Assembly: GCA_030622115.1 (NCBI GenBank)
Contig: JAUXGN010000008.1
Span: 8,185 to 72,184, forward strand
Direction of reading: 5' to 3'
Source of the DNA: Candidatus Eiseniibacteriota bacterium
Lineage (GTDB): Bacteria; Joyebacterota; Joyebacteria; Joyebacterales; Joyebacteraceae
DNA: 64,000 nt
The translations under genes and the position numbers were made by a program. Shown here piece by piece: positions 1-64,000 of this stretch. The notes beneath the pieces are model-generated. The model made no database searches. It was not told the origin of the DNA and worked only from the letters and a program-made list of their open reading frames with translations. The first letter of the stretch is position 1, and the number at the start of each line of letters is the position of its first letter.

Positions 1-2
1 GA

Positions 3-437
3 TGTCTCGTGATGGACGAATTCGACATGCTTGGCGACGTCGCCGGCTGTCGGCTGATCCACAACACATTCCTCGGCTGGTTCTACTACGAGGCAGAGGA
101 CGCCTCACCCTACAGCGCGATTCGGAGCAACATCTTCGACTGGTATACGACCATCATCGGGCCGATGGACAACAGCAATCTGGCGCTGACCCACAATGAC
201 TTCGCGTTCGAGCCGTGGACGCACGTCTCGGCGGGGGCGGATTCGTTCTTCGCCAACCTCTGGTACGAGGATCCACGATTCTGTGGATCCGACCACACGA
301 TAGAGGATTGCTCGCCGTGTGTGCTGGCGGCCCACGACGGCGACGACATCGGAGCCTTCGGTGTCGGTTGTGAGTGCACGCTACCGAACACGGTCGAGAC
401 GATGTCGTGGGGGAGGATCAAAGGATTGTACAGGTAG
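3..437 (+). CDS. hypothetical protein, C-terminal fragment (gene runs off 5' window edge)
   Basis: Open frame continuous from window start to stop at 437; Cys-containing C-terminal domain, no recognisable catalytic motif. Confidence 0.3.
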   Translation, partial: CLVMDEFDMLGDVAGCRLIHNTFLGWFYYEAEDASPYSAIRSNIFDWYTTIIGPMDNSNLALTHNDFAFEPWTHVSAGADSFFANLWYEDPRFCGSDHTIEDCSPCVLAAHDGDDIGAFGVGCECTLPNTVETMSWGRIKGLYR

Positions 438-455
438 ACTTGTGCTGTATGAGAT

Positions 456-492
456 GGCAACAGCTCCTCCCAAGTCGGGAGGAGCTGTTGCC
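456..492. terminator. 16-bp perfect inverted repeat hairpin between convergent genes (bidirectional terminator candidate)
   Basis: GGCAACAGCTCCTCCC-aagtc-GGGAGGAGCTGTTGCC read directly; lies between + ORF ending 437 and - ORF ending 615. Confidence 0.5.
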
Positions 493-614
493 GTCTTCAT
501 GCTGATCTGCCGAGCCATATCTCCGGCCGGCAGAGCCGGCGAGCCCGGGGTCCACCGGTGATCGGGAGCCGGCGAGTTTCACAGCCGCTGCCGATCGGGA
601 GTTGGTCCCCGCAG

Positions 615-3098
615 CTACTCCACGAACTCCAAGGTAGCCATCCTGAACTGCACCATGTCGGTCAGGCTGCCTCCACCAATGTCAAGCAGTCGCCAGAGTC
701 CGAGCTTGACTGAGACTTCTTCCATGATGATGTCCATGAAATCCTTAGGAGTCTTGTAGAGGATGAGCGCCGCATCCGCTGGTGTCGTCCCGATTGACTC
801 GCACGCGTAGGCGACGGCATCGCTGAGCCCGCCAAGTTCGTCGATGAGCTTGAGTTCGAGCGCCTGGTTGCCGGTGTAGACGCGTCCCTCCGCGATCTTG
901 CGGAGTTCCTCCTTGTCTATTCCGCGTCCCTCGACGATCCTGTCGAGAAACTCCTCGTACATCCACTGGATGTACTCGTTGGCGACCTCGCTCTCCTCAT
1001 CTGTGAACGTGCGCGTCGTAGATAGGACGTCGGCGAACTCGCTGCTCTTGAAAGTCTCGTGTGTCGCGTCGATCTTGCCGTAGAGTCCGGCGAGCGACGG
1101 CTTCATCATCACGACACCTATGCTGCCCGTGATCGTGAGGGGGTCGGCGAAGATTCTCTCTGCCGCACAGGCGATGTAGTAGCCGCCGGAGCCCGCGACA
1201 TCGCCCATCGAGACGATGAACGGCTTCTTCTCGGCGAGTTTCCTTGTCTCGGCCCAGATGATGTCTGATGCGAGCGCGCTTCCGCCACCGCTATCGACGC
1301 GGAGGACGACGGCTTTGATCGAGTCGTCCTTGCGAGCCCGACGGAGCTGTTTCACCAGCGTCTCTGAGCCTATTGATTCGCCGCCCCAGATCGGATCATT
1401 GCCGCTGTCACCGACGCTGATCCCGCCGTACGCTCCTATGATCGCGACCTTCGGTCCGTGGTTCCAGTCGTAGACTTTCTTCGTCCAACCTGAGACATCG
1501 ACGGTCGATATGCCTTCCGGCTCGTCCGGCACGTCGCCACCAGCAAGTTCCAGCGCGGCCGCCTTTGCATCGGCGTAGAAACCGAGGACGTCGACAAGGC
1601 CCACGTCGAGTGCGTCCGGCGAATTGTAGGGGCGCCCGTCGGCGAGCGTCTCCATCTCGCCATAGGTCATGTCGCGTCCGTCGGCCATGGCGCTCACCGT
1701 CTCGCGGAAGTTGTCGTCGATCATCGACTGGACTTCCTCGCGCTGCACATCCGTCAGAGGACCTGCGCCTATCGAGTGAAACGTGCTCTTGTACTTCCCG
1801 GCCGAGATGTAATCCCATTCGATGCCGAGCTTCTCTGTGGTGCCCGTGTAGCGCATGATGTTGACGTACTGCCCGAGCCCGTCGATGCCCGCGATCCTCG
1901 GCATGACTATCACGTCGGCCGCCGAGGCAAGGTAATACTCCGGCGTCCCGGCGCCGTACTCGAGGAATGCTACGAAGCGCGTACCGTGCTCCTTGCCGGC
2001 CGAGATAATTGCATCACGGAGTTCCTGTACGAGCGCGCTCGGTCCGCCCATGAATCCCGAGCTGAGTGGTTTGATGTTGAGAAGAATACACTCTACCGAT
2101 GAGTCTTCCGCGGCCTTCCGTATGTTGCGTATCAGCCGCTGGACCCCGCCGCGCGGTTTGCCCAAGAGGCTCCAGCGCGACCCGTAGTCGTTCAAGGTCC
2201 CGGAGATCTCAATCTCGGCCACCTGTTCTCCCGGTTTCAGGATGGTGCGAAGCCGCTCATCGGAGCTTCCCACTTCGACCGTGTAGATGGTCTCGGATGC
2301 TCCCTCCCGGCTTCTCGTTGAGGCGCCGCCGCCGCCGTGAGTCGTATTGAGCCAGAGACCGAAGCTGGTCTCCTGTTCCCGGTCGCCGCCGGACATGAAC
2401 GACTGGATGGACCCTCTGAGTATGACGCCGTCTACAATCTCAGCCTCGAGCCCTCCGGTGTACACGGCGTCCTCCAGGTCTTGCTCGTCAACAACGCTTG
2501 CGTCGGCCATGAGAGTGAGACGATTGCCCATCGGGCGGACGGCCAGTCCCGCCGTGTACGTGATCGGAGCTGCGATCTCACCGAAAATCTCAGGTTCGGA
2601 GAGGTTGGTGATCGTGCCTCCCAGGGAAAGAAAATCGGCGGGGCGATACATGATGCCGACATCCCACGTACCCGTCTTGGGTGCGTCTCCGAAGCTGGGG
2701 CGAAACCAGCGGTAGTCGAATCCGAGCGTGAGTTTCCGAAACTCGCCGAGCGCCATCCCGACGACGAACGTGTCGAGGGCATCGTCACCGGGGAGGAAGC
2801 CGGAATCGTCTCCTCCGTCGGACACCTCCCACAGCTGACTGCGCGAGTATCCGAAGCCGATGCCCGGCCCCTTCATGGCGAGCCTGTAGTCGGAGAATTG
2901 CTCACCTGCCATCGTGCACGAGGAGTAGTATCCGGACTCATTGTACATGCCAAGCCCCGCCGGATTCACGAAGATGGCGGTGGCATCATCGTTCAAGGCT
3001 ACCGAGCTTGCTCCCCTCAACCAGCTGTTGGAGAGAGGTGTCGCACACGCCACGACAGAGAACAGAACAACAATCAACACAACCAGCAGAGAACGCAT
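615..3098 (-). CDS. sppA: signal peptide peptidase SppA (protease IV, two tandem S49 domains) with ~300-aa N-terminal signal peptide + FadL/PorV-like beta-barrel-like extension
   Basis: C-terminal ~525 aa show two S49/ClpP-fold repeats (VAFLEYGAGTPEYYLASAAD...; KAVVLRVDSGGGSALASD...MGDVAGSGGYYIACAAERIFA); N-terminus MRSLLVVLIVVLFSVVACA signal peptide then DDATAIFVNPAGLG motif shared with FadL/TodX/PorV-type OM proteins; start chosen at signal-peptide Met. Confidence 0.8.
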   Translation of the reverse strand: MRSLLVVLIVVLFSVVACATPLSNSWLRGASSVALNDDATAIFVNPAGLGMYNESGYYSSCTMAGEQFSDYRLAMKGPGIGFGYSRSQLWEVSDGGDDSGFLPGDDALDTFVVGMALGEFRKLTLGFDYRWFRPSFGDAPKTGTWDVGIMYRPADFLSLGGTITNLSEPEIFGEIAAPITYTAGLAVRPMGNRLTLMADASVVDEQDLEDAVYTGGLEAEIVDGVILRGSIQSFMSGGDREQETSFGLWLNTTHGGGGASTRSREGASETIYTVEVGSSDERLRTILKPGEQVAEIEISGTLNDYGSRWSLLGKPRGGVQRLIRNIRKAAEDSSVECILLNIKPLSSGFMGGPSALVQELRDAIISAGKEHGTRFVAFLEYGAGTPEYYLASAADVIVMPRIAGIDGLGQYVNIMRYTGTTEKLGIEWDYISAGKYKSTFHSIGAGPLTDVQREEVQSMIDDNFRETVSAMADGRDMTYGEMETLADGRPYNSPDALDVGLVDVLGFYADAKAAALELAGGDVPDEPEGISTVDVSGWTKKVYDWNHGPKVAIIGAYGGISVGDSGNDPIWGGESIGSETLVKQLRRARKDDSIKAVVLRVDSGGGSALASDIIWAETRKLAEKKPFIVSMGDVAGSGGYYIACAAERIFADPLTITGSIGVVMMKPSLAGLYGKIDATHETFKSSEFADVLSTTRTFTDEESEVANEYIQWMYEEFLDRIVEGRGIDKEELRKIAEGRVYTGNQALELKLIDELGGLSDAVAYACESIGTTPADAALILYKTPKDFMDIIMEEVSVKLGLWRLLDIGGGSLTDMVQFRMATLEFVE

Positions 3099-3193
3099 CG
3101 CTGCCTCCATGAGTAGTCGCCGCGCATGGCCTTGAGTCAAATGCGGGTTGCCGCGTGCGCTACATCCTTCCCCCAGCTGCACGCGCTTCCGCT

Positions 3194-4399
3194 CTAGAAG
3201 GTCGCCGCCAAACGGAGGATGACCCTGATATCGGCATCCTCAGTGGTGGCAGGCCTTGCCACATCTATTCTTACATCACCAGCTCCCGGCGCGTCCAGCC
3301 TGAGTCCGATGCCGATGTCGTAATTCATCTCATCGGAAGCGTACTCGGTAGGCGCAGTGCCGAACCACGCGCGTCCGGCGTCGGCGAAGTAGATGAGTTC
3401 GAGTTCTTCGATCACGTGAACGCCGTACTCCACGGACGCGAAGAACATGTGCTTCCCCTCGAACTCGTTGTAGTCGTATCCCCTGAGATTCCCCATGCCG
3501 CCAAGGTGAAAGAGCTTGTGCGACGGGAAGTCGGTTCCGTTGGCAATGCCCCATGAGACTCTCATGTTCAGGGTCTGGGTGGGGGAGAGGCGGAAGTAGC
3601 GGCGGGTTCTGAGGAGGGTCTTGCGGTAGTCGTAGTCCCCCCCTGTCGCGCTGCCTGCGTACTCGGTACGCAGCACTACCTTCCATCCGGTACTCTCGAC
3701 CGGGTCGTGGTTATCGTACGTGATCGTGCCGGTCAGGTTCTTGAGAGTTCCCTCATACTCCTCCCGGTCGTCCAGGATGCCGCGCTCGAGACGCGGGTTC
3801 TCTTCCCAGTCAACCTTCGTGCGGAAGGAGCTCCAGATATGCTGCTGAGTGTCGAGCGAGGATAGCTCATCGTTCGCATACTCTATGCGGACCGATGTCC
3901 CGGCAGCGAACTCCTGTTCGGCGAAGATTGTGAAGCCTTCGCTGCGGAAGTAGTTGCGGAACTCCTGGCGGAAAGAGAAGGCGAGGAGATTGTTCTCGAC
4001 GTCGGTGATCATTTCCGCGTCTTCGCGGTTCCAGATCGACCGATTGTAGAGCGACACACCCAGTGAGAACGAGTCCGGAGAGAAGAACGGCTGTTCGACC
4101 GAGATGAAGTAGTAGTTGTCTGCTCTTGCCGACACCCAGCCTCGTTGCGCCACCAGCCGCGGGTGCATGCTTATGTAGCGTTCGTATTCCACCCCGGCGT
4201 AGACGAGCAGGCCATCCACGCGGTTGTAGTAGATGTCGACCGCAGGCATGAAGCCGTTGCCCTCTTCCCATCCGGCGAGTTCCGCCGCATTCAGCGAAAT
4301 GAAGGCATCTCCGTCGTCGGTCGCTGCTCCCACTCTGTTCGGAAGGCCGGTGAGGGTAAGCAGAACCACTGCCAGTGTGATCAGTGTTGTGCGTAGCAT
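3194..4399 (-). CDS. outer-membrane beta-barrel protein, Omp85/surface-antigen(D15)-like
   Basis: N-terminal signal peptide (LAVVLLTLTGLPNRVGAA), LGGMGNLRGYDY motif resembling Omp85 barrel motif, C-terminal ...ILRLAATF ending in aromatic residue. Confidence 0.5.
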   Translation of the reverse strand: MLRTTLITLAVVLLTLTGLPNRVGAATDDGDAFISLNAAELAGWEEGNGFMPAVDIYYNRVDGLLVYAGVEYERYISMHPRLVAQRGWVSARADNYYFISVEQPFFSPDSFSLGVSLYNRSIWNREDAEMITDVENNLLAFSFRQEFRNYFRSEGFTIFAEQEFAAGTSVRIEYANDELSSLDTQQHIWSSFRTKVDWEENPRLERGILDDREEYEGTLKNLTGTITYDNHDPVESTGWKVVLRTEYAGSATGGDYDYRKTLLRTRRYFRLSPTQTLNMRVSWGIANGTDFPSHKLFHLGGMGNLRGYDYNEFEGKHMFFASVEYGVHVIEELELIYFADAGRAWFGTAPTEYASDEMNYDIGIGLRLDAPGAGDVRIDVARPATTEDADIRVILRLAATF

Positions 4400-4408
4400 G
4401 GCGCATCC

Positions 4409-5206
4409 TTAGTCGCGAGTGACGATGGTGTCGGTGAAGGCATCGCTGCTGCAGCGACGAACGTAGAGAGACTCGATCTCCGGGAATGTGGAGAACACAT
4501 CGCCCGCGAGGCTCCGAGTCAGCGCCGCCAGCCGGTTCTTCTCCTCCATGTCCACCTCTTCCGTGAAGAGGTACTCCATATACAGATTCGGTCCGTCCCC
4601 GGCGAGGCCGATGATGCACTGTGGGCGCAGTGAGAATCCTGCGTCGGTCTCATCCGCCTGGTCGTCGAGGTGTATCCGCAATCGCTGATCGAACTCAAGA
4701 TCGACGACGCGACGAGAGAGACTCGTGAGGCATATTCTGTCGAGACCAAGCGCGCCGCAGAGTTCGCGCGGTCCCTGCTCCCAAACGTTTCCGCCGGCTG
4801 AGTGGTAGAAGGCTGCATAGGCGTCGTTCATTCCCAGCAGATAGGCCGGGGCGCTGTCTGAGATGTATGGAGTAAGTCTCATCTCACCCTCCCACTCGGG
4901 AGGCATCAGCCAGATTCGGTAGAAAGAGTAGTAGTGGAATCCATCGGGATGGTAGAAGCGAGTTGAGGTGTCCTCGGCCATCACGTAGATGCCGCCGCTC
5001 TTCCCTGACCAGCCGATCGGAACCGCGGCCGAGTCGGCCTCGATCACGCGCCAGGTTGCTGGGATGATATTCTCAATCTGCGCAACGAGGTTCCGCAGAT
5101 TGAGGGTGGCTCCGTCGCCGCCATCGCCGCCGGGCGAGACCGTCGCCCCCGCCACGGCAGCAGCGAGCAGAACAACCGCGAGTATCGTCGCTTCGAATCT
5201 TCTCAT
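4409..5206 (-). CDS. hypothetical secreted protein
   Basis: Signal peptide MRRFEATILAVVLLAAAVAGA; no recognisable family; overlaps the rlmN stop by 4 nt (operon-like). Confidence 0.45.
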   Translation of the reverse strand: MRRFEATILAVVLLAAAVAGATVSPGGDGGDGATLNLRNLVAQIENIIPATWRVIEADSAAVPIGWSGKSGGIYVMAEDTSTRFYHPDGFHYYSFYRIWLMPPEWEGEMRLTPYISDSAPAYLLGMNDAYAAFYHSAGGNVWEQGPRELCGALGLDRICLTSLSRRVVDLEFDQRLRIHLDDQADETDAGFSLRPQCIIGLAGDGPNLYMEYLFTEEVDMEEKNRLAALTRSLAGDVFSTFPEIESLYVRRCSSDAFTDTIVTRD

Positions 5207-6312
5207 TCAGCGTCCGGAAGTACACACAACTGCCCGCAGCCTGCCGCGATGTCGCTTCCGCGGCTTATCCTCCGGACAACCGTGGGGCACTGTCGCCTCA
5301 GATTTGTGATGAAACTCGTGAATGTCTCGTTGTCCGGAGACTTGTACCGTACACCCTTCACCTCATTGTAGCAAATGACATTGATCTTCGCCAGCATGCC
5401 GCTGGCGAGCCTGCCCAACATAATGGCCATCTCCGGCGAATCATTGACGCCCTTCATAAGTACGTACTCGATCGTAACCAGTCTCCCGACGGTCTCAGCG
5501 TAGTACTTGAGAGCATCCATTAGCTCGTTCAATGGATACTTCCTGGCGATCGGCATGAGATGCGCGCGGAGTTCCTGAGTCGGCGCATTGAGCGAAACCG
5601 CAAGGTTGATCTGGAGGCCCTCATCGGCAAGCCGTCTGATACCCGGCACTACCCCGGCTGTCGAGACCGTCATTCGGCGCGCTCCGATCGCGAGTCCCCA
5701 TGGCGCGTTGGCAATCCTGATTGTCTTGAGAAGCGCATCGTAGTTGTCGAGTGGCTCACCCATTCCCATGAAGACAAGATTGTTGAGTCTCACGGGAGCC
5801 AGGCGCTGCTGCATCCGGAGGATCTGCTCGACTATTTCACCGGCGGAGAGGTTGCGCTTGAATCCCATCATGCCTGTTGCACAGAACCGGCACTGGAAGC
5901 GACAGCCGACCTGGGTCGAGACACAACCCGTGTGTCGCTCGTCATCCGTCAGAATGACCGCCTCGATCCGTGCACCGTCAGGGTACTCGATCAGAAGCTT
6001 CTCGGTGTCGTCTATGCGAGACCGCTTCGTGCGTGCGATCCTGGAGTGCGCCACGGATGCCTTCGAGGCGAGAGACTGCTTCAGCGCCTTCGAAAGGTTC
6101 TTCATTTCGGAGATGTCCTGAATACCCCTCGTGAAGAGCCAGCCTGCTATCTGATCGGCGCGGTAGCGTGGCTGGCCCAGTTCGGAAACCAGCTCCTCGA
6201 GTTCTGATAGAAGCATGCCTTTGAGATCGGGAATTTGATTCTTCACTGCCGGATCCTTGTCGTGTGTGTTACCTGAGTTTTCGATCATCAGCGTCAGACT
6301 CATCCCTATCAT
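5203..6312 (-). CDS. rlmN: 23S rRNA (adenine2503-C2)/tRNA methyltransferase RlmN (radical SAM)
   Basis: CRFQCRFCATG radical-SAM Cys cluster, RYRADQIAGWLF N-terminal motif, GMGEPLDNY, typical RlmN length; true start may be an internal Met (~6285). Confidence 0.85.
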   Translation of the reverse strand: MIGMSLTLMIENSGNTHDKDPAVKNQIPDLKGMLLSELEELVSELGQPRYRADQIAGWLFTRGIQDISEMKNLSKALKQSLASKASVAHSRIARTKRSRIDDTEKLLIEYPDGARIEAVILTDDERHTGCVSTQVGCRFQCRFCATGMMGFKRNLSAGEIVEQILRMQQRLAPVRLNNLVFMGMGEPLDNYDALLKTIRIANAPWGLAIGARRMTVSTAGVVPGIRRLADEGLQINLAVSLNAPTQELRAHLMPIARKYPLNELMDALKYYAETVGRLVTIEYVLMKGVNDSPEMAIMLGRLASGMLAKINVICYNEVKGVRYKSPDNETFTSFITNLRRQCPTVVRRISRGSDIAAGCGQLCVLPDAE

Positions 6313-6426
6313 ACACTTCCACGAGCGTTTGTGGAAGCCGTCACGGGCCTTGACTGCCGGGGCGCTCTGGTGTTAGCTCTTGTCACGGCGGGGCGAGGGG
6401 TCCCACCTGTCTGCGCGGGGGAGAGC

Positions 6427-6837
6427 ATGAGAGGACTTGCCGACATGATATGCGAGCTGGGAGACGCCACACGGTTGCGTGTCCTCTTCGCGATTCTGGA
6501 TGCGCGGAGGAACGTCTCGCAGATCGTCGCAGAACTTGGCCTCGCGCAGCCGCAGGTCTCCTACCATCTCAGGAAACTCAAGGATGCAGGCCTTGCCGTC
6601 GAGGAGAAGGATGGACGCTGGGTCTGGTACCAGGTTGACTGGGAATCACCGGATGCCCGTGTGAGGGAACTCCTGGAACTCCTTGCGAGATGGTCGGGCG
6701 ATACGCAGACAATGGAGCCCGTCACCGTGCGCGTGCCCTCTCGCGCCTCGAGCGACAGTCCCCGCGCTTCGCGCGAGAGAGTTCAGAGGACTCCGCTCAG
6801 GCAGGAGCGAGACGAGTTGGAGGATTTCCTGCTATAG
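6427..6837 (+). CDS. ArsR/SmtB-family HTH transcriptional regulator
   Basis: LGDATRLRVLFAIL...RNVSQIVAELGLAQPQVSYHLRKLKDAGL winged-helix signature; start placed at internal Met, the longer ORF begins at 6331. Confidence 0.7.
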   Translation: MRGLADMICELGDATRLRVLFAILDARRNVSQIVAELGLAQPQVSYHLRKLKDAGLAVEEKDGRWVWYQVDWESPDARVRELLELLARWSGDTQTMEPVTVRVPSRASSDSPRASRERVQRTPLRQERDELEDFLL

Positions 6838-6905
6838 CGGGCGCACGAAGGTCACTCTCGCGACCTCCTATTCCTGAATTTGGTTCTCCGGATACGGGAT
6901 TTCCG

Positions 6906-6935
6906 TTGACAGCATGGCTCCTCAAGCGCTAACAT
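6906..6935 (+). promoter_or_regulatory. candidate sigma70 promoter (TTGACA-18-TAACAT) upstream of small secreted ORF/EBP gene
   Basis: -35 TTGACA at 6906-6911, 18-nt spacer, -10 TAACAT at 6930-6935. Confidence 0.3.
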
Positions 6936-7079
6936 TGAATTGGACTCGTGAAATCTGTAGTGGATCCCCCCATGTAGCGTCAACCCGCCGCCGGCGGGAC
7001 ATATCGACGCATACCCCTCGGCGACGAACGACGCTGTAGCGGGACAAAGCTACTCCTCAGAAACCACAGGGAGGTACCT

Positions 7080-7430
7080 ATGCGAATGAAGCGGGTGCTC
7101 ATCCTGCTCGTGGTCCTCGCGCTGGGCTCGTTGCTCATTGCGGGCGCGGCGGATTCAGCAATTCGGACGGAAGGCCCGTCCGGCAGCTCTCAAGTGACCT
7201 CTTCGATCACGTTCATGGACGGTGGCGGTGAACTGGGTGGTGACGATGATCGCTGGGGCAACGCGACGCCAGATGAACCGGAGGATGTTCCTGATCCGGA
7301 GGTTCCGGGTGCGGTCGGCGACGCGGGAGAGGATGCCAACGGACAGACTGCAAAGCAGTTCGTCGCTCAAGGCGGATTGTGGAGCATTCAGATGCGGATG
7401 ATGCTGAGCTGGATGTTCAGGATCATCTGA
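7080..7430 (+). CDS. small secreted acidic hypothetical protein
   Basis: AGGTACC-like RBS, signal peptide MRMKRVLILLVVLALGSLLIAGAA, Asp/Glu/Pro-rich body; 50 nt upstream of the sigma54 activator gene. Confidence 0.45.
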   Translation: MRMKRVLILLVVLALGSLLIAGAADSAIRTEGPSGSSQVTSSITFMDGGGELGGDDDRWGNATPDEPEDVPDPEVPGAVGDAGEDANGQTAKQFVAQGGLWSIQMRMMLSWMFRII

Positions 7431-7480
7431 GTGTTCTGGTGTTCATCCGAGTTCCCTGATCTCAGCGCTGGGACTGGATC

Positions 7481-10400
7481 ATGAACAACGAGAGACATGA
7501 TAACGCGCCGGGACGCGAGATGTTGAAAGCGTTCGAGAAGGTGCTTGAGTCGCGAAGCGGCAGAGATGCGGCAGTCGCGGCGATTCGCCTGGGCGATGTC
7601 TATCTCGAATCCGACAGCTACACTGATGCGCTGAGCTATTTCGAACGGGCCGAGGCCGGTGAGCTTCGCGAGAAGCTCACCGACCCTGAGGCCGCCTGCC
7701 TTCTGGTCGGCATTGCGAAGTGTCACCTCGGTCTTGGTAGCTACGACGACGCCAGACGCACCTGCGCGAAACTTGACGATCTCGATCTCAGTGAAGATGA
7801 TGGGTCAGCGTGGGCCGAAGCGAACATCGTGGTCGCCCGCGTGGAGATCGAGAGCGGTCGCTACGATGAGGCGTTGCGGGCAGCCCGGAAGGCCTACGAG
7901 ATCCTGAGGACAAGGCCCGACAGCCCGCTTCTGGCTGAGGCAGGCAAGAACCTTGGTGTCGCGAATGCCGAACTGGGCAACATCAAGGCGGCCCGCGACT
8001 ACTTCACCGACTACCTCGTAACACAGAAACGCCTCGGTGATGAGGCCGGACTCGCTTCCGCCTACAACAACCTCGGCGTGCTGGCCAAGCGATCGGGCGA
8101 CTTCCACGGGGCACTTGAGTACATCGAAGACGCTCTCACCATCGACCGCAAGCTTGGTCGCTCGATGGCGATCGCCGATCGTCTGACGAACCTCGGTATC
8201 ATCCTCTACAAGCTCTCTCGCTGGGGCGAAGCGGAAGAGAAGCTCAACGAAGCTCGCTCGCTCTACGGACAGATCGGAGCGACTCGCGGTCTCGTGGCCG
8301 CGGAGTCCGCGCTCGGCAACATCTTCCGCGTGCGGCGCGAGTGGGGTGAAGCGCAGAGACTCTTCCAGAACGCTCTCTCGGCGAGTCAGGAGAAGGGGTA
8401 CTTGAGGGCCGAAGCTCTGGCTCTCGAATTCATGGGTCATCTGGAGATGGACCGTGGAGAGCACGAGGAAGCGTTGAGGAAGTTCAACCGAGCGCTTGGG
8501 TGCGCGTACAGGCTATCGTCGAACAGCGATGTTGTAGGTGAAGTACTGAGAAGGCGCGCCCAGGTCTATTTGGAACTCGGTCGGCTCGATGAGGCGGAGC
8601 GAGATTGCTCCGACGGCATCAAGCTCACCCGTGAGATCGGTGATAGCCTTGAAGAGGGTGCGACCCTCCGTGTTCTCGCAAGCGTCTGCTATGCCAAGGG
8701 CGAACGGACGGCCGCTGAGGTCCTCATCCACAGGGCCGAAGAGATACTGCGTCGCATCGGAGAATCGTTCGAGCTGGCAAGGGCCGCGCTCGCGGATGGT
8801 ATAGGCCTCAGAGAATCGTCGATCGGGGATGAACCACCAATCGATCTGATCGAGGCCAGGCTCTCGTCCGCTGCCGCGATCTTTGCCCGGATAGCCCTAC
8901 CGAACTGGGTGGCGCGGTGTGAACTCGAACGCGGCAAGGCGCTCAAGGCGAGCGGACTGCCCGATCGCGCACGCAGGTGGTTTGAGGGTGCAAGACTCAG
9001 GTTTGAGGCGGCGCACGACAGCCACGGTCTTGCGGAGATCGACGCCGCGCTTATGGAGTTGGACACGATTCTGGCAGACGCGGGGATCGCGCGCCAGGGT
9101 CGGTACGCGTTGATCGTTGGAGGCTACAGGTTTCTTGAGACGACGCAGCCGAGTCCCGATGATCTTCATCGTTTTGCCGGAGAGCTGGCAAACGCTCTGT
9201 CCGCAGATCGGCTGGTTCTTCTTCAGGTTGCCGATGGAAGAGCGACGTCAGTGACGACTTCGGTCGACAGGACGGGAAGAGGTGTATCGGACGTGAGCCG
9301 TTTCGTGCGCACGACCGTTTCGAGGCGGGGTCATTCTCGACCTCTCGTTGTCAGCAACGGACACTCCGACGGCGCCTTCACCCAACCCGAAGTGGGCGCG
9401 CTGGCGCTCCTGCCGGTGGAAGTCGGCCTCGACCGCGAGCAAGTCTACCTTGTGTACGCGGATCGCTCTCGAGGGGACAGGTCGGTAGCGTTTGCGCAGA
9501 GCGACGTGGAATTCCTGAGTGCGTCAGGCCGCGTGCTTGGGCTTACCCACTCGCGGGTCGGTGGGACCATGGTCACACGTTCGACCGGGCAGGAGGCCGA
9601 CAAGCTGCTTGGCTCCGCTGAGACGATCGGACTCATCACCCGAAGTCCAGAGATGATTCAGATACTCGCGACGATCGAACAACTGGAGGGCAGTCGCGTG
9701 CCGGTTCTCATTAGAGGAGAATCCGGCGTAGGCAAGGAGCTGGTCGCGAAGGCTATCCACTTCGGTAGCAGGACGGCGACCGGGAGGTTCGTGGCCCTGA
9801 ACTCCGGCGCCATCGCTCCAAACCTCCAGGAGAGCGAACTCTTCGGCCATGTCCGGGGCGCCTTCACGGATGCCGATCGCGACCGACAGGGTCTGGTCGA
9901 GGCTGCGGCGGATGGGACGCTCTTCCTTGACGAGATAGGTGAGATGAGCCCCGGGCTTCAGGTGAAGCTTCTGAGATTCCTGCAGAACGGTGAATTCCGG
10001 CGGGTGGGAGAGAGCGTCACGAGGACGAGCAATGCCCGCGTCGTCTCGGCTACAAACAAGGACCTCCGGGACGAGGTCGAGAGCGGTGCGTTCAGACGGG
10101 ATCTCTTTTACAGACTCTGTGCCATTACGATAGAAGTACCTCCGCTCAGGGAGCGTCGGGAAGACATCCCGGCGCTGATGGACCATTTCCTTGAGCACTA
10201 CGCGAAGCGGGAGGGGAAGACGATCCCCGGGTTCACGCGGGAAGTCAGAGAGCTTTTCCTGAGGCATGGATGGATGGGGAACAACGTGCGGGAGTTGGAA
10301 AACGAGGTCCGCCGCGGCGTTGCCCTGACCAAGAGCGGCGAGGCCATCGGTATAGACAAGATGAGTCCAGAGATCAGAATTCGTGTTGATGTGGGTACGG

Positions 10401-17596: not shown

Positions 17597-19570
17597 TTGT
17601 CCTTGCTCTCCTTATCTCTCCTGGTGTCTAATCGGAAACTGGTGTGTTGTGTCCTGCGCGGCCTGTTCATTGCAGTGGGCCGCGTGCGGGAGTGTGTCGA
17701 GATGGTCTCCCGGGAGTTCAGCTTGAGAAGATCCCGAGTCACATATATCCCCATCACGTCGATCATCGTCGGCGTCTTCATTGTCGCGGCCGTGGTCGTG
17801 TTCACGTCGATGCGCGATATTGAAAGAGGGCGGCAGCACGTGGCGGACGGCATGGAGCGCAAGGCAGGCGCCATGCTGATGTTTCTGAACACTGATCTCA
17901 GGACCGAACTCGTGTCTCCGCGGTGGCAGCTGTCACGTCTTGAGTTCTTTCTCTCCGAAGCTGCCAATCGCAGCCAGGCCGAGTACCTTGCCCTTCTCGA
18001 TTCCGACGGAACCGTTGTCGCGCACAGCGACACTGCAATGGTAGGAGCGCCTCATATCGGTTGGCTGCCGGTCGAGGACAGGCCGGAGGCGTCACCCATT
18101 CACAGGAAGCGCGTTACAATCGAAGGGCGTACCTTCCAGCAGTACGTGGCGGCCTTTGACATACATCCGGCGATGCTATGCGAACCGCCGCCACGACGAT
18201 TCGGCCGCGGAATGAGGCCGCACTGCGACATCCAGGCAGTCGGCCTACGCCTGTCTGAACTTTTGGGAAGGCCGGTCGACCTGTTGCGCCCAACGCGCCT
18301 CTACGGTGTGGTGGCGCTCGATCCCACGGAGATAGAGGCGACGTTCGCTCTCTCTCGCAATCGCACCATTCTTCTCGCCGTCGTCCTGATCCTGGTCGGC
18401 GGCGCCGCAATCTACTTCCTCTTCGTGACATCCGCGTACCGTTCAACGCAGACGGCGCTCGCCAACATGCGTACGTATACGGAAAACGTCATTGAGAGCA
18501 TGGCGAACGGGCTGATATCCGTCGACGCGGATGGGCGCGTCGTGACCGTGAACTCGCGGGCGCGCAATCTGTTTGGATTGGGCAATGCGGACGTGGCTGG
18601 ACGAGGTCTCGACGATGTGGCCGGCCTCGAGCCCGGCCCTGAGCGGGCGGGAGTGGACCTCGTGCTGCGGGGCGAAAAGGACATAGTGGAAGTGGAAACG
18701 ACTGCCGTCATCGGACGGGAGAAGATTCCTGTTTCGGTCAGCGCATCGTTGCTTCGGGACGAGGATGGAGAGCGAGCGGGGACGGTTCTGCTCTACCAGG
18801 ACCTGCGAGAGATCGAGGCGCTCAAGGGAGAGTTGGAGCGAGGACGTCACCTCGCCTCTCTGGGCAGGTTGGCGGCCGGTGTGGCTCACGAGGTGCGGAA
18901 TCCCCTGAGTTCCATCAAGGGGTTCGCGCAGTTCCTCCGCAGCAAGTTCAGCCCGGGGTCTGAGGAGGAACGATACTCGGACATCATGATCGAAGAGGTT
19001 GAACGACTTGATCGAGTCGTGCAGGAGCTGCTTGATTTCGCGAAGCCTGTGGTTGCTGAGATCGGCGCCAGCGACACGAACGCCATCGTCGAAGACGCGC
19101 TCTCGCTCGTGTCGGAGGACGCTGATTTCAAGAACGTCAGGATTGTCACCGAGCTGGCCGAGGAGCTGCCGCGCATCCTCGTGGATGCGAGACAAGTGCG
19201 CCAGGCGCTTCTCAACGTGCTTCTGAACGGAATGGAAGCGATGGGAGACGGCGGGACGCTCAAGGTGACAACGACGATCGTTGCTCCCGAGCGTGGTGCG
19301 GCGCCGGCGAGCGCGGATGCGCGACCGGAGCAGATTGCGATTGATGTCACAGACACAGGTGACGGGATGACCGAGCAGGAACAGGTGAAGCTGTTCGAGC
19401 CGTTCTACACGACGAAGCCAACGGGGACCGGGCTCGGATTGACGATAGTCTCGCGGCTCGTGGAGCAGAACGGCGGCCACATCCATGTGACGAGCGCGAA
19501 GGGGAAGGGGACCACGTTCTCGATGGTGTTCAGCACATCCCCCGGGGAATCAGGTGGAGGCTCGCGCTAG
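17597..19570 (+). CDS. sensor histidine kinase (NtrB/ZraS/AtoS-like; TM + PAS + HisKA + HATPase_c)
   Basis: H-box AHEVRNPLSSIKGF, N-box LLNVLLNGMEAM, DTGDGM, GTGLGL; PAS-like NGLISVDADGRVVTVNSRARNLFG; likely true start at Met 17702 followed by TM helix. Confidence 0.85.
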   Translation: MSLLSLSLLVSNRKLVCCVLRGLFIAVGRVRECVEMVSREFSLRRSRVTYIPITSIIVGVFIVAAVVVFTSMRDIERGRQHVADGMERKAGAMLMFLNTDLRTELVSPRWQLSRLEFFLSEAANRSQAEYLALLDSDGTVVAHSDTAMVGAPHIGWLPVEDRPEASPIHRKRVTIEGRTFQQYVAAFDIHPAMLCEPPPRRFGRGMRPHCDIQAVGLRLSELLGRPVDLLRPTRLYGVVALDPTEIEATFALSRNRTILLAVVLILVGGAAIYFLFVTSAYRSTQTALANMRTYTENVIESMANGLISVDADGRVVTVNSRARNLFGLGNADVAGRGLDDVAGLEPGPERAGVDLVLRGEKDIVEVETTAVIGREKIPVSVSASLLRDEDGERAGTVLLYQDLREIEALKGELERGRHLASLGRLAAGVAHEVRNPLSSIKGFAQFLRSKFSPGSEEERYSDIMIEEVERLDRVVQELLDFAKPVVAEIGASDTNAIVEDALSLVSEDADFKNVRIVTELAEELPRILVDARQVRQALLNVLLNGMEAMGDGGTLKVTTTIVAPERGAAPASADARPEQIAIDVTDTGDGMTEQEQVKLFEPFYTTKPTGTGLGLTIVSRLVEQNGGHIHVTSAKGKGTTFSMVFSTSPGESGGGSR

Positions 19571-19641
19571 CGGCTATCCTGTCGGGGCAGCGTGCAGTGT
19601 CCGGGTGGTGAGCATTCGAGTGTATCGGGGAGCATTTCCGA

Positions 19642-20982
19642 ATGGCAGAAAGTCATCTCAGAATCCTGGTGGTCGATGACCAGTCGAGTGTGCGTGAGCT
19701 TCTCAAGGCCGTGCTTGGGAGCGATGGTCATACGGTAGAAACTACACCCGATGGCGAGAGCGGCATCCGCACACTGGCCGAGGGATTTCACGACCTGGTC
19801 ATAATGGACATTCGGATGCCGGGCATCGACGGTGTTGAGGCCCTGAGAAGGATGAAGAAGGCAAGCCCCGACTGCGGCGTCATCATGATGACGGCCTACG
19901 CATCGGTCGAGACCGCGGTCGAGGCCATGAAGCTTGGGGCATTCGACTACATCACAAAGCCGATAGATATCAATGAGGTCCGCTCGATCATCTCAAGGTT
20001 CACCGACGAGTCATCCAAGACGCTTGAGGAGAGACCACCTGAGATCGAGCCATCGAGTGAGATTATCGGGGTGAGCGTCGCGATGCGGGACGTGTTGGAA
20101 ATGGCCCGCCGCGTAGCCGCGAGCGATGCTACGGTTCTCATCCTCGGCGAAAGCGGGACAGGCAAGGAGTTGGTCGCGCACGAGGTGCACGGGGCGAGCC
20201 CGCGCGAGCGCAAGCCGTTCGTTGCGGTGAACTGCTCGGCTATTCCTGGAGGGCTTCTCGAGAGTGAGCTGTTCGGTCACGAGAAGGGCGCCTTCACGGG
20301 GGCGGGGCGGCAGAAGCGGGGGCGGTTCGAACTTGCAGAAGGCGGGACGATCTTCCTGGATGAGATCGGTGACATGTCGTCCGAGCTGCAGGCCAAGCTG
20401 CTGCGATTCCTGCAGGATCATACCCTTCAGCGCGTGGGCGGATCGACCGACATCACCGTCGACGTCAGGATAGTGGCCGCGACCAATCGGGATCTGGACG
20501 CGGCTGTCGCCGACGGCAGCTTTCGTGAGGACCTGTATTTCAGACTCAGTGTGGTGAACATTACAATACCGCCGCTCAGAGACCGCAAGGAGGACATACC
20601 ACTCCTTGTGGAGCACTTCCTCAAGAAACACTCCGAGAGGGGCTCCAGGCCGAAGAGGATGTCACCCAAGGCGATGCGGGTCATGATGAACTACGACTGG
20701 CCTGGGAACGTCAGGGAACTGGAGAACGCGATACACCGCGCCGTGATTCTCTCTCGTGGAGAGACCGTCTTCCCCGAGCAACTTCCTGCCAAGCTCCAAG
20801 CGGTTCTTGACTCCGATGTCGGTGGAGAGAAGACGGGTGTGACGATCCGTGAGATGGAGCGAGACATCATCATCAAAACCCTCGCGCAGACCGGGGGCAA
20901 CAGGACTCACTCTGCGAAGATCCTGGGCATCTCGCGCAGAACCCTCCAGAACAAGATCAAAGAGTACGAGATCGAATCCTGA
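19642..20982 (+). CDS. sigma54-dependent two-component response regulator (NtrC/ZraR/AtoC family)
   Basis: Receiver domain (ILVVDDQ...[11 protein letters not shown]), AAA+ [15 protein letters not shown], canonical GAFTGA, C-terminal [25 protein letters not shown]. Confidence 0.9.
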
Positions 20983-21159
20983 CCGCGCAGATTCTGCGCA
21001 CCTCCAGCTGGTCCATCTCCTGAAATGGGCAATTCCTTCACGCCGGGGCTTCCGCGAAGCTCTGAATGCGCGTCTCATCTGAGAAAAATGATCGTGTAAC
21101 ATCTGGTGACTGCCGATGTTATGTCACTCGGACGGAAGTCCCACACCACCTGGGCACGG

Positions 21160-21176
21160 TTGGCACCTCGGTTGCT
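21160..21176 (+). promoter_or_regulatory. sigma54 promoter TTGGCACCTCGGTTGCT upstream of zraP-like gene
   Basis: Exact match to TGGCAC-N5-TTGC with GG/GC spacing 12; inverted repeats GTGAC-N12-GTCAC and TGTAACATC...GATGTTATG at 21098-21145 as possible activator sites. Confidence 0.6.
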
Positions 21177-21311
21177 GTAAGAGGGGTGTGTGAAGATTCC
21201 TCCGGCCGGCATCACGATGCACCACGCGGCTGACGGTGCTGGCCGGAAGGACACACAAGGAACAGAGAAACCAGGGAGGAAAAGACCTCCTACTTCCGAA
21301 GGGAGAAGACG

Positions 21312-21926
21312 ATGAGCGGGAAGAAAGGCCTCATAACAGTAGTGGTGCTGGCTCTGGTGATGGCAACGATGGCTGTCGTTCCGGCCGCGGGCAGACCTGG
21401 ACGGTCCGGAGCGATGCATGGGCCCATGGGCGGCGGCATGCGCGGGGGTCCAATGGGTCGCGGGGTAATGCCGGCGTTCACCGAGGCGCAGCAGGAGAAA
21501 ATGCAGGAGATCCGGAGCAGCTTTGACGAAGAACGTGTGGAACTCGTGAACAGGATCAAGGTCATGCATCTTGAGATGCGCGATCTCGTGACGGGCGACA
21601 ACCCCGACTTCGGGAAGATCGAGCGCTTGATCGACGACATCTCGGACGAGCGCGCCAAGATGATGAAGATTAGGATCCGTCAGCACGTTGCGGTCCGGGG
21701 GATCCTGACCGATGACCAGAAGGTGCTGTTTGACCAGGGCCTTGAGGCGCGGATGGGCCAGTTCATGGGCGGCCCTGGAATGATGGGTCGTCCTGGAACG
21801 ATGGGCGGCAGGCCGGGTGGCGAGATGATGGGTGGTCGCGGTGGAATGAGCAGCGGTCCGGGCGGCGCGAGGGCAGGTGGCTTTGGCGGGCGCATGATGG
21901 GCATGCCGGGCGGAACGGGAATCTAG
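21312..21926 (+). CDS. periplasmic Spy/CpxP/ZraP-family (LTxxQ) protein with Met/Gly-rich termini
   Basis: GGGAGAAG RBS; signal peptide; two LTxxQ-type motifs (FTEAQQEKMQEI, LTDDQKVLFDQ); N- and C-terminal (M)GG(R)MMG repeats. Confidence 0.65.
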   Translation: MSGKKGLITVVVLALVMATMAVVPAAGRPGRSGAMHGPMGGGMRGGPMGRGVMPAFTEAQQEKMQEIRSSFDEERVELVNRIKVMHLEMRDLVTGDNPDFGKIERLIDDISDERAKMMKIRIRQHVAVRGILTDDQKVLFDQGLEARMGQFMGGPGMMGRPGTMGGRPGGEMMGGRGGMSSGPGGARAGGFGGRMMGMPGGTGI

Positions 21927-22149
21927 GAAGTCACTCGCTTCGAGCGAGTGAACCGGCGCGAGTCGCATCGTAAGGGTTGTCGCAATAGATCGCGGCAAGA
22001 GCGACTCGCTCCCCCCCCCAACAGCGGGCGGCCTCCACGGGAGAGGCCGTCCGCTTTCCTCTTGTGTGTCTCAATGCCAACTACCTATACTGCCGGACGA
22101 ACCGTGTCCGCGTGGGGCTCGGGAGCATTCAAACCCGGGGAGGCACCAA

Positions 22150-23475
22150 GTGTTCCAGCGCGTCTTCAAACCCGTTGAGAACGGTACTACCGTCGGGGCT
22201 GAGTTCATCGGCGGTGCGACGACGTTCATGGCGATGGCCTACATCATCTTCGTCAATCCGGCGATACTCTCCGCGGCTGGGGGAGCGGGAATGGACTTCC
22301 GCGCCGTCATGGCTGCGACGTGTGTGAGTTCGGCTCTGGCCTCGCTGTTGATGGCCTTCCTGGCTAACTACCCGATTGCGCTCGCTCCCGGTATGGGACT
22401 CAACGCCTACTTCAGCTTCCTCATATGCGGGAAGATGGGTGTGCCGTGGGAGGTAGCTCTCGGCATCGTGTTTATCTCGGGGGTTGTTTTCACGATACTG
22501 ACCCTGGTCAGAGTCAGGGAGATGATCATGAACGCGATCCCGGACGCGCTCAAGCTCGGCGCGGCTGCCGGCATTGGCCTCTTCATCGCGTTTCTCGGTC
22601 TCAAGGACGCCGGCATCATCCAATCCGACCCTGCCTCGCTCATGACGCTCGGAGACCTGCACAGTCCACCGACCCTTCTTGCCCTCTTCGGGTTGGTGGT
22701 GACATCGGCTCTGATGGCTGCCAGGATCAGAGGCGCCATCTTCTGGGGCATTCTCATTACGGGCCTGGCCGGTATCGTGACTGGGTTGGTCCGATTCTCC
22801 GGCGTCTTTGCCCTGCCTGATATCTCGCCGACCTTCATGAGAATGAAGCCGCTGGCGGCGCTTCGGCTCGAGTACTTGACACCGATCTTCGTTCTCCTGT
22901 TCTTCGACATGTTCGACACTGTCGGCACACTGGTCGGCGTGGGAACGCAGGCCGGGTTCATGAAGAACGGAAAGCTGCCTCGCGCTTCACAGGCGCTCCT
23001 GTCGGATTCGGTCGGTACGATGATCGGTGCGACGCTCGGGACATCGACTACGACGAGCTTTGTGGAGAGCGCTGCCGGCGTGAGCGCAGGAGCGCGTACC
23101 GGTCTTGCGAACATCTTCACCGCAGGTCTCTTTCTTGTGGCACTCTTCTTTGCCCCCCTCGCCGAGATGTTCGGAGGCGGGTATGAGACCGCGGCCGGCA
23201 TGTTCCTGTATCCGGTGACTGCACCGGCGCTCATCATGGTTGGTTGTCTCATGATCAAGAGTGTCAGCAGGATAGACTGGGACGATCACTCAGACGCCGT
23301 CCCCGCCTTCCTCACCATGATCATCATGCCACTGACGTCGAGCATCGCGCATGGCCTGGCCATCGGTTTCATCAGCTATCCATTGATCAAGGCGCTCTCA
23401 GGAAAGGCAAGAGACATCCACTGGCTGGTTTATCTTCTTGCCGCTCTCTTCGTCCTGCGGTATATATTTGTCTAG
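22150..23475 (+). CDS. NCS2-family purine (adenine/guanine/hypoxanthine, AzgA/PbuG-like) permease
   Basis: GTG start after GGGGAGG RBS giving (M)FQRVFKPVENGTT...; AYIIFVNPAILSAAGG..., multiple TM helices typical of AzgA-like permeases. Confidence 0.8.
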   Translation: MFQRVFKPVENGTTVGAEFIGGATTFMAMAYIIFVNPAILSAAGGAGMDFRAVMAATCVSSALASLLMAFLANYPIALAPGMGLNAYFSFLICGKMGVPWEVALGIVFISGVVFTILTLVRVREMIMNAIPDALKLGAAAGIGLFIAFLGLKDAGIIQSDPASLMTLGDLHSPPTLLALFGLVVTSALMAARIRGAIFWGILITGLAGIVTGLVRFSGVFALPDISPTFMRMKPLAALRLEYLTPIFVLLFFDMFDTVGTLVGVGTQAGFMKNGKLPRASQALLSDSVGTMIGATLGTSTTTSFVESAAGVSAGARTGLANIFTAGLFLVALFFAPLAEMFGGGYETAAGMFLYPVTAPALIMVGCLMIKSVSRIDWDDHSDAVPAFLTMIIMPLTSSIAHGLAIGFISYPLIKALSGKARDIHWLVYLLAALFVLRYIFV

Positions 23476-23557
23476 GAGCAAATCTCGTCTCTCAGCCGGA
23501 GGGCGGGCCAGAGCGCCCGCCCTCTTCCTTTTGCCTCCACATCCGGAGTCAGGTCTT

Positions 23558-24229
23558 ATGCGGGTTCGGGGGGTCACAGATGCGAAGCATGCAGTCGGGC
23601 AACCGGCACGAGCCGTGGTTGTAACGCTCGCGCTTGTCCTTATCGCTACCGCGTCCGGGACGGCTCACGCTCGTCTCAAGGGCTTCGTGCCTTCGTCGCG
23701 GCGTGGCACAGCGGAGGTATGGATCGAGATGCCCCGATTCGCGGAGCCGTTCGGCGACGACTACGTGGGAGAGTATGCCATCACGAACGGTTGGGGTTTT
23801 GGGCTGGGTGTCTCCTTCGGTCTCGCCGACAAGATCTGCCTTGAGGGGCGTTCCCTTCAGACCAATCACACCATCGAATACGCCGAGTGGGACGTCGATA
23901 TGGCCTATGTTGGCATCAAGTACTGCATGGTAGGGGACAGTCCCTTCCAGCCCTTCCTGAGTGCCGGTTACGTCCGCCAGAACCTGGAGACAGACACATC
24001 CTCTCTGCATGGCGAGTATACGCGGCTGACCGGCCACGGGATCCTCGCGTCCGCCGGGATGGACTACTTCCGAACTGACAAGTTCTTCATCACGCTTCGA
24101 GTCGGATACACGTTTGTTGACTATTCGTACGGAATCTTCGGAACGGATGAGCAGAGCCTGGTGGAATCGCTTGATGGGCGCATGCTCTCTGCCTCCATCG
24201 GTATCGGGTACAGAGCGCCGGTCTGGTAG
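23558..24229 (+). CDS. small outer-membrane beta-barrel protein (OmpW/OmpA-like porin family)
   Basis: Signal peptide AVVVTLALVLIATASGTAHA, alternating amphipathic beta-strands, C-terminal ...GIGYRAPVW aromatic end. Confidence 0.5.
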   Translation: MRVRGVTDAKHAVGQPARAVVVTLALVLIATASGTAHARLKGFVPSSRRGTAEVWIEMPRFAEPFGDDYVGEYAITNGWGFGLGVSFGLADKICLEGRSLQTNHTIEYAEWDVDMAYVGIKYCMVGDSPFQPFLSAGYVRQNLETDTSSLHGEYTRLTGHGILASAGMDYFRTDKFFITLRVGYTFVDYSYGIFGTDEQSLVESLDGRMLSASIGIGYRAPVW

Positions 24230-24244
24230 GAATACTCGCACGAG

Positions 24245-24691
24245 GTGAGTTCCATACTGTGGAGGTGGCTGATGTACGAGGTCAAGGCGACCTGGGGGAG
24301 CGGCTTCAAGTTCATTGGTACTGACGGAGCCGGTCGCGAACTCAGGATGGACGCCAGCGTGGGAGCCGGTGGAGAGGGTGATGGCTATCGTCCGTCAGAG
24401 TTGCCGCTTCTGGGGTTGGCCGGTTGCACAGGGATCGATACCTTGGAGATCCTCCAGAAGATGCGCCAGTCTGTCGAGGGACTCGAAGTGCGAGTGGTGG
24501 CAACACCAAAGGAGGGGTACCCGGCGGGCTACGCGCGGATAGAGGTGCAGTACACTGTGATTGGCAAAGGCCTATCGATGGAGAAGGTCGAGAGGGCCGT
24601 CAAGCTCTCCGAGGATAAGTACTGCACGGTCGGGCAGACTCTTGCCCATGGAACGGAAATGACCCGCACGATCGAGCTGGTTGAGGGATAG
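24245..24691 (+). CDS. OsmC/Ohr-family peroxiredoxin-like protein
   Basis: LAGCTGIDTL and KYCTV conserved Cys motifs of OsmC family; ~140 aa. Confidence 0.7.
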   Translation: MSSILWRWLMYEVKATWGSGFKFIGTDGAGRELRMDASVGAGGEGDGYRPSELPLLGLAGCTGIDTLEILQKMRQSVEGLEVRVVATPKEGYPAGYARIEVQYTVIGKGLSMEKVERAVKLSEDKYCTVGQTLAHGTEMTRTIELVEG

Positions 24692-24723
24692 GCCTGGCCG
24701 ACAGGCGCCGTCAGGAGCAACGC

Positions 24724-26094
24724 ATGAAATCACGCATTGAGCAGGTGATGAAGAAGTTCGCCGACAAGTGCGACTACCTTGAGGTTCATTTCGAAGAGAC
24801 TGAGGAGTCCCGCATAGGTTTCACCGGTCCGCGACTGTCGGATCTGGGCCGCAGAGTGGATTTCGGCGGGAATGTGCGCGCCCTCCACAGAGGTGGATGG
24901 GGTTTTGCGTCATTCAACAGCGTAGACCGCCTCGAGGAGTTCGCGCAGTACGCGATCGATCAGGCCAGGACCGTCGGGAAGGGAACGAGTCAACTTGCCG
25001 AGATCGAGCCGGTGGTGGCGGACGTTCCTCTCGAGCTCAAGAGCGATCCACGCGACATTTCCCTGGAGAACAAGGTCGAGATAATGCGGGCGTACAGCGA
25101 ACGCGCACTCGGCTTCAGTGATTCCATCACGAGTTCATTGGTCACATGCTTCGATCGCTTCCACAGGTTCTGGTTTGGCAGCAGCGAAGGCAGCCTCGTC
25201 TACCAGGAGCGCGTCGATATCGGAGGGCGCGTGACTCCGGTGGCGACACGCGACGGGGACACCCAAGGCTACAGCGTCGGCTTCGGCGGGAGCGACGACT
25301 TCAGTGTGGTCAAGGGGCTCGAAAGAGAGATCGACCATGCCTGTGAGGTCGCTGTGGGCAAGCTGGACGCGCCCAAGATCAAGGGAGGAGAGTACACGGT
25401 TATCCTCGACCCGCGGCTCGCCGGTGTCTTCGTTCATGAGGCGTTTGGGCACTTGTCCGAGGGCGACAACGTGTACGAAGACAAGAATCTCCAGAAGGTC
25501 ATGCAGCTTGGGAGAAGATTCGGCAAGAGCTTCCTCAACGTGTACGACACAGGGTTGGATAGAGGCTTGCGGGGTCACCTCGTCTATGACGATGAGGGCG
25601 TGCCGACCGAGAAGACGTACCTGATCCGGGAGGGCGAGCTGGTCGGAAGGCTTCACTCGCGCGAGACCGCAGGCAAGATGGGGGAGAAGCCGACAGGCAG
25701 TGCGCGATGTCTCGACTACCGTTTCCCGCCGATCCCGCGGATGCGCAACACGTGCATTGCTGCAGGAGAGGCCACGTTCGATGAGATGATCGCCGGTGTC
25801 GATCACGGCGTCTACTGCATTTCCGCATCGGGTGGGCAGACGAACGGCGAGATGTTCACGTTCACGGCCGCCAACGCCCGGATGATCTGTGGTGGAAAGC
25901 TGGCGGAGCAGGTTCGAGACGTGACGCTCACCGGAAATGTCTTCACCACTCTCGAGAATATTGATCTCCTGGCAAACGACCTGGCCGCGCACGACGGGGG
26001 TGGGGGATGCGGCAAGGCGGGGCAGTTCCCGCTGCCTGTCACCCATGGCTCTCCGCACGTCAGGATTCAGGGCGTCGTGATTGGAGGTGAGTAG
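24724..26094 (+). CDS. tldD: TldD-family metalloprotease
   Basis: HEAFGH (HExxxH) motif, GxC...GNV C-terminal region, ~455 aa, paired with PmbA-like gene. Confidence 0.8.
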   Translation: MKSRIEQVMKKFADKCDYLEVHFEETEESRIGFTGPRLSDLGRRVDFGGNVRALHRGGWGFASFNSVDRLEEFAQYAIDQARTVGKGTSQLAEIEPVVADVPLELKSDPRDISLENKVEIMRAYSERALGFSDSITSSLVTCFDRFHRFWFGSSEGSLVYQERVDIGGRVTPVATRDGDTQGYSVGFGGSDDFSVVKGLEREIDHACEVAVGKLDAPKIKGGEYTVILDPRLAGVFVHEAFGHLSEGDNVYEDKNLQKVMQLGRRFGKSFLNVYDTGLDRGLRGHLVYDDEGVPTEKTYLIREGELVGRLHSRETAGKMGEKPTGSARCLDYRFPPIPRMRNTCIAAGEATFDEMIAGVDHGVYCISASGGQTNGEMFTFTAANARMICGGKLAEQVRDVTLTGNVFTTLENIDLLANDLAAHDGGGGCGKAGQFPLPVTHGSPHVRIQGVVIGGE

Positions 26095-26095
26095 G

Positions 26096-27442
26096 GTGAA
26101 GAGGATCATTGAGAAAGTTCTCAGCAAGGGGGCAGCCAGGGCCGAGGTCTTCTACCTGAACTCGCTCCAGACAGAAGTGAGCTACGAGGCCGGACGACTC
26201 AAGGAGCTGGCCAACACCGAAGAGACCGGTGTCGCTCTCAGGTTGGTCAAGGATGGGAAGCTGGGCTTTGCCACGACAACGAAGCTCACTCACCTGGATC
26301 GGCTTGTGGACGATGCGCTCGCAACGGCGTCATGCGGCGGCGAGATGGAGTTCAATTTCGCCGTTGCCGGGGGACTGCCCGACTCCCGGTGTTTCGATGA
26401 GACCGTCGCGGAACTCTCCGTCGATGAGATGATGAAACACTCGGAAGCAGGTATTGCGCATCTGCTCGACTACGAGAAGGACATCCTGACGGAGTCGGGA
26501 ACGGCACGCGACATGCAGACGATCCACGTCCTCAACTCGGACGGCGTCGATGCGAAGTTCGAGCGGACTCAATATCAGTTCTACATCCACGGGCGGCTGG
26601 TTGAGGGCACGAACATGCTCGATGCGGGCGCCTATTTCGGCGGCACGGCGCTGGACGTCGATTTTGACCAGCTGTACGAGAGGGCCGTGGACGACTTCAG
26701 AAGCGCGCGGACGAACGTGGATCTGGCTACCGGACCAACCACCGTCGTGCTCACGCCCAGAGCCGTCGCCGACATCATGCTCACTCTCAACTTCGGCGTC
26801 AGCGGAGCCTACGTCGAACAGGGCATCTCTCCTCTGGTCGGAAAGCTGGGGAGGCCCATCTTCGATGAGAGGATAACGATTCGCGACGACGGTCTGAGAT
26901 CCGGCGGGTACAGGTCGGCGCCCTTTGACGACGAGGGTGTTCCGATGCAGACAACAACACTTGTAGAGTCGGGCGTGCTCAGGAGCTATCTGACCGACCT
27001 CAGAACGGCGCGCAAGCTGAACCATGCGGATACGGGGAACGGACTCAAGGCGAAGCGTCTCGTCGGTACGAAAGAGCTGGGCAAGTCTCCGGCGCCCGAG
27101 ATCACGAACTGGGTGATGGAGGGAGGGGAGAAGCCGCACGAGGAACTCCTCTCCAATGTGGGCAGCGGCGTGCTTGTCGACAGCATCATGGGTCTTCTGA
27201 TGTCCAATCTTATCGCCGGCGAGTTCGGTGGAAACCTGGCATACGGACTCAAAATTGAGGACGGCAAAACGACCGGCAGAGTGAAGGACGCCATGATCTC
27301 CGGCAATGTCTACAAGCTGTTCAAATCCAATCTGGTCGCACTATCCAAGGACGTCGAACTGACGGGGCTCCTTGGCGGTATCGGAACTCACTGGTACCCG
27401 TACGTGGTCCTGAGAAACGTCACGATCGCGACGAAGTCGTAG
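26096..27442 (+). CDS. pmbA: PmbA/TldE-family protein (TldD partner)
   Basis: TldD/PmbA fold without HExxxH; start placed at GTG after GGAGGTGA RBS; overlaps tldD 3' end. Confidence 0.75.
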   Translation: MKRIIEKVLSKGAARAEVFYLNSLQTEVSYEAGRLKELANTEETGVALRLVKDGKLGFATTTKLTHLDRLVDDALATASCGGEMEFNFAVAGGLPDSRCFDETVAELSVDEMMKHSEAGIAHLLDYEKDILTESGTARDMQTIHVLNSDGVDAKFERTQYQFYIHGRLVEGTNMLDAGAYFGGTALDVDFDQLYERAVDDFRSARTNVDLATGPTTVVLTPRAVADIMLTLNFGVSGAYVEQGISPLVGKLGRPIFDERITIRDDGLRSGGYRSAPFDDEGVPMQTTTLVESGVLRSYLTDLRTARKLNHADTGNGLKAKRLVGTKELGKSPAPEITNWVMEGGEKPHEELLSNVGSGVLVDSIMGLLMSNLIAGEFGGNLAYGLKIEDGKTTGRVKDAMISGNVYKLFKSNLVALSKDVELTGLLGGIGTHWYPYVVLRNVTIATKS

Positions 27443-27445
27443 AAC

Positions 27446-27512
27446 GTGGGCGCATGGGTGCGCCCTATGGGACTGTGGGCGCATGGGTGCGCCCTATGGG
27501 ACTGTGGGCGCA
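27446..27512. repeat. 29-bp tandem hairpin repeat x2.3 (GTGGGCGCATGGGTGCGCCCTATGGGACT)
   Basis: Two exact copies plus partial third; each unit contains 7-bp inverted repeat GGGCGCA-tggg-TGCGCCC; intergenic. Confidence 0.85.
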
Positions 27513-27527
27513 CGGCAGGAGGTAGGT

Positions 27528-29417
27528 ATGCGACGAGGAATGGTGGTCTTCTTCCTGATGCTTGTCTTCCTGGCGACCATCGCGCATGGTCCGGCCGGAG
27601 CCAAGAGCTACCACGTTTCGGACGTGGACATAGACATCACCGTCAGGTCGGATGGAAGCTTCGAGTTTCGCGAGGCGCGCACCTTCAGTTTCAACGGCGA
27701 TTTCACCTACGCCTTCTTCCAGGTCGAGAAGAAATCATCCTTGGGGGATGACGTTGAGATCACCGACATCGTGGTGGGTGAGAATGGAGTCGCGTACGTA
27801 CCGGGTTCCCCCAGAGTCCTCGATGACGAGCGACCACCAGGGACCTGCTACATCTACTACGACTACAAGTCCCGCTATGCCTACGCGAAGTGGTTTTACC
27901 GCGCCGACGATGAACGGCGCACCTTCGATATCTCGTACACGGTCCACGATGCGGTCGTCGTTCACGATGATTTCGCCGTCCTCTACTGGAAGTTCATCGG
28001 CGAGGACTGGGATATCCGGACAGATCGTGTCACCGGGCGCATCCACTTCCCGCCCGGCGGGGACAAGGACCGTCTTCGGGCGTGGCTTCACGCGAACCTG
28101 ACCAGCGAGTACACGATCGAGGATGAGAGGACCGTTAGCTTCTGGGTCGACAATTTGAGACCGGGCAGGTTCGTTGAACTACGCATCCTCTTTCCACCCG
28201 AGCTTGTTCCGGATGCGACCCGGCGTGGACGGGGTCCGATATGGGATACAACTCTGAGTGAAGAGACGCTCCTTGTCGAAGAGGCCAATCGCAAGAGGGT
28301 GGAGGCGCAGGAGTACGTTGCCGGTCGAGCAGCCCGCGCGCGGGCGGGGCTTTTCGCGGCGATCATCGTGTCCCTTCTCGCGCTAGGTGCGTGGACCGTG
28401 ATCTTCCTGAAGTACGGGCGCGAGCACAAGGTGGAGTTCGACGGCGACTACTTCCGGGAACTCCCGTCCGACCGTCCACCGGCGGAGGTCGGATACCTCT
28501 ACCGTTCCGGTGAGGTCGGGGCGAGCGACATGGTCGCGACCATACTCGACCTGGCGAAAGGTGGGTACATCACGATTACTGAGACGATCGAGGAGAAACA
28601 CGGGCTCCTCAATTTTCTCGGCGGTGGCAAAGACTACGTCCTCGAGTGGGTGAACAAGGACATCTCAGCTCTCAATTCGTACGAGTCGAACCTGGTGCTC
28701 TTTCTGTTCAGTGCGGCATGCGTCGCCGGCGACAAGCTGTCGCTCAATGCTTTCAAGAAGGAGGCGCAAAAGCACTCGACCAGATTCCAGAGCTGGTTCA
28801 AGAAATGGAAGAAGCGCATCGTTGAGAAGTCGCGGGCAGAGGGACTTCTCGAACGGAAGAGCACCGTTATGTCATATGTCTGTGCCGCGATCGGTGTCGT
28901 CACGATGCTGCTGGGTTTCGCGATCGCAAGATCAGCAGAGACCCCATACGCGCTCATCGCTTCCGCTGCCGGATTGGCGGTTCTGCTTCTTTCAACGCTG
29001 GTCAAACGCAGGTCGCTCGAGGCGGGGCTGGAATTCAAGAAATGGCAAGCGCTCAAGCGGTACCTTCTTCACTTCTCGTCACTGGATGAAGCACCTCCGC
29101 AGTCGCTCGTGCTCTGGGAGCACTTCCTCGTCTACGCAACAACTCTCGGCGTTGCCAAGGAGGTTCTGAAGCAACTCGAGCCGCTCCTTCCCAACATGGA
29201 GGAGGCGGCCGGTCGGAGCTTCGCGCACGGATGGTACTACGGCTCCGCTGTCGGGAGTCTTGGGGACGGTGTGGGCGGGATCTCCGGTCTTACCGAGGGG
29301 CTCTCGAGCATGGTCACGGTTGCAGGAAGCGCGATGAGCTCAGCGAGCGGAACCGGTGGAGGTGGAACCGGCGGTGGTGGTGGCGGCGGTGGTGGCGGTG
29401 GCGGTGGCGCCGGCTAA
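27528..29417 (+). CDS. DUF2207-like membrane protein with C-terminal poly-Gly tail
   Basis: Strong RBS GGCAGGAGGTAGGT; signal peptide, large N-terminal extracytoplasmic domain, central TM helices, C-terminal GTGGGGTGGGGGGGGGGGGGAG. Confidence 0.55.
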   Translation: MRRGMVVFFLMLVFLATIAHGPAGAKSYHVSDVDIDITVRSDGSFEFREARTFSFNGDFTYAFFQVEKKSSLGDDVEITDIVVGENGVAYVPGSPRVLDDERPPGTCYIYYDYKSRYAYAKWFYRADDERRTFDISYTVHDAVVVHDDFAVLYWKFIGEDWDIRTDRVTGRIHFPPGGDKDRLRAWLHANLTSEYTIEDERTVSFWVDNLRPGRFVELRILFPPELVPDATRRGRGPIWDTTLSEETLLVEEANRKRVEAQEYVAGRAARARAGLFAAIIVSLLALGAWTVIFLKYGREHKVEFDGDYFRELPSDRPPAEVGYLYRSGEVGASDMVATILDLAKGGYITITETIEEKHGLLNFLGGGKDYVLEWVNKDISALNSYESNLVLFLFSAACVAGDKLSLNAFKKEAQKHSTRFQSWFKKWKKRIVEKSRAEGLLERKSTVMSYVCAAIGVVTMLLGFAIARSAETPYALIASAAGLAVLLLSTLVKRRSLEAGLEFKKWQALKRYLLHFSSLDEAPPQSLVLWEHFLVYATTLGVAKEVLKQLEPLLPNMEEAAGRSFAHGWYYGSAVGSLGDGVGGISGLTEGLSSMVTVAGSAMSSASGTGGGGTGGGGGGGGGGGGGAG

Positions 29418-29422
29418 CGGTT

Positions 29423-29878
29423 ATGGCAGAGCGCCCTCACTACACTGAGATCGATCACACCGCCGATGTGGGAATAGAGCTTCGGTCGCACGATCTTGTG
29501 TCGGCGTTCGAACACACCGCAGCGTGCATGTTCGATCTCATCTGCCGTCTTGACGAGATCGGCTCCGGGTGGTCACGTCGCGTGACTGTGGTGGGACGAC
29601 GCGGTGATCTCGAACACCTGATGGTCAGATGGCTTTCCGAGTTGCTGTACCTGTTCACTTCCTCGCGAATCCTCCTGTCTCGATTCACGATCGAAGAGCT
29701 CGACGTCGAGGGACGTGGAGGGATGAGTGAGTCTCGCATCGTGGCGTTGGTCCACGGGGAGAGAATGGACGAGGACCGTCACAACGTGCGGGTGGAGATC
29801 AAGGCTCCCACGTATCATTCCCTTCGCATCGAGGAGACGCCTGAAGGTTGGGTAGTTCGCATTATCTTCGACACGTGA
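29423..29878 (+). CDS. archease (RtcB activator)
   Basis: N-terminal YTEIDHTADVGIEL motif (HTAD), ~150 aa, immediately upstream of rtcB. Confidence 0.8.
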   Translation: MAERPHYTEIDHTADVGIELRSHDLVSAFEHTAACMFDLICRLDEIGSGWSRRVTVVGRRGDLEHLMVRWLSELLYLFTSSRILLSRFTIEELDVEGRGGMSESRIVALVHGERMDEDRHNVRVEIKAPTYHSLRIEETPEGWVVRIIFDT

Positions 29879-29889
29879 TTGGAGCGGAC

Positions 29890-31371
29890 ATGTCTTCCGG
29901 TAGCAGGCGTAAGAGCTATTCCACTTCGCGCGGCGGTCTGACAGAGGTCGCCGATTGCGTGTGGGAGATCGCTCAAACGGGAGGGATGCGTGTCCCCGGA
30001 CGTATCTATGCGGACGAGAAGCTCCTGCCGCAGATCCTGAGCGACAAGGGCCTTGAGCAAGTTGTGAATGTCGCGCATCTTCCCGGTGTGGTCAGGTACT
30101 CCCTCGCGATGCCCGATATCCACTGGGGCTATGGCTTTCCCATAGGTGGTGTCGCGGCCACCGACCCCTCCGAGGGCGGTGTCGTGTCGCCGGGAGGTGT
30201 CGGCTATGACATCAACTGCGGCGTGCGCCTTGTAGCGAGCAGGATGCGACGAGAGGACGTGGGAGATCGCATTCCCGATCTCATCAATGCGCTTTTCCGC
30301 GACGTGCCTTGCGGTCTCGGCTCGAGCGGAGCGATAGGGAATCTATCTCAGAGAGACGTCCGAGACGTGATGGCGGAGGGCGCGCGGTGGGCGGTTACAC
30401 GGGGCTACGGTACTGAGGCAGATCTGGATCGCACCGAGGACGGCGGCCGTCTTTCCTCGGCCGACCCGTCAACGGTTGGGAAGCGCGCGGTCGAGCGTGG
30501 GAGATCGCAAGTAGGGACGCTCGGGTCCGGCAATCATTTCATAGAGGTGGGCTTCGTTGATAACGTCTACGATAAGGCGCGAGCGGCCGCTTTCGGGCTC
30601 GAGCTTGGAAGCGTGACACTGATGATCCACTCGGGATCCCGCGGACTCGGGTACCAGGTCTGCGACGACTATCTCAACGTAATGCAGGGTGCGGTTTCGA
30701 AGTACGGGATCGATCTTCCGGATCGTCAACTCGCATGTGCTCCCATCGAGTCTCCCGAGGGGAAGCGCTACCTCGCAGCCATGGCCTGCGCGGCCAACTA
30801 CGCGTGGGCGAATCGGCAGGTGATGATGGTCCTCGCGAAGCGGTCGATCGCGGGAGTGATGAAGGCAAGTGAGGCGGAGCTGGGGCTCAGACTCGTCTAC
30901 GATGTCTGCCACAACATCGCCAAGATGGAACGCCACAAGGTGGGGGGCGGAGAGAGGCTTCTCTGCATACACCGGAAGGGAGCGACGAGAGCCTTTCCCG
31001 GGGAGCACGATGACGTGCCGGATTGCTACCGGTCAGCTGGACAACCGGTGCTCATCCCGGGAGACATGGGAACATATTCGTTCGTCTCTGCTGGGACTTT
31101 CACGGCGCTGGAAGACACCTTCGGCAGTTCCTGCCACGGAGCGGGCCGCGTGATGTCGAGGAGCAAGGCAAGGAAGATGGCGCGCGGGAGGAATCTCGCC
31201 GATGAGCTTAGACGAAAGGGTGTCTACGTTGCGGCCAAGGGCAAGGCGACGCTCGCCGAGGAAATGCCGTCTGCGTACAAGAACGTGTCCGATGTCGTAG
31301 ATGTCATGGAGAGGACCGGCATTGCGCGGAAAGTCGTTCGGCTGAAGCCGCTCGGCGTTGCCAAGGGTTGA
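29890..31371 (+). CDS. rtcB: RNA-splicing ligase RtcB
   Basis: GYDINCG, GSGNHFIEV, CHNIA, SCHGAGR conserved metal/GMP-binding motifs. Confidence 0.9.
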   Translation: MSSGSRRKSYSTSRGGLTEVADCVWEIAQTGGMRVPGRIYADEKLLPQILSDKGLEQVVNVAHLPGVVRYSLAMPDIHWGYGFPIGGVAATDPSEGGVVSPGGVGYDINCGVRLVASRMRREDVGDRIPDLINALFRDVPCGLGSSGAIGNLSQRDVRDVMAEGARWAVTRGYGTEADLDRTEDGGRLSSADPSTVGKRAVERGRSQVGTLGSGNHFIEVGFVDNVYDKARAAAFGLELGSVTLMIHSGSRGLGYQVCDDYLNVMQGAVSKYGIDLPDRQLACAPIESPEGKRYLAAMACAANYAWANRQVMMVLAKRSIAGVMKASEAELGLRLVYDVCHNIAKMERHKVGGGERLLCIHRKGATRAFPGEHDDVPDCYRSAGQPVLIPGDMGTYSFVSAGTFTALEDTFGSSCHGAGRVMSRSKARKMARGRNLADELRRKGVYVAAKGKATLAEEMPSAYKNVSDVVDVMERTGIARKVVRLKPLGVAKG

Positions 31372-31418
31372 ATACCGGGATTGAACACCAAGGGTTGAGC
31401 ACCGAGGGTTGAGTACTG

Positions 31419-33131
31419 ATGAAGAACCGCGAGATCGCACATCTGTTTGAATCCTTTGCGAGCATCCTCATGATCCAGGACGCTAATCAGTTCCGCGTCA
31501 ACGCATATCACCGCGCGGCCCGTGCCATCGAGGAACTCACGGTCGACGTCGCAGGCCTTGTCGAATCCGGTGAACTCACGGATATCCCGGGCATTGGCAA
31601 GGGCACGGCGGCGGCGATCTCCGAGTACCTTGAGACTGGAGCGGTTGGTAGCTACGAGCAGGCGAAGGCGGAGATTCCGAAGGGACTTCTGGAGCTCCTC
31701 TCCATATCCGGACTCGGTCCCAAGACGGTCGGACTCTTGTGGCGCGAGTTGAACATCCGATCCCTGAAGGAGCTCAAGAGAAGACTGAACAGCGAAAAAC
31801 TGTCGGCACTTCCCGGCATGGGGGAGAAGAGGATCGAGAGAATTCGATCAGGGATCCGCGCGTACGAGGCGGGTGCGGGGCGGATGCTCCTCGGCACGGC
31901 GCTTTCGCTCGCCGGGATGGTGACCGCCGAGATGCGGAAGATCCCCGGCGTGACCGAAGTCAGCGTGGCGGGCTCGACGCGGCGCTGGAGGGAAACCATC
32001 GGGGATGTCGATGTCCTTGTCACAGGGGAGACCCCTGGAGACGCCATCGAGGCTTTTACCTCGATGGCCGCGGTCGAGGAGGTGCTGGCGTCCGGGCCGA
32101 CCAAGGCGAGCATCAGGATAGAGGAGGCGCTTCAGGTCGATCTCCGGGTCGTATCAAAGAGCGAGTGGGGGGCCGCCCTCATGTATTTCACCGGCTCGAA
32201 GGAGCACAACGTCCGGCTGCGGGCGCTCGCCAGGGAACAGGGTCTCAAGCTTAATGAGTATGGCCTCTTCCAGGGGGACAGAAAGCTGTCCTCGCGCACC
32301 GAGAAGGCCGTCTACCGCAAGCTCGGGATGGCGTGGGTGCCGCCTGAACTCCGCGAGGACCGCGGAGAGGTCGAGGCGGCGCTCGATGGAACGCTGCCGC
32401 GTCTCGTCGAGATGGAGGACATTCGAGGGGACCTGCACATGCACTCCGTGTGGAGCGATGGCGGCTCGACGATCGAGGATGTGGCCCGTGCGGCGAAAGC
32501 CCGGGGGTACGAGTACGTCATCATGAGCGACCACTCCAAGTCTCTCAAGATAGCTAACGGTCTGTCGATAGAGAGACTCGAACAGCAGGCACTTGAGATA
32601 GACGACGTCAACCGCCGGATCACGGGCATCACGGTTCTCAAGGGAACTGAGGCCGACATCCTTTCGGATGGATCCGTTGATTATCCCGACGAGGTGCTGG
32701 AACGTCTGGATGTTGTTATCGCATCTATTCACTCGGGTTTCCAGCAGCCGAGCGACAGAATCACAGGTCGGATCATCGCGGCAATGGAGAACCCGCACGT
32801 TGACATCATCGGGCACCCTACCGGGCGGCTGATCGGCAGGCGGGAGGCCTACCGCGTTGACATGGAACAGGTAATGCGCGCCGCAGCTGAGACCGGAACC
32901 GCCCTCGAGATCAACTGCCACGATGAGCGCATCGACCTGAACGACGTCCACGCGAGGCGGGCGGCCGAGATGGGGGTTAAGCTTTCGCTCGGCACGGATT
33001 CGCACGATGTCAGCCAGATGTGGGCTATCACCATCGGCGTCCACACCGCTCGGCGGGGCTGGCTCTCCCCGGAATCGCTCCTCAACACTCTCACGCAGAA
33101 GGCCCTGCGACAGGCCCTTTCCTCATCCTGA
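31419..33131 (+). CDS. polX: DNA polymerase X family protein with C-terminal PHP domain
   Basis: N-terminal HhH motifs ([17 protein letters not shown]), Pol beta-like palm, C-terminal PHP His motifs ([22 protein letters not shown]). Confidence 0.8.
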
Positions 33132-33387
33132 GGGCCTGGGCGTCGGTCCCACGCACCCTTGGGCAGTCCCGCACGGCACTTGGGCAGGAATCTTGCAACC
33201 CAAGCACAATTGTGACATGAGGGCCGGAGTGTCGAAACAGCCCACGAGCGCGCCATGTACCTTCCTGATAGGGGAAAGCGCGCAGGAAGCCGTGATTGAC
33301 ACGCGGTAGCAGTTGTGGTATTCTTGTACTAAGGTCGTCTATGGACGCGACCACTATACGCAGTCACCCTGAACCTTGAGGTGTGCC

Positions 33388-34017
33388 ATGAAGATACTCC
33401 GACGGTCGATCATAGGAGTCACCGTGCTTCTGCTTGGCGCGGGGCTTGCTGTACCGGCGCTCGCCGCAATTGGGTGCGGCGCTGTGGGGGAAGCCCATGA
33501 GAACAGCGACGGTACGTACACGTACACTGTTCTGCTCACGTGGGAATTCGGTGAGGCCGCGAGGCCCGATCGGATCAACTTGAGCATCGAGCATCTGATG
33601 GGCTGCGGCTTCTACGATCCCCAGGATCCCGTGCAGCAGGACTACATCATTGCCCACGAGGGCTACTCGGAGCCCGATGGCGAGTGCTTCGATCTCTCAG
33701 GCGAGCCGGCGGAGGATATCGTGTGGGTGGGTGGACTTGCCATGGATGACCCGGACTGCTGGATGCCGGTGCTGCATCTCTTCTGGGAGAACAGCGGGCC
33801 GACCATCGAGTGCCTCCCGCTGGGCAATGGGTCAGCCACCATCTCGTTCACATCGTACGGTCTTCCGATGGAGTCGCAGATCTACTATGGGGCGATCGTC
33901 ATCAAGGCCGGAGACTACTGTATCGTTTGCGACTACGAAGGACCGCTTCCCGACTGCAACAACTGGGCGCCGGTCGAGGATTCTCACTGGGGTCTGATCA
34001 AGGCGCTGTACAAGTAG
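33388..34017 (+). CDS. Cys-rich secreted hypothetical protein
   Basis: Signal peptide MKILRRSIIGVTVLLLGAGLAVPALAA; 10 Cys; no family recognised. Confidence 0.45.
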   Translation: MKILRRSIIGVTVLLLGAGLAVPALAAIGCGAVGEAHENSDGTYTYTVLLTWEFGEAARPDRINLSIEHLMGCGFYDPQDPVQQDYIIAHEGYSEPDGECFDLSGEPAEDIVWVGGLAMDDPDCWMPVLHLFWENSGPTIECLPLGNGSATISFTSYGLPMESQIYYGAIVIKAGDYCIVCDYEGPLPDCNNWAPVEDSHWGLIKALYK

Positions 34018-34045
34018 CGCCGGCGTTCACTCAGAGCCGATTTCA

Positions 34046-34082
34046 GAAGAAGGGATGTCCCTCTATGGGGCATCCCTTCTTC
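34046..34082. terminator. inverted-repeat hairpin between convergent genes
   Basis: GAAGAAGGGATG(T)CCC-tctat-GGG(G)CATCCCTTCTTC. Confidence 0.5.
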
Positions 34083-34112
34083 TCATTGCCGATGCGCTGC
34101 GGGAACGCGCGG

Positions 34113-35003
34113 CTACATTTCTCTCAGAAGCGTGACCCTCTGTTCCATCGGAGGGTGGGTTGAGAAGAGCTTGTTGAAGACGCCCTTCTGTCCCTTGAGC
34201 GGGTTCGAGATGTAGAGATGGGCGGTCGCCTTGTTTGCGACCTCAAGCGGCTCCCGGTCGGATGCTATCTTCTCGAGTGCGCTTGCCAGCCCCTCGGGGT
34301 AGCGTGTCAGGAGCGCGCCGTTGGCATCGGCCAGGAACTCACGTCTCCTCGATATGGCGAGCTTGATGAGCTGCGCGATGAGCGGTGAGAGAATGGCAAG
34401 CACGAGCGCTACGATGAGAAGGACGATTCCCACCTGACCTCCTCCCGACGTGCTCTTCCTCCTGCGTCCGCCCCACAAGAAGCTCCTCAGCATCCAGTCG
34501 CTCACGAGCGCGACTGTGCCGACCATGACAACGGTGAGCGTCATCAGAAGCGTGTCGTAGTTCGCGATGTGAGACATCTCGTGACCGATGACTCCCTCGA
34601 GTTCAACGCGGTTGAGCTTCTGCAGAAGTCCCGTCGTCACGGCTATCGCAGCATGCTCGGGGTTCCGCCCGGTGGCGAAGGCATTCGGGGCGGTGTCATC
34701 TATGATGTAGAGCTTGGGTGTCGGGATCCCGGCTGCGATAGCGAGTCCCTCTACGGAGTGGTAGAGATGAGGATGATCTTCCTTCTCTGCGGCCTTGGCC
34801 CGGCTGATGGCGAGAACCATCCTGTCACTATTGTAGTAGCTGCCCCATGCCGCGCCGCCCGCTATGACGGCCGCGAGTATCGGTGCGGCAGGACCCCAGA
34901 CCGTGGTTCTGCCGAAGAGCCAACCGAGGAAGACCACGAACATGACGAAGAACCCAACCAGAAAGCCGGACCTCATTTTGTTGCTGCTTATCTGCTCCCA
35001 CAT
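34113..35003 (-). CDS. htpX: zinc metalloprotease HtpX (M48)
   Basis: HEMSHI zinc-binding motif, N-terminal TM helices, EFLADANGA second motif. Confidence 0.85.
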   Translation of the reverse strand: MWEQISSNKMRSGFLVGFFVMFVVFLGWLFGRTTVWGPAAPILAAVIAGGAAWGSYYNSDRMVLAISRAKAAEKEDHPHLYHSVEGLAIAAGIPTPKLYIIDDTAPNAFATGRNPEHAAIAVTTGLLQKLNRVELEGVIGHEMSHIANYDTLLMTLTVVMVGTVALVSDWMLRSFLWGGRRRKSTSGGGQVGIVLLIVALVLAILSPLIAQLIKLAISRRREFLADANGALLTRYPEGLASALEKIASDREPLEVANKATAHLYISNPLKGQKGVFNKLFSTHPPMEQRVTLLREM

Positions 35004-35061
35004 CTATGGCTGCTCCGTGGAGGGCGGTTCCCTACAGAAGGCAACCGCCCTCGTTGTCTTT

Positions 35062-35235
35062 CTACCAGAGGGGGAAGAACGTTGTGATGCAAGCGAGTAT
35101 CAGGAGCACTGCAGGGATGATCAGATTCGGCGGACGACCACCCGCGACCAATCTCTTCCTTCCCCAGAAGAGCGCAAGTCCGGCGAAGAGGTAGACGATC
35201 CCAAGAACGATCTTAATGATGGCGAAGAGTCCCAT
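35062..35235 (-). CDS. small two-TM membrane protein (hypothetical)
   Basis: 57-aa ORF MGLFAIIKIVLGIVYLFAGLALFWGRKRLVAGGRPPNLIIPAVLLILACITTFFPLW between lemA and htpX. Confidence 0.4.
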   Translation of the reverse strand: MGLFAIIKIVLGIVYLFAGLALFWGRKRLVAGGRPPNLIIPAVLLILACITTFFPLW

Positions 35236-35269
35236 GCCGACCTCCGTAAGGCTTCGGGAAGAACCCGAT

Positions 35270-35812
35270 CTAGAACTTGACCTTGACGGGCCCCTTCTCT
35301 GCTTCCTCGATCTCGAAGTACTCACGCTCCTTGAAGTTGAACATCCCGGCGATGACGTTCGATGGGAACATCTCGCGCTTGTTGTCGTACTTCAGAACCG
35401 TGTCGTTGTAGAACTGCCGCGAGTACGCGATCTTACTCTCGACTCCGGAGAGTTCCTCCTGGAGCATCATGAAGTTCTGATTGGCCTTGAGCTCCGGGTA
35501 GGCTTCTGCGACGGCGAAGAGCGTCTTCAAGGCACCGGTCAACATGTTGTTCGCTTCGGCGTTGGCTCCCACTGACTTCGCACTCTGGAGCGCCGAGCGT
35601 GCTTCGGTCACCTTCTGAAAGACCTCTTTCTCGTGGCCGGCATAGCCCTTCACCGTCTCCACGAGATTCGGGATGAGATCAACACGCCGCTTGAGCTGTA
35701 CGTCGATCTGCGACCAGGCGTTCTCGATCCGGTTCCTGAACTGGATGAGCGAGTTGTACGTGATGATGACCCAGGCGGCAATGATGACGATCAGGACGAG
35801 AACGATAATCAT
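35270..35812 (-). CDS. lemA: LemA family protein
   Basis: N-terminal TM, conserved [25 protein letters not shown] LemA signature. Confidence 0.85.
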
Positions 35813-35982
35813 GGAGATCCCCCTTCAGAATCGCTGCTTCCAAACGTAGCTGTAAGGCTACTTATAGCGGCTGGAATCACCACGCGTCAAGAGATTACAA
35901 ACAGGTTGCATCATTGACAGTTGCTCGCCCGTCATCTACGATGCCGTGTGGTAGGCTGTTGTGCATGGCCAGCCGACAGCAA

Positions 35983-36399
35983 ATGGAGAACTCCGTGATC
36001 AAGAGCCTCTCAGTGCGAACACCGAAGCGCACGTGTTTCATTGACATCACCGCCGAGGTTGCCCGCGCTGTTCGCGATCTCCGCGTCGTCGACGGGTGCG
36101 TCACCGTATACACGCCACACACGACTGCAGCCGTTACCATCAATGAGAGCGCAGACCCGAACGTAATGCGAGACATGGACGTTGGTCTCTCCAGTCTCAT
36201 TCCGCATGCCGGTGACTATCGTCACGCCGAGGGGAATTCCGATGCTCACATCAAGTCGTCGCTTCTTGGCTGCTCAGAAAACGTGCTCGTCGCCGATGGA
36301 GAGCTTGTGCTGGGTACATGGCAGGGTGTATTCTTCTGTGAGTTTGATGGACCGAGAGCGCGAACGGTATTCGTAGGCAGTTCGGACTCGGTGTCGTGA
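35983..36399 (+). CDS. YjbQ/UPF0047-family secondary thiamine-phosphate synthase-like protein
   Basis: ~138 aa, conserved ...CFIDITAEV..., TVYTPHTTAAVTINE, HIKSSLLG motifs. Confidence 0.7.
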   Translation: MENSVIKSLSVRTPKRTCFIDITAEVARAVRDLRVVDGCVTVYTPHTTAAVTINESADPNVMRDMDVGLSSLIPHAGDYRHAEGNSDAHIKSSLLGCSENVLVADGELVLGTWQGVFFCEFDGPRARTVFVGSSDSVS

Positions 36400-36419
36400 C
36401 CGAGACGAGGAGGTAGACA

Positions 36420-37031
36420 ATGACGTACATGCGGATAGCTGTCATTGGGCTGACGGCCCTGGTCTTCGCCGCGACAATTGCGCAGGCCGACGATGTTACC
36501 GATGCCATACGCAGTGCAGAGGGCGCGTACGGGAGCGGGGACTACAAGGAAGCCAGCACGCAGCTTCAGACGGCCCTCGTCGGTGTCAATCAGAAGCTGA
36601 TCGACATGATTGTGGAGTACCTTCCCAGTGCTCCGTCCGGGTGGACCGCCGAGGATTCTGAAGGACTGGATGCGTCGGCTATGGGAGCGGGTTTCTTCGC
36701 GACCCTTGTTGTCTCACGGGACTACACTTCTCCGAACGGATCAAACATCGAGGTCATGATCGCCGCGAACTCTCCGCTTCTGGCGACGTTCCACATGTTC
36801 ATCTCGAATCCGATGATGGCGGCGATGGCCGGACAGAGTGGAATGAAGAAGACGAGCGCATGTGGATACGATGCCATGGAGCAGTTCGGCGACGGCACCT
36901 ACGACCTGAACATCCTTGCGGGTAGCGCTACACTGATCTCCGTGAGCGGTGACAAAGAGGACGACATCGACTACATTCGTCAGCTTGCGGATCTCATCGA
37001 CTGTGAAGGAATAGTGAGCGTGGTTGAATAG
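36420..37031 (+). CDS. secreted hypothetical protein
   Basis: Signal peptide MTYMRIAVIGLTALVFAATIAQA; no family assignment. Confidence 0.45.
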   Translation: MTYMRIAVIGLTALVFAATIAQADDVTDAIRSAEGAYGSGDYKEASTQLQTALVGVNQKLIDMIVEYLPSAPSGWTAEDSEGLDASAMGAGFFATLVVSRDYTSPNGSNIEVMIAANSPLLATFHMFISNPMMAAMAGQSGMKKTSACGYDAMEQFGDGTYDLNILAGSATLISVSGDKEDDIDYIRQLADLIDCEGIVSVVE

Positions 37032-37179
37032 CGCGTGAGGGACTCAGCCGGCGGTGCTGTGCACAGCCGCTGATGAGACCGGCGCGCGACACGATGTGCT
37101 GTGATCGCATCGCAGCAGAGACGGGCAGCCACGAGATTCAGCCGAGCTGCCCGTTTCAGTATCAGGACCACGAGCCCCG

Positions 37180-38253
37180 CTACTGATGGCGGGGCTTCGT
37201 CCTTTTCCAGATGAGCCACGCGGTCAGCAGGACCAGGGCAATGAGCGTTGCGAAGCCGCCCTCGGGACCGTAGATGCCGCCGGCGAGACGTGACTCCGGT
37301 TCCAGCTCGACGACATCGAGAATCCCATGGAAGGGAAGGCCGCTCACGGGAAGCGAGTAGGCGAACCCGAGAAGGAAATTCCATCCGAAATGGAATCCTA
37401 TGGGAAGCCAGAGCGAACGGCTTCTGAAGTAGAGGGAGCAGAGAAGCGCGCCGATGAACCACGTGTTGACGAGACCGATGAAGTTGGCGCCTGGGTTCGT
37501 GACGTGGAGGAGCGCAAAAATGAGCGACGAGATGACGACGGCCGCGAACGTTCCGGTCTTCTCGTTTAGTTTCTGGAGTATGTAGCCTCGGAACATCAGC
37601 TCTTCGTATACACCCACTGAAATGAGCGCGGCGACGGCCAGCAGGAGGTAGGGGACCAGATCCTGATCGGGTGGCGCCGGTCGTTGGAACCCGATGACGG
37701 CGATACCTCCCGAAGCGAGTGAGATCAGGAACACGACCCCGAGAAGCAGTGCTGCAAGACCGAGACCCTTGCCGAAGTCGAGACACCAGCCCGGAGTGAG
37801 TCCGATTCCCAGGCTGGAGAGCGGGCGCCGATCGAAGAGACGCACAAAGACCCACGTGTAGGCGATGCTGTAGATTCCAACAAGGATCATGAGGGGGAAG
37901 AAGAGGGGACCAAGAAGTTCCAGGATCTTCGTCGCATCCATTCCCACGCCGGCAAGGTCGATCGAGGGCGGCGTGACCAGCCCCATTTCAATGAGAAACG
38001 CAAACAGGATGCTTACGAACACCGTGAGCGCAATGCCCGCAACGAGGTAGCCCACCAGATAGAGGATGATACTTATCACCGGGCCGAGTCGGGGAGGAGG
38101 CGCCGCCGGGGTTTCCGGGCTCGGTTCGCCGGGCGCCGTGTCCACGGGCGTTGCATCCACGTGCGCCGTGTCCACGTGCACTGTGTCCGCGGGCGTTGCG
38201 CCGCCGGGCGTTGTGTCCGTGTGGTCGTCTGCTGTCCATGCCTCTCGTTTCAT
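37180..38253 (-). CDS. CPBP-family intramembrane metalloprotease (CAAX protease/Abi-like)
   Basis: EELMFRG, FALLHV, HFGWNF motifs; strong RBS GGAGGCAGG before Met at 38253; N-terminal low-complexity (DTAHVDATPVDTAP) repeats. Confidence 0.75.
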   Translation of the reverse strand: MKREAWTADDHTDTTPGGATPADTVHVDTAHVDATPVDTAPGEPSPETPAAPPPRLGPVISIILYLVGYLVAGIALTVFVSILFAFLIEMGLVTPPSIDLAGVGMDATKILELLGPLFFPLMILVGIYSIAYTWVFVRLFDRRPLSSLGIGLTPGWCLDFGKGLGLAALLLGVVFLISLASGGIAVIGFQRPAPPDQDLVPYLLLAVAALISVGVYEELMFRGYILQKLNEKTGTFAAVVISSLIFALLHVTNPGANFIGLVNTWFIGALLCSLYFRSRSLWLPIGFHFGWNFLLGFAYSLPVSGLPFHGILDVVELEPESRLAGGIYGPEGGFATLIALVLLTAWLIWKRTKPRHQ

Positions 38254-38799
38254 GTCCTGCCTCCGTGCGGGTGGGAGCGAAGTTCCCCGTATTATTGCAC
38301 GCGATGGGTGGATGGTCAAACTCCGCACGCCGGATGTGACCGTGCACGAAGTTGACACTCGATCGTCGCGACCCGTGTATCGTGATACGTGTCTCCGCCG
38401 GACCGCGCCGCGATCGCCCCAGAGGCGCGCGCTTCAAGGTTGCCGCAGCTTTGTTCCGTGCGCCGGCATCTGTTGGCACGTCCCTTGTTACATAAGTCCA
38501 TCAAGCGCTTGTGTCTTGTACGAGACGGGGCTAGGAGCTGGGCGGGGTTGATCTGAATAGGGGCAGAGCCTCCCCGTCCCAGCGCCTGCCGAAGGGTTGC
38601 GGATGGCGGCGAGAAGCCGGATCGCTCGCGCGCTCTGGAAGGTGGTGTCAGGAGGCAGAAGCGCCTTGCGCCGTGCGAAGGCGTTGAGTAAACTGGCTAC
38701 AGCGTCGTCATACGACGCTGCGGCTTGTTGCGTCCATTCACAGGAATGAGCCCGCCTTTCAGGACAATCCATGCGGGGCTTCTCGCTCGGGAGGAATAC

Positions 38800-39711
38800 A
38801 TGAAACGCTTCCTCGTCGTTCTGTTCGCGGTCAGTTGTCTGGTATTGCCGGTATCGGTGTTTGCCGAGGATGGTTCTGCCGGACTGGCCTTTCTGAAGTT
38901 GGGTGTCGGCGCGAGGGCTATCGCAATGGGCGATGCCTACACGGCCGTGGGTGGGGATGCGGTGTCAATCTACTGGAACCCGGCGGGGACCGTGTCCGTC
39001 GATGGAATCGACGTCGGCCTCATGCACGCCGAGTGGTTCCAGGGCATCCGCTACGAGTTCCTGGGCGCGGTGATGTCGGATGGTTCCCAGGCGTTTGGCC
39101 TGAGCGTGGTCGGCCTCTACATGGACGATCTTGAACGAAGGGAAGGGCCGACATCGGAACCGATTGGCCACTTCGGAGTCTTTGATTTTGCGTTCACAGG
39201 CAACTACTCCAGGCGATTGACCGAGTCATTCGATGTCGGCGGATCGGTCAAGTACCTGCATCAGAAGATAGACACCGAGCTTGCCCGCGGCGTCGCAGTT
39301 GATCTCGGTGCGATCTACCGCTTTCCCGCTGTGGCGGGTCTCAGCGCCGGCGTAAGCGTCCAGAACCTCGGTCCCCAGATGAGTTTCATCGAGGACGAGT
39401 TCGACCTGCCGGTTCTCTTCAAAGTGGGAGCGGCGTACGGTGCGCCCGTGCCCGCGCTGAACGGGGATCTGCTCCTGAGCGGCGACGCGGTCGTACCGAA
39501 CGATGGAGATGTGAAGACTCACCTGGGCATCGAGTTCGAGTACGCCGATATGTTCGCGCTCAGGGCAGGCTACCGCACTGGGTGGGACAACCAGAACATC
39601 TCACTTGGCTTTGGAGCCAAGATCCGGGGCATGCGCGTTGACTATGCGTACGTCCCGTTCTACAGCGAGCTGGGTGACACACACCGTGTCTCGCTGGGCT
39701 TCTCGCTCTAG
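38800..39711 (+). CDS. FadL/TodX/PorV-like outer-membrane beta-barrel protein
   Basis: GGGAGGAA RBS, signal peptide, GARAIAMGDAYTAVGGDAVSIYWNPAG N-terminal signature, C-terminal ...VSLGFSL. Confidence 0.55.
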   Translation: MKRFLVVLFAVSCLVLPVSVFAEDGSAGLAFLKLGVGARAIAMGDAYTAVGGDAVSIYWNPAGTVSVDGIDVGLMHAEWFQGIRYEFLGAVMSDGSQAFGLSVVGLYMDDLERREGPTSEPIGHFGVFDFAFTGNYSRRLTESFDVGGSVKYLHQKIDTELARGVAVDLGAIYRFPAVAGLSAGVSVQNLGPQMSFIEDEFDLPVLFKVGAAYGAPVPALNGDLLLSGDAVVPNDGDVKTHLGIEFEYADMFALRAGYRTGWDNQNISLGFGAKIRGMRVDYAYVPFYSELGDTHRVSLGFSL

Positions 39712-39840
39712 CGCGAGGCCGATCGGCGGTTCGAGCGCGGCTTCAGGGAGCGCCGAAACAGACCAAGGATTATGCGAGGGCCCCTGCGTGGGGTCCTCGT
39801 TCTATCTCGTGGCTTGAAACCGTGTGTTGTGAGGATCTTC

Positions 39841-40641
39841 CTAGGGTGTCCTTGGGTCGGCGGGAACGAGACCGCCCTCTTCCCACTGCAGCATGTGAAA
39901 GCCTGATGCGTTGAGTTCGACGACGGCGCGATTGGCCATCCAGTCTCCGACGATGATGGCGGTCCCACCGCTTCGTTCCCACAGTCGCGGGGTGTGGATG
40001 TGCCCAACGATTGCGGCGTCGAATCCTTCGTCGAGCTTGTCAAACAGGAAGCTCTTCATCGATGGAATGGCACGTTCTATACGGGCATCGTTGATCGTCG
40101 AGAGGCCGGACGCCCAGCGTGCGATTGCCGAGCCGACCGAAGGGGGCAGAAGGCGAAACGCTGCGATCGCCGGCCCGCTCCGAATGACGGCCTTGAGCAT
40201 ACGGTAGGCCCAGTCCCCAGCCGGGAGACCGTCACCGTGTGCGATGAAGAGCCTGCTGCCGAAATGCGTCACCGTGACCGGATCCCGTGAGACAACGGCG
40301 CGCGAGCGGCGCTCGAAGACTGCCCCGGCCCAGTAATCGTGGTTGCCACCAAGAAACGTGATGGAGACGCCGGATTCAGCCAACGCAGAGAGAGCATTGA
40401 GAACGGCAAGATGCTCGGGAGGCCCCGCCGTCCGGAACTCGAACCAGAAATCGAAGAGGTCTCCAGCGATATAGAGATTGCAGGCTCTTCCGCGAAGGTA
40501 GCCGAGAAGATCGCAGAGGGCCTTGACCTTTGCATCTTCAGTGGCCTTGTCCTCGATTCCGAGATGCGCATCAGCGATGAAGAATACGCTCTCGGCGGGC
40601 GTCTGAAGCCGTGAAGATGGCATGTCACTTGCTCCACTCAT
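39841..40641 (-). CDS. lpxH: UDP-2,3-diacylglucosamine hydrolase LpxH-like metallophosphoesterase
   Basis: FIADAHLG, GDLFDFW, GNHD calcineurin-like/LpxH motifs; start placed at MSGASD rather than longer upstream ORF. Confidence 0.65.
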   Translation of the reverse strand: MSGASDMPSSRLQTPAESVFFIADAHLGIEDKATEDAKVKALCDLLGYLRGRACNLYIAGDLFDFWFEFRTAGPPEHLAVLNALSALAESGVSITFLGGNHDYWAGAVFERRSRAVVSRDPVTVTHFGSRLFIAHGDGLPAGDWAYRMLKAVIRSGPAIAAFRLLPPSVGSAIARWASGLSTINDARIERAIPSMKSFLFDKLDEGFDAAIVGHIHTPRLWERSGGTAIIVGDWMANRAVVELNASGFHMLQWEEGGLVPADPRTP

Positions 40642-40872
40642 GACAACTTGCCTTCGTGTTGTAATAGCGCCCGTAAAGCTGCGATTCCGAACGATTCCGA
40701 CAGGATGAAACCGCTTGACCAAAGACGACCGAATAGCTAAAATCACACCCGATTCACTAGGTGCAGGCAGTGATTTCGGGGTTTTCTGCCTCGAAACACA
40801 CCTCCAAGCGCCAATATAGCGTGCGGGCGTGGGACCGGCAAGCAAGAACCGAGAGGTTCGGAGGATGCACAC

Positions 40873-41253
40873 ATGTCGAAGTTTTGGGATGATGTGAAGA
40901 GCGCGATCGTCGACGGTTACATCTACGCGGCGGACAAGGCTGAAGAGATGACTCAGATAGGCCGTGCGAAGGTGGACATCTTGAGCACGAACCGGAGAAT
41001 CGCCAGCGCGATGTCTGATCTAGGCGGCAGAGTGTTCGAGTTGCACGATGACGACAAAGCGAGCGAGATACTCGACGACGCGAGCGTCCTCAGTACGATC
41101 GAGCGGATAAAAGACGAGCGCCTGGAACTGGACCGACTCAAGGCGGAGATCGCGGAGATCAGGGAAATGCGTGAGCAGGCTCGTGAGGAGGACGCGGCGG
41201 ATGATGAGTCGGCGGATGATGAGTCGACAGGTGAAGCCGGCTCCCAGGAGTGA
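40873..41253 (+). CDS. acidic coiled-coil hypothetical protein
   Basis: 126-aa ORF, C-terminal Asp/Glu-rich tail; no family recognised. Confidence 0.4.
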   Translation: MSKFWDDVKSAIVDGYIYAADKAEEMTQIGRAKVDILSTNRRIASAMSDLGGRVFELHDDDKASEILDDASVLSTIERIKDERLELDRLKAEIAEIREMREQAREEDAADDESADDESTGEAGSQE

Positions 41254-41358
41254 AGACCAATCCAGCGCATCACCTAAACGACTGATGCGCGTGGCTGTCG
41301 AATATGGAAACGTGTGGGTCAGTCGGTACGAAGCGCGTGGAGAAAAGGGTGGCAGGGC

Positions 41359-42840
41359 ATGAGAGGGTTCAATACATGGATCATGGGAGGCGTCTTCCTT
41401 GTCTTGGTGGGCGTGCTCGGCGGAGTCATCATCACCACGAGTTCGAATCTGGCGCCGATATCCAGTGCACAGGAAATGAGATCAGGCGATCTGAATGTCA
41501 GCGGGCTGGCCGCCGCGGCACTTGACGAGAGTCCATTTGTGGCGGTCGCCGATGAGGTCATGCCGGCCGTAGTCAGTGTGGACACCAGGAGAACGATCAG
41601 GCGGGGAGTTGATCCCTTCAACGATATGTTCCGGAGGTTCTTCGGGGAAGCCCCAGAGGGGGATTCAGAGCCCCAGTACCGGGAGTATGAGGTTCCCGGA
41701 TCGGGGTCCGGGTTCATATTCGACCGCGGGGGATACATTCTGACGAACAACCACGTTGTGGCGGGAGCCGACGAGATCGTGGTGACCCTTCACGACGGGC
41801 GCGAGTTCTCCGCCGTGGTTGTGGGAGAGGACCCGAGCACGGACATCGCCGTCATCAAGATCGACGGCGACGATCTGCCGGTTGTGAGGCTCGGTGACTC
41901 AGACAGAATCAGGGTCGGAAGCTGGGCGATCGCCATAGGGAATCCGCTCGATCTAGAGGGTACCGTCACAGTCGGCGTCGTGAGCGCGGTAGGAAGAGTG
42001 GACCTTCAGATCAGTGGAGGCGCACCCATCTACCAGGATTTCATCCAGACCGATGCCTCGATCAACTTCGGGAATAGCGGAGGACCGCTCTGCAACGTCA
42101 GGGGTGAGGTCATCGGCATCAATGCGGCTATCAACGCGGCTGCAGAGGGCATTGGATTCGCGATACCGATCAACCTTGCGAGTAACGTCGCGGACGCGCT
42201 CATGACAGAGGGCCGGGTCGTCCGCGGGTATCTCGGCATCGTTCCGCAGGACATAACGAATGATCTTGCGGAGGCGACCGGGCTCGAGAGCACGGACGGG
42301 GTCCTTGTCGCCAGCGTTGAACTGGATACCCCGGCAGCCGATGCCGGGCTTCTGGCAGGCGATGTGGTGAAGAGCTTCGCCGGCGTGGCGATCGATGGCG
42401 CCGCGCAGTTCAGACGCGTCGTGGCCGGTGTGGAGCCGGGAAAACGGGTCGAGGTTGAGATCATCCGGGCCGGGCGCACGAGGACGCTTTCAGCGGAACT
42501 GGCGGAGAGACCCGGCGAGGAAACGGTGTCGATCGATGAGCCAGCTCTTGGGGAGATATGGTTTGGTCTGGAGGTCGTGGGTCTGGACAATCCTGCTGCA
42601 AGGCAGCTGGAGATTGAGATAGACCACGGGGCGCTCATCGTGCGTGTCGAGAGGGGAAGCGCGGGCGATCGCGCGGGCCTCGAGGCCGGTGACGTCGTTG
42701 TCCGCATAGGAAACACGGATGTCAAGGATGTGAAGGAGTACCGCGAGGCCATGGCGAAGCACGAGGGGATCGAGAAGGCCCTCGCTCTCATGGTGCAGCG
42801 GGGCGCACACACCTACTTCGTGGCTGTGAAGCCGGGATAG
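41359..42840 (+). CDS. htrA: periplasmic serine endoprotease DegP/HtrA (trypsin-like + 2 PDZ)
   Basis: Catalytic His (LTNNHVV), Asp, GNSGGPL Ser motif, two PDZ-like regions. Confidence 0.85.
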   Translation: MRGFNTWIMGGVFLVLVGVLGGVIITTSSNLAPISSAQEMRSGDLNVSGLAAAALDESPFVAVADEVMPAVVSVDTRRTIRRGVDPFNDMFRRFFGEAPEGDSEPQYREYEVPGSGSGFIFDRGGYILTNNHVVAGADEIVVTLHDGREFSAVVVGEDPSTDIAVIKIDGDDLPVVRLGDSDRIRVGSWAIAIGNPLDLEGTVTVGVVSAVGRVDLQISGGAPIYQDFIQTDASINFGNSGGPLCNVRGEVIGINAAINAAAEGIGFAIPINLASNVADALMTEGRVVRGYLGIVPQDITNDLAEATGLESTDGVLVASVELDTPAADAGLLAGDVVKSFAGVAIDGAAQFRRVVAGVEPGKRVEVEIIRAGRTRTLSAELAERPGEETVSIDEPALGEIWFGLEVVGLDNPAARQLEIEIDHGALIVRVERGSAGDRAGLEAGDVVVRIGNTDVKDVKEYREAMAKHEGIEKALALMVQRGAHTYFVAVKPG

Positions 42841-42984
42841 TGGGGTTCTGGTGGATAGCCGGAGGTAGACGCGCTACCCATCGAGAATCGGGAACCCATT
42901 GTCTCCTCGGGGCATCACAATAGGGGAGTACATGGACCGGGGTCTGCCCGGGTATTCAGGGGAGTTTGGAGGTAGTAGAACAAG

Positions 42985-43839
42985 ATGCCGTACTACGGAG
43001 AACCAGCAGAGGAAGACAAGAGCTTGGAGCTCTATCTTAGAGAGATCGCCAGGACCCCGCTTCTGACTCGTGAAGAAGAGCAGGAGCTTGGGAGGCTGAT
43101 CCTCAAGGGTGACCAGGGTGCTCGCGACGCGCTCGTGCAGGCGAATCTGCGTTTCGTCGTGAGTGTAGCGAAGGGGTACGCCCGGAAGACGGACGCTCCG
43201 ATCATGGATGTCATAAACCAGGGCAACCTTGGGCTGATAGAAGCGGCGAATCGCTTCGATGCCGAGCGTGGACGCAAGTTCATTACGTACGCGGTCTGGT
43301 GGATCCGCCACGCCATCCTCAAGGGTATGGCCGAGCAGTCGGGAGCCATGAGACTCCCACTTAACAAGACGGGGGCCATACGCAGGATGTGGCGGACGCT
43401 TGAGCGTTTGCGTCAGGAGACCGGGCGGGAGCCGACCGACAAGGAAATCGGGGACGAGATGGGTCTCAAGGCTTCGGTCATCGCGGATCTCAAGAAGCTG
43501 TCAGTCAGCAGTCTCTCACTGGACGCGCCGCTCGCCCTCGACGAGAATCTGAACCTCGGCGACATGGTCGCCGATCCCGCAGATGACCCGGCGGAGTATC
43601 TGCTTCACTACGAATCGCTTGGGCAGGAGGTCGACTTTGCTCTCGACGTGCTGACCGAGAGGGAGTCGCTGATCGTCAAGCACTACTTCGGACTCGAGGA
43701 AGAGGACAAGAAGACGCTCGAGCAGATCGGTGCGATGATAGGTCTGACTCGCGAGCGCGTCAGGCAGATCAAGGAAGAGGCGCTTACGAAACTGAGGAGC
43801 GCGCCGCGGGCTGAGGAACTCCTGGTCTACCTGCACTAG
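42985..43839 (+). CDS. RNA polymerase sigma factor, sigma70 family (group 2/3, RpoS/RpoH/FliA-like)
   Basis: Region 2 (LYLREIARTPLLTREEE, LRFVVSVAKGY, GNLGLIEAANRFD, YAVWWIRHAI), region 4 HTH (TLEQIGAMIGLTRERVRQI). Confidence 0.75.
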   Translation: MPYYGEPAEEDKSLELYLREIARTPLLTREEEQELGRLILKGDQGARDALVQANLRFVVSVAKGYARKTDAPIMDVINQGNLGLIEAANRFDAERGRKFITYAVWWIRHAILKGMAEQSGAMRLPLNKTGAIRRMWRTLERLRQETGREPTDKEIGDEMGLKASVIADLKKLSVSSLSLDAPLALDENLNLGDMVADPADDPAEYLLHYESLGQEVDFALDVLTERESLIVKHYFGLEEEDKKTLEQIGAMIGLTRERVRQIKEEALTKLRSAPRAEELLVYLH

Positions 43840-44160
43840 AGACCAGGCAGCACGAACTCTGTTGTACCTACACCCACCGTCCGGAAGGATGGTGGGTGTA
43901 CGTCGTTTTCAGGCTTCTTGCATGAGCAATCTGCTTGACGGGGCACCCGGCTTCTCCATACCATCACTGATAAGCCCTGCCTGCAGGGGTGCGCCCGATA
44001 GGGCTGTGGGCGCATGGGGTGTGGCGATCCTCAAGGGCTGCCGGGTTTCTTGAGAGAACCCAGCAAACGGAGAACGGTCTTCGTTGTCTATATATGTGTA
44101 GGCGGAGACTGTAGCAGTGCCGGACAAGCCCGGTCGTGAGGCCGAGACGGAGCCCCCGTT

Positions 44161-45468
44161 ATGATACGCGCCCACCATCTCATGGTGATCGCAGCCATGC
44201 TTGCACTGATCCTCGTCACGGGATGCGCTGACGTGGATCGTGTGGTGTTCGTGACGCGGATCCTTCCCAACGGCGTCACGATAATCGCGAGTGAAAACCG
44301 CGGGTCCGACATGGTCTCAGTGCATCTCTGGGTCCGCGACGGAACTCTGTATGAATCAGCCGATAAGGCTGGTACGGCCGCGCTTCTTCGAAGCGTGATA
44401 GTATCCCCGGCTCGAAACCCAAGCCTTGATGAGAGGGCTCATGAGTTTGCGAACGGCGGTGGTGTCGTCATGGCGAGCCCGTCACATGATTTCGTCTACT
44501 ACGTCACGATCTGTCTTGCCGAACACTTCGAAGAGGCTGCGGAGCTTCTCCACATGGGTACGACCGACGCCGTCTTCAGCGATGAGGATGTTGAGACCGC
44601 CAAGCAAGGGCTCCTTATCTCACTCGGCCAGTACGGCTCAAGTGTGAGGGAGCAGACGTATCTTGCCTGCATGAAGAGCATGATGGGGGACCATCCCTAC
44701 ACGAGGCTCTCGTACGGGTCCGCGGATGTCGTCGCAGCCCTTACATCCGACGATCTGCATGAGAGACATCGCGACATGTATGTCGGCAGGAACATGGTCA
44801 TCTCGGTCGTTGGGAACGTCAACGCCGTGCGCGCGGTCGACGTCATCGAGTCCTTCTTCGGCGACGTGCCGGAAGGTGAGTTGGCAGAGCCGGCCGCGGA
44901 GACCGTTGTCTGGCGCGGCGAGGGCAGTGATGAAGTTCTTCATGGGGAGGGATTCTCTCCATACATCATTGTCGGTTTTCCGGCGCCGAGCGGCTCTGAT
45001 GAAGACGTGGCTGCGATGGATCTTCTCCTGATGCTTCTGGGGAGGGGAAGGGCATCGCGGCTTGAGCGCGGCCTTATCCTGGATGAGCAGCTTGCGGTCA
45101 GTGTCAGCGCAGGGTGGGGGACGAAGCGACAACCAAACCCCATCATGGCTTGGGTTGATGTGGGCGACCATGACGTTGACAGAGCCAGAGAGGCTACCGT
45201 CGAAGCGTTCCTGTCGCTGGCAGATGATCCGATTGACGAAGATGACGTAGCCCGTGCGCGGATCGCGCTCTTGACCGAGGTGGCGGAAGCCAGATGCATT
45301 ATGGCAGAGCGAGCGTCCTACCAGGCCTATTGGGCCGTCGTGAGTGGGCCGGGCTTCATAGACGAGTACATGGCCAGGATCGATGAGCTGACCGCGGAAG
45401 ATCTCGAGCGCGTGGCCAGGAAGTACTTCCGGCGCGACAACTATTCGGTCGCCATCGCTTTGCCGTAG
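44161..45468 (+). CDS. M16-family (pitrilysin-like) lipoprotein, predicted non-catalytic (HxxEH absent)
   Basis: Lipobox LVTGC; M16 fold signatures, zinc-binding position reads GTAALLRSV instead of HxxEH. Confidence 0.6.
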   Translation: MIRAHHLMVIAAMLALILVTGCADVDRVVFVTRILPNGVTIIASENRGSDMVSVHLWVRDGTLYESADKAGTAALLRSVIVSPARNPSLDERAHEFANGGGVVMASPSHDFVYYVTICLAEHFEEAAELLHMGTTDAVFSDEDVETAKQGLLISLGQYGSSVREQTYLACMKSMMGDHPYTRLSYGSADVVAALTSDDLHERHRDMYVGRNMVISVVGNVNAVRAVDVIESFFGDVPEGELAEPAAETVVWRGEGSDEVLHGEGFSPYIIVGFPAPSGSDEDVAAMDLLLMLLGRGRASRLERGLILDEQLAVSVSAGWGTKRQPNPIMAWVDVGDHDVDRAREATVEAFLSLADDPIDEDDVARARIALLTEVAEARCIMAERASYQAYWAVVSGPGFIDEYMARIDELTAEDLERVARKYFRRDNYSVAIALP

Positions 45469-45478
45469 GAACAGGGAC

Positions 45479-46807
45479 GTGAGGATGATGCGACAGAGAG
45501 CACGCAGAATGAGATTCGCCGTGGGTGCGGTTGCGACCCTTGTGGCAATGAGCGCCATTGCCGCAGCAGGTACGCGTCACGTGCGGCTTGACAACGGTCT
45601 GACTCTCATTGCCGTGGCCGATGGCTGGTGCGATATCAGCGCCGTCTCCGTCATGGTCGATGCAGGCTCGAGATGCGATCCGGATGAGCGTGGTGGTCTC
45701 GCGCAACTCACTAATGAGATGCTGTTCGAGGGAACACGCGATGCGACGTGGGAGGAGATCGTAGACGAGCTGGACAGGTTGTCCATCAGGCACGGCGCCC
45801 TGACGTCGGAGGACTACGCCGAGATCTATGTCACTTCGCACAAGACCCAATTCGACGCCGCCCTCGAATGGCTCGCCGAGTTCATGCTATGGCCCGTCTT
45901 CGACGAGGAACGTCTGGATCGAGAGAAGAAGGCCGCACTCGGTCTGCTCGAAGGCGAAATGAGCGATGCGTTCACACGGAACTACCACAGCTTGAGCGGG
46001 CTTCTTTTCCCGGGACATCCGTATTCCCGCCCCGTGCTTGGCACGCCCGAGAGCATCCAGGCGGCGACGCGGGATGAAATCCTCTCGTTCTATGAGCAAC
46101 ACTATGGCGGGAGTAACACCGTCGTTGTTGCAGTGGGCGATTTCGATGCCGACGAGATGGTCGCCGGACTCGAGGTTCTTTTCGCCGGCTACCCCGACCG
46201 TGATGTGATGCGGCGAGATCACTCTCCTGTCAAACTGGAAGGGCCTTCTGAACTCGATGTCTACCGCGAGGGCAAGGAAGGGTTCATCGAGATAGGCTTC
46301 CTTGGTCCTGAGGTAGGCAGCAATGACTATGCGGCGGTGCAGGTGATGGTTAGCGCCTTCGGTGACGGTTCCGGCTCGAGGCTTGCCGACTGCTTCGGAA
46401 AATATGATTCTGCGCAACTGATCGTCGCAGGAGCATTCGTCAGCGTCAGGTCCGAAGCTGTTCGGCTTGTCGCATATGCGTCTTCCGACGATGTCAACGC
46501 AACGCTTCAGACTCTCAACGAGGAAATCGAGAGGATGAAGACCGTGGCAGTGAGCGCCGTTGAGCTTGAGCAGGCCAGGAGCAGGATCGAGACCCGGTTC
46601 GCGGCAAGGGCCGAGAGAAGCGAGGACAAGGCGGCCGCCATCGCACGACGTCACCTGCTCGGTCTCCCGCAGGATTTCCGTGAGGCATATTTCGATCAAC
46701 TGGAGTCGGTTACGGCAGATGACGTGGAGCGCGTCGCGCGCACCTACCTTGTCAATCCCGCAACGGTCGTCGAGAGACCCGGCGAACCTCCAAGACGCGG
46801 CATCTAG
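45479..46807 (+). CDS. M16-family peptidase-like protein with degenerate zinc motif (QLTNE for HxxEH)
   Basis: Signal peptide; GLAQLTNEMLFEGT aligned to canonical GLAHFLEHMLFKGT. Confidence 0.6.
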   Translation: MRMMRQRARRMRFAVGAVATLVAMSAIAAAGTRHVRLDNGLTLIAVADGWCDISAVSVMVDAGSRCDPDERGGLAQLTNEMLFEGTRDATWEEIVDELDRLSIRHGALTSEDYAEIYVTSHKTQFDAALEWLAEFMLWPVFDEERLDREKKAALGLLEGEMSDAFTRNYHSLSGLLFPGHPYSRPVLGTPESIQAATRDEILSFYEQHYGGSNTVVVAVGDFDADEMVAGLEVLFAGYPDRDVMRRDHSPVKLEGPSELDVYREGKEGFIEIGFLGPEVGSNDYAAVQVMVSAFGDGSGSRLADCFGKYDSAQLIVAGAFVSVRSEAVRLVAYASSDDVNATLQTLNEEIERMKTVAVSAVELEQARSRIETRFAARAERSEDKAAAIARRHLLGLPQDFREAYFDQLESVTADDVERVARTYLVNPATVVERPGEPPRRGI

Positions 46808-46815
46808 CGTCGATC

Positions 46816-47289
46816 ATGAGACTGCAACCCCCGAGGTGTCATTTGATCATCGTAAGCGCGTGTCTTGTGGGACTGAAGACGCGGTATGACGGCGATGACA
46901 ATCTGGTCGAGTCGGTTCGTGAGCTGGTGGCGCGAGGGGAAGCGATCCCCATCTGTCCGGAACAGCTCGGTGGGCTCCCGACGCCACGAACGCCGGCTGA
47001 TTTCTCAGGTGGTGACGGCAGGGCCGTGCTCGATGGCGCCGCTCGCATTGTCGACCGAGACGGGAACGACGTAACCGAGGCGTTCATACGAGGCGCAGAG
47101 GAGTCGCTGTCCATTGCCCGCATGACCGGAGCGACCGTAGCCATCCTGAAGGAGCGAAGCCCCTCGTGTGGCTTGAGGCGCGTCTGGATTGACGGTGAAC
47201 TTGTGGACGGTAGAGGGGTTACGACCGCTCTCCTCGAGCGGCACGGCATCCGCATTGAATCAGAAGAAGACTGGCTCGACAAATCCTGA
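46816..47289 (+). CDS. DUF523 family protein (TudS 2-thiouracil desulfidase-like)
   Basis: IIVSACLVGLKTRYDGDDN and ICPEQLGGLPTPR conserved DUF523 motifs. Confidence 0.65.
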   Translation: MRLQPPRCHLIIVSACLVGLKTRYDGDDNLVESVRELVARGEAIPICPEQLGGLPTPRTPADFSGGDGRAVLDGAARIVDRDGNDVTEAFIRGAEESLSIARMTGATVAILKERSPSCGLRRVWIDGELVDGRGVTTALLERHGIRIESEEDWLDKS

Positions 47290-47391
47290 TGAGGCGTGTA
47301 CCCTGTCTGACAGCCCGTGCGATGAGTTGGCGTGCGAGGCGCGTTCGTGTATCCAGGCCACGGAGGTACATTGTTCAGCGCAGTGGGGAAT

Positions 47392-48675
47392 ATGCGGACG
47401 CCGATAGCCATTCTTCTGGTGGTGCTCGTGCTCGCCATGCTTGCCGGTTCAGTGGTGGCCGGTGAGAGTCTGACGAGTCTTCGCTACTGGACGGCGCCCG
47501 ATCACACACGCGTTGTTGTCGACCTTACCGGATATGCCACCTACTCGACACGCGTACTGTCGGACCCCGACAGAGTCGTCGTTCTCATAGAGAGCGCCGA
47601 TGCCGGCCAAGTGCCCCTGGCGACGGCGGTCGATGACGGGATCGTACAGCGAGTCCGCATCAACCAGCTTGGGAGTGGCACTCAGGTCGTACTCGATCTC
47701 GTCGGAGCGTCCGAACACAACGTCTTCTCTCTCAAACCGTATCTGGGGAAGCCGCACAGAATCGTTGTCGACGTCTTCAGCGAAGTCGATCCACGGATAT
47801 CAGAACCCGCGGTGCGAGACGGTGGACCGCTTGCGACCCGCGTTGTCGTTATCGATCCGGGGCACGGTGGAGAGGATCCGGGAACGCTTGGGAACGGGGT
47901 TCTGGTCGAGAAGGATGTTGTGCTCGACATGGGACACCGCGTTGCCAGGCTCTTGAGCGCAAGACCGGGGTACGATGTGCGGATGACGAGAGACGGCGAC
48001 TACTTCGTCAGTCTCAGGAAGCGGAAGCAGCTGGCCCAAACCTGGGGCGGAGACATCTTCATCAGTATCCACGGGAACTCGGCACCCAACCGTCGTGCAT
48101 CAGGCACGGAGGTCTTCTACGTTTCACCTCGCGGCGCGAGCGATCAGGCCGCGCGGGAACTGGCGGACCGCGAGAACGCAGCGGATATGGTCGGTGGTGT
48201 CTCGCCGGACGCCGCCCACGATGTTCTGTCTATCCTCGTCGACCTCAAGATGGGCGGCAACGTCCAGAAGAGCAGTCATCTCGCGACGATGATATCGAGT
48301 CAGGTCGCTAGCAGGGATCTGGGACGGTGTTCAATAAAGCAGGCGGGCTTCGTCGTTCTGAAATCGCTCTCAATGCCGTCCGTACTTGTCGAAGTGGGAT
48401 TTCTGTCGAATAGTCAGGACGTGGACAAACTGAGGCGTTCTGAATACAGGCAGGAGTACGCGGAGTGCCTGGTTCAAGCTATCGATGACTACTTCGGCTG
48501 CTATGTGCCGGCGCCGGCGGAAGGCAACGATACACACGTGGTCGCGGTCGGCGAGACGCTCTGGAGCATCGCGCGGCGTTACAACCTCTCTGTTGAAAAT
48601 CTGAGAAGGATGAACGGGCTTTCCGACGACGGCACGATCAGGATAGGGCAGGTGCTGTCCGTGGAGAAGTCGTAG
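47392..48675 (+). CDS. amiC: N-acetylmuramoyl-L-alanine amidase (AmiC-like: AMIN + Amidase_3 + LysM)
   Basis: VVVIDPGHGGEDPG, ISIHGNS, EVGFLSN amidase_3 motifs; C-terminal LysM (HVVAVGETLWSIARRYNLSVENLRRMN). Confidence 0.8.
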   Translation: MRTPIAILLVVLVLAMLAGSVVAGESLTSLRYWTAPDHTRVVVDLTGYATYSTRVLSDPDRVVVLIESADAGQVPLATAVDDGIVQRVRINQLGSGTQVVLDLVGASEHNVFSLKPYLGKPHRIVVDVFSEVDPRISEPAVRDGGPLATRVVVIDPGHGGEDPGTLGNGVLVEKDVVLDMGHRVARLLSARPGYDVRMTRDGDYFVSLRKRKQLAQTWGGDIFISIHGNSAPNRRASGTEVFYVSPRGASDQAARELADRENAADMVGGVSPDAAHDVLSILVDLKMGGNVQKSSHLATMISSQVASRDLGRCSIKQAGFVVLKSLSMPSVLVEVGFLSNSQDVDKLRRSEYRQEYAECLVQAIDDYFGCYVPAPAEGNDTHVVAVGETLWSIARRYNLSVENLRRMNGLSDDGTIRIGQVLSVEKS

Positions 48676-48730
48676 AGTTGCGATACCCGGCCGCACGGTC
48701 GTCGGGTGGAGAGTCACCAGGAGGGTAAAG

Positions 48731-49663
48731 GTGTCTGTGGGCAGGGCGATAACCAACAATATTGCACTCAAGATAGCCGCAGTTGTCCTGGCTCTGGCGC
48801 TCTGGGCGTTTGCGAAGGGTGAGCAACGTGGGGACCGTCTTATGTCGGTGCCGCTCGTCGTCCGCAATCTTCCGGAGGGCGTGACGACCGTCGAGAGGGT
48901 ACCGGAGACATTGGATGTCGTGCTTTCCGGTGCGAACAAGGAACTTGTCAGTCTCACCCTCTGGGGAGACGTCTATGCATTCGTTGACATGACGGACGCC
49001 CACCCGGGGCGCTCGCTGAGGGTCAGTCTCTCTCCCGCGAATGTTGTTCTTCCGCGCAACGCAGATGTTCTGGCGCTTGAGGTCAGGAACCCGAAGAGCC
49101 TGGACCTCGATATCGACCGATTGATCACAAGGAGAATGAAGGTCGATCCCGTGACGGAGGGCGAACTCGCCGAGGGCTTCTTCATTCTTGGTCACGCTAT
49201 CTGTGTCCCTGATTCGGTTACCATCCACGGTCCTGCGAGCGTTGTCGACTTCCTGGAGAGCATACGGACGGAGAGCCTGGACATTGCCGGGAGGAGAGCG
49301 AGGGTCGAGGCCAGCCGGAGCATTGTCTTCGATGGCCCATGGAGTCTCCAGTCCGTCCCTCGGGATGTGCGCGTCGTCGTCGAGGTCGAGGGAACCCGTA
49401 CCATCACGCTGGCAGATGTCCCGGTCACGTTCGAGCATGAGTCCGGTTTCAGATCTGCCAGGGTCAGGCCGCTCACAGCGGAGATCGTTCTGAGTGGAGC
49501 CGAGCATCAGGTGAGAACGCTTGGTAGCGGCGACGTTACTGTTGTCGTGGATGCTCGCGGACTCCCCAAAGGCACGCACGACCTGATCCCAGTCGTCGAG
49601 ACTCCGGATGGCGTCGGTGCGGAGCAGGTAACGCCGATCCGGTTCACCGTGACTCTCGAGTAG
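48731..49663 (+). CDS. YbbR-like domain protein
   Basis: N-terminal TM then repeated YbbR-like segments (VPLVVRNLPEGV..., typical CdaR-like architecture). Confidence 0.55.
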   Translation: MSVGRAITNNIALKIAAVVLALALWAFAKGEQRGDRLMSVPLVVRNLPEGVTTVERVPETLDVVLSGANKELVSLTLWGDVYAFVDMTDAHPGRSLRVSLSPANVVLPRNADVLALEVRNPKSLDLDIDRLITRRMKVDPVTEGELAEGFFILGHAICVPDSVTIHGPASVVDFLESIRTESLDIAGRRARVEASRSIVFDGPWSLQSVPRDVRVVVEVEGTRTITLADVPVTFEHESGFRSARVRPLTAEIVLSGAEHQVRTLGSGDVTVVVDARGLPKGTHDLIPVVETPDGVGAEQVTPIRFTVTLE

Positions 49664-49670
49664 GCTAGAG

Positions 49671-50663
49671 ATGCTGGTTCTTGGAGTAGACACATCGTGC
49701 GATGAGACCTCTGCGGCCGTTCTCTCGGATGGCCGCACGATTCTCTCGAGCATCGTCGCGTCACAGGCGATCCACGCACAGTTTGGAGGCGTGGTGCCCG
49801 AGTATGCCTCCCGGGCGCACATGCAGCTCATCGTACCGGTCGTCAGGCAGGCGCTTGAGGCCGCCGGTGTCGAATACGGGCAGATCGATGCGATCGCAGT
49901 CACGAATCGGCCCGGACTTGTCGGGTGCCTTCTGGTGGGCGTCTCGTTCGCCAAGGCGCTTGCATATTCGCTCGACGTCGCAATCGTCGGTGTTGATCAC
50001 ATCGAAGGGCACGTCTTCGCAGCGCGCCTGGCAGAACCGGATATCCGTCTGCCTGCCGTTTGCCTGATAGCATCGGGCGGGCACACTGAGCTGATTCGTG
50101 TGGACGCATGGGGGGAATACGAGGCGCTGGGGCGGACGCGTGACGATGCGGCCGGTGAGGCCTTCGACAAGGTCGGGAAGATGCTCGGAATGACATACCC
50201 GGCCGGCCCCGAGATCGAGCGGAAGGCACGGGGTGGAGATCCCACCGCCTTTGCCTTCCCACGTGCCATGATGCGGCGGGGCAATCCCGACTTCAGTTTC
50301 TCGGGCCTCAAGACCGCCGTCAGGTACAAGCTTGACGACATGGGAGCGCTGCCCGAGGGTGATGAACTTCGAGATTTTCTGGCGAGTTTCCAGGCTGCGG
50401 TCGTGGATGCGCTCGTCATCAAGACGATGTGGGCGGTGGAGGATAGCGGTGTTCCGACCGTGACTCTCGGCGGTGGAGTCGCCGCGAACGCAGCTTTGCG
50501 GGAGCGCTTGGTTGAAGACGCCGCGAGGTTGGGAGTGAGTGTGGTCATTCCACCCCGTGAGCTCTGCACCGACAACGGCGCCATCATTGCCGCAGTAGGT
50601 GATGCGCTTCTCGCGCGCGGACAGCGAGACGGACTCGCGTTGGGTGTCAGCGCGTCCCGCTGA
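49671..50663 (+). CDS. tsaD: tRNA N6-adenosine threonylcarbamoyltransferase TsaD
   Basis: LVLGVDTSCDETSAAV, HIEGH, GGVAAN motifs of Kae1/TsaD family. Confidence 0.9.
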   Translation: MLVLGVDTSCDETSAAVLSDGRTILSSIVASQAIHAQFGGVVPEYASRAHMQLIVPVVRQALEAAGVEYGQIDAIAVTNRPGLVGCLLVGVSFAKALAYSLDVAIVGVDHIEGHVFAARLAEPDIRLPAVCLIASGGHTELIRVDAWGEYEALGRTRDDAAGEAFDKVGKMLGMTYPAGPEIERKARGGDPTAFAFPRAMMRRGNPDFSFSGLKTAVRYKLDDMGALPEGDELRDFLASFQAAVVDALVIKTMWAVEDSGVPTVTLGGGVAANAALRERLVEDAARLGVSVVIPPRELCTDNGAIIAAVGDALLARGQRDGLALGVSASR

Positions 50664-50723
50664 ACTGTAGCGCGTCCGCTTTGAGTAGCCCCAAGAGCGT
50701 TGCCCCGAGAGGGACCTTCAAGA

Positions 50724-53195
50724 ATGCCTGATACGTACGTAAGTGTGGCAGTTCCGCTTCCCGTAACCGGGACCTTCACATATCTTGTGCCCGAGGAGTT
50801 TGCTTCGGCCGTGTCGGTCGGCGTTCGCGTACTCGTGCCGTTTGGACGCCGGAAGCTCACCGGCTTCGTAGTCGCTGAGGAGGCCACTTCCGACATCGCG
50901 CACGTCAAGCCGATCCTCGATGTGCTCGACGTCACTCCGGTCGTCGGTCCGCGCATGATCGAACTCACGCGCTGGATCGCCGACTACTACCTTGCTCCGT
51001 GGGGTGAGGTCCTGCGCGCAGCGCTCCCACCCGGCATCAACATGGAGAGCAGGCGCTTCGTTCGCATCACAGACGAGGGCCGCGAGGCCCTGGATGAGAA
51101 GGATTCCTCGCTTTCGGAGAGACGACGGCGCTTTCTTGAGGCTGTGGCCAAGCGTGAGAAGGTTACCCTCGGACTGGCCAATCGGGAGGCAGGCGTCCCC
51201 AGAGGACAGAGCACCGATGTGCTGGCGCTCGCGAGCGCAGGCCTTGTGGAGTTCTTCGAGGAGGTTCTTCCTCCCAGCGTGACTGCGGGAACGGAAACCG
51301 TGGTCCGACTTGTTGATACCCCCCTTAAGGCGCAGGAAGCGGCCGGCAAACTCGCGAAGCGCGCCCCGAAGCAGGCTCGCGTTCTCACGCTTCTCGCCGA
51401 TTCGGAGAGCGGCACGCTTCCTATTGCCGAACTGACTCAAGCGGGGATCAGCTCGGCGATCGTTACCAGGCTCGCCGAACGAGGCTTGGTCGAAAGGGCG
51501 GAGCAGAGTAGCCCACGGCTCTCAGTCGGTATGGATGGTTGGGACCTTGGGGAGGAGGGGCCGCTCAAACCCCAACAGGAGGAAGTGCTCACGGCCATTC
51601 GCGCGAAGATGGACGCTCAGGCGCCTGCCGTGTTCCTTCTTCATGGCGTGACCGGCAGTGGTAAGACACGCGTCTACACCGAGGTTATCAGGGCGGCTCT
51701 TGAGTCCGGCAAGAGCGCCATCGTACTCGTCCCGGAGATATCACTCACACCGCAGATGGTCCAGCGGATGAAGCTCGAGTTCGGAGATCGCGTAGCCGTC
51801 ATTCACAGCGGGCTCTCCCTTGGTGAACGGTACGACACATGGAGCGCCATCAGGAAAGGGCAGTTCCCGGTGGTTATCGGTCCCCGGTCAGCCGTGTTCG
51901 CGCCGGTCAGCGATCTCGGGGTCATCATAGTCGATGAAGAGCACGAGCAGACGTACAAGCAGAGCGAATCCCCTCGATACCACGCTCGCGATGTCGCGGC
52001 CATGCGCGCGCGGCTCGAAGGTGCTCTGGTCGTTCTGGGAACAGCAACTCCGAGCCTCGAGAGCTATCTCAATGCCCGAGACGGCAAGTACGAGCTTGTC
52101 GAACTCCCGGAGCGCATAAACGCCGGGCCGCTTCCCGAAGTCGAGATCGTCGACATGCGCGAGATCGAGACCGTAGATTCCGAGGGGATCTTCTCGGCCA
52201 CGCTCAGGGACGCCATATCTGAGACCCTCGATCACGGACGGCAGATCATCCTCTTCTTGAATAGACGTGGATTCGCCTCGTTCGTGCAGTGCATGGACTG
52301 CGGCCACTCGGTCCGTTGCGATGACTGCAACGTCGCGATGACGTATCATTCGACCGGGAAGCTGATGCGCTGTCACTACTGTGGAAAGACCGGAGGGGCT
52401 CCGGACCGCTGTTCAGAGTGTGGGAGCATCAATCTCAGATTTGGCGCGCCGGGAACACAGAGAGTAGAACCCGCACTGGCCGAACTCTTTCCCGACGCCG
52501 TTGTCCAGAGGATGGACCAGGACACGACGTCGCGGCGCGGCTCGCACTGGCGGATCCTGAAGGAGTTCGCATCCGGGAGGACCGACATTCTGCTGGGCAC
52601 ACAGATGATCGCCAAGGGACTCGATTTCCCCGGTGTCGGACTGGTCGGGGTCGTGGCCGCTGACGTAGGTCTCAACCTCCCGGATTTCCGGGCGGGAGAG
52701 AGGACGTTCCAGCTCCTGACGCAGGTCGCCGGACGAACGGGTCGAGGCGGGACACGCGGCAAGGTCATCGTTCAGACCTATCTGCCCGATCACTACACGA
52801 TCGCGCTGGCGCAGACCCAGCACTTCGAGTCATTCTTCGAGAGGGAGATCGCGGAGCGCCAGGGACTGGGTCACGGGTATCCTCCTCACAGTCGCCTTGT
52901 CTCGGTTGTGATCAGGGGACGAGATGAACAGCAGGTGGTGAAGGCGTCGGCGAGGCTTGCCGATTTTCTGGAGAAGGGCGCGGGTCAGATGCCGGAGCCG
53001 CAGCCGGAGGTCCTGGGGCCCGCTCCGGCGCCGCTCGAGCGGATCAAGGGGACCTACCGCTGGCTGGTGGTGGTGCGCGGAATCGGGGGGAGCGCCAGAG
53101 CTCTCATGTCCGCAGCGATGGAACAGAAGGCGGCGCTCAAACTCCCGAGCGGCATTCAGCTTGCCGTTGACGTGGATCCGATGGACCTCTTATAG
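50724..53195 (+). CDS. priA: primosomal protein N' (replication restart helicase PriA)
   Basis: Walker A HGVTGSGKT, DEEHE, Cys4 zinc ribbon CMDCGH...CDDC...CHYCG...CSECG. Confidence 0.9.
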   Translation: MPDTYVSVAVPLPVTGTFTYLVPEEFASAVSVGVRVLVPFGRRKLTGFVVAEEATSDIAHVKPILDVLDVTPVVGPRMIELTRWIADYYLAPWGEVLRAALPPGINMESRRFVRITDEGREALDEKDSSLSERRRRFLEAVAKREKVTLGLANREAGVPRGQSTDVLALASAGLVEFFEEVLPPSVTAGTETVVRLVDTPLKAQEAAGKLAKRAPKQARVLTLLADSESGTLPIAELTQAGISSAIVTRLAERGLVERAEQSSPRLSVGMDGWDLGEEGPLKPQQEEVLTAIRAKMDAQAPAVFLLHGVTGSGKTRVYTEVIRAALESGKSAIVLVPEISLTPQMVQRMKLEFGDRVAVIHSGLSLGERYDTWSAIRKGQFPVVIGPRSAVFAPVSDLGVIIVDEEHEQTYKQSESPRYHARDVAAMRARLEGALVVLGTATPSLESYLNARDGKYELVELPERINAGPLPEVEIVDMREIETVDSEGIFSATLRDAISETLDHGRQIILFLNRRGFASFVQCMDCGHSVRCDDCNVAMTYHSTGKLMRCHYCGKTGGAPDRCSECGSINLRFGAPGTQRVEPALAELFPDAVVQRMDQDTTSRRGSHWRILKEFASGRTDILLGTQMIAKGLDFPGVGLVGVVAADVGLNLPDFRAGERTFQLLTQVAGRTGRGGTRGKVIVQTYLPDHYTIALAQTQHFESFFEREIAERQGLGHGYPPHSRLVSVVIRGRDEQQVVKASARLADFLEKGAGQMPEPQPEVLGPAPAPLERIKGTYRWLVVVRGIGGSARALMSAAMEQKAALKLPSGIQLAVDVDPMDLL

Positions 53196-53324
53196 GCGCG
53201 TGCCATGAGGCAATGCACGCGTGGGTGCGTGCCATTGGGCTGTGCACGCATAGGTGCGTGCCATTGGGCTGTGCGCGCGTGGGCGCGTGCTATTGGGCTG
53301 TGCACGCATAGGTGCGTATCCGGC
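53195..53324. repeat. 29-bp tandem hairpin repeat x4.5 (GGTGCGTGCCATTGGGCTGTGCACGCATA)
   Basis: Four and a half 29-bp units with minor variation, each with TGCGTGC...GCACGCA inverted repeat; intergenic between priA and HD gene. Confidence 0.85.
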
Positions 53325-53422
53325 GCTTGACGGGGGCCGGGACTTCGGGTAAATTGGGTGTTACCTGCCCCTTGTGGGCAGGCGTGTTTTTCAGACATAC
53401 TTCTAGATGGAGTGCAGGCAGT

Positions 53423-54088
53423 ATGAAGCAAGTAACGTTCAACAAGATTCAGAAGGACGCCGAGATAACGAGCATGCTCAAGACGGCCAACGATCAGCTC
53501 GGGGTCATCGGGTATACGGAGCACGGCGTGAGGCACGGCAAATGGGTCGGCCGCACGGCACAGAAGCTCCTGAAGCAACTGGGTATCGATGGGCGGCAGG
53601 CGGATCTGGCCGGTGTCGCCGGCTACATGCACGACCTGGGGAATATCATCAATCGCGAGGAGCACGCGCAAACCGGTGCTCTTCTCGCGTACCGGTTGCT
53701 CAGTAACCGGGAAATGCCTCTCGATGAGATCATGACGGTGATGTCGGCGATAGGCAATCATCATGAGGAGCACGCCGACGCGGTGAACAACGTCTCGGCT
53801 GCGCTGATTCTTGCCGACAAGGCTGACGTGCATCGCTCGCGCGTGAGGAACCCGTCGACGCTCAAGTTCGACATTCACGATCGTGTCAACTATGCGGTGC
53901 GGAAGTCGAATCTGATCGTCGATCCGGAGAACCGGCTCATCACGCTCAATCTTACGATTAACACGAAGATCTCGCAGGTCATGGAGTATTTCGAGATATT
54001 CATGTCGCGGATGGTCGTGTCTCGGAGGGCGGCCGATTTCCTCGGATGCAAGTACGGGCTTTTCGTCAACGACAACCGATTGTTGTAG
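53423..54088 (+). CDS. HD-domain phosphohydrolase-like protein
   Basis: H...HD motif (GYMHDLGN), downstream His/Asp (GNHHEEH, ADKADV). Confidence 0.6.
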   Translation: MKQVTFNKIQKDAEITSMLKTANDQLGVIGYTEHGVRHGKWVGRTAQKLLKQLGIDGRQADLAGVAGYMHDLGNIINREEHAQTGALLAYRLLSNREMPLDEIMTVMSAIGNHHEEHADAVNNVSAALILADKADVHRSRVRNPSTLKFDIHDRVNYAVRKSNLIVDPENRLITLNLTINTKISQVMEYFEIFMSRMVVSRRAADFLGCKYGLFVNDNRLL

Positions 54089-54198
54089 TGGGGGATACGC
54101 CCTCGCGAACCGTAGAACTTGACACTTCTGCGAGTCGCCATATATACTGTGCAGATTGGGATCACATACAGGGATCGTCAACAGAAGGGGAGGCACTG

Positions 54199-55185
54199 AT
54201 GAGCGTCGCGAGAACGGCTGCCGTCGTTATGGCGCTGGCTGCCATCGTGTTCCTGGCCGGGTGTGGTGCGGATCCCGCATTCACAAGCGGCAAGGTGTAT
54301 CTTCAGCAGGAGAACTACGAGAATGCGATCGAGCAGTTCGAGATCGCTATTCGCAATGACGCAAAGGCTTGGGAGCCTCACATGTGGCTGGGCAGAGCCT
54401 ATGCCGACACAGAGGAACTCCAGATGGCGCACGACGAGTTCTTCATTGCACTTGATCTCGCGCCTGACCAGAAGGCCATCGACACCATCGACAATACGAT
54501 CATCTTCTATTGGCAGGAGCACCAGCAGGAGGGGAACCTCCTGAACTCGGCATCGAAGTTCCAGGACGCCGTCCTGGAGTTCGAGAAGGCGATCCTGATT
54601 GATCCTCGCAAACCGGACGCCTACGCCAATCTGGGCTACTCCTACCACATGGCCATGGACTACGATAAAGCCATCGAAGCGTTTGAGATGGCACTCGAGG
54701 TGGCGCCCGACAACGAGGACCTCCTGACCAATCTCGTGTCGGTATACGACAGCAAGGCCGGAAATCTGGCCGTTCTGGGCGACCTCGAGAGCGCGCTCGT
54801 CTACTATGAGAAGATCGAGAGCATTGCGCCCGAAACCAATGACATACAGTACAACATTGCGGAGGCGCACTACGGCCTCAAGAATTACCGTGCGGCCATC
54901 GTCGCCTACGAACGCTCCCTCATCGATGATGAGGATGAGTATGTTCTCTACAGGGTGTTCCTGTGCTACTGGGGCATCTCGAAGGAGTTTGAGGACGACG
55001 GCGTACCGGAACTGGCGATTCCCGAACTCGAGAGCGCCCTCAAGCCTCTGGAGAGGCTTGCCGAGCTCAATCCTGAGGACCTGAGTACCCACAGAGCACT
55101 TGCCAGGGTCTACAACAAGCTTGGCAGGACAGAAGAGGCCATGCTCGAACTGGGTATCATCGAGGAGCTGCTGAGGCAGGACTAG
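54199..55185 (+). CDS. TPR-repeat lipoprotein
   Basis: Lipobox LAGC after signal peptide; multiple TPR-like AxxxY/AxxxF repeats. Confidence 0.6.
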   Translation: MSVARTAAVVMALAAIVFLAGCGADPAFTSGKVYLQQENYENAIEQFEIAIRNDAKAWEPHMWLGRAYADTEELQMAHDEFFIALDLAPDQKAIDTIDNTIIFYWQEHQQEGNLLNSASKFQDAVLEFEKAILIDPRKPDAYANLGYSYHMAMDYDKAIEAFEMALEVAPDNEDLLTNLVSVYDSKAGNLAVLGDLESALVYYEKIESIAPETNDIQYNIAEAHYGLKNYRAAIVAYERSLIDDEDEYVLYRVFLCYWGISKEFEDDGVPELAIPELESALKPLERLAELNPEDLSTHRALARVYNKLGRTEEAMLELGIIEELLRQD

Positions 55186-55350
55186 CAGTCAGCGGCCATT
55201 CCCCGGGAAACACTTCTTCTTCTCCATCCCAGATCGATACCCGGAGGCAATGAGGGCGGCGGCTTCAGGCCGCTGTCCTCAGGCCTCCGCTGACCATCTC
55301 ACCTGATAGCTTCAACCTGTTTCTACATGCTGCTACCGGGACCGGTGCAA

Positions 55351-56334
55351 ATGGACATCATCACCGAACAGGATATCCGGGGCGAGCCTCTGATCGGGCG
55401 GACCGTTGCCGTTGTCGGCTTCGGGAGCCAAGGCAGAGCGCATGCGTTGAATCTCATGGACTCCGGCGTCGACGTTGTTGTGGGCCTGCGTCCCGAGAGC
55501 TTGTCGCGCTCGAAGGCGGAACTCGACGGAGTGCGGGTTCAGGACATTCCCGCCGCAGTTGAGGCGAGCGACATCGTTGCGCTCATGATCCCCGACGAGC
55601 GAATGTCGGAGGTCTTCTCGAGTGCAATTGGTCCTTTCCTCCGTCAGGGAGCGACGCTTCTCTTCGCGCACGGATTCGCCATCCGCTACCGCATGATCGC
55701 TCCACCGGCCGGAGTGGACATCGTGATGGTGGCTCCGATGGGACCGGGGATGAGGCTCCGCGAACAATTTCTTGAGGGGAGTGGGCTGCCGGCGCTTTTC
55801 GCCGTCGAGCGGGATGCAACGGGGCATGCGCGGCGGACGGCTCTTGAGTATGCGAAGGCGGTCGGATGCGGCAAAGTGGCGATCTTCGAGACGACGTTCA
55901 CAGATGAGACAGAGATAGATCTCTTCGCCGAACAGGCCGTGCTTGTAGGGGGCGTAGCGGAACTCATCGAAGCTGGCTATGAGACTCTCGTAGAGGCCGG
56001 GTACAGTCCCGAACTGGCATATATGGAGTGCCTGTACGAGCTTGATCTGACGGCCAATCTGATCAGACGATTTGGGTTGAGCGGGATGCGCGATCGCGTG
56101 AGCAAGGCGGCCCTCTACGGTGGTCTTACCCGTGGAGGGCGTGTGGTGGGGCCATCCGCGCGCGAAGGCATGCGTGCTATCCTCGCTGAGATCAGGGACG
56201 ACAGCTTCGCGGAGGAGCTTCTGAAGGATGGTCGGGACGGCGGTCCGGAGCTTCAGAGAAGGCTAAAGGAGAAGGAGGAGGGACCGATCGAGAGGACGGC
56301 GGATGTGCTCAGGAGGCACGCGCACGAGGGATGA
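55351..56334 (+). CDS. ilvC: ketol-acid reductoisomerase
   Basis: NADPH-binding VAVVGFGSQGRAHALNL, IMIPDE-like, conserved class I KARI length. Confidence 0.9.
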   Translation: MDIITEQDIRGEPLIGRTVAVVGFGSQGRAHALNLMDSGVDVVVGLRPESLSRSKAELDGVRVQDIPAAVEASDIVALMIPDERMSEVFSSAIGPFLRQGATLLFAHGFAIRYRMIAPPAGVDIVMVAPMGPGMRLREQFLEGSGLPALFAVERDATGHARRTALEYAKAVGCGKVAIFETTFTDETEIDLFAEQAVLVGGVAELIEAGYETLVEAGYSPELAYMECLYELDLTANLIRRFGLSGMRDRVSKAALYGGLTRGGRVVGPSAREGMRAILAEIRDDSFAEELLKDGRDGGPELQRRLKEKEEGPIERTADVLRRHAHEG

Positions 56335-56367
56335 CGGGCCGCGCATAGTGCGGCCTCGCAAAACGGC

Positions 56368-56396
56368 TTGACAGTATGAGGAGGCTGGGCTAGAAT
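56368..56396 (+). promoter_or_regulatory. sigma70 promoter TTGACA-17-TAGAAT upstream of rho with ~180-nt leader
   Basis: Consensus -35 (56368-73) and near-consensus -10 (56391-96) with 17-nt spacer. Confidence 0.55.
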
Positions 56397-56579
56397 CTAA
56401 TCTGACCAACAATTCTCAGCGCAACGGCTTCCCAGTACCCCATCCGAAGCACACCAACCTGATCCTGTTGCCCGACAGAGGATTCCAAGTGTAACTTCGC
56501 CGTAGGGGCATCCGAACGCAGTCAGCGGTCACCGCGATCGCGGTTGATCGGTTAGCGCTAAACCTGCTCTCTGAGGTAT

Positions 56580-58103
56580 GTGATGACAGAAAAGGCCCGA
56601 GGCAAGACCAACGGGACGAAGAAGAAGACGGCAGCAACGAAGACGGCGCGAGCTGTGAGTGGCAACAAGGCAGTCCCAAAGAGCGCCGCAACTGCAACGC
56701 GCTCAGGTTCCGCACGTGCGGCCACAAACGGGGCGAGGACCGCAAAGAAGAGCAAGTCGCCGGCTCCTGAGGCGCGGAAACCGGCGTCAACGACGGAGAA
56801 GAAGTCCGTGGCCACAGCCGAGCGGAAGGGTCCGGCCGTTCCAAGCACGGGCGACAATCTGAATATCGGCGAGATGAAGCAGCAGACGATCCGCGAACTG
56901 GTCGACTATGCGGAGTCGCTCGGTCTCGATGGGGTGGGCGGTCTCAGGAAGCAGGATCTCATCTTCCGAATCCTCGAAGGACAGACGCAACGCAACGGTC
57001 TCATCTTCAGTGAGGGCGTACTGGAGATTCTTCCTGATGGATATGGATTTCTGCGATCGGTAGACTACAACTACCTGCCGGGTCCGGACGACATCTACGT
57101 CTCGCCGTCACAGATCAAGCGCTTCGATCTTCGGAAGGGCGACATGGTCTCAGGACAAGTTCGTCCGCCCAAGGAGAACGAGCGCTACTTCGCGCTTCTC
57201 CGCGTCGAAGCGGTCAACTTCGAGAATCCGGAGATGGCGAAGAAGAAGATCCTCTTCGAGAATCTGACGCCGCTCTATCCAGAGGACAGGCTCGTTCTTG
57301 AAGTCGATCCTAATGATATGACTACGCGGGTTATTGACCTTCTCAGTCCGATCGGCAAGGGGCAGCGCGGACTCATCGTGTCGCCTCCCCGGACGGGCAA
57401 GACGGTCATAATTCAGAAGATCGCCAACAGCATCACAACAAACCACCCGGAGGTGGTGTTGATGGTGCTTCTGATCGACGAGCGGCCCGAGGAAGTCACG
57501 GACATGCAACGATCGGTCAACGGCGAGGTCATAAGCTCGACGTTCGATGAGCCGCCGGACCGCCACGTTCAGGTTGCCGACATGGTCATAGAGAAGGCCA
57601 AGAGGCTTGTCGAGCACAAGAAGGACGTTGTCATTCTGCTCGATTCGATCACACGGCTGGCGCGCGCTCACAACACGGTCGTTCCGCACAGCGGCAAGAT
57701 CCTCTCGGGCGGTGTCGACTCGAACGCGCTTCAGAAGCCAAAGCGCTTCTTCGGCGCGGCGCGTAACGCCGAGGGTGGCGGAAGTCTTACCATCGTGGCG
57801 ACGGCCCTCATCGATACCGGGTCGCGCATGGACGATGTTATCTTCGAGGAGTTCAAGGGCACCGGCAACATGGAGTTGGTCCTGGACCGCAGGCTCACGG
57901 ACCGCCGGATATATCCATCGATCGATATACTGAAGTCGGGTACAAGGAAGGAAGAGCTGCTTCTACCTCAAGATACCATCAGCAGGCTGTGGGTTCTCAG
58001 GAAGTTCCTGAGTGAGCAGACCCCGGTTGGCGCGATGGAGTTCCTTCTGGGCAAGATGAGGCAGACGAAGACGAACGACGAGTTCCTGGCCTCGATGAAT
58101 TGA
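56580..58103 (+). CDS. rho: transcription termination factor Rho with ~100-aa basic N-terminal extension
   Basis: Lys/Ala/Thr-rich N-terminal insertion, RNA-binding OB region, Walker [16 protein letters not shown], ...conserved C-terminus. Confidence 0.9.
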
Positions 58104-58134
58104 GCCAACCTAGGAGTTACTGGAGGTTGTGGTT

Positions 58135-58443
58135 ATGAAGAAGGATATCCACCCCGAGTACAACGAGTGCAAGGTCAAGTGCGTGTGTGGGAACGAGTTC
58201 ACGACTCGCTCGACTCTGGATGAAATCAGTGTCGAGATCTGTTCGGCCTGCCATCCGTTTTTCACCGGCCAGCAGAAGCTCGTTGACAGTGCAGGTCGCG
58301 TCGACCGCTTCCTGAAGAAATACGGAACCGAGTTCGGCGGCGCGCTTGTCGAAGGAAGCGCTATGGACAAAGAGAAGCGCGGGGCGGAGGAGTCATCCTC
58401 TGACGCCGGCACGGCAGACGAGAAGCCTTCGGCCGATAACTAG
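58135..58443 (+). CDS. rpmE: 50S ribosomal protein L31 with acidic C-terminal extension
   Basis: [12 protein letters not shown]...CVCG...[10 protein letters not shown] zinc-ribbon L31 signature; ~35 extra C-terminal residues. Confidence 0.85.
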
Positions 58444-58507
58444 TCAGGATCCCTTTTTTGGTGAGGCGGATCCCGGCGCACCGACGGTCTGCCCTCGTTG
58501 GTTGACG

Positions 58508-59971
58508 ATGACAGAGACGGGCAGCCCTCTCAGGGTCTATACACTCAGCGGCCTCCCTCCGGAGGTCGTAGCGGTCACATTCGCGAAGACGTCACGCGTA
58601 CCCGACTCGTTTGAGGAGATTGCCCGCGAACTCTCCGAGAGCGAGTCGTCGCGTTTTCACGAGAAGTGGGTGATAGGGTATGGGCACTCGTCCGTAGCCG
58701 AGCACGCGGTGCTCTCGATCGCCATAGAGAATATCTCCATTCTGGGCGCCAAGTTCGTGGAAGAGAGCCGGCTCTCCTCGTTCACCGAGAAATCCACACG
58801 CTATCAGGTGATGTCCCCGGACAACTACTACACTCCACCCACATTCGCGTCGGGCGAGGCAGGCAGGGTCTACCGAGAAGCAATCGCCGGACTCTATGCG
58901 GCCTACGACAAGCTGATGCCGGAGGCCAGGGCCTATTGCGATGAAGCCTACGGCGGTCCGGAGTGGAGGGAGCGCGGCTACACGCCGAAGGGGAAGGCGT
59001 GCGACTCCATCCGCGGGCTCCTGCCGGCGGCCGCCAAGACGAACATGGGTTGGACGGTCAATGCGAGAAGTCTGAGGCACGGGCTTGTCAGGATGGCCTC
59101 GAGCCCGCTCGATGAGATGCAGTGTCTGGCCGCAGAACTCAGGCGGATCGGGGAGGCGCAGATTCCCACGCTGCTCAGGTACACCGACCCATCTCCCTAC
59201 CAGGAAGGTTGGGAAGAGCGGATGGCCGCCGCGCTTGCGCCGCGCCTGTCTGCCGCAGAGGCTGGGGGGCGCGGAGCGGGATTCGCAATGGCCGCCGCTC
59301 GAGGGACACAGGCGTCGGGAGGAGCGCGCATCGTTCACTACGACGAGGACGGAGAGGCATCCGTACTCTCATCGCTTCTCTTTCGAGCCGGAGGGCGGCC
59401 GTACTGTGAGGCGCAGGCGCTCGTCGCAGATATGAATAGGGACGAGCGGAGGTCGGCATTCAAGATCGCGCTGGCGGGGATGACAGAGCACGAGGCGCCG
59501 GTCCGTGAGTTCGAGAACACCAGCTACACGTTCGAGATCACATGTGATTTCGGCGCGTATCGCGATATCCAGCGGCATCGCATGACGACACAGACCCAGC
59601 AACTCCTGACGTGCGACCTGGGCTATGTGGTAACGGACGATGCACGTGCGGCCGGTCTGGACGGACAAGTGGAGAGGGTGCTTGAGGGAGTGCGCGAGTC
59701 GTGGTGCGTCCTCGCCGACATCGATCCAGAGCATGCGCAATATGTCGTACCGCTCGCGTACAACAAGCGGTTCCTCATGCGGATGAATTTCAGGGAAGCA
59801 CTCCATTTTGTGAGGTTGAGATCGAAGGTTCAAGGGCACGAGTCGTACCGGCGCGTGGCGTGGGCGGTGAAACGAGAGATCGAGCGTGTTCACCCGCTTC
59901 TGGGTGAACTGATACCGGTCGACGTGGAAGGCGCTCCGGCGGCAGAGATCGTCGGCGCGCGGGAACGATAG
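58508..59971 (+). CDS. thyX: tandem ThyX-fold protein (FAD-dependent thymidylate synthase-like, duplicated)
   Basis: First half HSSVAEHAVLS...ESRLSSFTEKSTRYQ (RHR replaced), NARSLRHGL; second half FEITCDFGAYRDIQRHRMTTQTQ with intact RHR motif; 487 aa vs ~220-250 aa typical. Confidence 0.6.
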   Translation: MTETGSPLRVYTLSGLPPEVVAVTFAKTSRVPDSFEEIARELSESESSRFHEKWVIGYGHSSVAEHAVLSIAIENISILGAKFVEESRLSSFTEKSTRYQVMSPDNYYTPPTFASGEAGRVYREAIAGLYAAYDKLMPEARAYCDEAYGGPEWRERGYTPKGKACDSIRGLLPAAAKTNMGWTVNARSLRHGLVRMASSPLDEMQCLAAELRRIGEAQIPTLLRYTDPSPYQEGWEERMAAALAPRLSAAEAGGRGAGFAMAAARGTQASGGARIVHYDEDGEASVLSSLLFRAGGRPYCEAQALVADMNRDERRSAFKIALAGMTEHEAPVREFENTSYTFEITCDFGAYRDIQRHRMTTQTQQLLTCDLGYVVTDDARAAGLDGQVERVLEGVRESWCVLADIDPEHAQYVVPLAYNKRFLMRMNFREALHFVRLRSKVQGHESYRRVAWAVKREIERVHPLLGELIPVDVEGAPAAEIVGARER

Positions 59972-60002
59972 ACACGAGCGACCTCTAGCTTAAGGATTCC
60001 GA

Positions 60003-61115
60003 ATGAGCGAGAAACAGAGAGAGAAGCCCGGAGGCGAGTTGCCGGAGGGAGTGCCGCCGATCGAGGCGCTTGGCGCCGAGAAGGGCAAGGTCCACTACGG
60101 CGGGCAGGCCGTCATCGAGGGCGTGATGATGCGTGGTCCGCGCAAGGTCGCGGTGGCCGTCAGGCTTCCAAACGGGGAGATTGACGTCCACAGTGAGGAA
60201 TTCACCTCGATATCGAGGAAGAACAAGGTCTTCAGGCTGCCGGTCATACGAGGCGGGCTGACTCTCATCGAGTCACTTGCCTTGGGCATCAAGGCCCTCA
60301 ACTTCTCGGCGAGCACCGCGATGGAGGCCGAGGCTGAGGCGGAGGTCGGGGGGAAGGCAGAGGCGACGGCGGGTGCGGTTGCGGATGCAGAGGCTGGGGC
60401 GGAGGAAGTGGCCGAGCCGCGCAGGCTGGGACGGGATGACTGGAAGACCAAGGCAGCACTGACCGGGACTATGGTAGTTGCCTTCGGTCTGGGCATCCTC
60501 TTCTTCTTTTACATTCCGCTTGTGCTTTCCGAGCAATTGACGCGTTGGCTGGGAAGCGACAGTTCGATTCTGTTCAACGCGGTTGACGGAGTCATCCGTG
60601 TTATCTTCTTCCTTGCGTATATCTGGGGGATCTCCCAGTGGCGTGAGATGAGACGAGTCTTTGAGTACCACGGCGCGGAGCACAAGACCATCTTCTGCCA
60701 CGAGGAAGAGGCGGAGCTGACTCCGGCGAACGCGCAGAAGCACACAACGCGGCATCCCAGATGCGGCACGAGCTTTCTTCTCATAGTGATGGTCGTGAGT
60801 ATTCTGGTGTTCATGCTGACCGGGCGCCCGCAGACCATCGGGCACCGCCTCATGAGGCTTCTGCTCATTCCCGTCATCGCCGGCGTCTCGTACGAGATCA
60901 TGAAGCTTTCCGCCCTCCACGGCAAAACGCGTTGGGCGAGGGCGATCTCGGCTCCCGGTATGTGGCTTCAGGGGATAACCACGAAGCCGCCGTCGGATGC
61001 GCAGGTCGAGGTCGCGATCGCGGCGCTTAGGGCCGTGAGGGAAGAAGGCGGCACGGTTGCTATGGCCGCGGTCGGCATCGACGGGGATGGAACGGATGGC
61101 GACGATGCTCGATAA
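60003..61115 (+). CDS. DUF1385 (YqhQ-like) membrane protein
   Basis: Conserved HGAEHKTI motif, [10 protein letters not shown]-terminal region, several TM helices. Confidence 0.65.
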
Positions 61116-62172
61116 GCTCATATCCATAAGGAAGCACTACGACGAACTCACGGAGCTTCTCTCCACGCCCGAGGTGCTTGCCGACCACAACCTCATCAGG
61201 AAGTACTCGAAGGAGCGGGCCGGGCTCAACGACGTCGTTCTTGCTGGTACTGAGTACCTGCGGGTCATGAGCGACATAGAGGCGGCCACGGAGATAATCG
61301 AATCGGCTGACGACCCGGAGGAGAAGGAGTTCGCGAAGGAGGAACTGGAGGAACTTGGCGCGCGCCGGTCTGAACTCGACGAACGACTGAGACTCCTGCT
61401 CGTCCCCAAGGATCCGAACGACGACAAGAACGTGATCGTCGAGATCCGGGCTGGGACCGGTGGGGAGGAGGCTGCGCTCTTCGCTTCTGATCTCTTCCGG
61501 ATGTACACACGCTACGCCGAGCGCAGGAAATGGGCGATCGACGTGATGAACACGAGCGAGAGCGGAGCCGGTGGATTCAAGGAGATCGTTTTCTCTGTTG
61601 ACGGGCATGGCGCCTACAGCCGCTTCAAGTTTGAGAGCGGTGTTCACCGCGTGCAGCGTGTTCCCGAGACTGAGTCGCAGGGGAGGATCCACACGTCTGC
61701 GGCCACCGTGGCCGTGCTTCCCGAAGCTGAGGAAGTAGACATAGATATCAAGCAGGAAGATCTCAAGATAGACGTCTACCGTGCGACCGGCCCGGGAGGT
61801 CAGAGTGTCAACACGACCGATTCGGCCGTTCGTATCACGCACAAGCCGACCGGTCTCGTGGTCACGTGTCAGGATGAGAAATCGCAGCACAAGAACAAGA
61901 CGAAGGCGCTCAAGGTTCTGAGAGCCAGGCTTTACGAGGTTGAGCGTGAGAAGCAGCGGGCCGAGATGGACAAGACCCGCAGAAGCCAGATCTCAACGGG
62001 GGACCGGAGCGCCAAGATCCGCACCTACAACTTCCCGCAGAGCCGGGTCACTGACCACAGAACCAACATGACACTCTACGGCATCGATCAGGTGCTTGAC
62101 GGTGGGCTCGATGAGCTCATGGACGCGCTGGCGACTCAAGACCAGGCCGACAAGATGGCGCACTCGGAGTGA
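61105..62172 (+). CDS. prfA: peptide chain release factor 1
   Basis: GGQ motif [18 protein letters not shown], PxT-type RF1 decoding region, typical length. Confidence 0.9.
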
Positions 62173-63098
62173 GGGCCTTGGTTACCATCTGGACCATCAC
62201 CGAACTCATCAATTGGAGCAGGAGCTATCTCGCCGAGAGGGGCTTCGAGAACGCACGGCTCGAGACCGAGCTGCTTCTGAGTCACGTGCTTTCTCTTCCA
62301 AGAATCGAACTATACGTCCAACACGACCGTCAGTTGAGTCAGGATGAGTTGGCAAGGTACAAGGCGCTGTTCAAGAGGCGTCTGGCTTGGGAGCCGGTGC
62401 AGTATGTCACCGGGACGTCGGCCTTCATGATGGCCGAGTTCGAGGTGACACCGGCGACACTGATACCGCGACCCGAGACCGAGGCGATGACGGAGATCGC
62501 GATCGGGCTCATCGTCGGGCAGGCGGGCGATGACGGCACGGAGTCAGAGACCGGAGGTCGTCTCCTTCTGGCAGATATCGGAACAGGTTCTGGCGTCATC
62601 GCCATCACGCTCGCACAGAAGTTTCCGGAAGCCGAAGTCGTTGCAACCGACATATCGGCCGACGCGCTCTCGGTAGCTGCGCGCAATGCCGAGAGGATCG
62701 GTGTTTCGGAGAGAATCCGATTCGCGGAAGGCACTGGAGTTGAACCCCTTGCGGCGGCGGGATTTCAAGGGAAACTCTCGGGAATCGTTTCGAACCCACC
62801 GTATGTCTGCTCGGGTGACATGGAGACGCTTCCGCGCGAGGTGCGCGAGTTCGAGCCGGGAGTTGCGCTCGACGGAGGTAGCGATGGGCTTGACTGCATC
62901 CGCTGTCTGGCGCAGGATGGTCCTGAGTTTCTGGCGGACGGTGGGTCAATGGTGATCGAGTTCGGAGAGGGGCAAGCCGGCGCCGTGCGCGAGTTGATGG
63001 AGAAGCGACTTGGGTGCGTCGAAATACACAAGGACTACGCAGGTCGCGACCGCATAGCGACCGGCATCAAGTCAACCGAGGCGAACAGCAATGGATAG
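62169..63098 (+). CDS. prmC: release factor glutamine N5-methyltransferase PrmC/HemK
   Basis: NPPY motif (IVSNPPYV), SAM-binding [10 protein letters not shown]; start overlaps prfA stop. Confidence 0.85.
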
Positions 63099-64000
63099 GA
63101 TCATCGTAGACGGCGGCGCACAGCTGAAGGGCGAGATTCGCGTCAGCGGCGCCAAGAACGCAGCACTTCCGATCATGGCGGCGACGCTGCTCTCGCCCGG
63201 GACATTCCTCCTGAGTAATGTACCAAGACTCAGAGACGTCATTACCATGGAGAACGTGCTCCGCGTTCTCGGGGCGCAGGTCACGCATCACGATCACAGC
63301 ATCACCGTGGACACGACCAACTGCAACTACCATGAAGCTCCGTACGAGCTCGTCAAGACCATGCGGGCTTCGATCTGTGTGCTCGGTCCGATTCTCGCCA
63401 GATTGGGACGCGCCCGCGTCTCGCTCCCCGGTGGGTGCGCCTGGGGTCCCCGTCCGGTCGATTTCCATATCAAGGCGATGCGGGATCTCGGAGCGAGCGT
63501 CGAGATCGAACACGGCTATATAGTGGCCGAGGCCAAGCGGCTCAAGGGCGCCAGTATCGTTTTTGAGAAGTCGAGCGTGGGCGCCACCGAGAACGCGATG
63601 ATGGCAGCGACGCTTGCCGACGGGAGAACCGTCATCGAGAACGCGGCGAGTGAACCTGAAATCGGCGCGCTTGCGGATTTCCTGAGAAGCATGGGGTCCA
63701 TGATCGAGGGAGACGGGACCGGCACCATCACTATCGAGGGCGTCAGTGAACTGCGGTCGGCGGATGTGAGTGTTATGCCGGACAGGATCGAGGCAGGGAC
63801 GTTCATGGTCGCAGCTGCTATCACGCGTGGTGACATTCTTGTCATGGGCGCCGACATCTCGCACTGCGCGGCCGTTGTATCGAAGCTGCGTGAGGCAGGA
63901 GTCGAGGTGGTCGTGGTGGAGGATGGGATTCGTGTGCGCGGCCCCGAGCGGCTCGGATCCGTGAACGTGACCACCGCACCGTACCCGGGATTTCCGACCG
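63091..64000 (+). CDS. murA: UDP-N-acetylglucosamine 1-carboxyvinyltransferase MurA (N-terminal part, runs off window)
   Basis: [31 protein letters not shown]..., active-site Cys region (LPGGCAWGPRPVD); overlaps prmC stop (ATGGATAG). Confidence 0.85.
   Translation, partial: MDRIIVDGGAQLKGEIRVSGAKNAALPIMAATLLSPGTFLLSNVPRLRDVITMENVLRVLGAQVTHHDHSITVDTTNCNYHEAPYELVKTMRASICVLGPILARLGRARVSLPGGCAWGPRPVDFHIKAMRDLGASVEIEHGYIVAEAKRLKGASIVFEKSSVGATENAMMAATLADGRTVIENAASEPEIGALADFLRSMGSMIEGDGTGTITIEGVSELRSADVSVMPDRIEAGTFMVAAAITRGDILVMGADISHCAAVVSKLREAGVEVVVVEDGIRVRGPERLGSVNVTTAPYPGFPT

Follow-up and report, generated by a model that had tools for sequence, protein, structure and literature searches.

Organization of the locus

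In the 64,000-nt stretch of DNA analyzed here (the window), positions 17597-21926 hold three co-directional genes, encoding a sensor histidine kinase, a response regulator and, behind a sigma-54 promoter, a small periplasmic accessory protein (Table 1). An earlier note on this DNA had proposed a ZraSR/ZraP-like sigma-54 circuit. We compared the locus with 17 distinct related loci linked to a two-component system (TCS), all from Candidatus Eisenbacteria or unclassified MAGs, and with a contrast set of seven relatives of the accessory gene without a TCS. The genomes compared were uncultured MAGs throughout, and the circuit is known here from sequence alone.

Table 1 Features of the locus (positions in the window; kinase segments are reckoned on the 657-aa TTG ORF, 17597-19570)
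Feature	Position	Strand	Remarks
Sensor histidine kinase	17702..19570	+	probable start ATG 17702; ORF open from TTG 17597
Kinase TM1	about 17741-17812	+	read from sequence
Kinase periplasmic ZraS-type domain	about 17813-18361	+
Kinase TM2	about 18362-18436	+	read from sequence
Kinase cytoplasmic PAS	18482-18811	+
Kinase HisKA	18860-19045	+
Kinase HATPase_c	19184-19531	+
NtrC-family sigma-54 enhancer-binding response regulator	19642..20982	+	REC, AAA+ with GAFTGA, lid, Fis-type HTH
Candidate upstream activating sequence (regulator site)	20985..21000	+	dyad GCGCAGATTCTGCGCA
Small inverted repeat TAACATC-N11-GATGTTA	arms 21098-21104 / 21116-21122	+	A/T-richer patch between dyad and promoter
Sigma-54 promoter	21161..21176	+	-24 TGGCAC / -12 TTGCT; exact consensus, conserved
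Conserved stem-loop, about 15 bp	21198..21251	+	near 5' end of roughly 125-nt leader
Second small leader hairpin	21274-21291	+
Shine-Dalgarno AGGGAG	21300-21305	+
Periplasmic accessory protein, 204 aa	21312..21926	+	Sec signal peptide (about 1-26); disordered Gly/Met segment (27-55); three-helix core of Spy/ZraP/CpxP fold (56-152); disordered Gly/Met/Arg/Pro C-tail (153-204)
Perfect 8-bp hairpin CACTCGCT-TCG-AGCGAGTG	about 21931-21949		read from sequence
Terminator-like hairpin (13 pairs, 10 G-C), then T-rich tract	22023..22055	+	terminator scan

For the kinase, the ATG is the likelier start because alignments with homologues open at residues 39-48 of the TTG ORF. Pfam matches on the full ORF (PAS_4, 54 bits; HisKA, 61.3; HATPase_c, 81.1) bore out the PAS-HisKA-HATPase architecture read previously. 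Judged by profile comparison, the periplasmic domain is homologous to that of E. coli ZraS: the N-terminal 256 aa aligned with residues 1-238 of ZraS over 208 columns (hhalign probability 99.5%, E 1.4e-22). BLASTP identity to ZraS (41%) was confined to the kinase core. Distant relatives carry sCache_3_2, and orthologues of the kinase bear the JGI label 'HydH'. The cytoplasmic PAS is an addition with respect to ZraS, which has no PAS domain (PMC12314577).

The response regulator, described before as an NtrC-family protein with a canonical GAFTGA, is indeed one: the motif is legible in the translation, and Pfam assigned Response_reg (110.8 bits), Sigma54_activat (241.6), AAA_lid_14 (98.4) and HTH_8 (56.5). 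Over its full length it shares 46% identity with E. coli ZraR. Its NCBIfam scores (AtoC 510, NtrC 489, ZraR 447) each lay under the respective equivalog cut-off, and all three proteins of the locus missed the cut-offs of their Zra counterparts (ZraS 268.9 vs 479; ZraR 447.4 vs 760; ZraP 16.2 vs 200).

The accessory protein belongs to PF13801 Metal_resist (59.7 bits, cut-off 29.2) as well as to PF07813 LTXXQ (33.0 bits, cut-off 24.3), the profile named beforehand as the test of its family membership. Two LTxxQ motifs had been announced; one of them is literal (LTDDQ, residue 132), while the first reads FTEAQ (residue 56) and is FTxxQ across nearly the entire family. AlphaFold2 modeled the core with pLDDT >90 and the tails with <50. 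In a Foldseek search of the PDB, the top 38 matches were all CpxP, Spy, ZraP, CnrX or a VirG-like protein, and the model superposed on ZraP (3lay) with an rmsd of 1.3-1.8 Å and TMt of 0.78-0.86. Profile searches of the PDB gave Spy (E 1.4e-9) as the best match, along with ZraP (1.4e-7), CnrX (7e-4) and CpxP (3e-3). As modeled, the core thus has a confident Spy/CpxP/ZraP/CnrX fold. The C-terminal tail is Met/Gly-rich, as the earlier reading had it, with 11 Met, 25 Gly, 0 His and 0 Cys in 58 residues. Across the family, tails contain about 19% Met and 40% Gly, and they vary freely in length and sequence by insertions and deletions. In nearly all orthologues the tail includes 1-6 His and 0-4 Cys, making the window copy the odd one out.

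Promoter, upstream elements and leader

The sequence TTGGCACCTCGGTTGCT at 21160-21176, previously singled out as an exact -24/-12 consensus, holds TGGCAC-N5-TTGCT and is the sole perfect match to TGGCAC-N5-TTGCW in 64 kb; allowing one mismatch, four matches were found against 1.17 expected. A -24/-12 element with 0-1 mismatch precedes the accessory gene in 17/17 TCS-linked loci and in 0/7 TCS-less relatives, which makes the promoter convincing. In an alignment of 16 loci its invariant columns were TGGC..C...GTTGC. Standard sigma-54 spacing predicts a transcription start near 21186-21187. It is extremely improbable that the match is fortuitous and the accessory gene transcribed independently of the neighboring regulator. 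A motif of 12 specified bases can arise by chance, as the expectation at one mismatch illustrates, but the element keeps the same place in every linked locus despite diverged flanks (mean column identity 56%), is missing from all seven relatives without a TCS, and is seen again in modules outside the clade. Upstream of the kinase gene no sigma-54 element was found, so there is no evident sign that the kinase operon is autoregulated in the Zra manner.

The 16-locus alignment also revealed a dyad that forms an invariant island amid otherwise diverged intergenic DNA (clade consensus G-N-G-N-A-G-N3-CTGCGCA, geometry TGCG-N9-CGCA). A single copy is present in the whole window and in each TCS-linked locus, located 161-181 nt upstream of the -24 element in all of them; in the window, the distance to the -24 T is 161 nt from its 3' end and 176 nt from its 5' end. 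Where a gene of 1.1-1.3 kb splits the regulator gene from the accessory gene, the dyad travels with the promoter. Being present once per locus and shifting with the promoter upon gene insertion, it is likely an activator site, to which the response regulator would bind. That just one strongly conserved dyad was found in the locus counts against the circuit reading; many enhancer-binding proteins act through at least two sites. Small inverted repeats had been reported 20-60 bp upstream of the promoter. They are present, but both arms of the repeat at 21098-21122 are kept in the closest subclade only, 'GTAAC' alone aligning in a third subclade, and the clade-wide element is the dyad. The repeat may bind a bending protein or act as a secondary site.

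The leader stem-loop is conserved. RNAalifold on nine loci yielded 20 pairs, seven of them with compensatory changes (e.g., UA to GC at columns 19/70, AU to GC at 29/59), and the single-sequence fold had an energy of -52 kcal/mol (z = -3.7). No Rfam family matched the leader. Downstream of the accessory gene, the hairpin at 22023..22055 closes the monocistronic unit.

Relation to known systems

The locus encodes a probable three-gene stress circuit, composed of a membrane sensor, a sigma-54 activator and a secreted Spy/ZraP-type helper with floppy Met/Gly-rich tails. Though well preserved, it is an ordinary relative of the ZraPSR envelope-stress system of E. coli, in which ZraR drives the sigma-54 promoters of zraP and zraSR, and ZraP, a zinc-dependent periplasmic chaperone, represses ZraSR (PMC4987338). 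With ZraPSR (HydH/HydG plus ZraP; Escherichia coli, Salmonella) it shares the ZraS-type periplasmic sensor, the NtrC-family GAFTGA regulator, the sigma-54 promoter ahead of a small periplasmic PF13801 protein, a core of helical-hairpin type that superposes on ZraP and is flanked by Gly/Met-rich termini, and a single local target. The core of the earlier proposal is sustained by the ZraS-homologous sensor domain, the Spy/CpxP/ZraP/CnrX fold and the conserved promoter with its upstream dyad. The statement that the arrangement mirrors E. coli zraSR/zraP holds for the type of circuit and fails for the layout: zraP is divergent from zraSR in E. coli, whereas the accessory gene lies downstream and co-directional in the window. 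Apart from the extra PAS and the kinase operon without a preceding sigma-54 element, the window differs in a dyad sequence unlike the inverted repeats of the E. coli zraP-zraS intergenic region, in a third helix, bearing LTDDQ, that is missing from E. coli ZraP, and in tails two to three times longer than those of ZraP.

Outside the clade, the order kinase, regulator, sigma-54 promoter and PF13801 gene recurred in the same orientation in two MAG loci, L038 (Deltaproteobacteria MAG RBG_13_52_11) and L040. Their kinases contain a PAS and are 35% identical to that of the window over 96-97% of the length, and the L038 regulator is 52% identical. The promoter again lies directly upstream of the PF13801 gene and has a TGCG-N9-(C/T)GCA dyad upstream of it, though at 111-114 nt instead of 161-181 nt; their leaders are short and have no long hairpin. 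The accessory proteins likewise have a Gly/Met-rich N-terminal segment, but are just about 20% identical to the window protein, shorter (168 aa), with more Tyr and Cys. A system to compare with these modules, going by its published description, is that of Desulfovibrio vulgaris, where DVU3381 controls DVU3382-81 and DVU3384 ('envelope stress response'; PMC4641369).

With Spy and CpxP (PF07813), the accessory protein has in common a three-helix core with a C-terminal LTxxQ-type motif; these proteins are periplasmic and stress-induced. For spy and cpxP the regulators are of the OmpR family (BaeR, CpxR) and act at sigma-70 promoters, in contrast to a sigma-54 activator. Moreover, the Spy and CpxP chains aligned here have no long Met/Gly tails, and the accessory protein missed the NCBIfam cut-offs for Spy (36.7 vs 174) and CpxP (31.4 vs 148). 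The periplasmic metal sensors CnrX and NccX share the fold superfamily (Foldseek TMt 0.70-0.76) at a sequence identity of 11-16%. CnrX acts together with CnrYH, an anti-sigma/ECF sigma pair, and no genes of this type were found at the window locus. One distant relative of the accessory gene (L010) adjoins ECF sigma genes.

Proposed function and alternative explanations

We consider it likely that the locus constitutes a self-contained circuit of the Zra type, dependent on sigma-54, that serves its host, an uncultured member of the Eisenbacteria, in envelope stress (possibly metal stress). Against it stand the missed Zra cut-offs, the single dyad and its sequence unlike the E. coli repeats, the extra PAS, the lack of a sigma-54 element ahead of the kinase gene and the tail devoid of His and Cys. 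In such a circuit, the membrane kinase would sense a periplasmic cue via its ZraS-type alpha/beta (sCache-like) domain, relay the signal through the extra cytoplasmic PAS to the kinase core and phosphorylate the NtrC-type regulator. The latter, bound to the dyad, would then, with DNA looping, promote the ATP-driven opening of the sigma-54 closed complex at the promoter, giving rise to a monocistronic mRNA whose leader, about 125 nt long, is capped by a hairpin. After export via its Sec signal peptide, the accessory protein may act in the periplasm as a holdase like Spy and ZraP, independent of ATP, and/or as a metal buffer, its long disordered Met/Gly-rich tails offering a flexible surface for binding clients or soft metals. 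As with ZraP and CpxP, damping of its own kinase is a probable further role.

The neighborhood of the locus raises another possible role, in which the TCS would sense the exported Cys-rich peptide made by the neighboring radical-SAM cluster, or the harm done to the envelope by that peptide, and the LTXXQ-type protein would be a producer self-protection or quality-control factor of the cluster. Every Eisenbacteria locus recovered has the genes rSAM - two small peptides - FG-GAP - ABC exporter followed by the kinase in the same orientation, the terminator scan detected no strong terminator between the exporter (end 17543) and the kinase, and TldD/PmbA-type proteases are encoded a few genes downstream. 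A response to envelope damage inflicted by antimicrobial peptides has been reported for enteric ZraPSR (PMC4987338). We nevertheless regard this role as decidedly unlikely. Eisenbacteria genomes are collinear over about 20 kb on both sides, the shared order running some 10 kb beyond the block on each side into unrelated genes (OsmC, archease, RtcB, PolX), so that adjacency to the exporter is uninformative, and in one genome a Fic-domain gene sits between exporter and kinase. The conserved dyad occurs at the accessory-gene promoter only, never upstream of RiPP genes. The link to the RiPP exporter, for which the earlier note had adjacency as its sole basis, is unsupported because the same module exists in L038 and L040, where its neighbors are SecDF and dihydroorotase genes and no RiPP genes lie within 6 kb.

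The envelope-stress circuit must also be weighed against dedicated Cu(I)/Ag(I) resistance, in which the accessory protein would be mainly a periplasmic sponge for soft metals and the kinase would sense metal instead of envelope stress in general. This alternative, which we think unlikely, draws on the Met-rich tails of the whole family and the window copy with Met in the absence of His or Cys, on the naming of PF13801 as a 'heavy-metal resistance' family, on a fold that also fits the metal sensor CnrX, and on ZraP itself, for which tighter binding of Cu(II) than of Zn(II) is cited (PMC8836040). Several related loci have CutA1 genes two genes downstream, and a multicopper oxidase gene is found about 2.8 kb from the L038 module. 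A different metal had been suggested on the grounds that the Met-rich repeats depart from a His/Gly-rich tail in ZraP. This contrast was overstated: the E. coli ZraP tail, GIPRGAGMGMGYGGCGGGGHMGMGHW, is likewise Gly/Met-rich and orthologue tails carry His and Cys, which weakens the argument. Conversely, ZraP-like Zn binding should not be assumed, since the window tail has neither residue. Among the genes called in the related loci, none for copper export, such as P-type ATPase, CusCBA or CopA/B, was present. As read from the sequence, the Met residues fall in MMG/GMG runs within Gly/Arg/Pro-rich disorder, with no evident regular MxxM-type motif. The freely varying tails fit a compositional role, as a flexible client-binding surface, better than defined metal sites, and the same kind of Gly/Met tail is found in E. 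coli ZraP, a chaperone.

The two-component system and its sensor

The earlier note had described a histidine kinase (HK) and an NtrC-type response regulator (RR), followed by the gene of a small secreted protein, and ORF listing and Pfam scans confirmed this anatomy. The HK probably starts at the ATG at 17702 rather than at the upstream TTG, a choice we preferred since residues 39-48 of the long ORF are the first to be covered by homologues. A PAS_4 domain covers HK residues 300-405 (Pfam), and a ZraS-type periplasmic alpha/beta sensor domain lies between two transmembrane (TM) helices.

Features of the regulatory module (window positions) and of genes in related loci (L numbers, positions within each locus)
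Feature	Position	Strand	Basis or remark
HK, long ORF	17597-19570	+	PAS, HisKA, HATPase_c (ORF list and Pfam scan)
RR, NtrC-type	19642-20982	+	REC, sigma-54 interaction domain with GAFTGA, AAA lid, Fis-type HTH (Pfam)
Dyad, candidate RR site	20985-21000		GCGCAGATTCTGCGCA
Sigma-54 promoter, predicted	21161-21176		
Leader stem-loop	21198-21251		15 bp
Accessory protein, 204 aa	21312-21926	+	PF13801 Metal_resist, 59.7 vs 29.2 bits; PF07813 LTXXQ, 33.0 vs 24.3 bits
C-tail of accessory protein	21768-21923		
Terminator-like hairpin, strong	22023-22055		3' of accessory gene (terminator scan)
Inserted gene, 352-378 aa	L008 6064-7122; L013 5937-7073; L028		between RR and accessory gene, one subclade; CBM96 hit in L013
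CutA1 (divalent-cation tolerance)	L007 12952-13275; L008 9828-10166; L013 9928-10266		two genes downstream of accessory gene

The N-terminal HK profile matched E. coli ZraS 1-238 by hhalign with 99.5% probability (E 1.4e-22); the alignment extends from TM1 to TM2 in 208 columns and pairs the sensor region with ZraS residues 24-232. The window HK is a divergent member of this profile; phmmer, against 1.84e9 library proteins, connects it to the more ZraS-like members with E values no worse than 6e-5. Pairwise BLASTP of its sensor region against ZraS was not significant (E 0.22), and pairwise likeness to ZraS was confined to the kinase core (41% identity). The periplasmic domain is largely confined to the clade: when 1.84 billion representatives were searched exhaustively with HMMER, only 13 proteins came up at E <= 1e-3, the more distant of which showed weak sCache_3_2 matches. 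These distant matches have in common the signature EKG.ALIR..EAG.RTGM...RW....Y..I.D..G.ILAHSDP..VG, which is plainly visible in E. coli ZraS. Signature and profile alignment together identify the HK sensor, at the level of sequence, as a divergent ZraS-type domain. The exhaustive search and a search with the full-length HK took the place of a word-indexed protein database, in which the sensor region alone gave no matches although orthologues exist, probably because TM-rich words upset the retrieval of candidates. PDB sequences searched with the sensor profile gave only weak Cache/PDC matches (e.g., DcuS and MCPs, E about 0.3) and no solved periplasmic domain of ZraS.

Among NCBIfam equivalog models, the HK scored 268.9 bits against the ZraS model NF007688 (cut-off 479) and 326 bits against the AtoS model, and many of its orthologues already carry the name 'HydH' from the JGI pipeline. 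The RR, with REC, AAA+ and HTH_8 domains in Pfam and GAFTGA read in the sequence, shares 46% identity with E. coli ZraR in a full-length alignment of 440 residues. It scored 447.4 bits against the ZraR model NF007689 (cut-off 760) and slightly higher against AtoC (510.5) and NtrC (489), none of the models reaching its own cut-off.

A conserved, predicted sigma-54 promoter and upstream dyad

The exact -24/-12 element of the earlier note was recovered at 21160-21176, which reads TTGGCACCTCGGTTGCT and is the only exact match to TGGCAC-N5-TTGCW in the 64-kb window. About 55 relatives of the accessory protein could be detected, every one of them in a metagenome or MAG. Among species-representative genomes, 22 loci were recovered, in 15 of which the gene is linked to the two-component system (TCS); ten of the 15 bear the label Candidatus Eisenbacteria, the others being unclassified MAGs. 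Directly upstream of the accessory gene, 17/17 distinct TCS-linked loci, but 0/7 relatives without a TCS, have a GG-N10-GC element that departs from TGGCAC-N5-TTGCW at 0-1 position. An element both exact and conserved argues that the predicted promoter, a feature in common with ZraPSR, is real at the level that sequence comparison can show. Two further sites on the + strand, at 33435-33450 (TGGCGCGGGGCTTGCT) and 40618-40633 (TGGCATGTCACTTGCT), are sigma-54-like with one mismatch each.

Alignment of the upstream regions of 16 loci (mean column identity 56%) revealed two invariant islands, the -24/-12 element and the dyad just behind the RR gene. An inverted repeat that had been noticed upstream of the promoter is real (TAACATC/GATGTTA, 21098-21122) but kept in the closest relatives only; a second candidate site, CGCGAAG...TGCGCG at about 21052-21073, was rejected, not being conserved across loci. 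The dyad, GGTG(C/T)GAAGAACCTGCGCACC in other subclades, follows the pattern G-N-G-N-A-G-N3-CTGCGCA. This pattern has a single match in the 64-kb window and one in each TCS-linked locus, at a distance of 161-181 nt upstream of the -24 T in every case. In three loci (L008, L013 and L028) a gene of 1.1-1.3 kb is inserted between RR and accessory gene; dyad and sigma-54 promoter both lie downstream of it, so that the dyad keeps with the promoter and not with the RR gene. A search of the window and loci for extra copies, which would point to a larger regulon, gave none but one minus-strand match in the HK coding region of L004/L019. We rejected a role as RR-gene terminator, since no T-run follows the dyad, since the inserted gene, where present, puts it >1.3 kb away from the RR, and since only the right arm keeps its sequence, the left arm being variable. 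Its TGCG-N9-CGCA geometry is that of the 17-bp dyad known for NtrC. By its sequence and placement, the dyad has the looks expected of an upstream activating sequence to which the RR would bind.

Two loci outside the Eisenbacteria clade, L038 (a Deltaproteobacteria MAG) and L040, hold comparable modules, which adjoin SecDF and dihydroorotase genes. Their kinases are 35% identical to the window HK over the full length, and the RR of L038 is 52% identical to that of the window, which is more than ZraR reaches, and almost the same in its HTH. Their promoters, TGGCATGGCTATTGCT and TGGCACGGCCATTGCT, respectively, are preceded by a TGCG-N9-(C/T)GCA dyad at 111-114 nt, and their accessory proteins show a Gly/Met/Tyr-rich N-segment. 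The NtrC-like dyad geometry is thus common to two out-of-clade MAG loci, one of them labelled Deltaproteobacteria. In a third out-of-clade locus, L039, some 850 nt behind the HK-RR pair (9058-9905) lack both a called gene and any ORF recognisable as PF13801; the only sigma-54-like site there, TGGTACAGAATTTGCG at 9230, has two mismatches.

The predicted sigma-54 transcript has a leader of about 125 nt, which starts at its 5' end with a conserved stem-loop. Compensatory changes occur at several of its pairs (RNAalifold), and the single-sequence fold has z = -3.7. The stem-loop is conserved in two subclades, and a third has a hairpin of different sequence in the same place; Rfam held no matching family for the leader. 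Probably the stem-loop stabilises the mRNA or tunes translation. The accessory gene looks monocistronic because a strong terminator-like hairpin follows it.

A Spy/CpxP/ZraP-fold protein with Met/Gly-rich tails

The 204-aa accessory protein passed the PF07813 cut-off, bearing out the proposed LTxxQ-family membership, and carries two motifs on a helical hairpin. Of these, LTDDQ is canonical as described; the other is in fact FTEAQ, a variant with F for L, and reads FTxxQ in almost all relatives. AlphaFold2, run on a 50-sequence alignment, gave a three-helix core (residues 55-152, pLDDT above 90), with low values for the signal peptide and both tails. The top 38 Foldseek PDB matches were CpxP, Spy, ZraP, CnrX or a Salmonella VirG-like protein, and Salmonella ZraP (3lay) superposed with an rmsd of 1.3-1.8 A. 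The family profile matched PDB entries of Spy (E 1.4e-9), ZraP (1.4e-7), CnrX (7e-4) and CpxP (3e-3).

Membership in the Spy/CpxP/ZraP/CnrX superfamily is secure; assignment to a single branch is not. As in Spy and CpxP, the third helix with LTDDQ is kept, whereas the regulatory context is that of ZraP. Identity to E. coli ZraP is 20% (BLASTP, E 0.023), and the equivalog scores stayed below cut-off for ZraP (NF008584, 16.2 vs 200 bits), Spy (NF007769, 36.7 vs 174) and CpxP (NF009391, 31.4 vs 148); the existing automatic label is 'Spy/CpxP family chaperone'. CnrX is 11-16% identical in the Foldseek alignment, and the neighbourhood holds no ECF sigma or anti-sigma gene of the CnrX-type context. 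A distant relative (33% identical) at L010 7047-9345 comes directly after two small ORFs and the gene of an ECF sigma factor and adjoins an ABC/OEP export system, a context that resembles the CnrX type rather than the Zra type.

The tails are a family trait: C-tails span 46-89 residues with about 19% Met and 40% Gly, and insertions and deletions are frequent among orthologues. We found no literature on Met-rich LTXXQ proteins. The earlier note had set these tails against a 'His/Gly-rich' tail of ZraP and had thought of a different metal; the E. coli ZraP tail, GIPRGAGMGMGYGGCGGGGHMGMGHW, is itself Gly/Met-rich with His and Cys. Nearly all accessory-protein orthologues have His (1-6) and often Cys in their tails. 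The window C-tail is unusual among them in having lost every orthologue tail His and Cys (HPG to RPG, MNCGPGG to MSSGPGG), and Met would be the only potential soft ligand left in it. The case for a different metal is weak, as tail composition alone does not indicate one; binding of Cu or Ag is possible. ZraP is cited as a tighter binder of Cu(II) than of Zn(II) (PMC8836040). Weak hints of a metal context come from neighbouring genes: CutA1, found in several subclades though not in the window, and a multicopper oxidase gene (L038 12568-13728) about 2.8 kb from the L038 module.

Relation to ZraPSR and to the neighbouring RiPP cluster

The proposed parallel with E. coli zraSR/zraP holds for the domains, sensor homology, promoter and fold, but not for gene arrangement: zraP is divergent from zraSR, whereas the accessory gene follows the RR gene in the same direction. 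In E. coli, zraP and zraSR share an enhancer, and zraSR is sigma-54-dependent and autoregulated; here no sigma-54 promoter of the kinase operon is evident, no GG-N10-GC element with <=2 mismatches being found on the + strand upstream of the HK. The cytoplasmic PAS domain of the window HK is extra, the ZraS linker being simple and alpha-helical (PMC12314577). The dyad differs in sequence from E. coli, and the accessory protein departs from ZraP by a third helix and by tails of much greater length. For Desulfovibrio vulgaris, a sigma-54 regulon of ZraSR/ZraP type has been described as an 'envelope stress response', where DVU3381 controls DVU3382-81 and DVU3384 (PMC4641369).

With good confidence, we read the module as a Zra-type circuit, the most likely interpretation. 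From the observed domains, homologies, fold and cis-element conservation we infer its biochemical steps, inducing signal and feedback as follows. The ZraS-like domain would sense a periplasmic cue, metal ions or misfolded envelope proteins, upon which the kinase would phosphorylate the RR. The RR would bind the dyad and remodel the sigma-54 closed complex at the promoter, and the hairpin-capped monocistronic mRNA would be translated and its product exported. In the periplasm, the accessory protein could act as an ATP-independent holdase and/or metal buffer via its helical cradle and flexible Met/Gly tails. By likeness to ZraP and CpxP, which feed back on their kinases (PMC4987338), it probably feeds back on the HK.

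The earlier note had raised the possibility that the system senses envelope stress caused by the product of the neighbouring RiPP genes, a radical-SAM (rSAM) cluster that Eisenbacteria genomes have in common. The kinase would then respond to the Cys-rich peptide once exported, or to intermediates of it in the periplasm, and the Met/Gly-tailed Spy-like protein would serve this peptide specifically, as its periplasmic holdase or as an immunity factor; if true, a sigma-54 feedback loop would be wired into natural-product export. Adjacency is indeed clade-wide, but it discriminates nothing because collinearity with unrelated genes on both sides is equally universal in the clade. On every contig long enough, across identities of 44-83%, the same block was found: radical-SAM, two small peptides, FG-GAP, ABC ATPase, ABC-2 permease, HK, RR and accessory protein, then (xanthine/uracil-type permease), (CutA1), outer-membrane beta-barrel, OsmC and two TldD/PmbA genes, with archease, RtcB and PolX further downstream. 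Against a functional link, the dyad stands at the accessory-gene promoter only, pointing to an independent unit. In one Eisenbacteria MAG (L024 2708-4021) a Fic-domain gene (motif HAFGDGNGRTAR) separates ABC-2 permease and HK, and the out-of-clade loci L038 and L040 share the HK-RR-promoter-PF13801 order with no RiPP genes nearby. No sigma-54 element was found upstream of the rSAM/RiPP genes in L004, L005 or L007, and 2-mismatch matches at non-equivalent places (window 10988, L002 395) were rejected as chance. The link is not supported, and we consider it very improbable.

The Zra-type module is a genuine, cleanly delimited regulatory unit and a good example of phylogenetic footprinting; it is not a new kind of system and does not overturn current understanding. 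It extends the Zra/Cpx logic of kinase, activator, periplasmic Spy-family modulator and dedicated promoter to the uncultured phylum Candidatus Eisenbacteria and provides testable cis-elements, namely the sigma-54 promoter, the single conserved dyad and the conserved leader hairpin. The unusually long disordered Met/Gly tails make it a convenient system for distinguishing client from metal binding in ZraP-like proteins.

The putative RiPP cluster itself spans 11522-17543, with equivalents in L002-L005 and L007, and is syntenic across Eisenbacteria. Its radical-SAM protein (895 aa) has a long N-terminal extension, and DDLVDLREDL can be read in the translated ORF. Two ORFs for small Cys-rich peptides have their ends at 14345 (...CFVDYSQCPSSDLCWILDVGCGCEQHDNCFVDTG) and 14551 (...CYIFVDWGDCGSVDQCGFDFGSCGNRDVCLVDY); they are followed by an FG-GAP/beta-propeller protein and an ABC-2 exporter, and the two TldD/PmbA-type genes lie downstream at 24724-27442.
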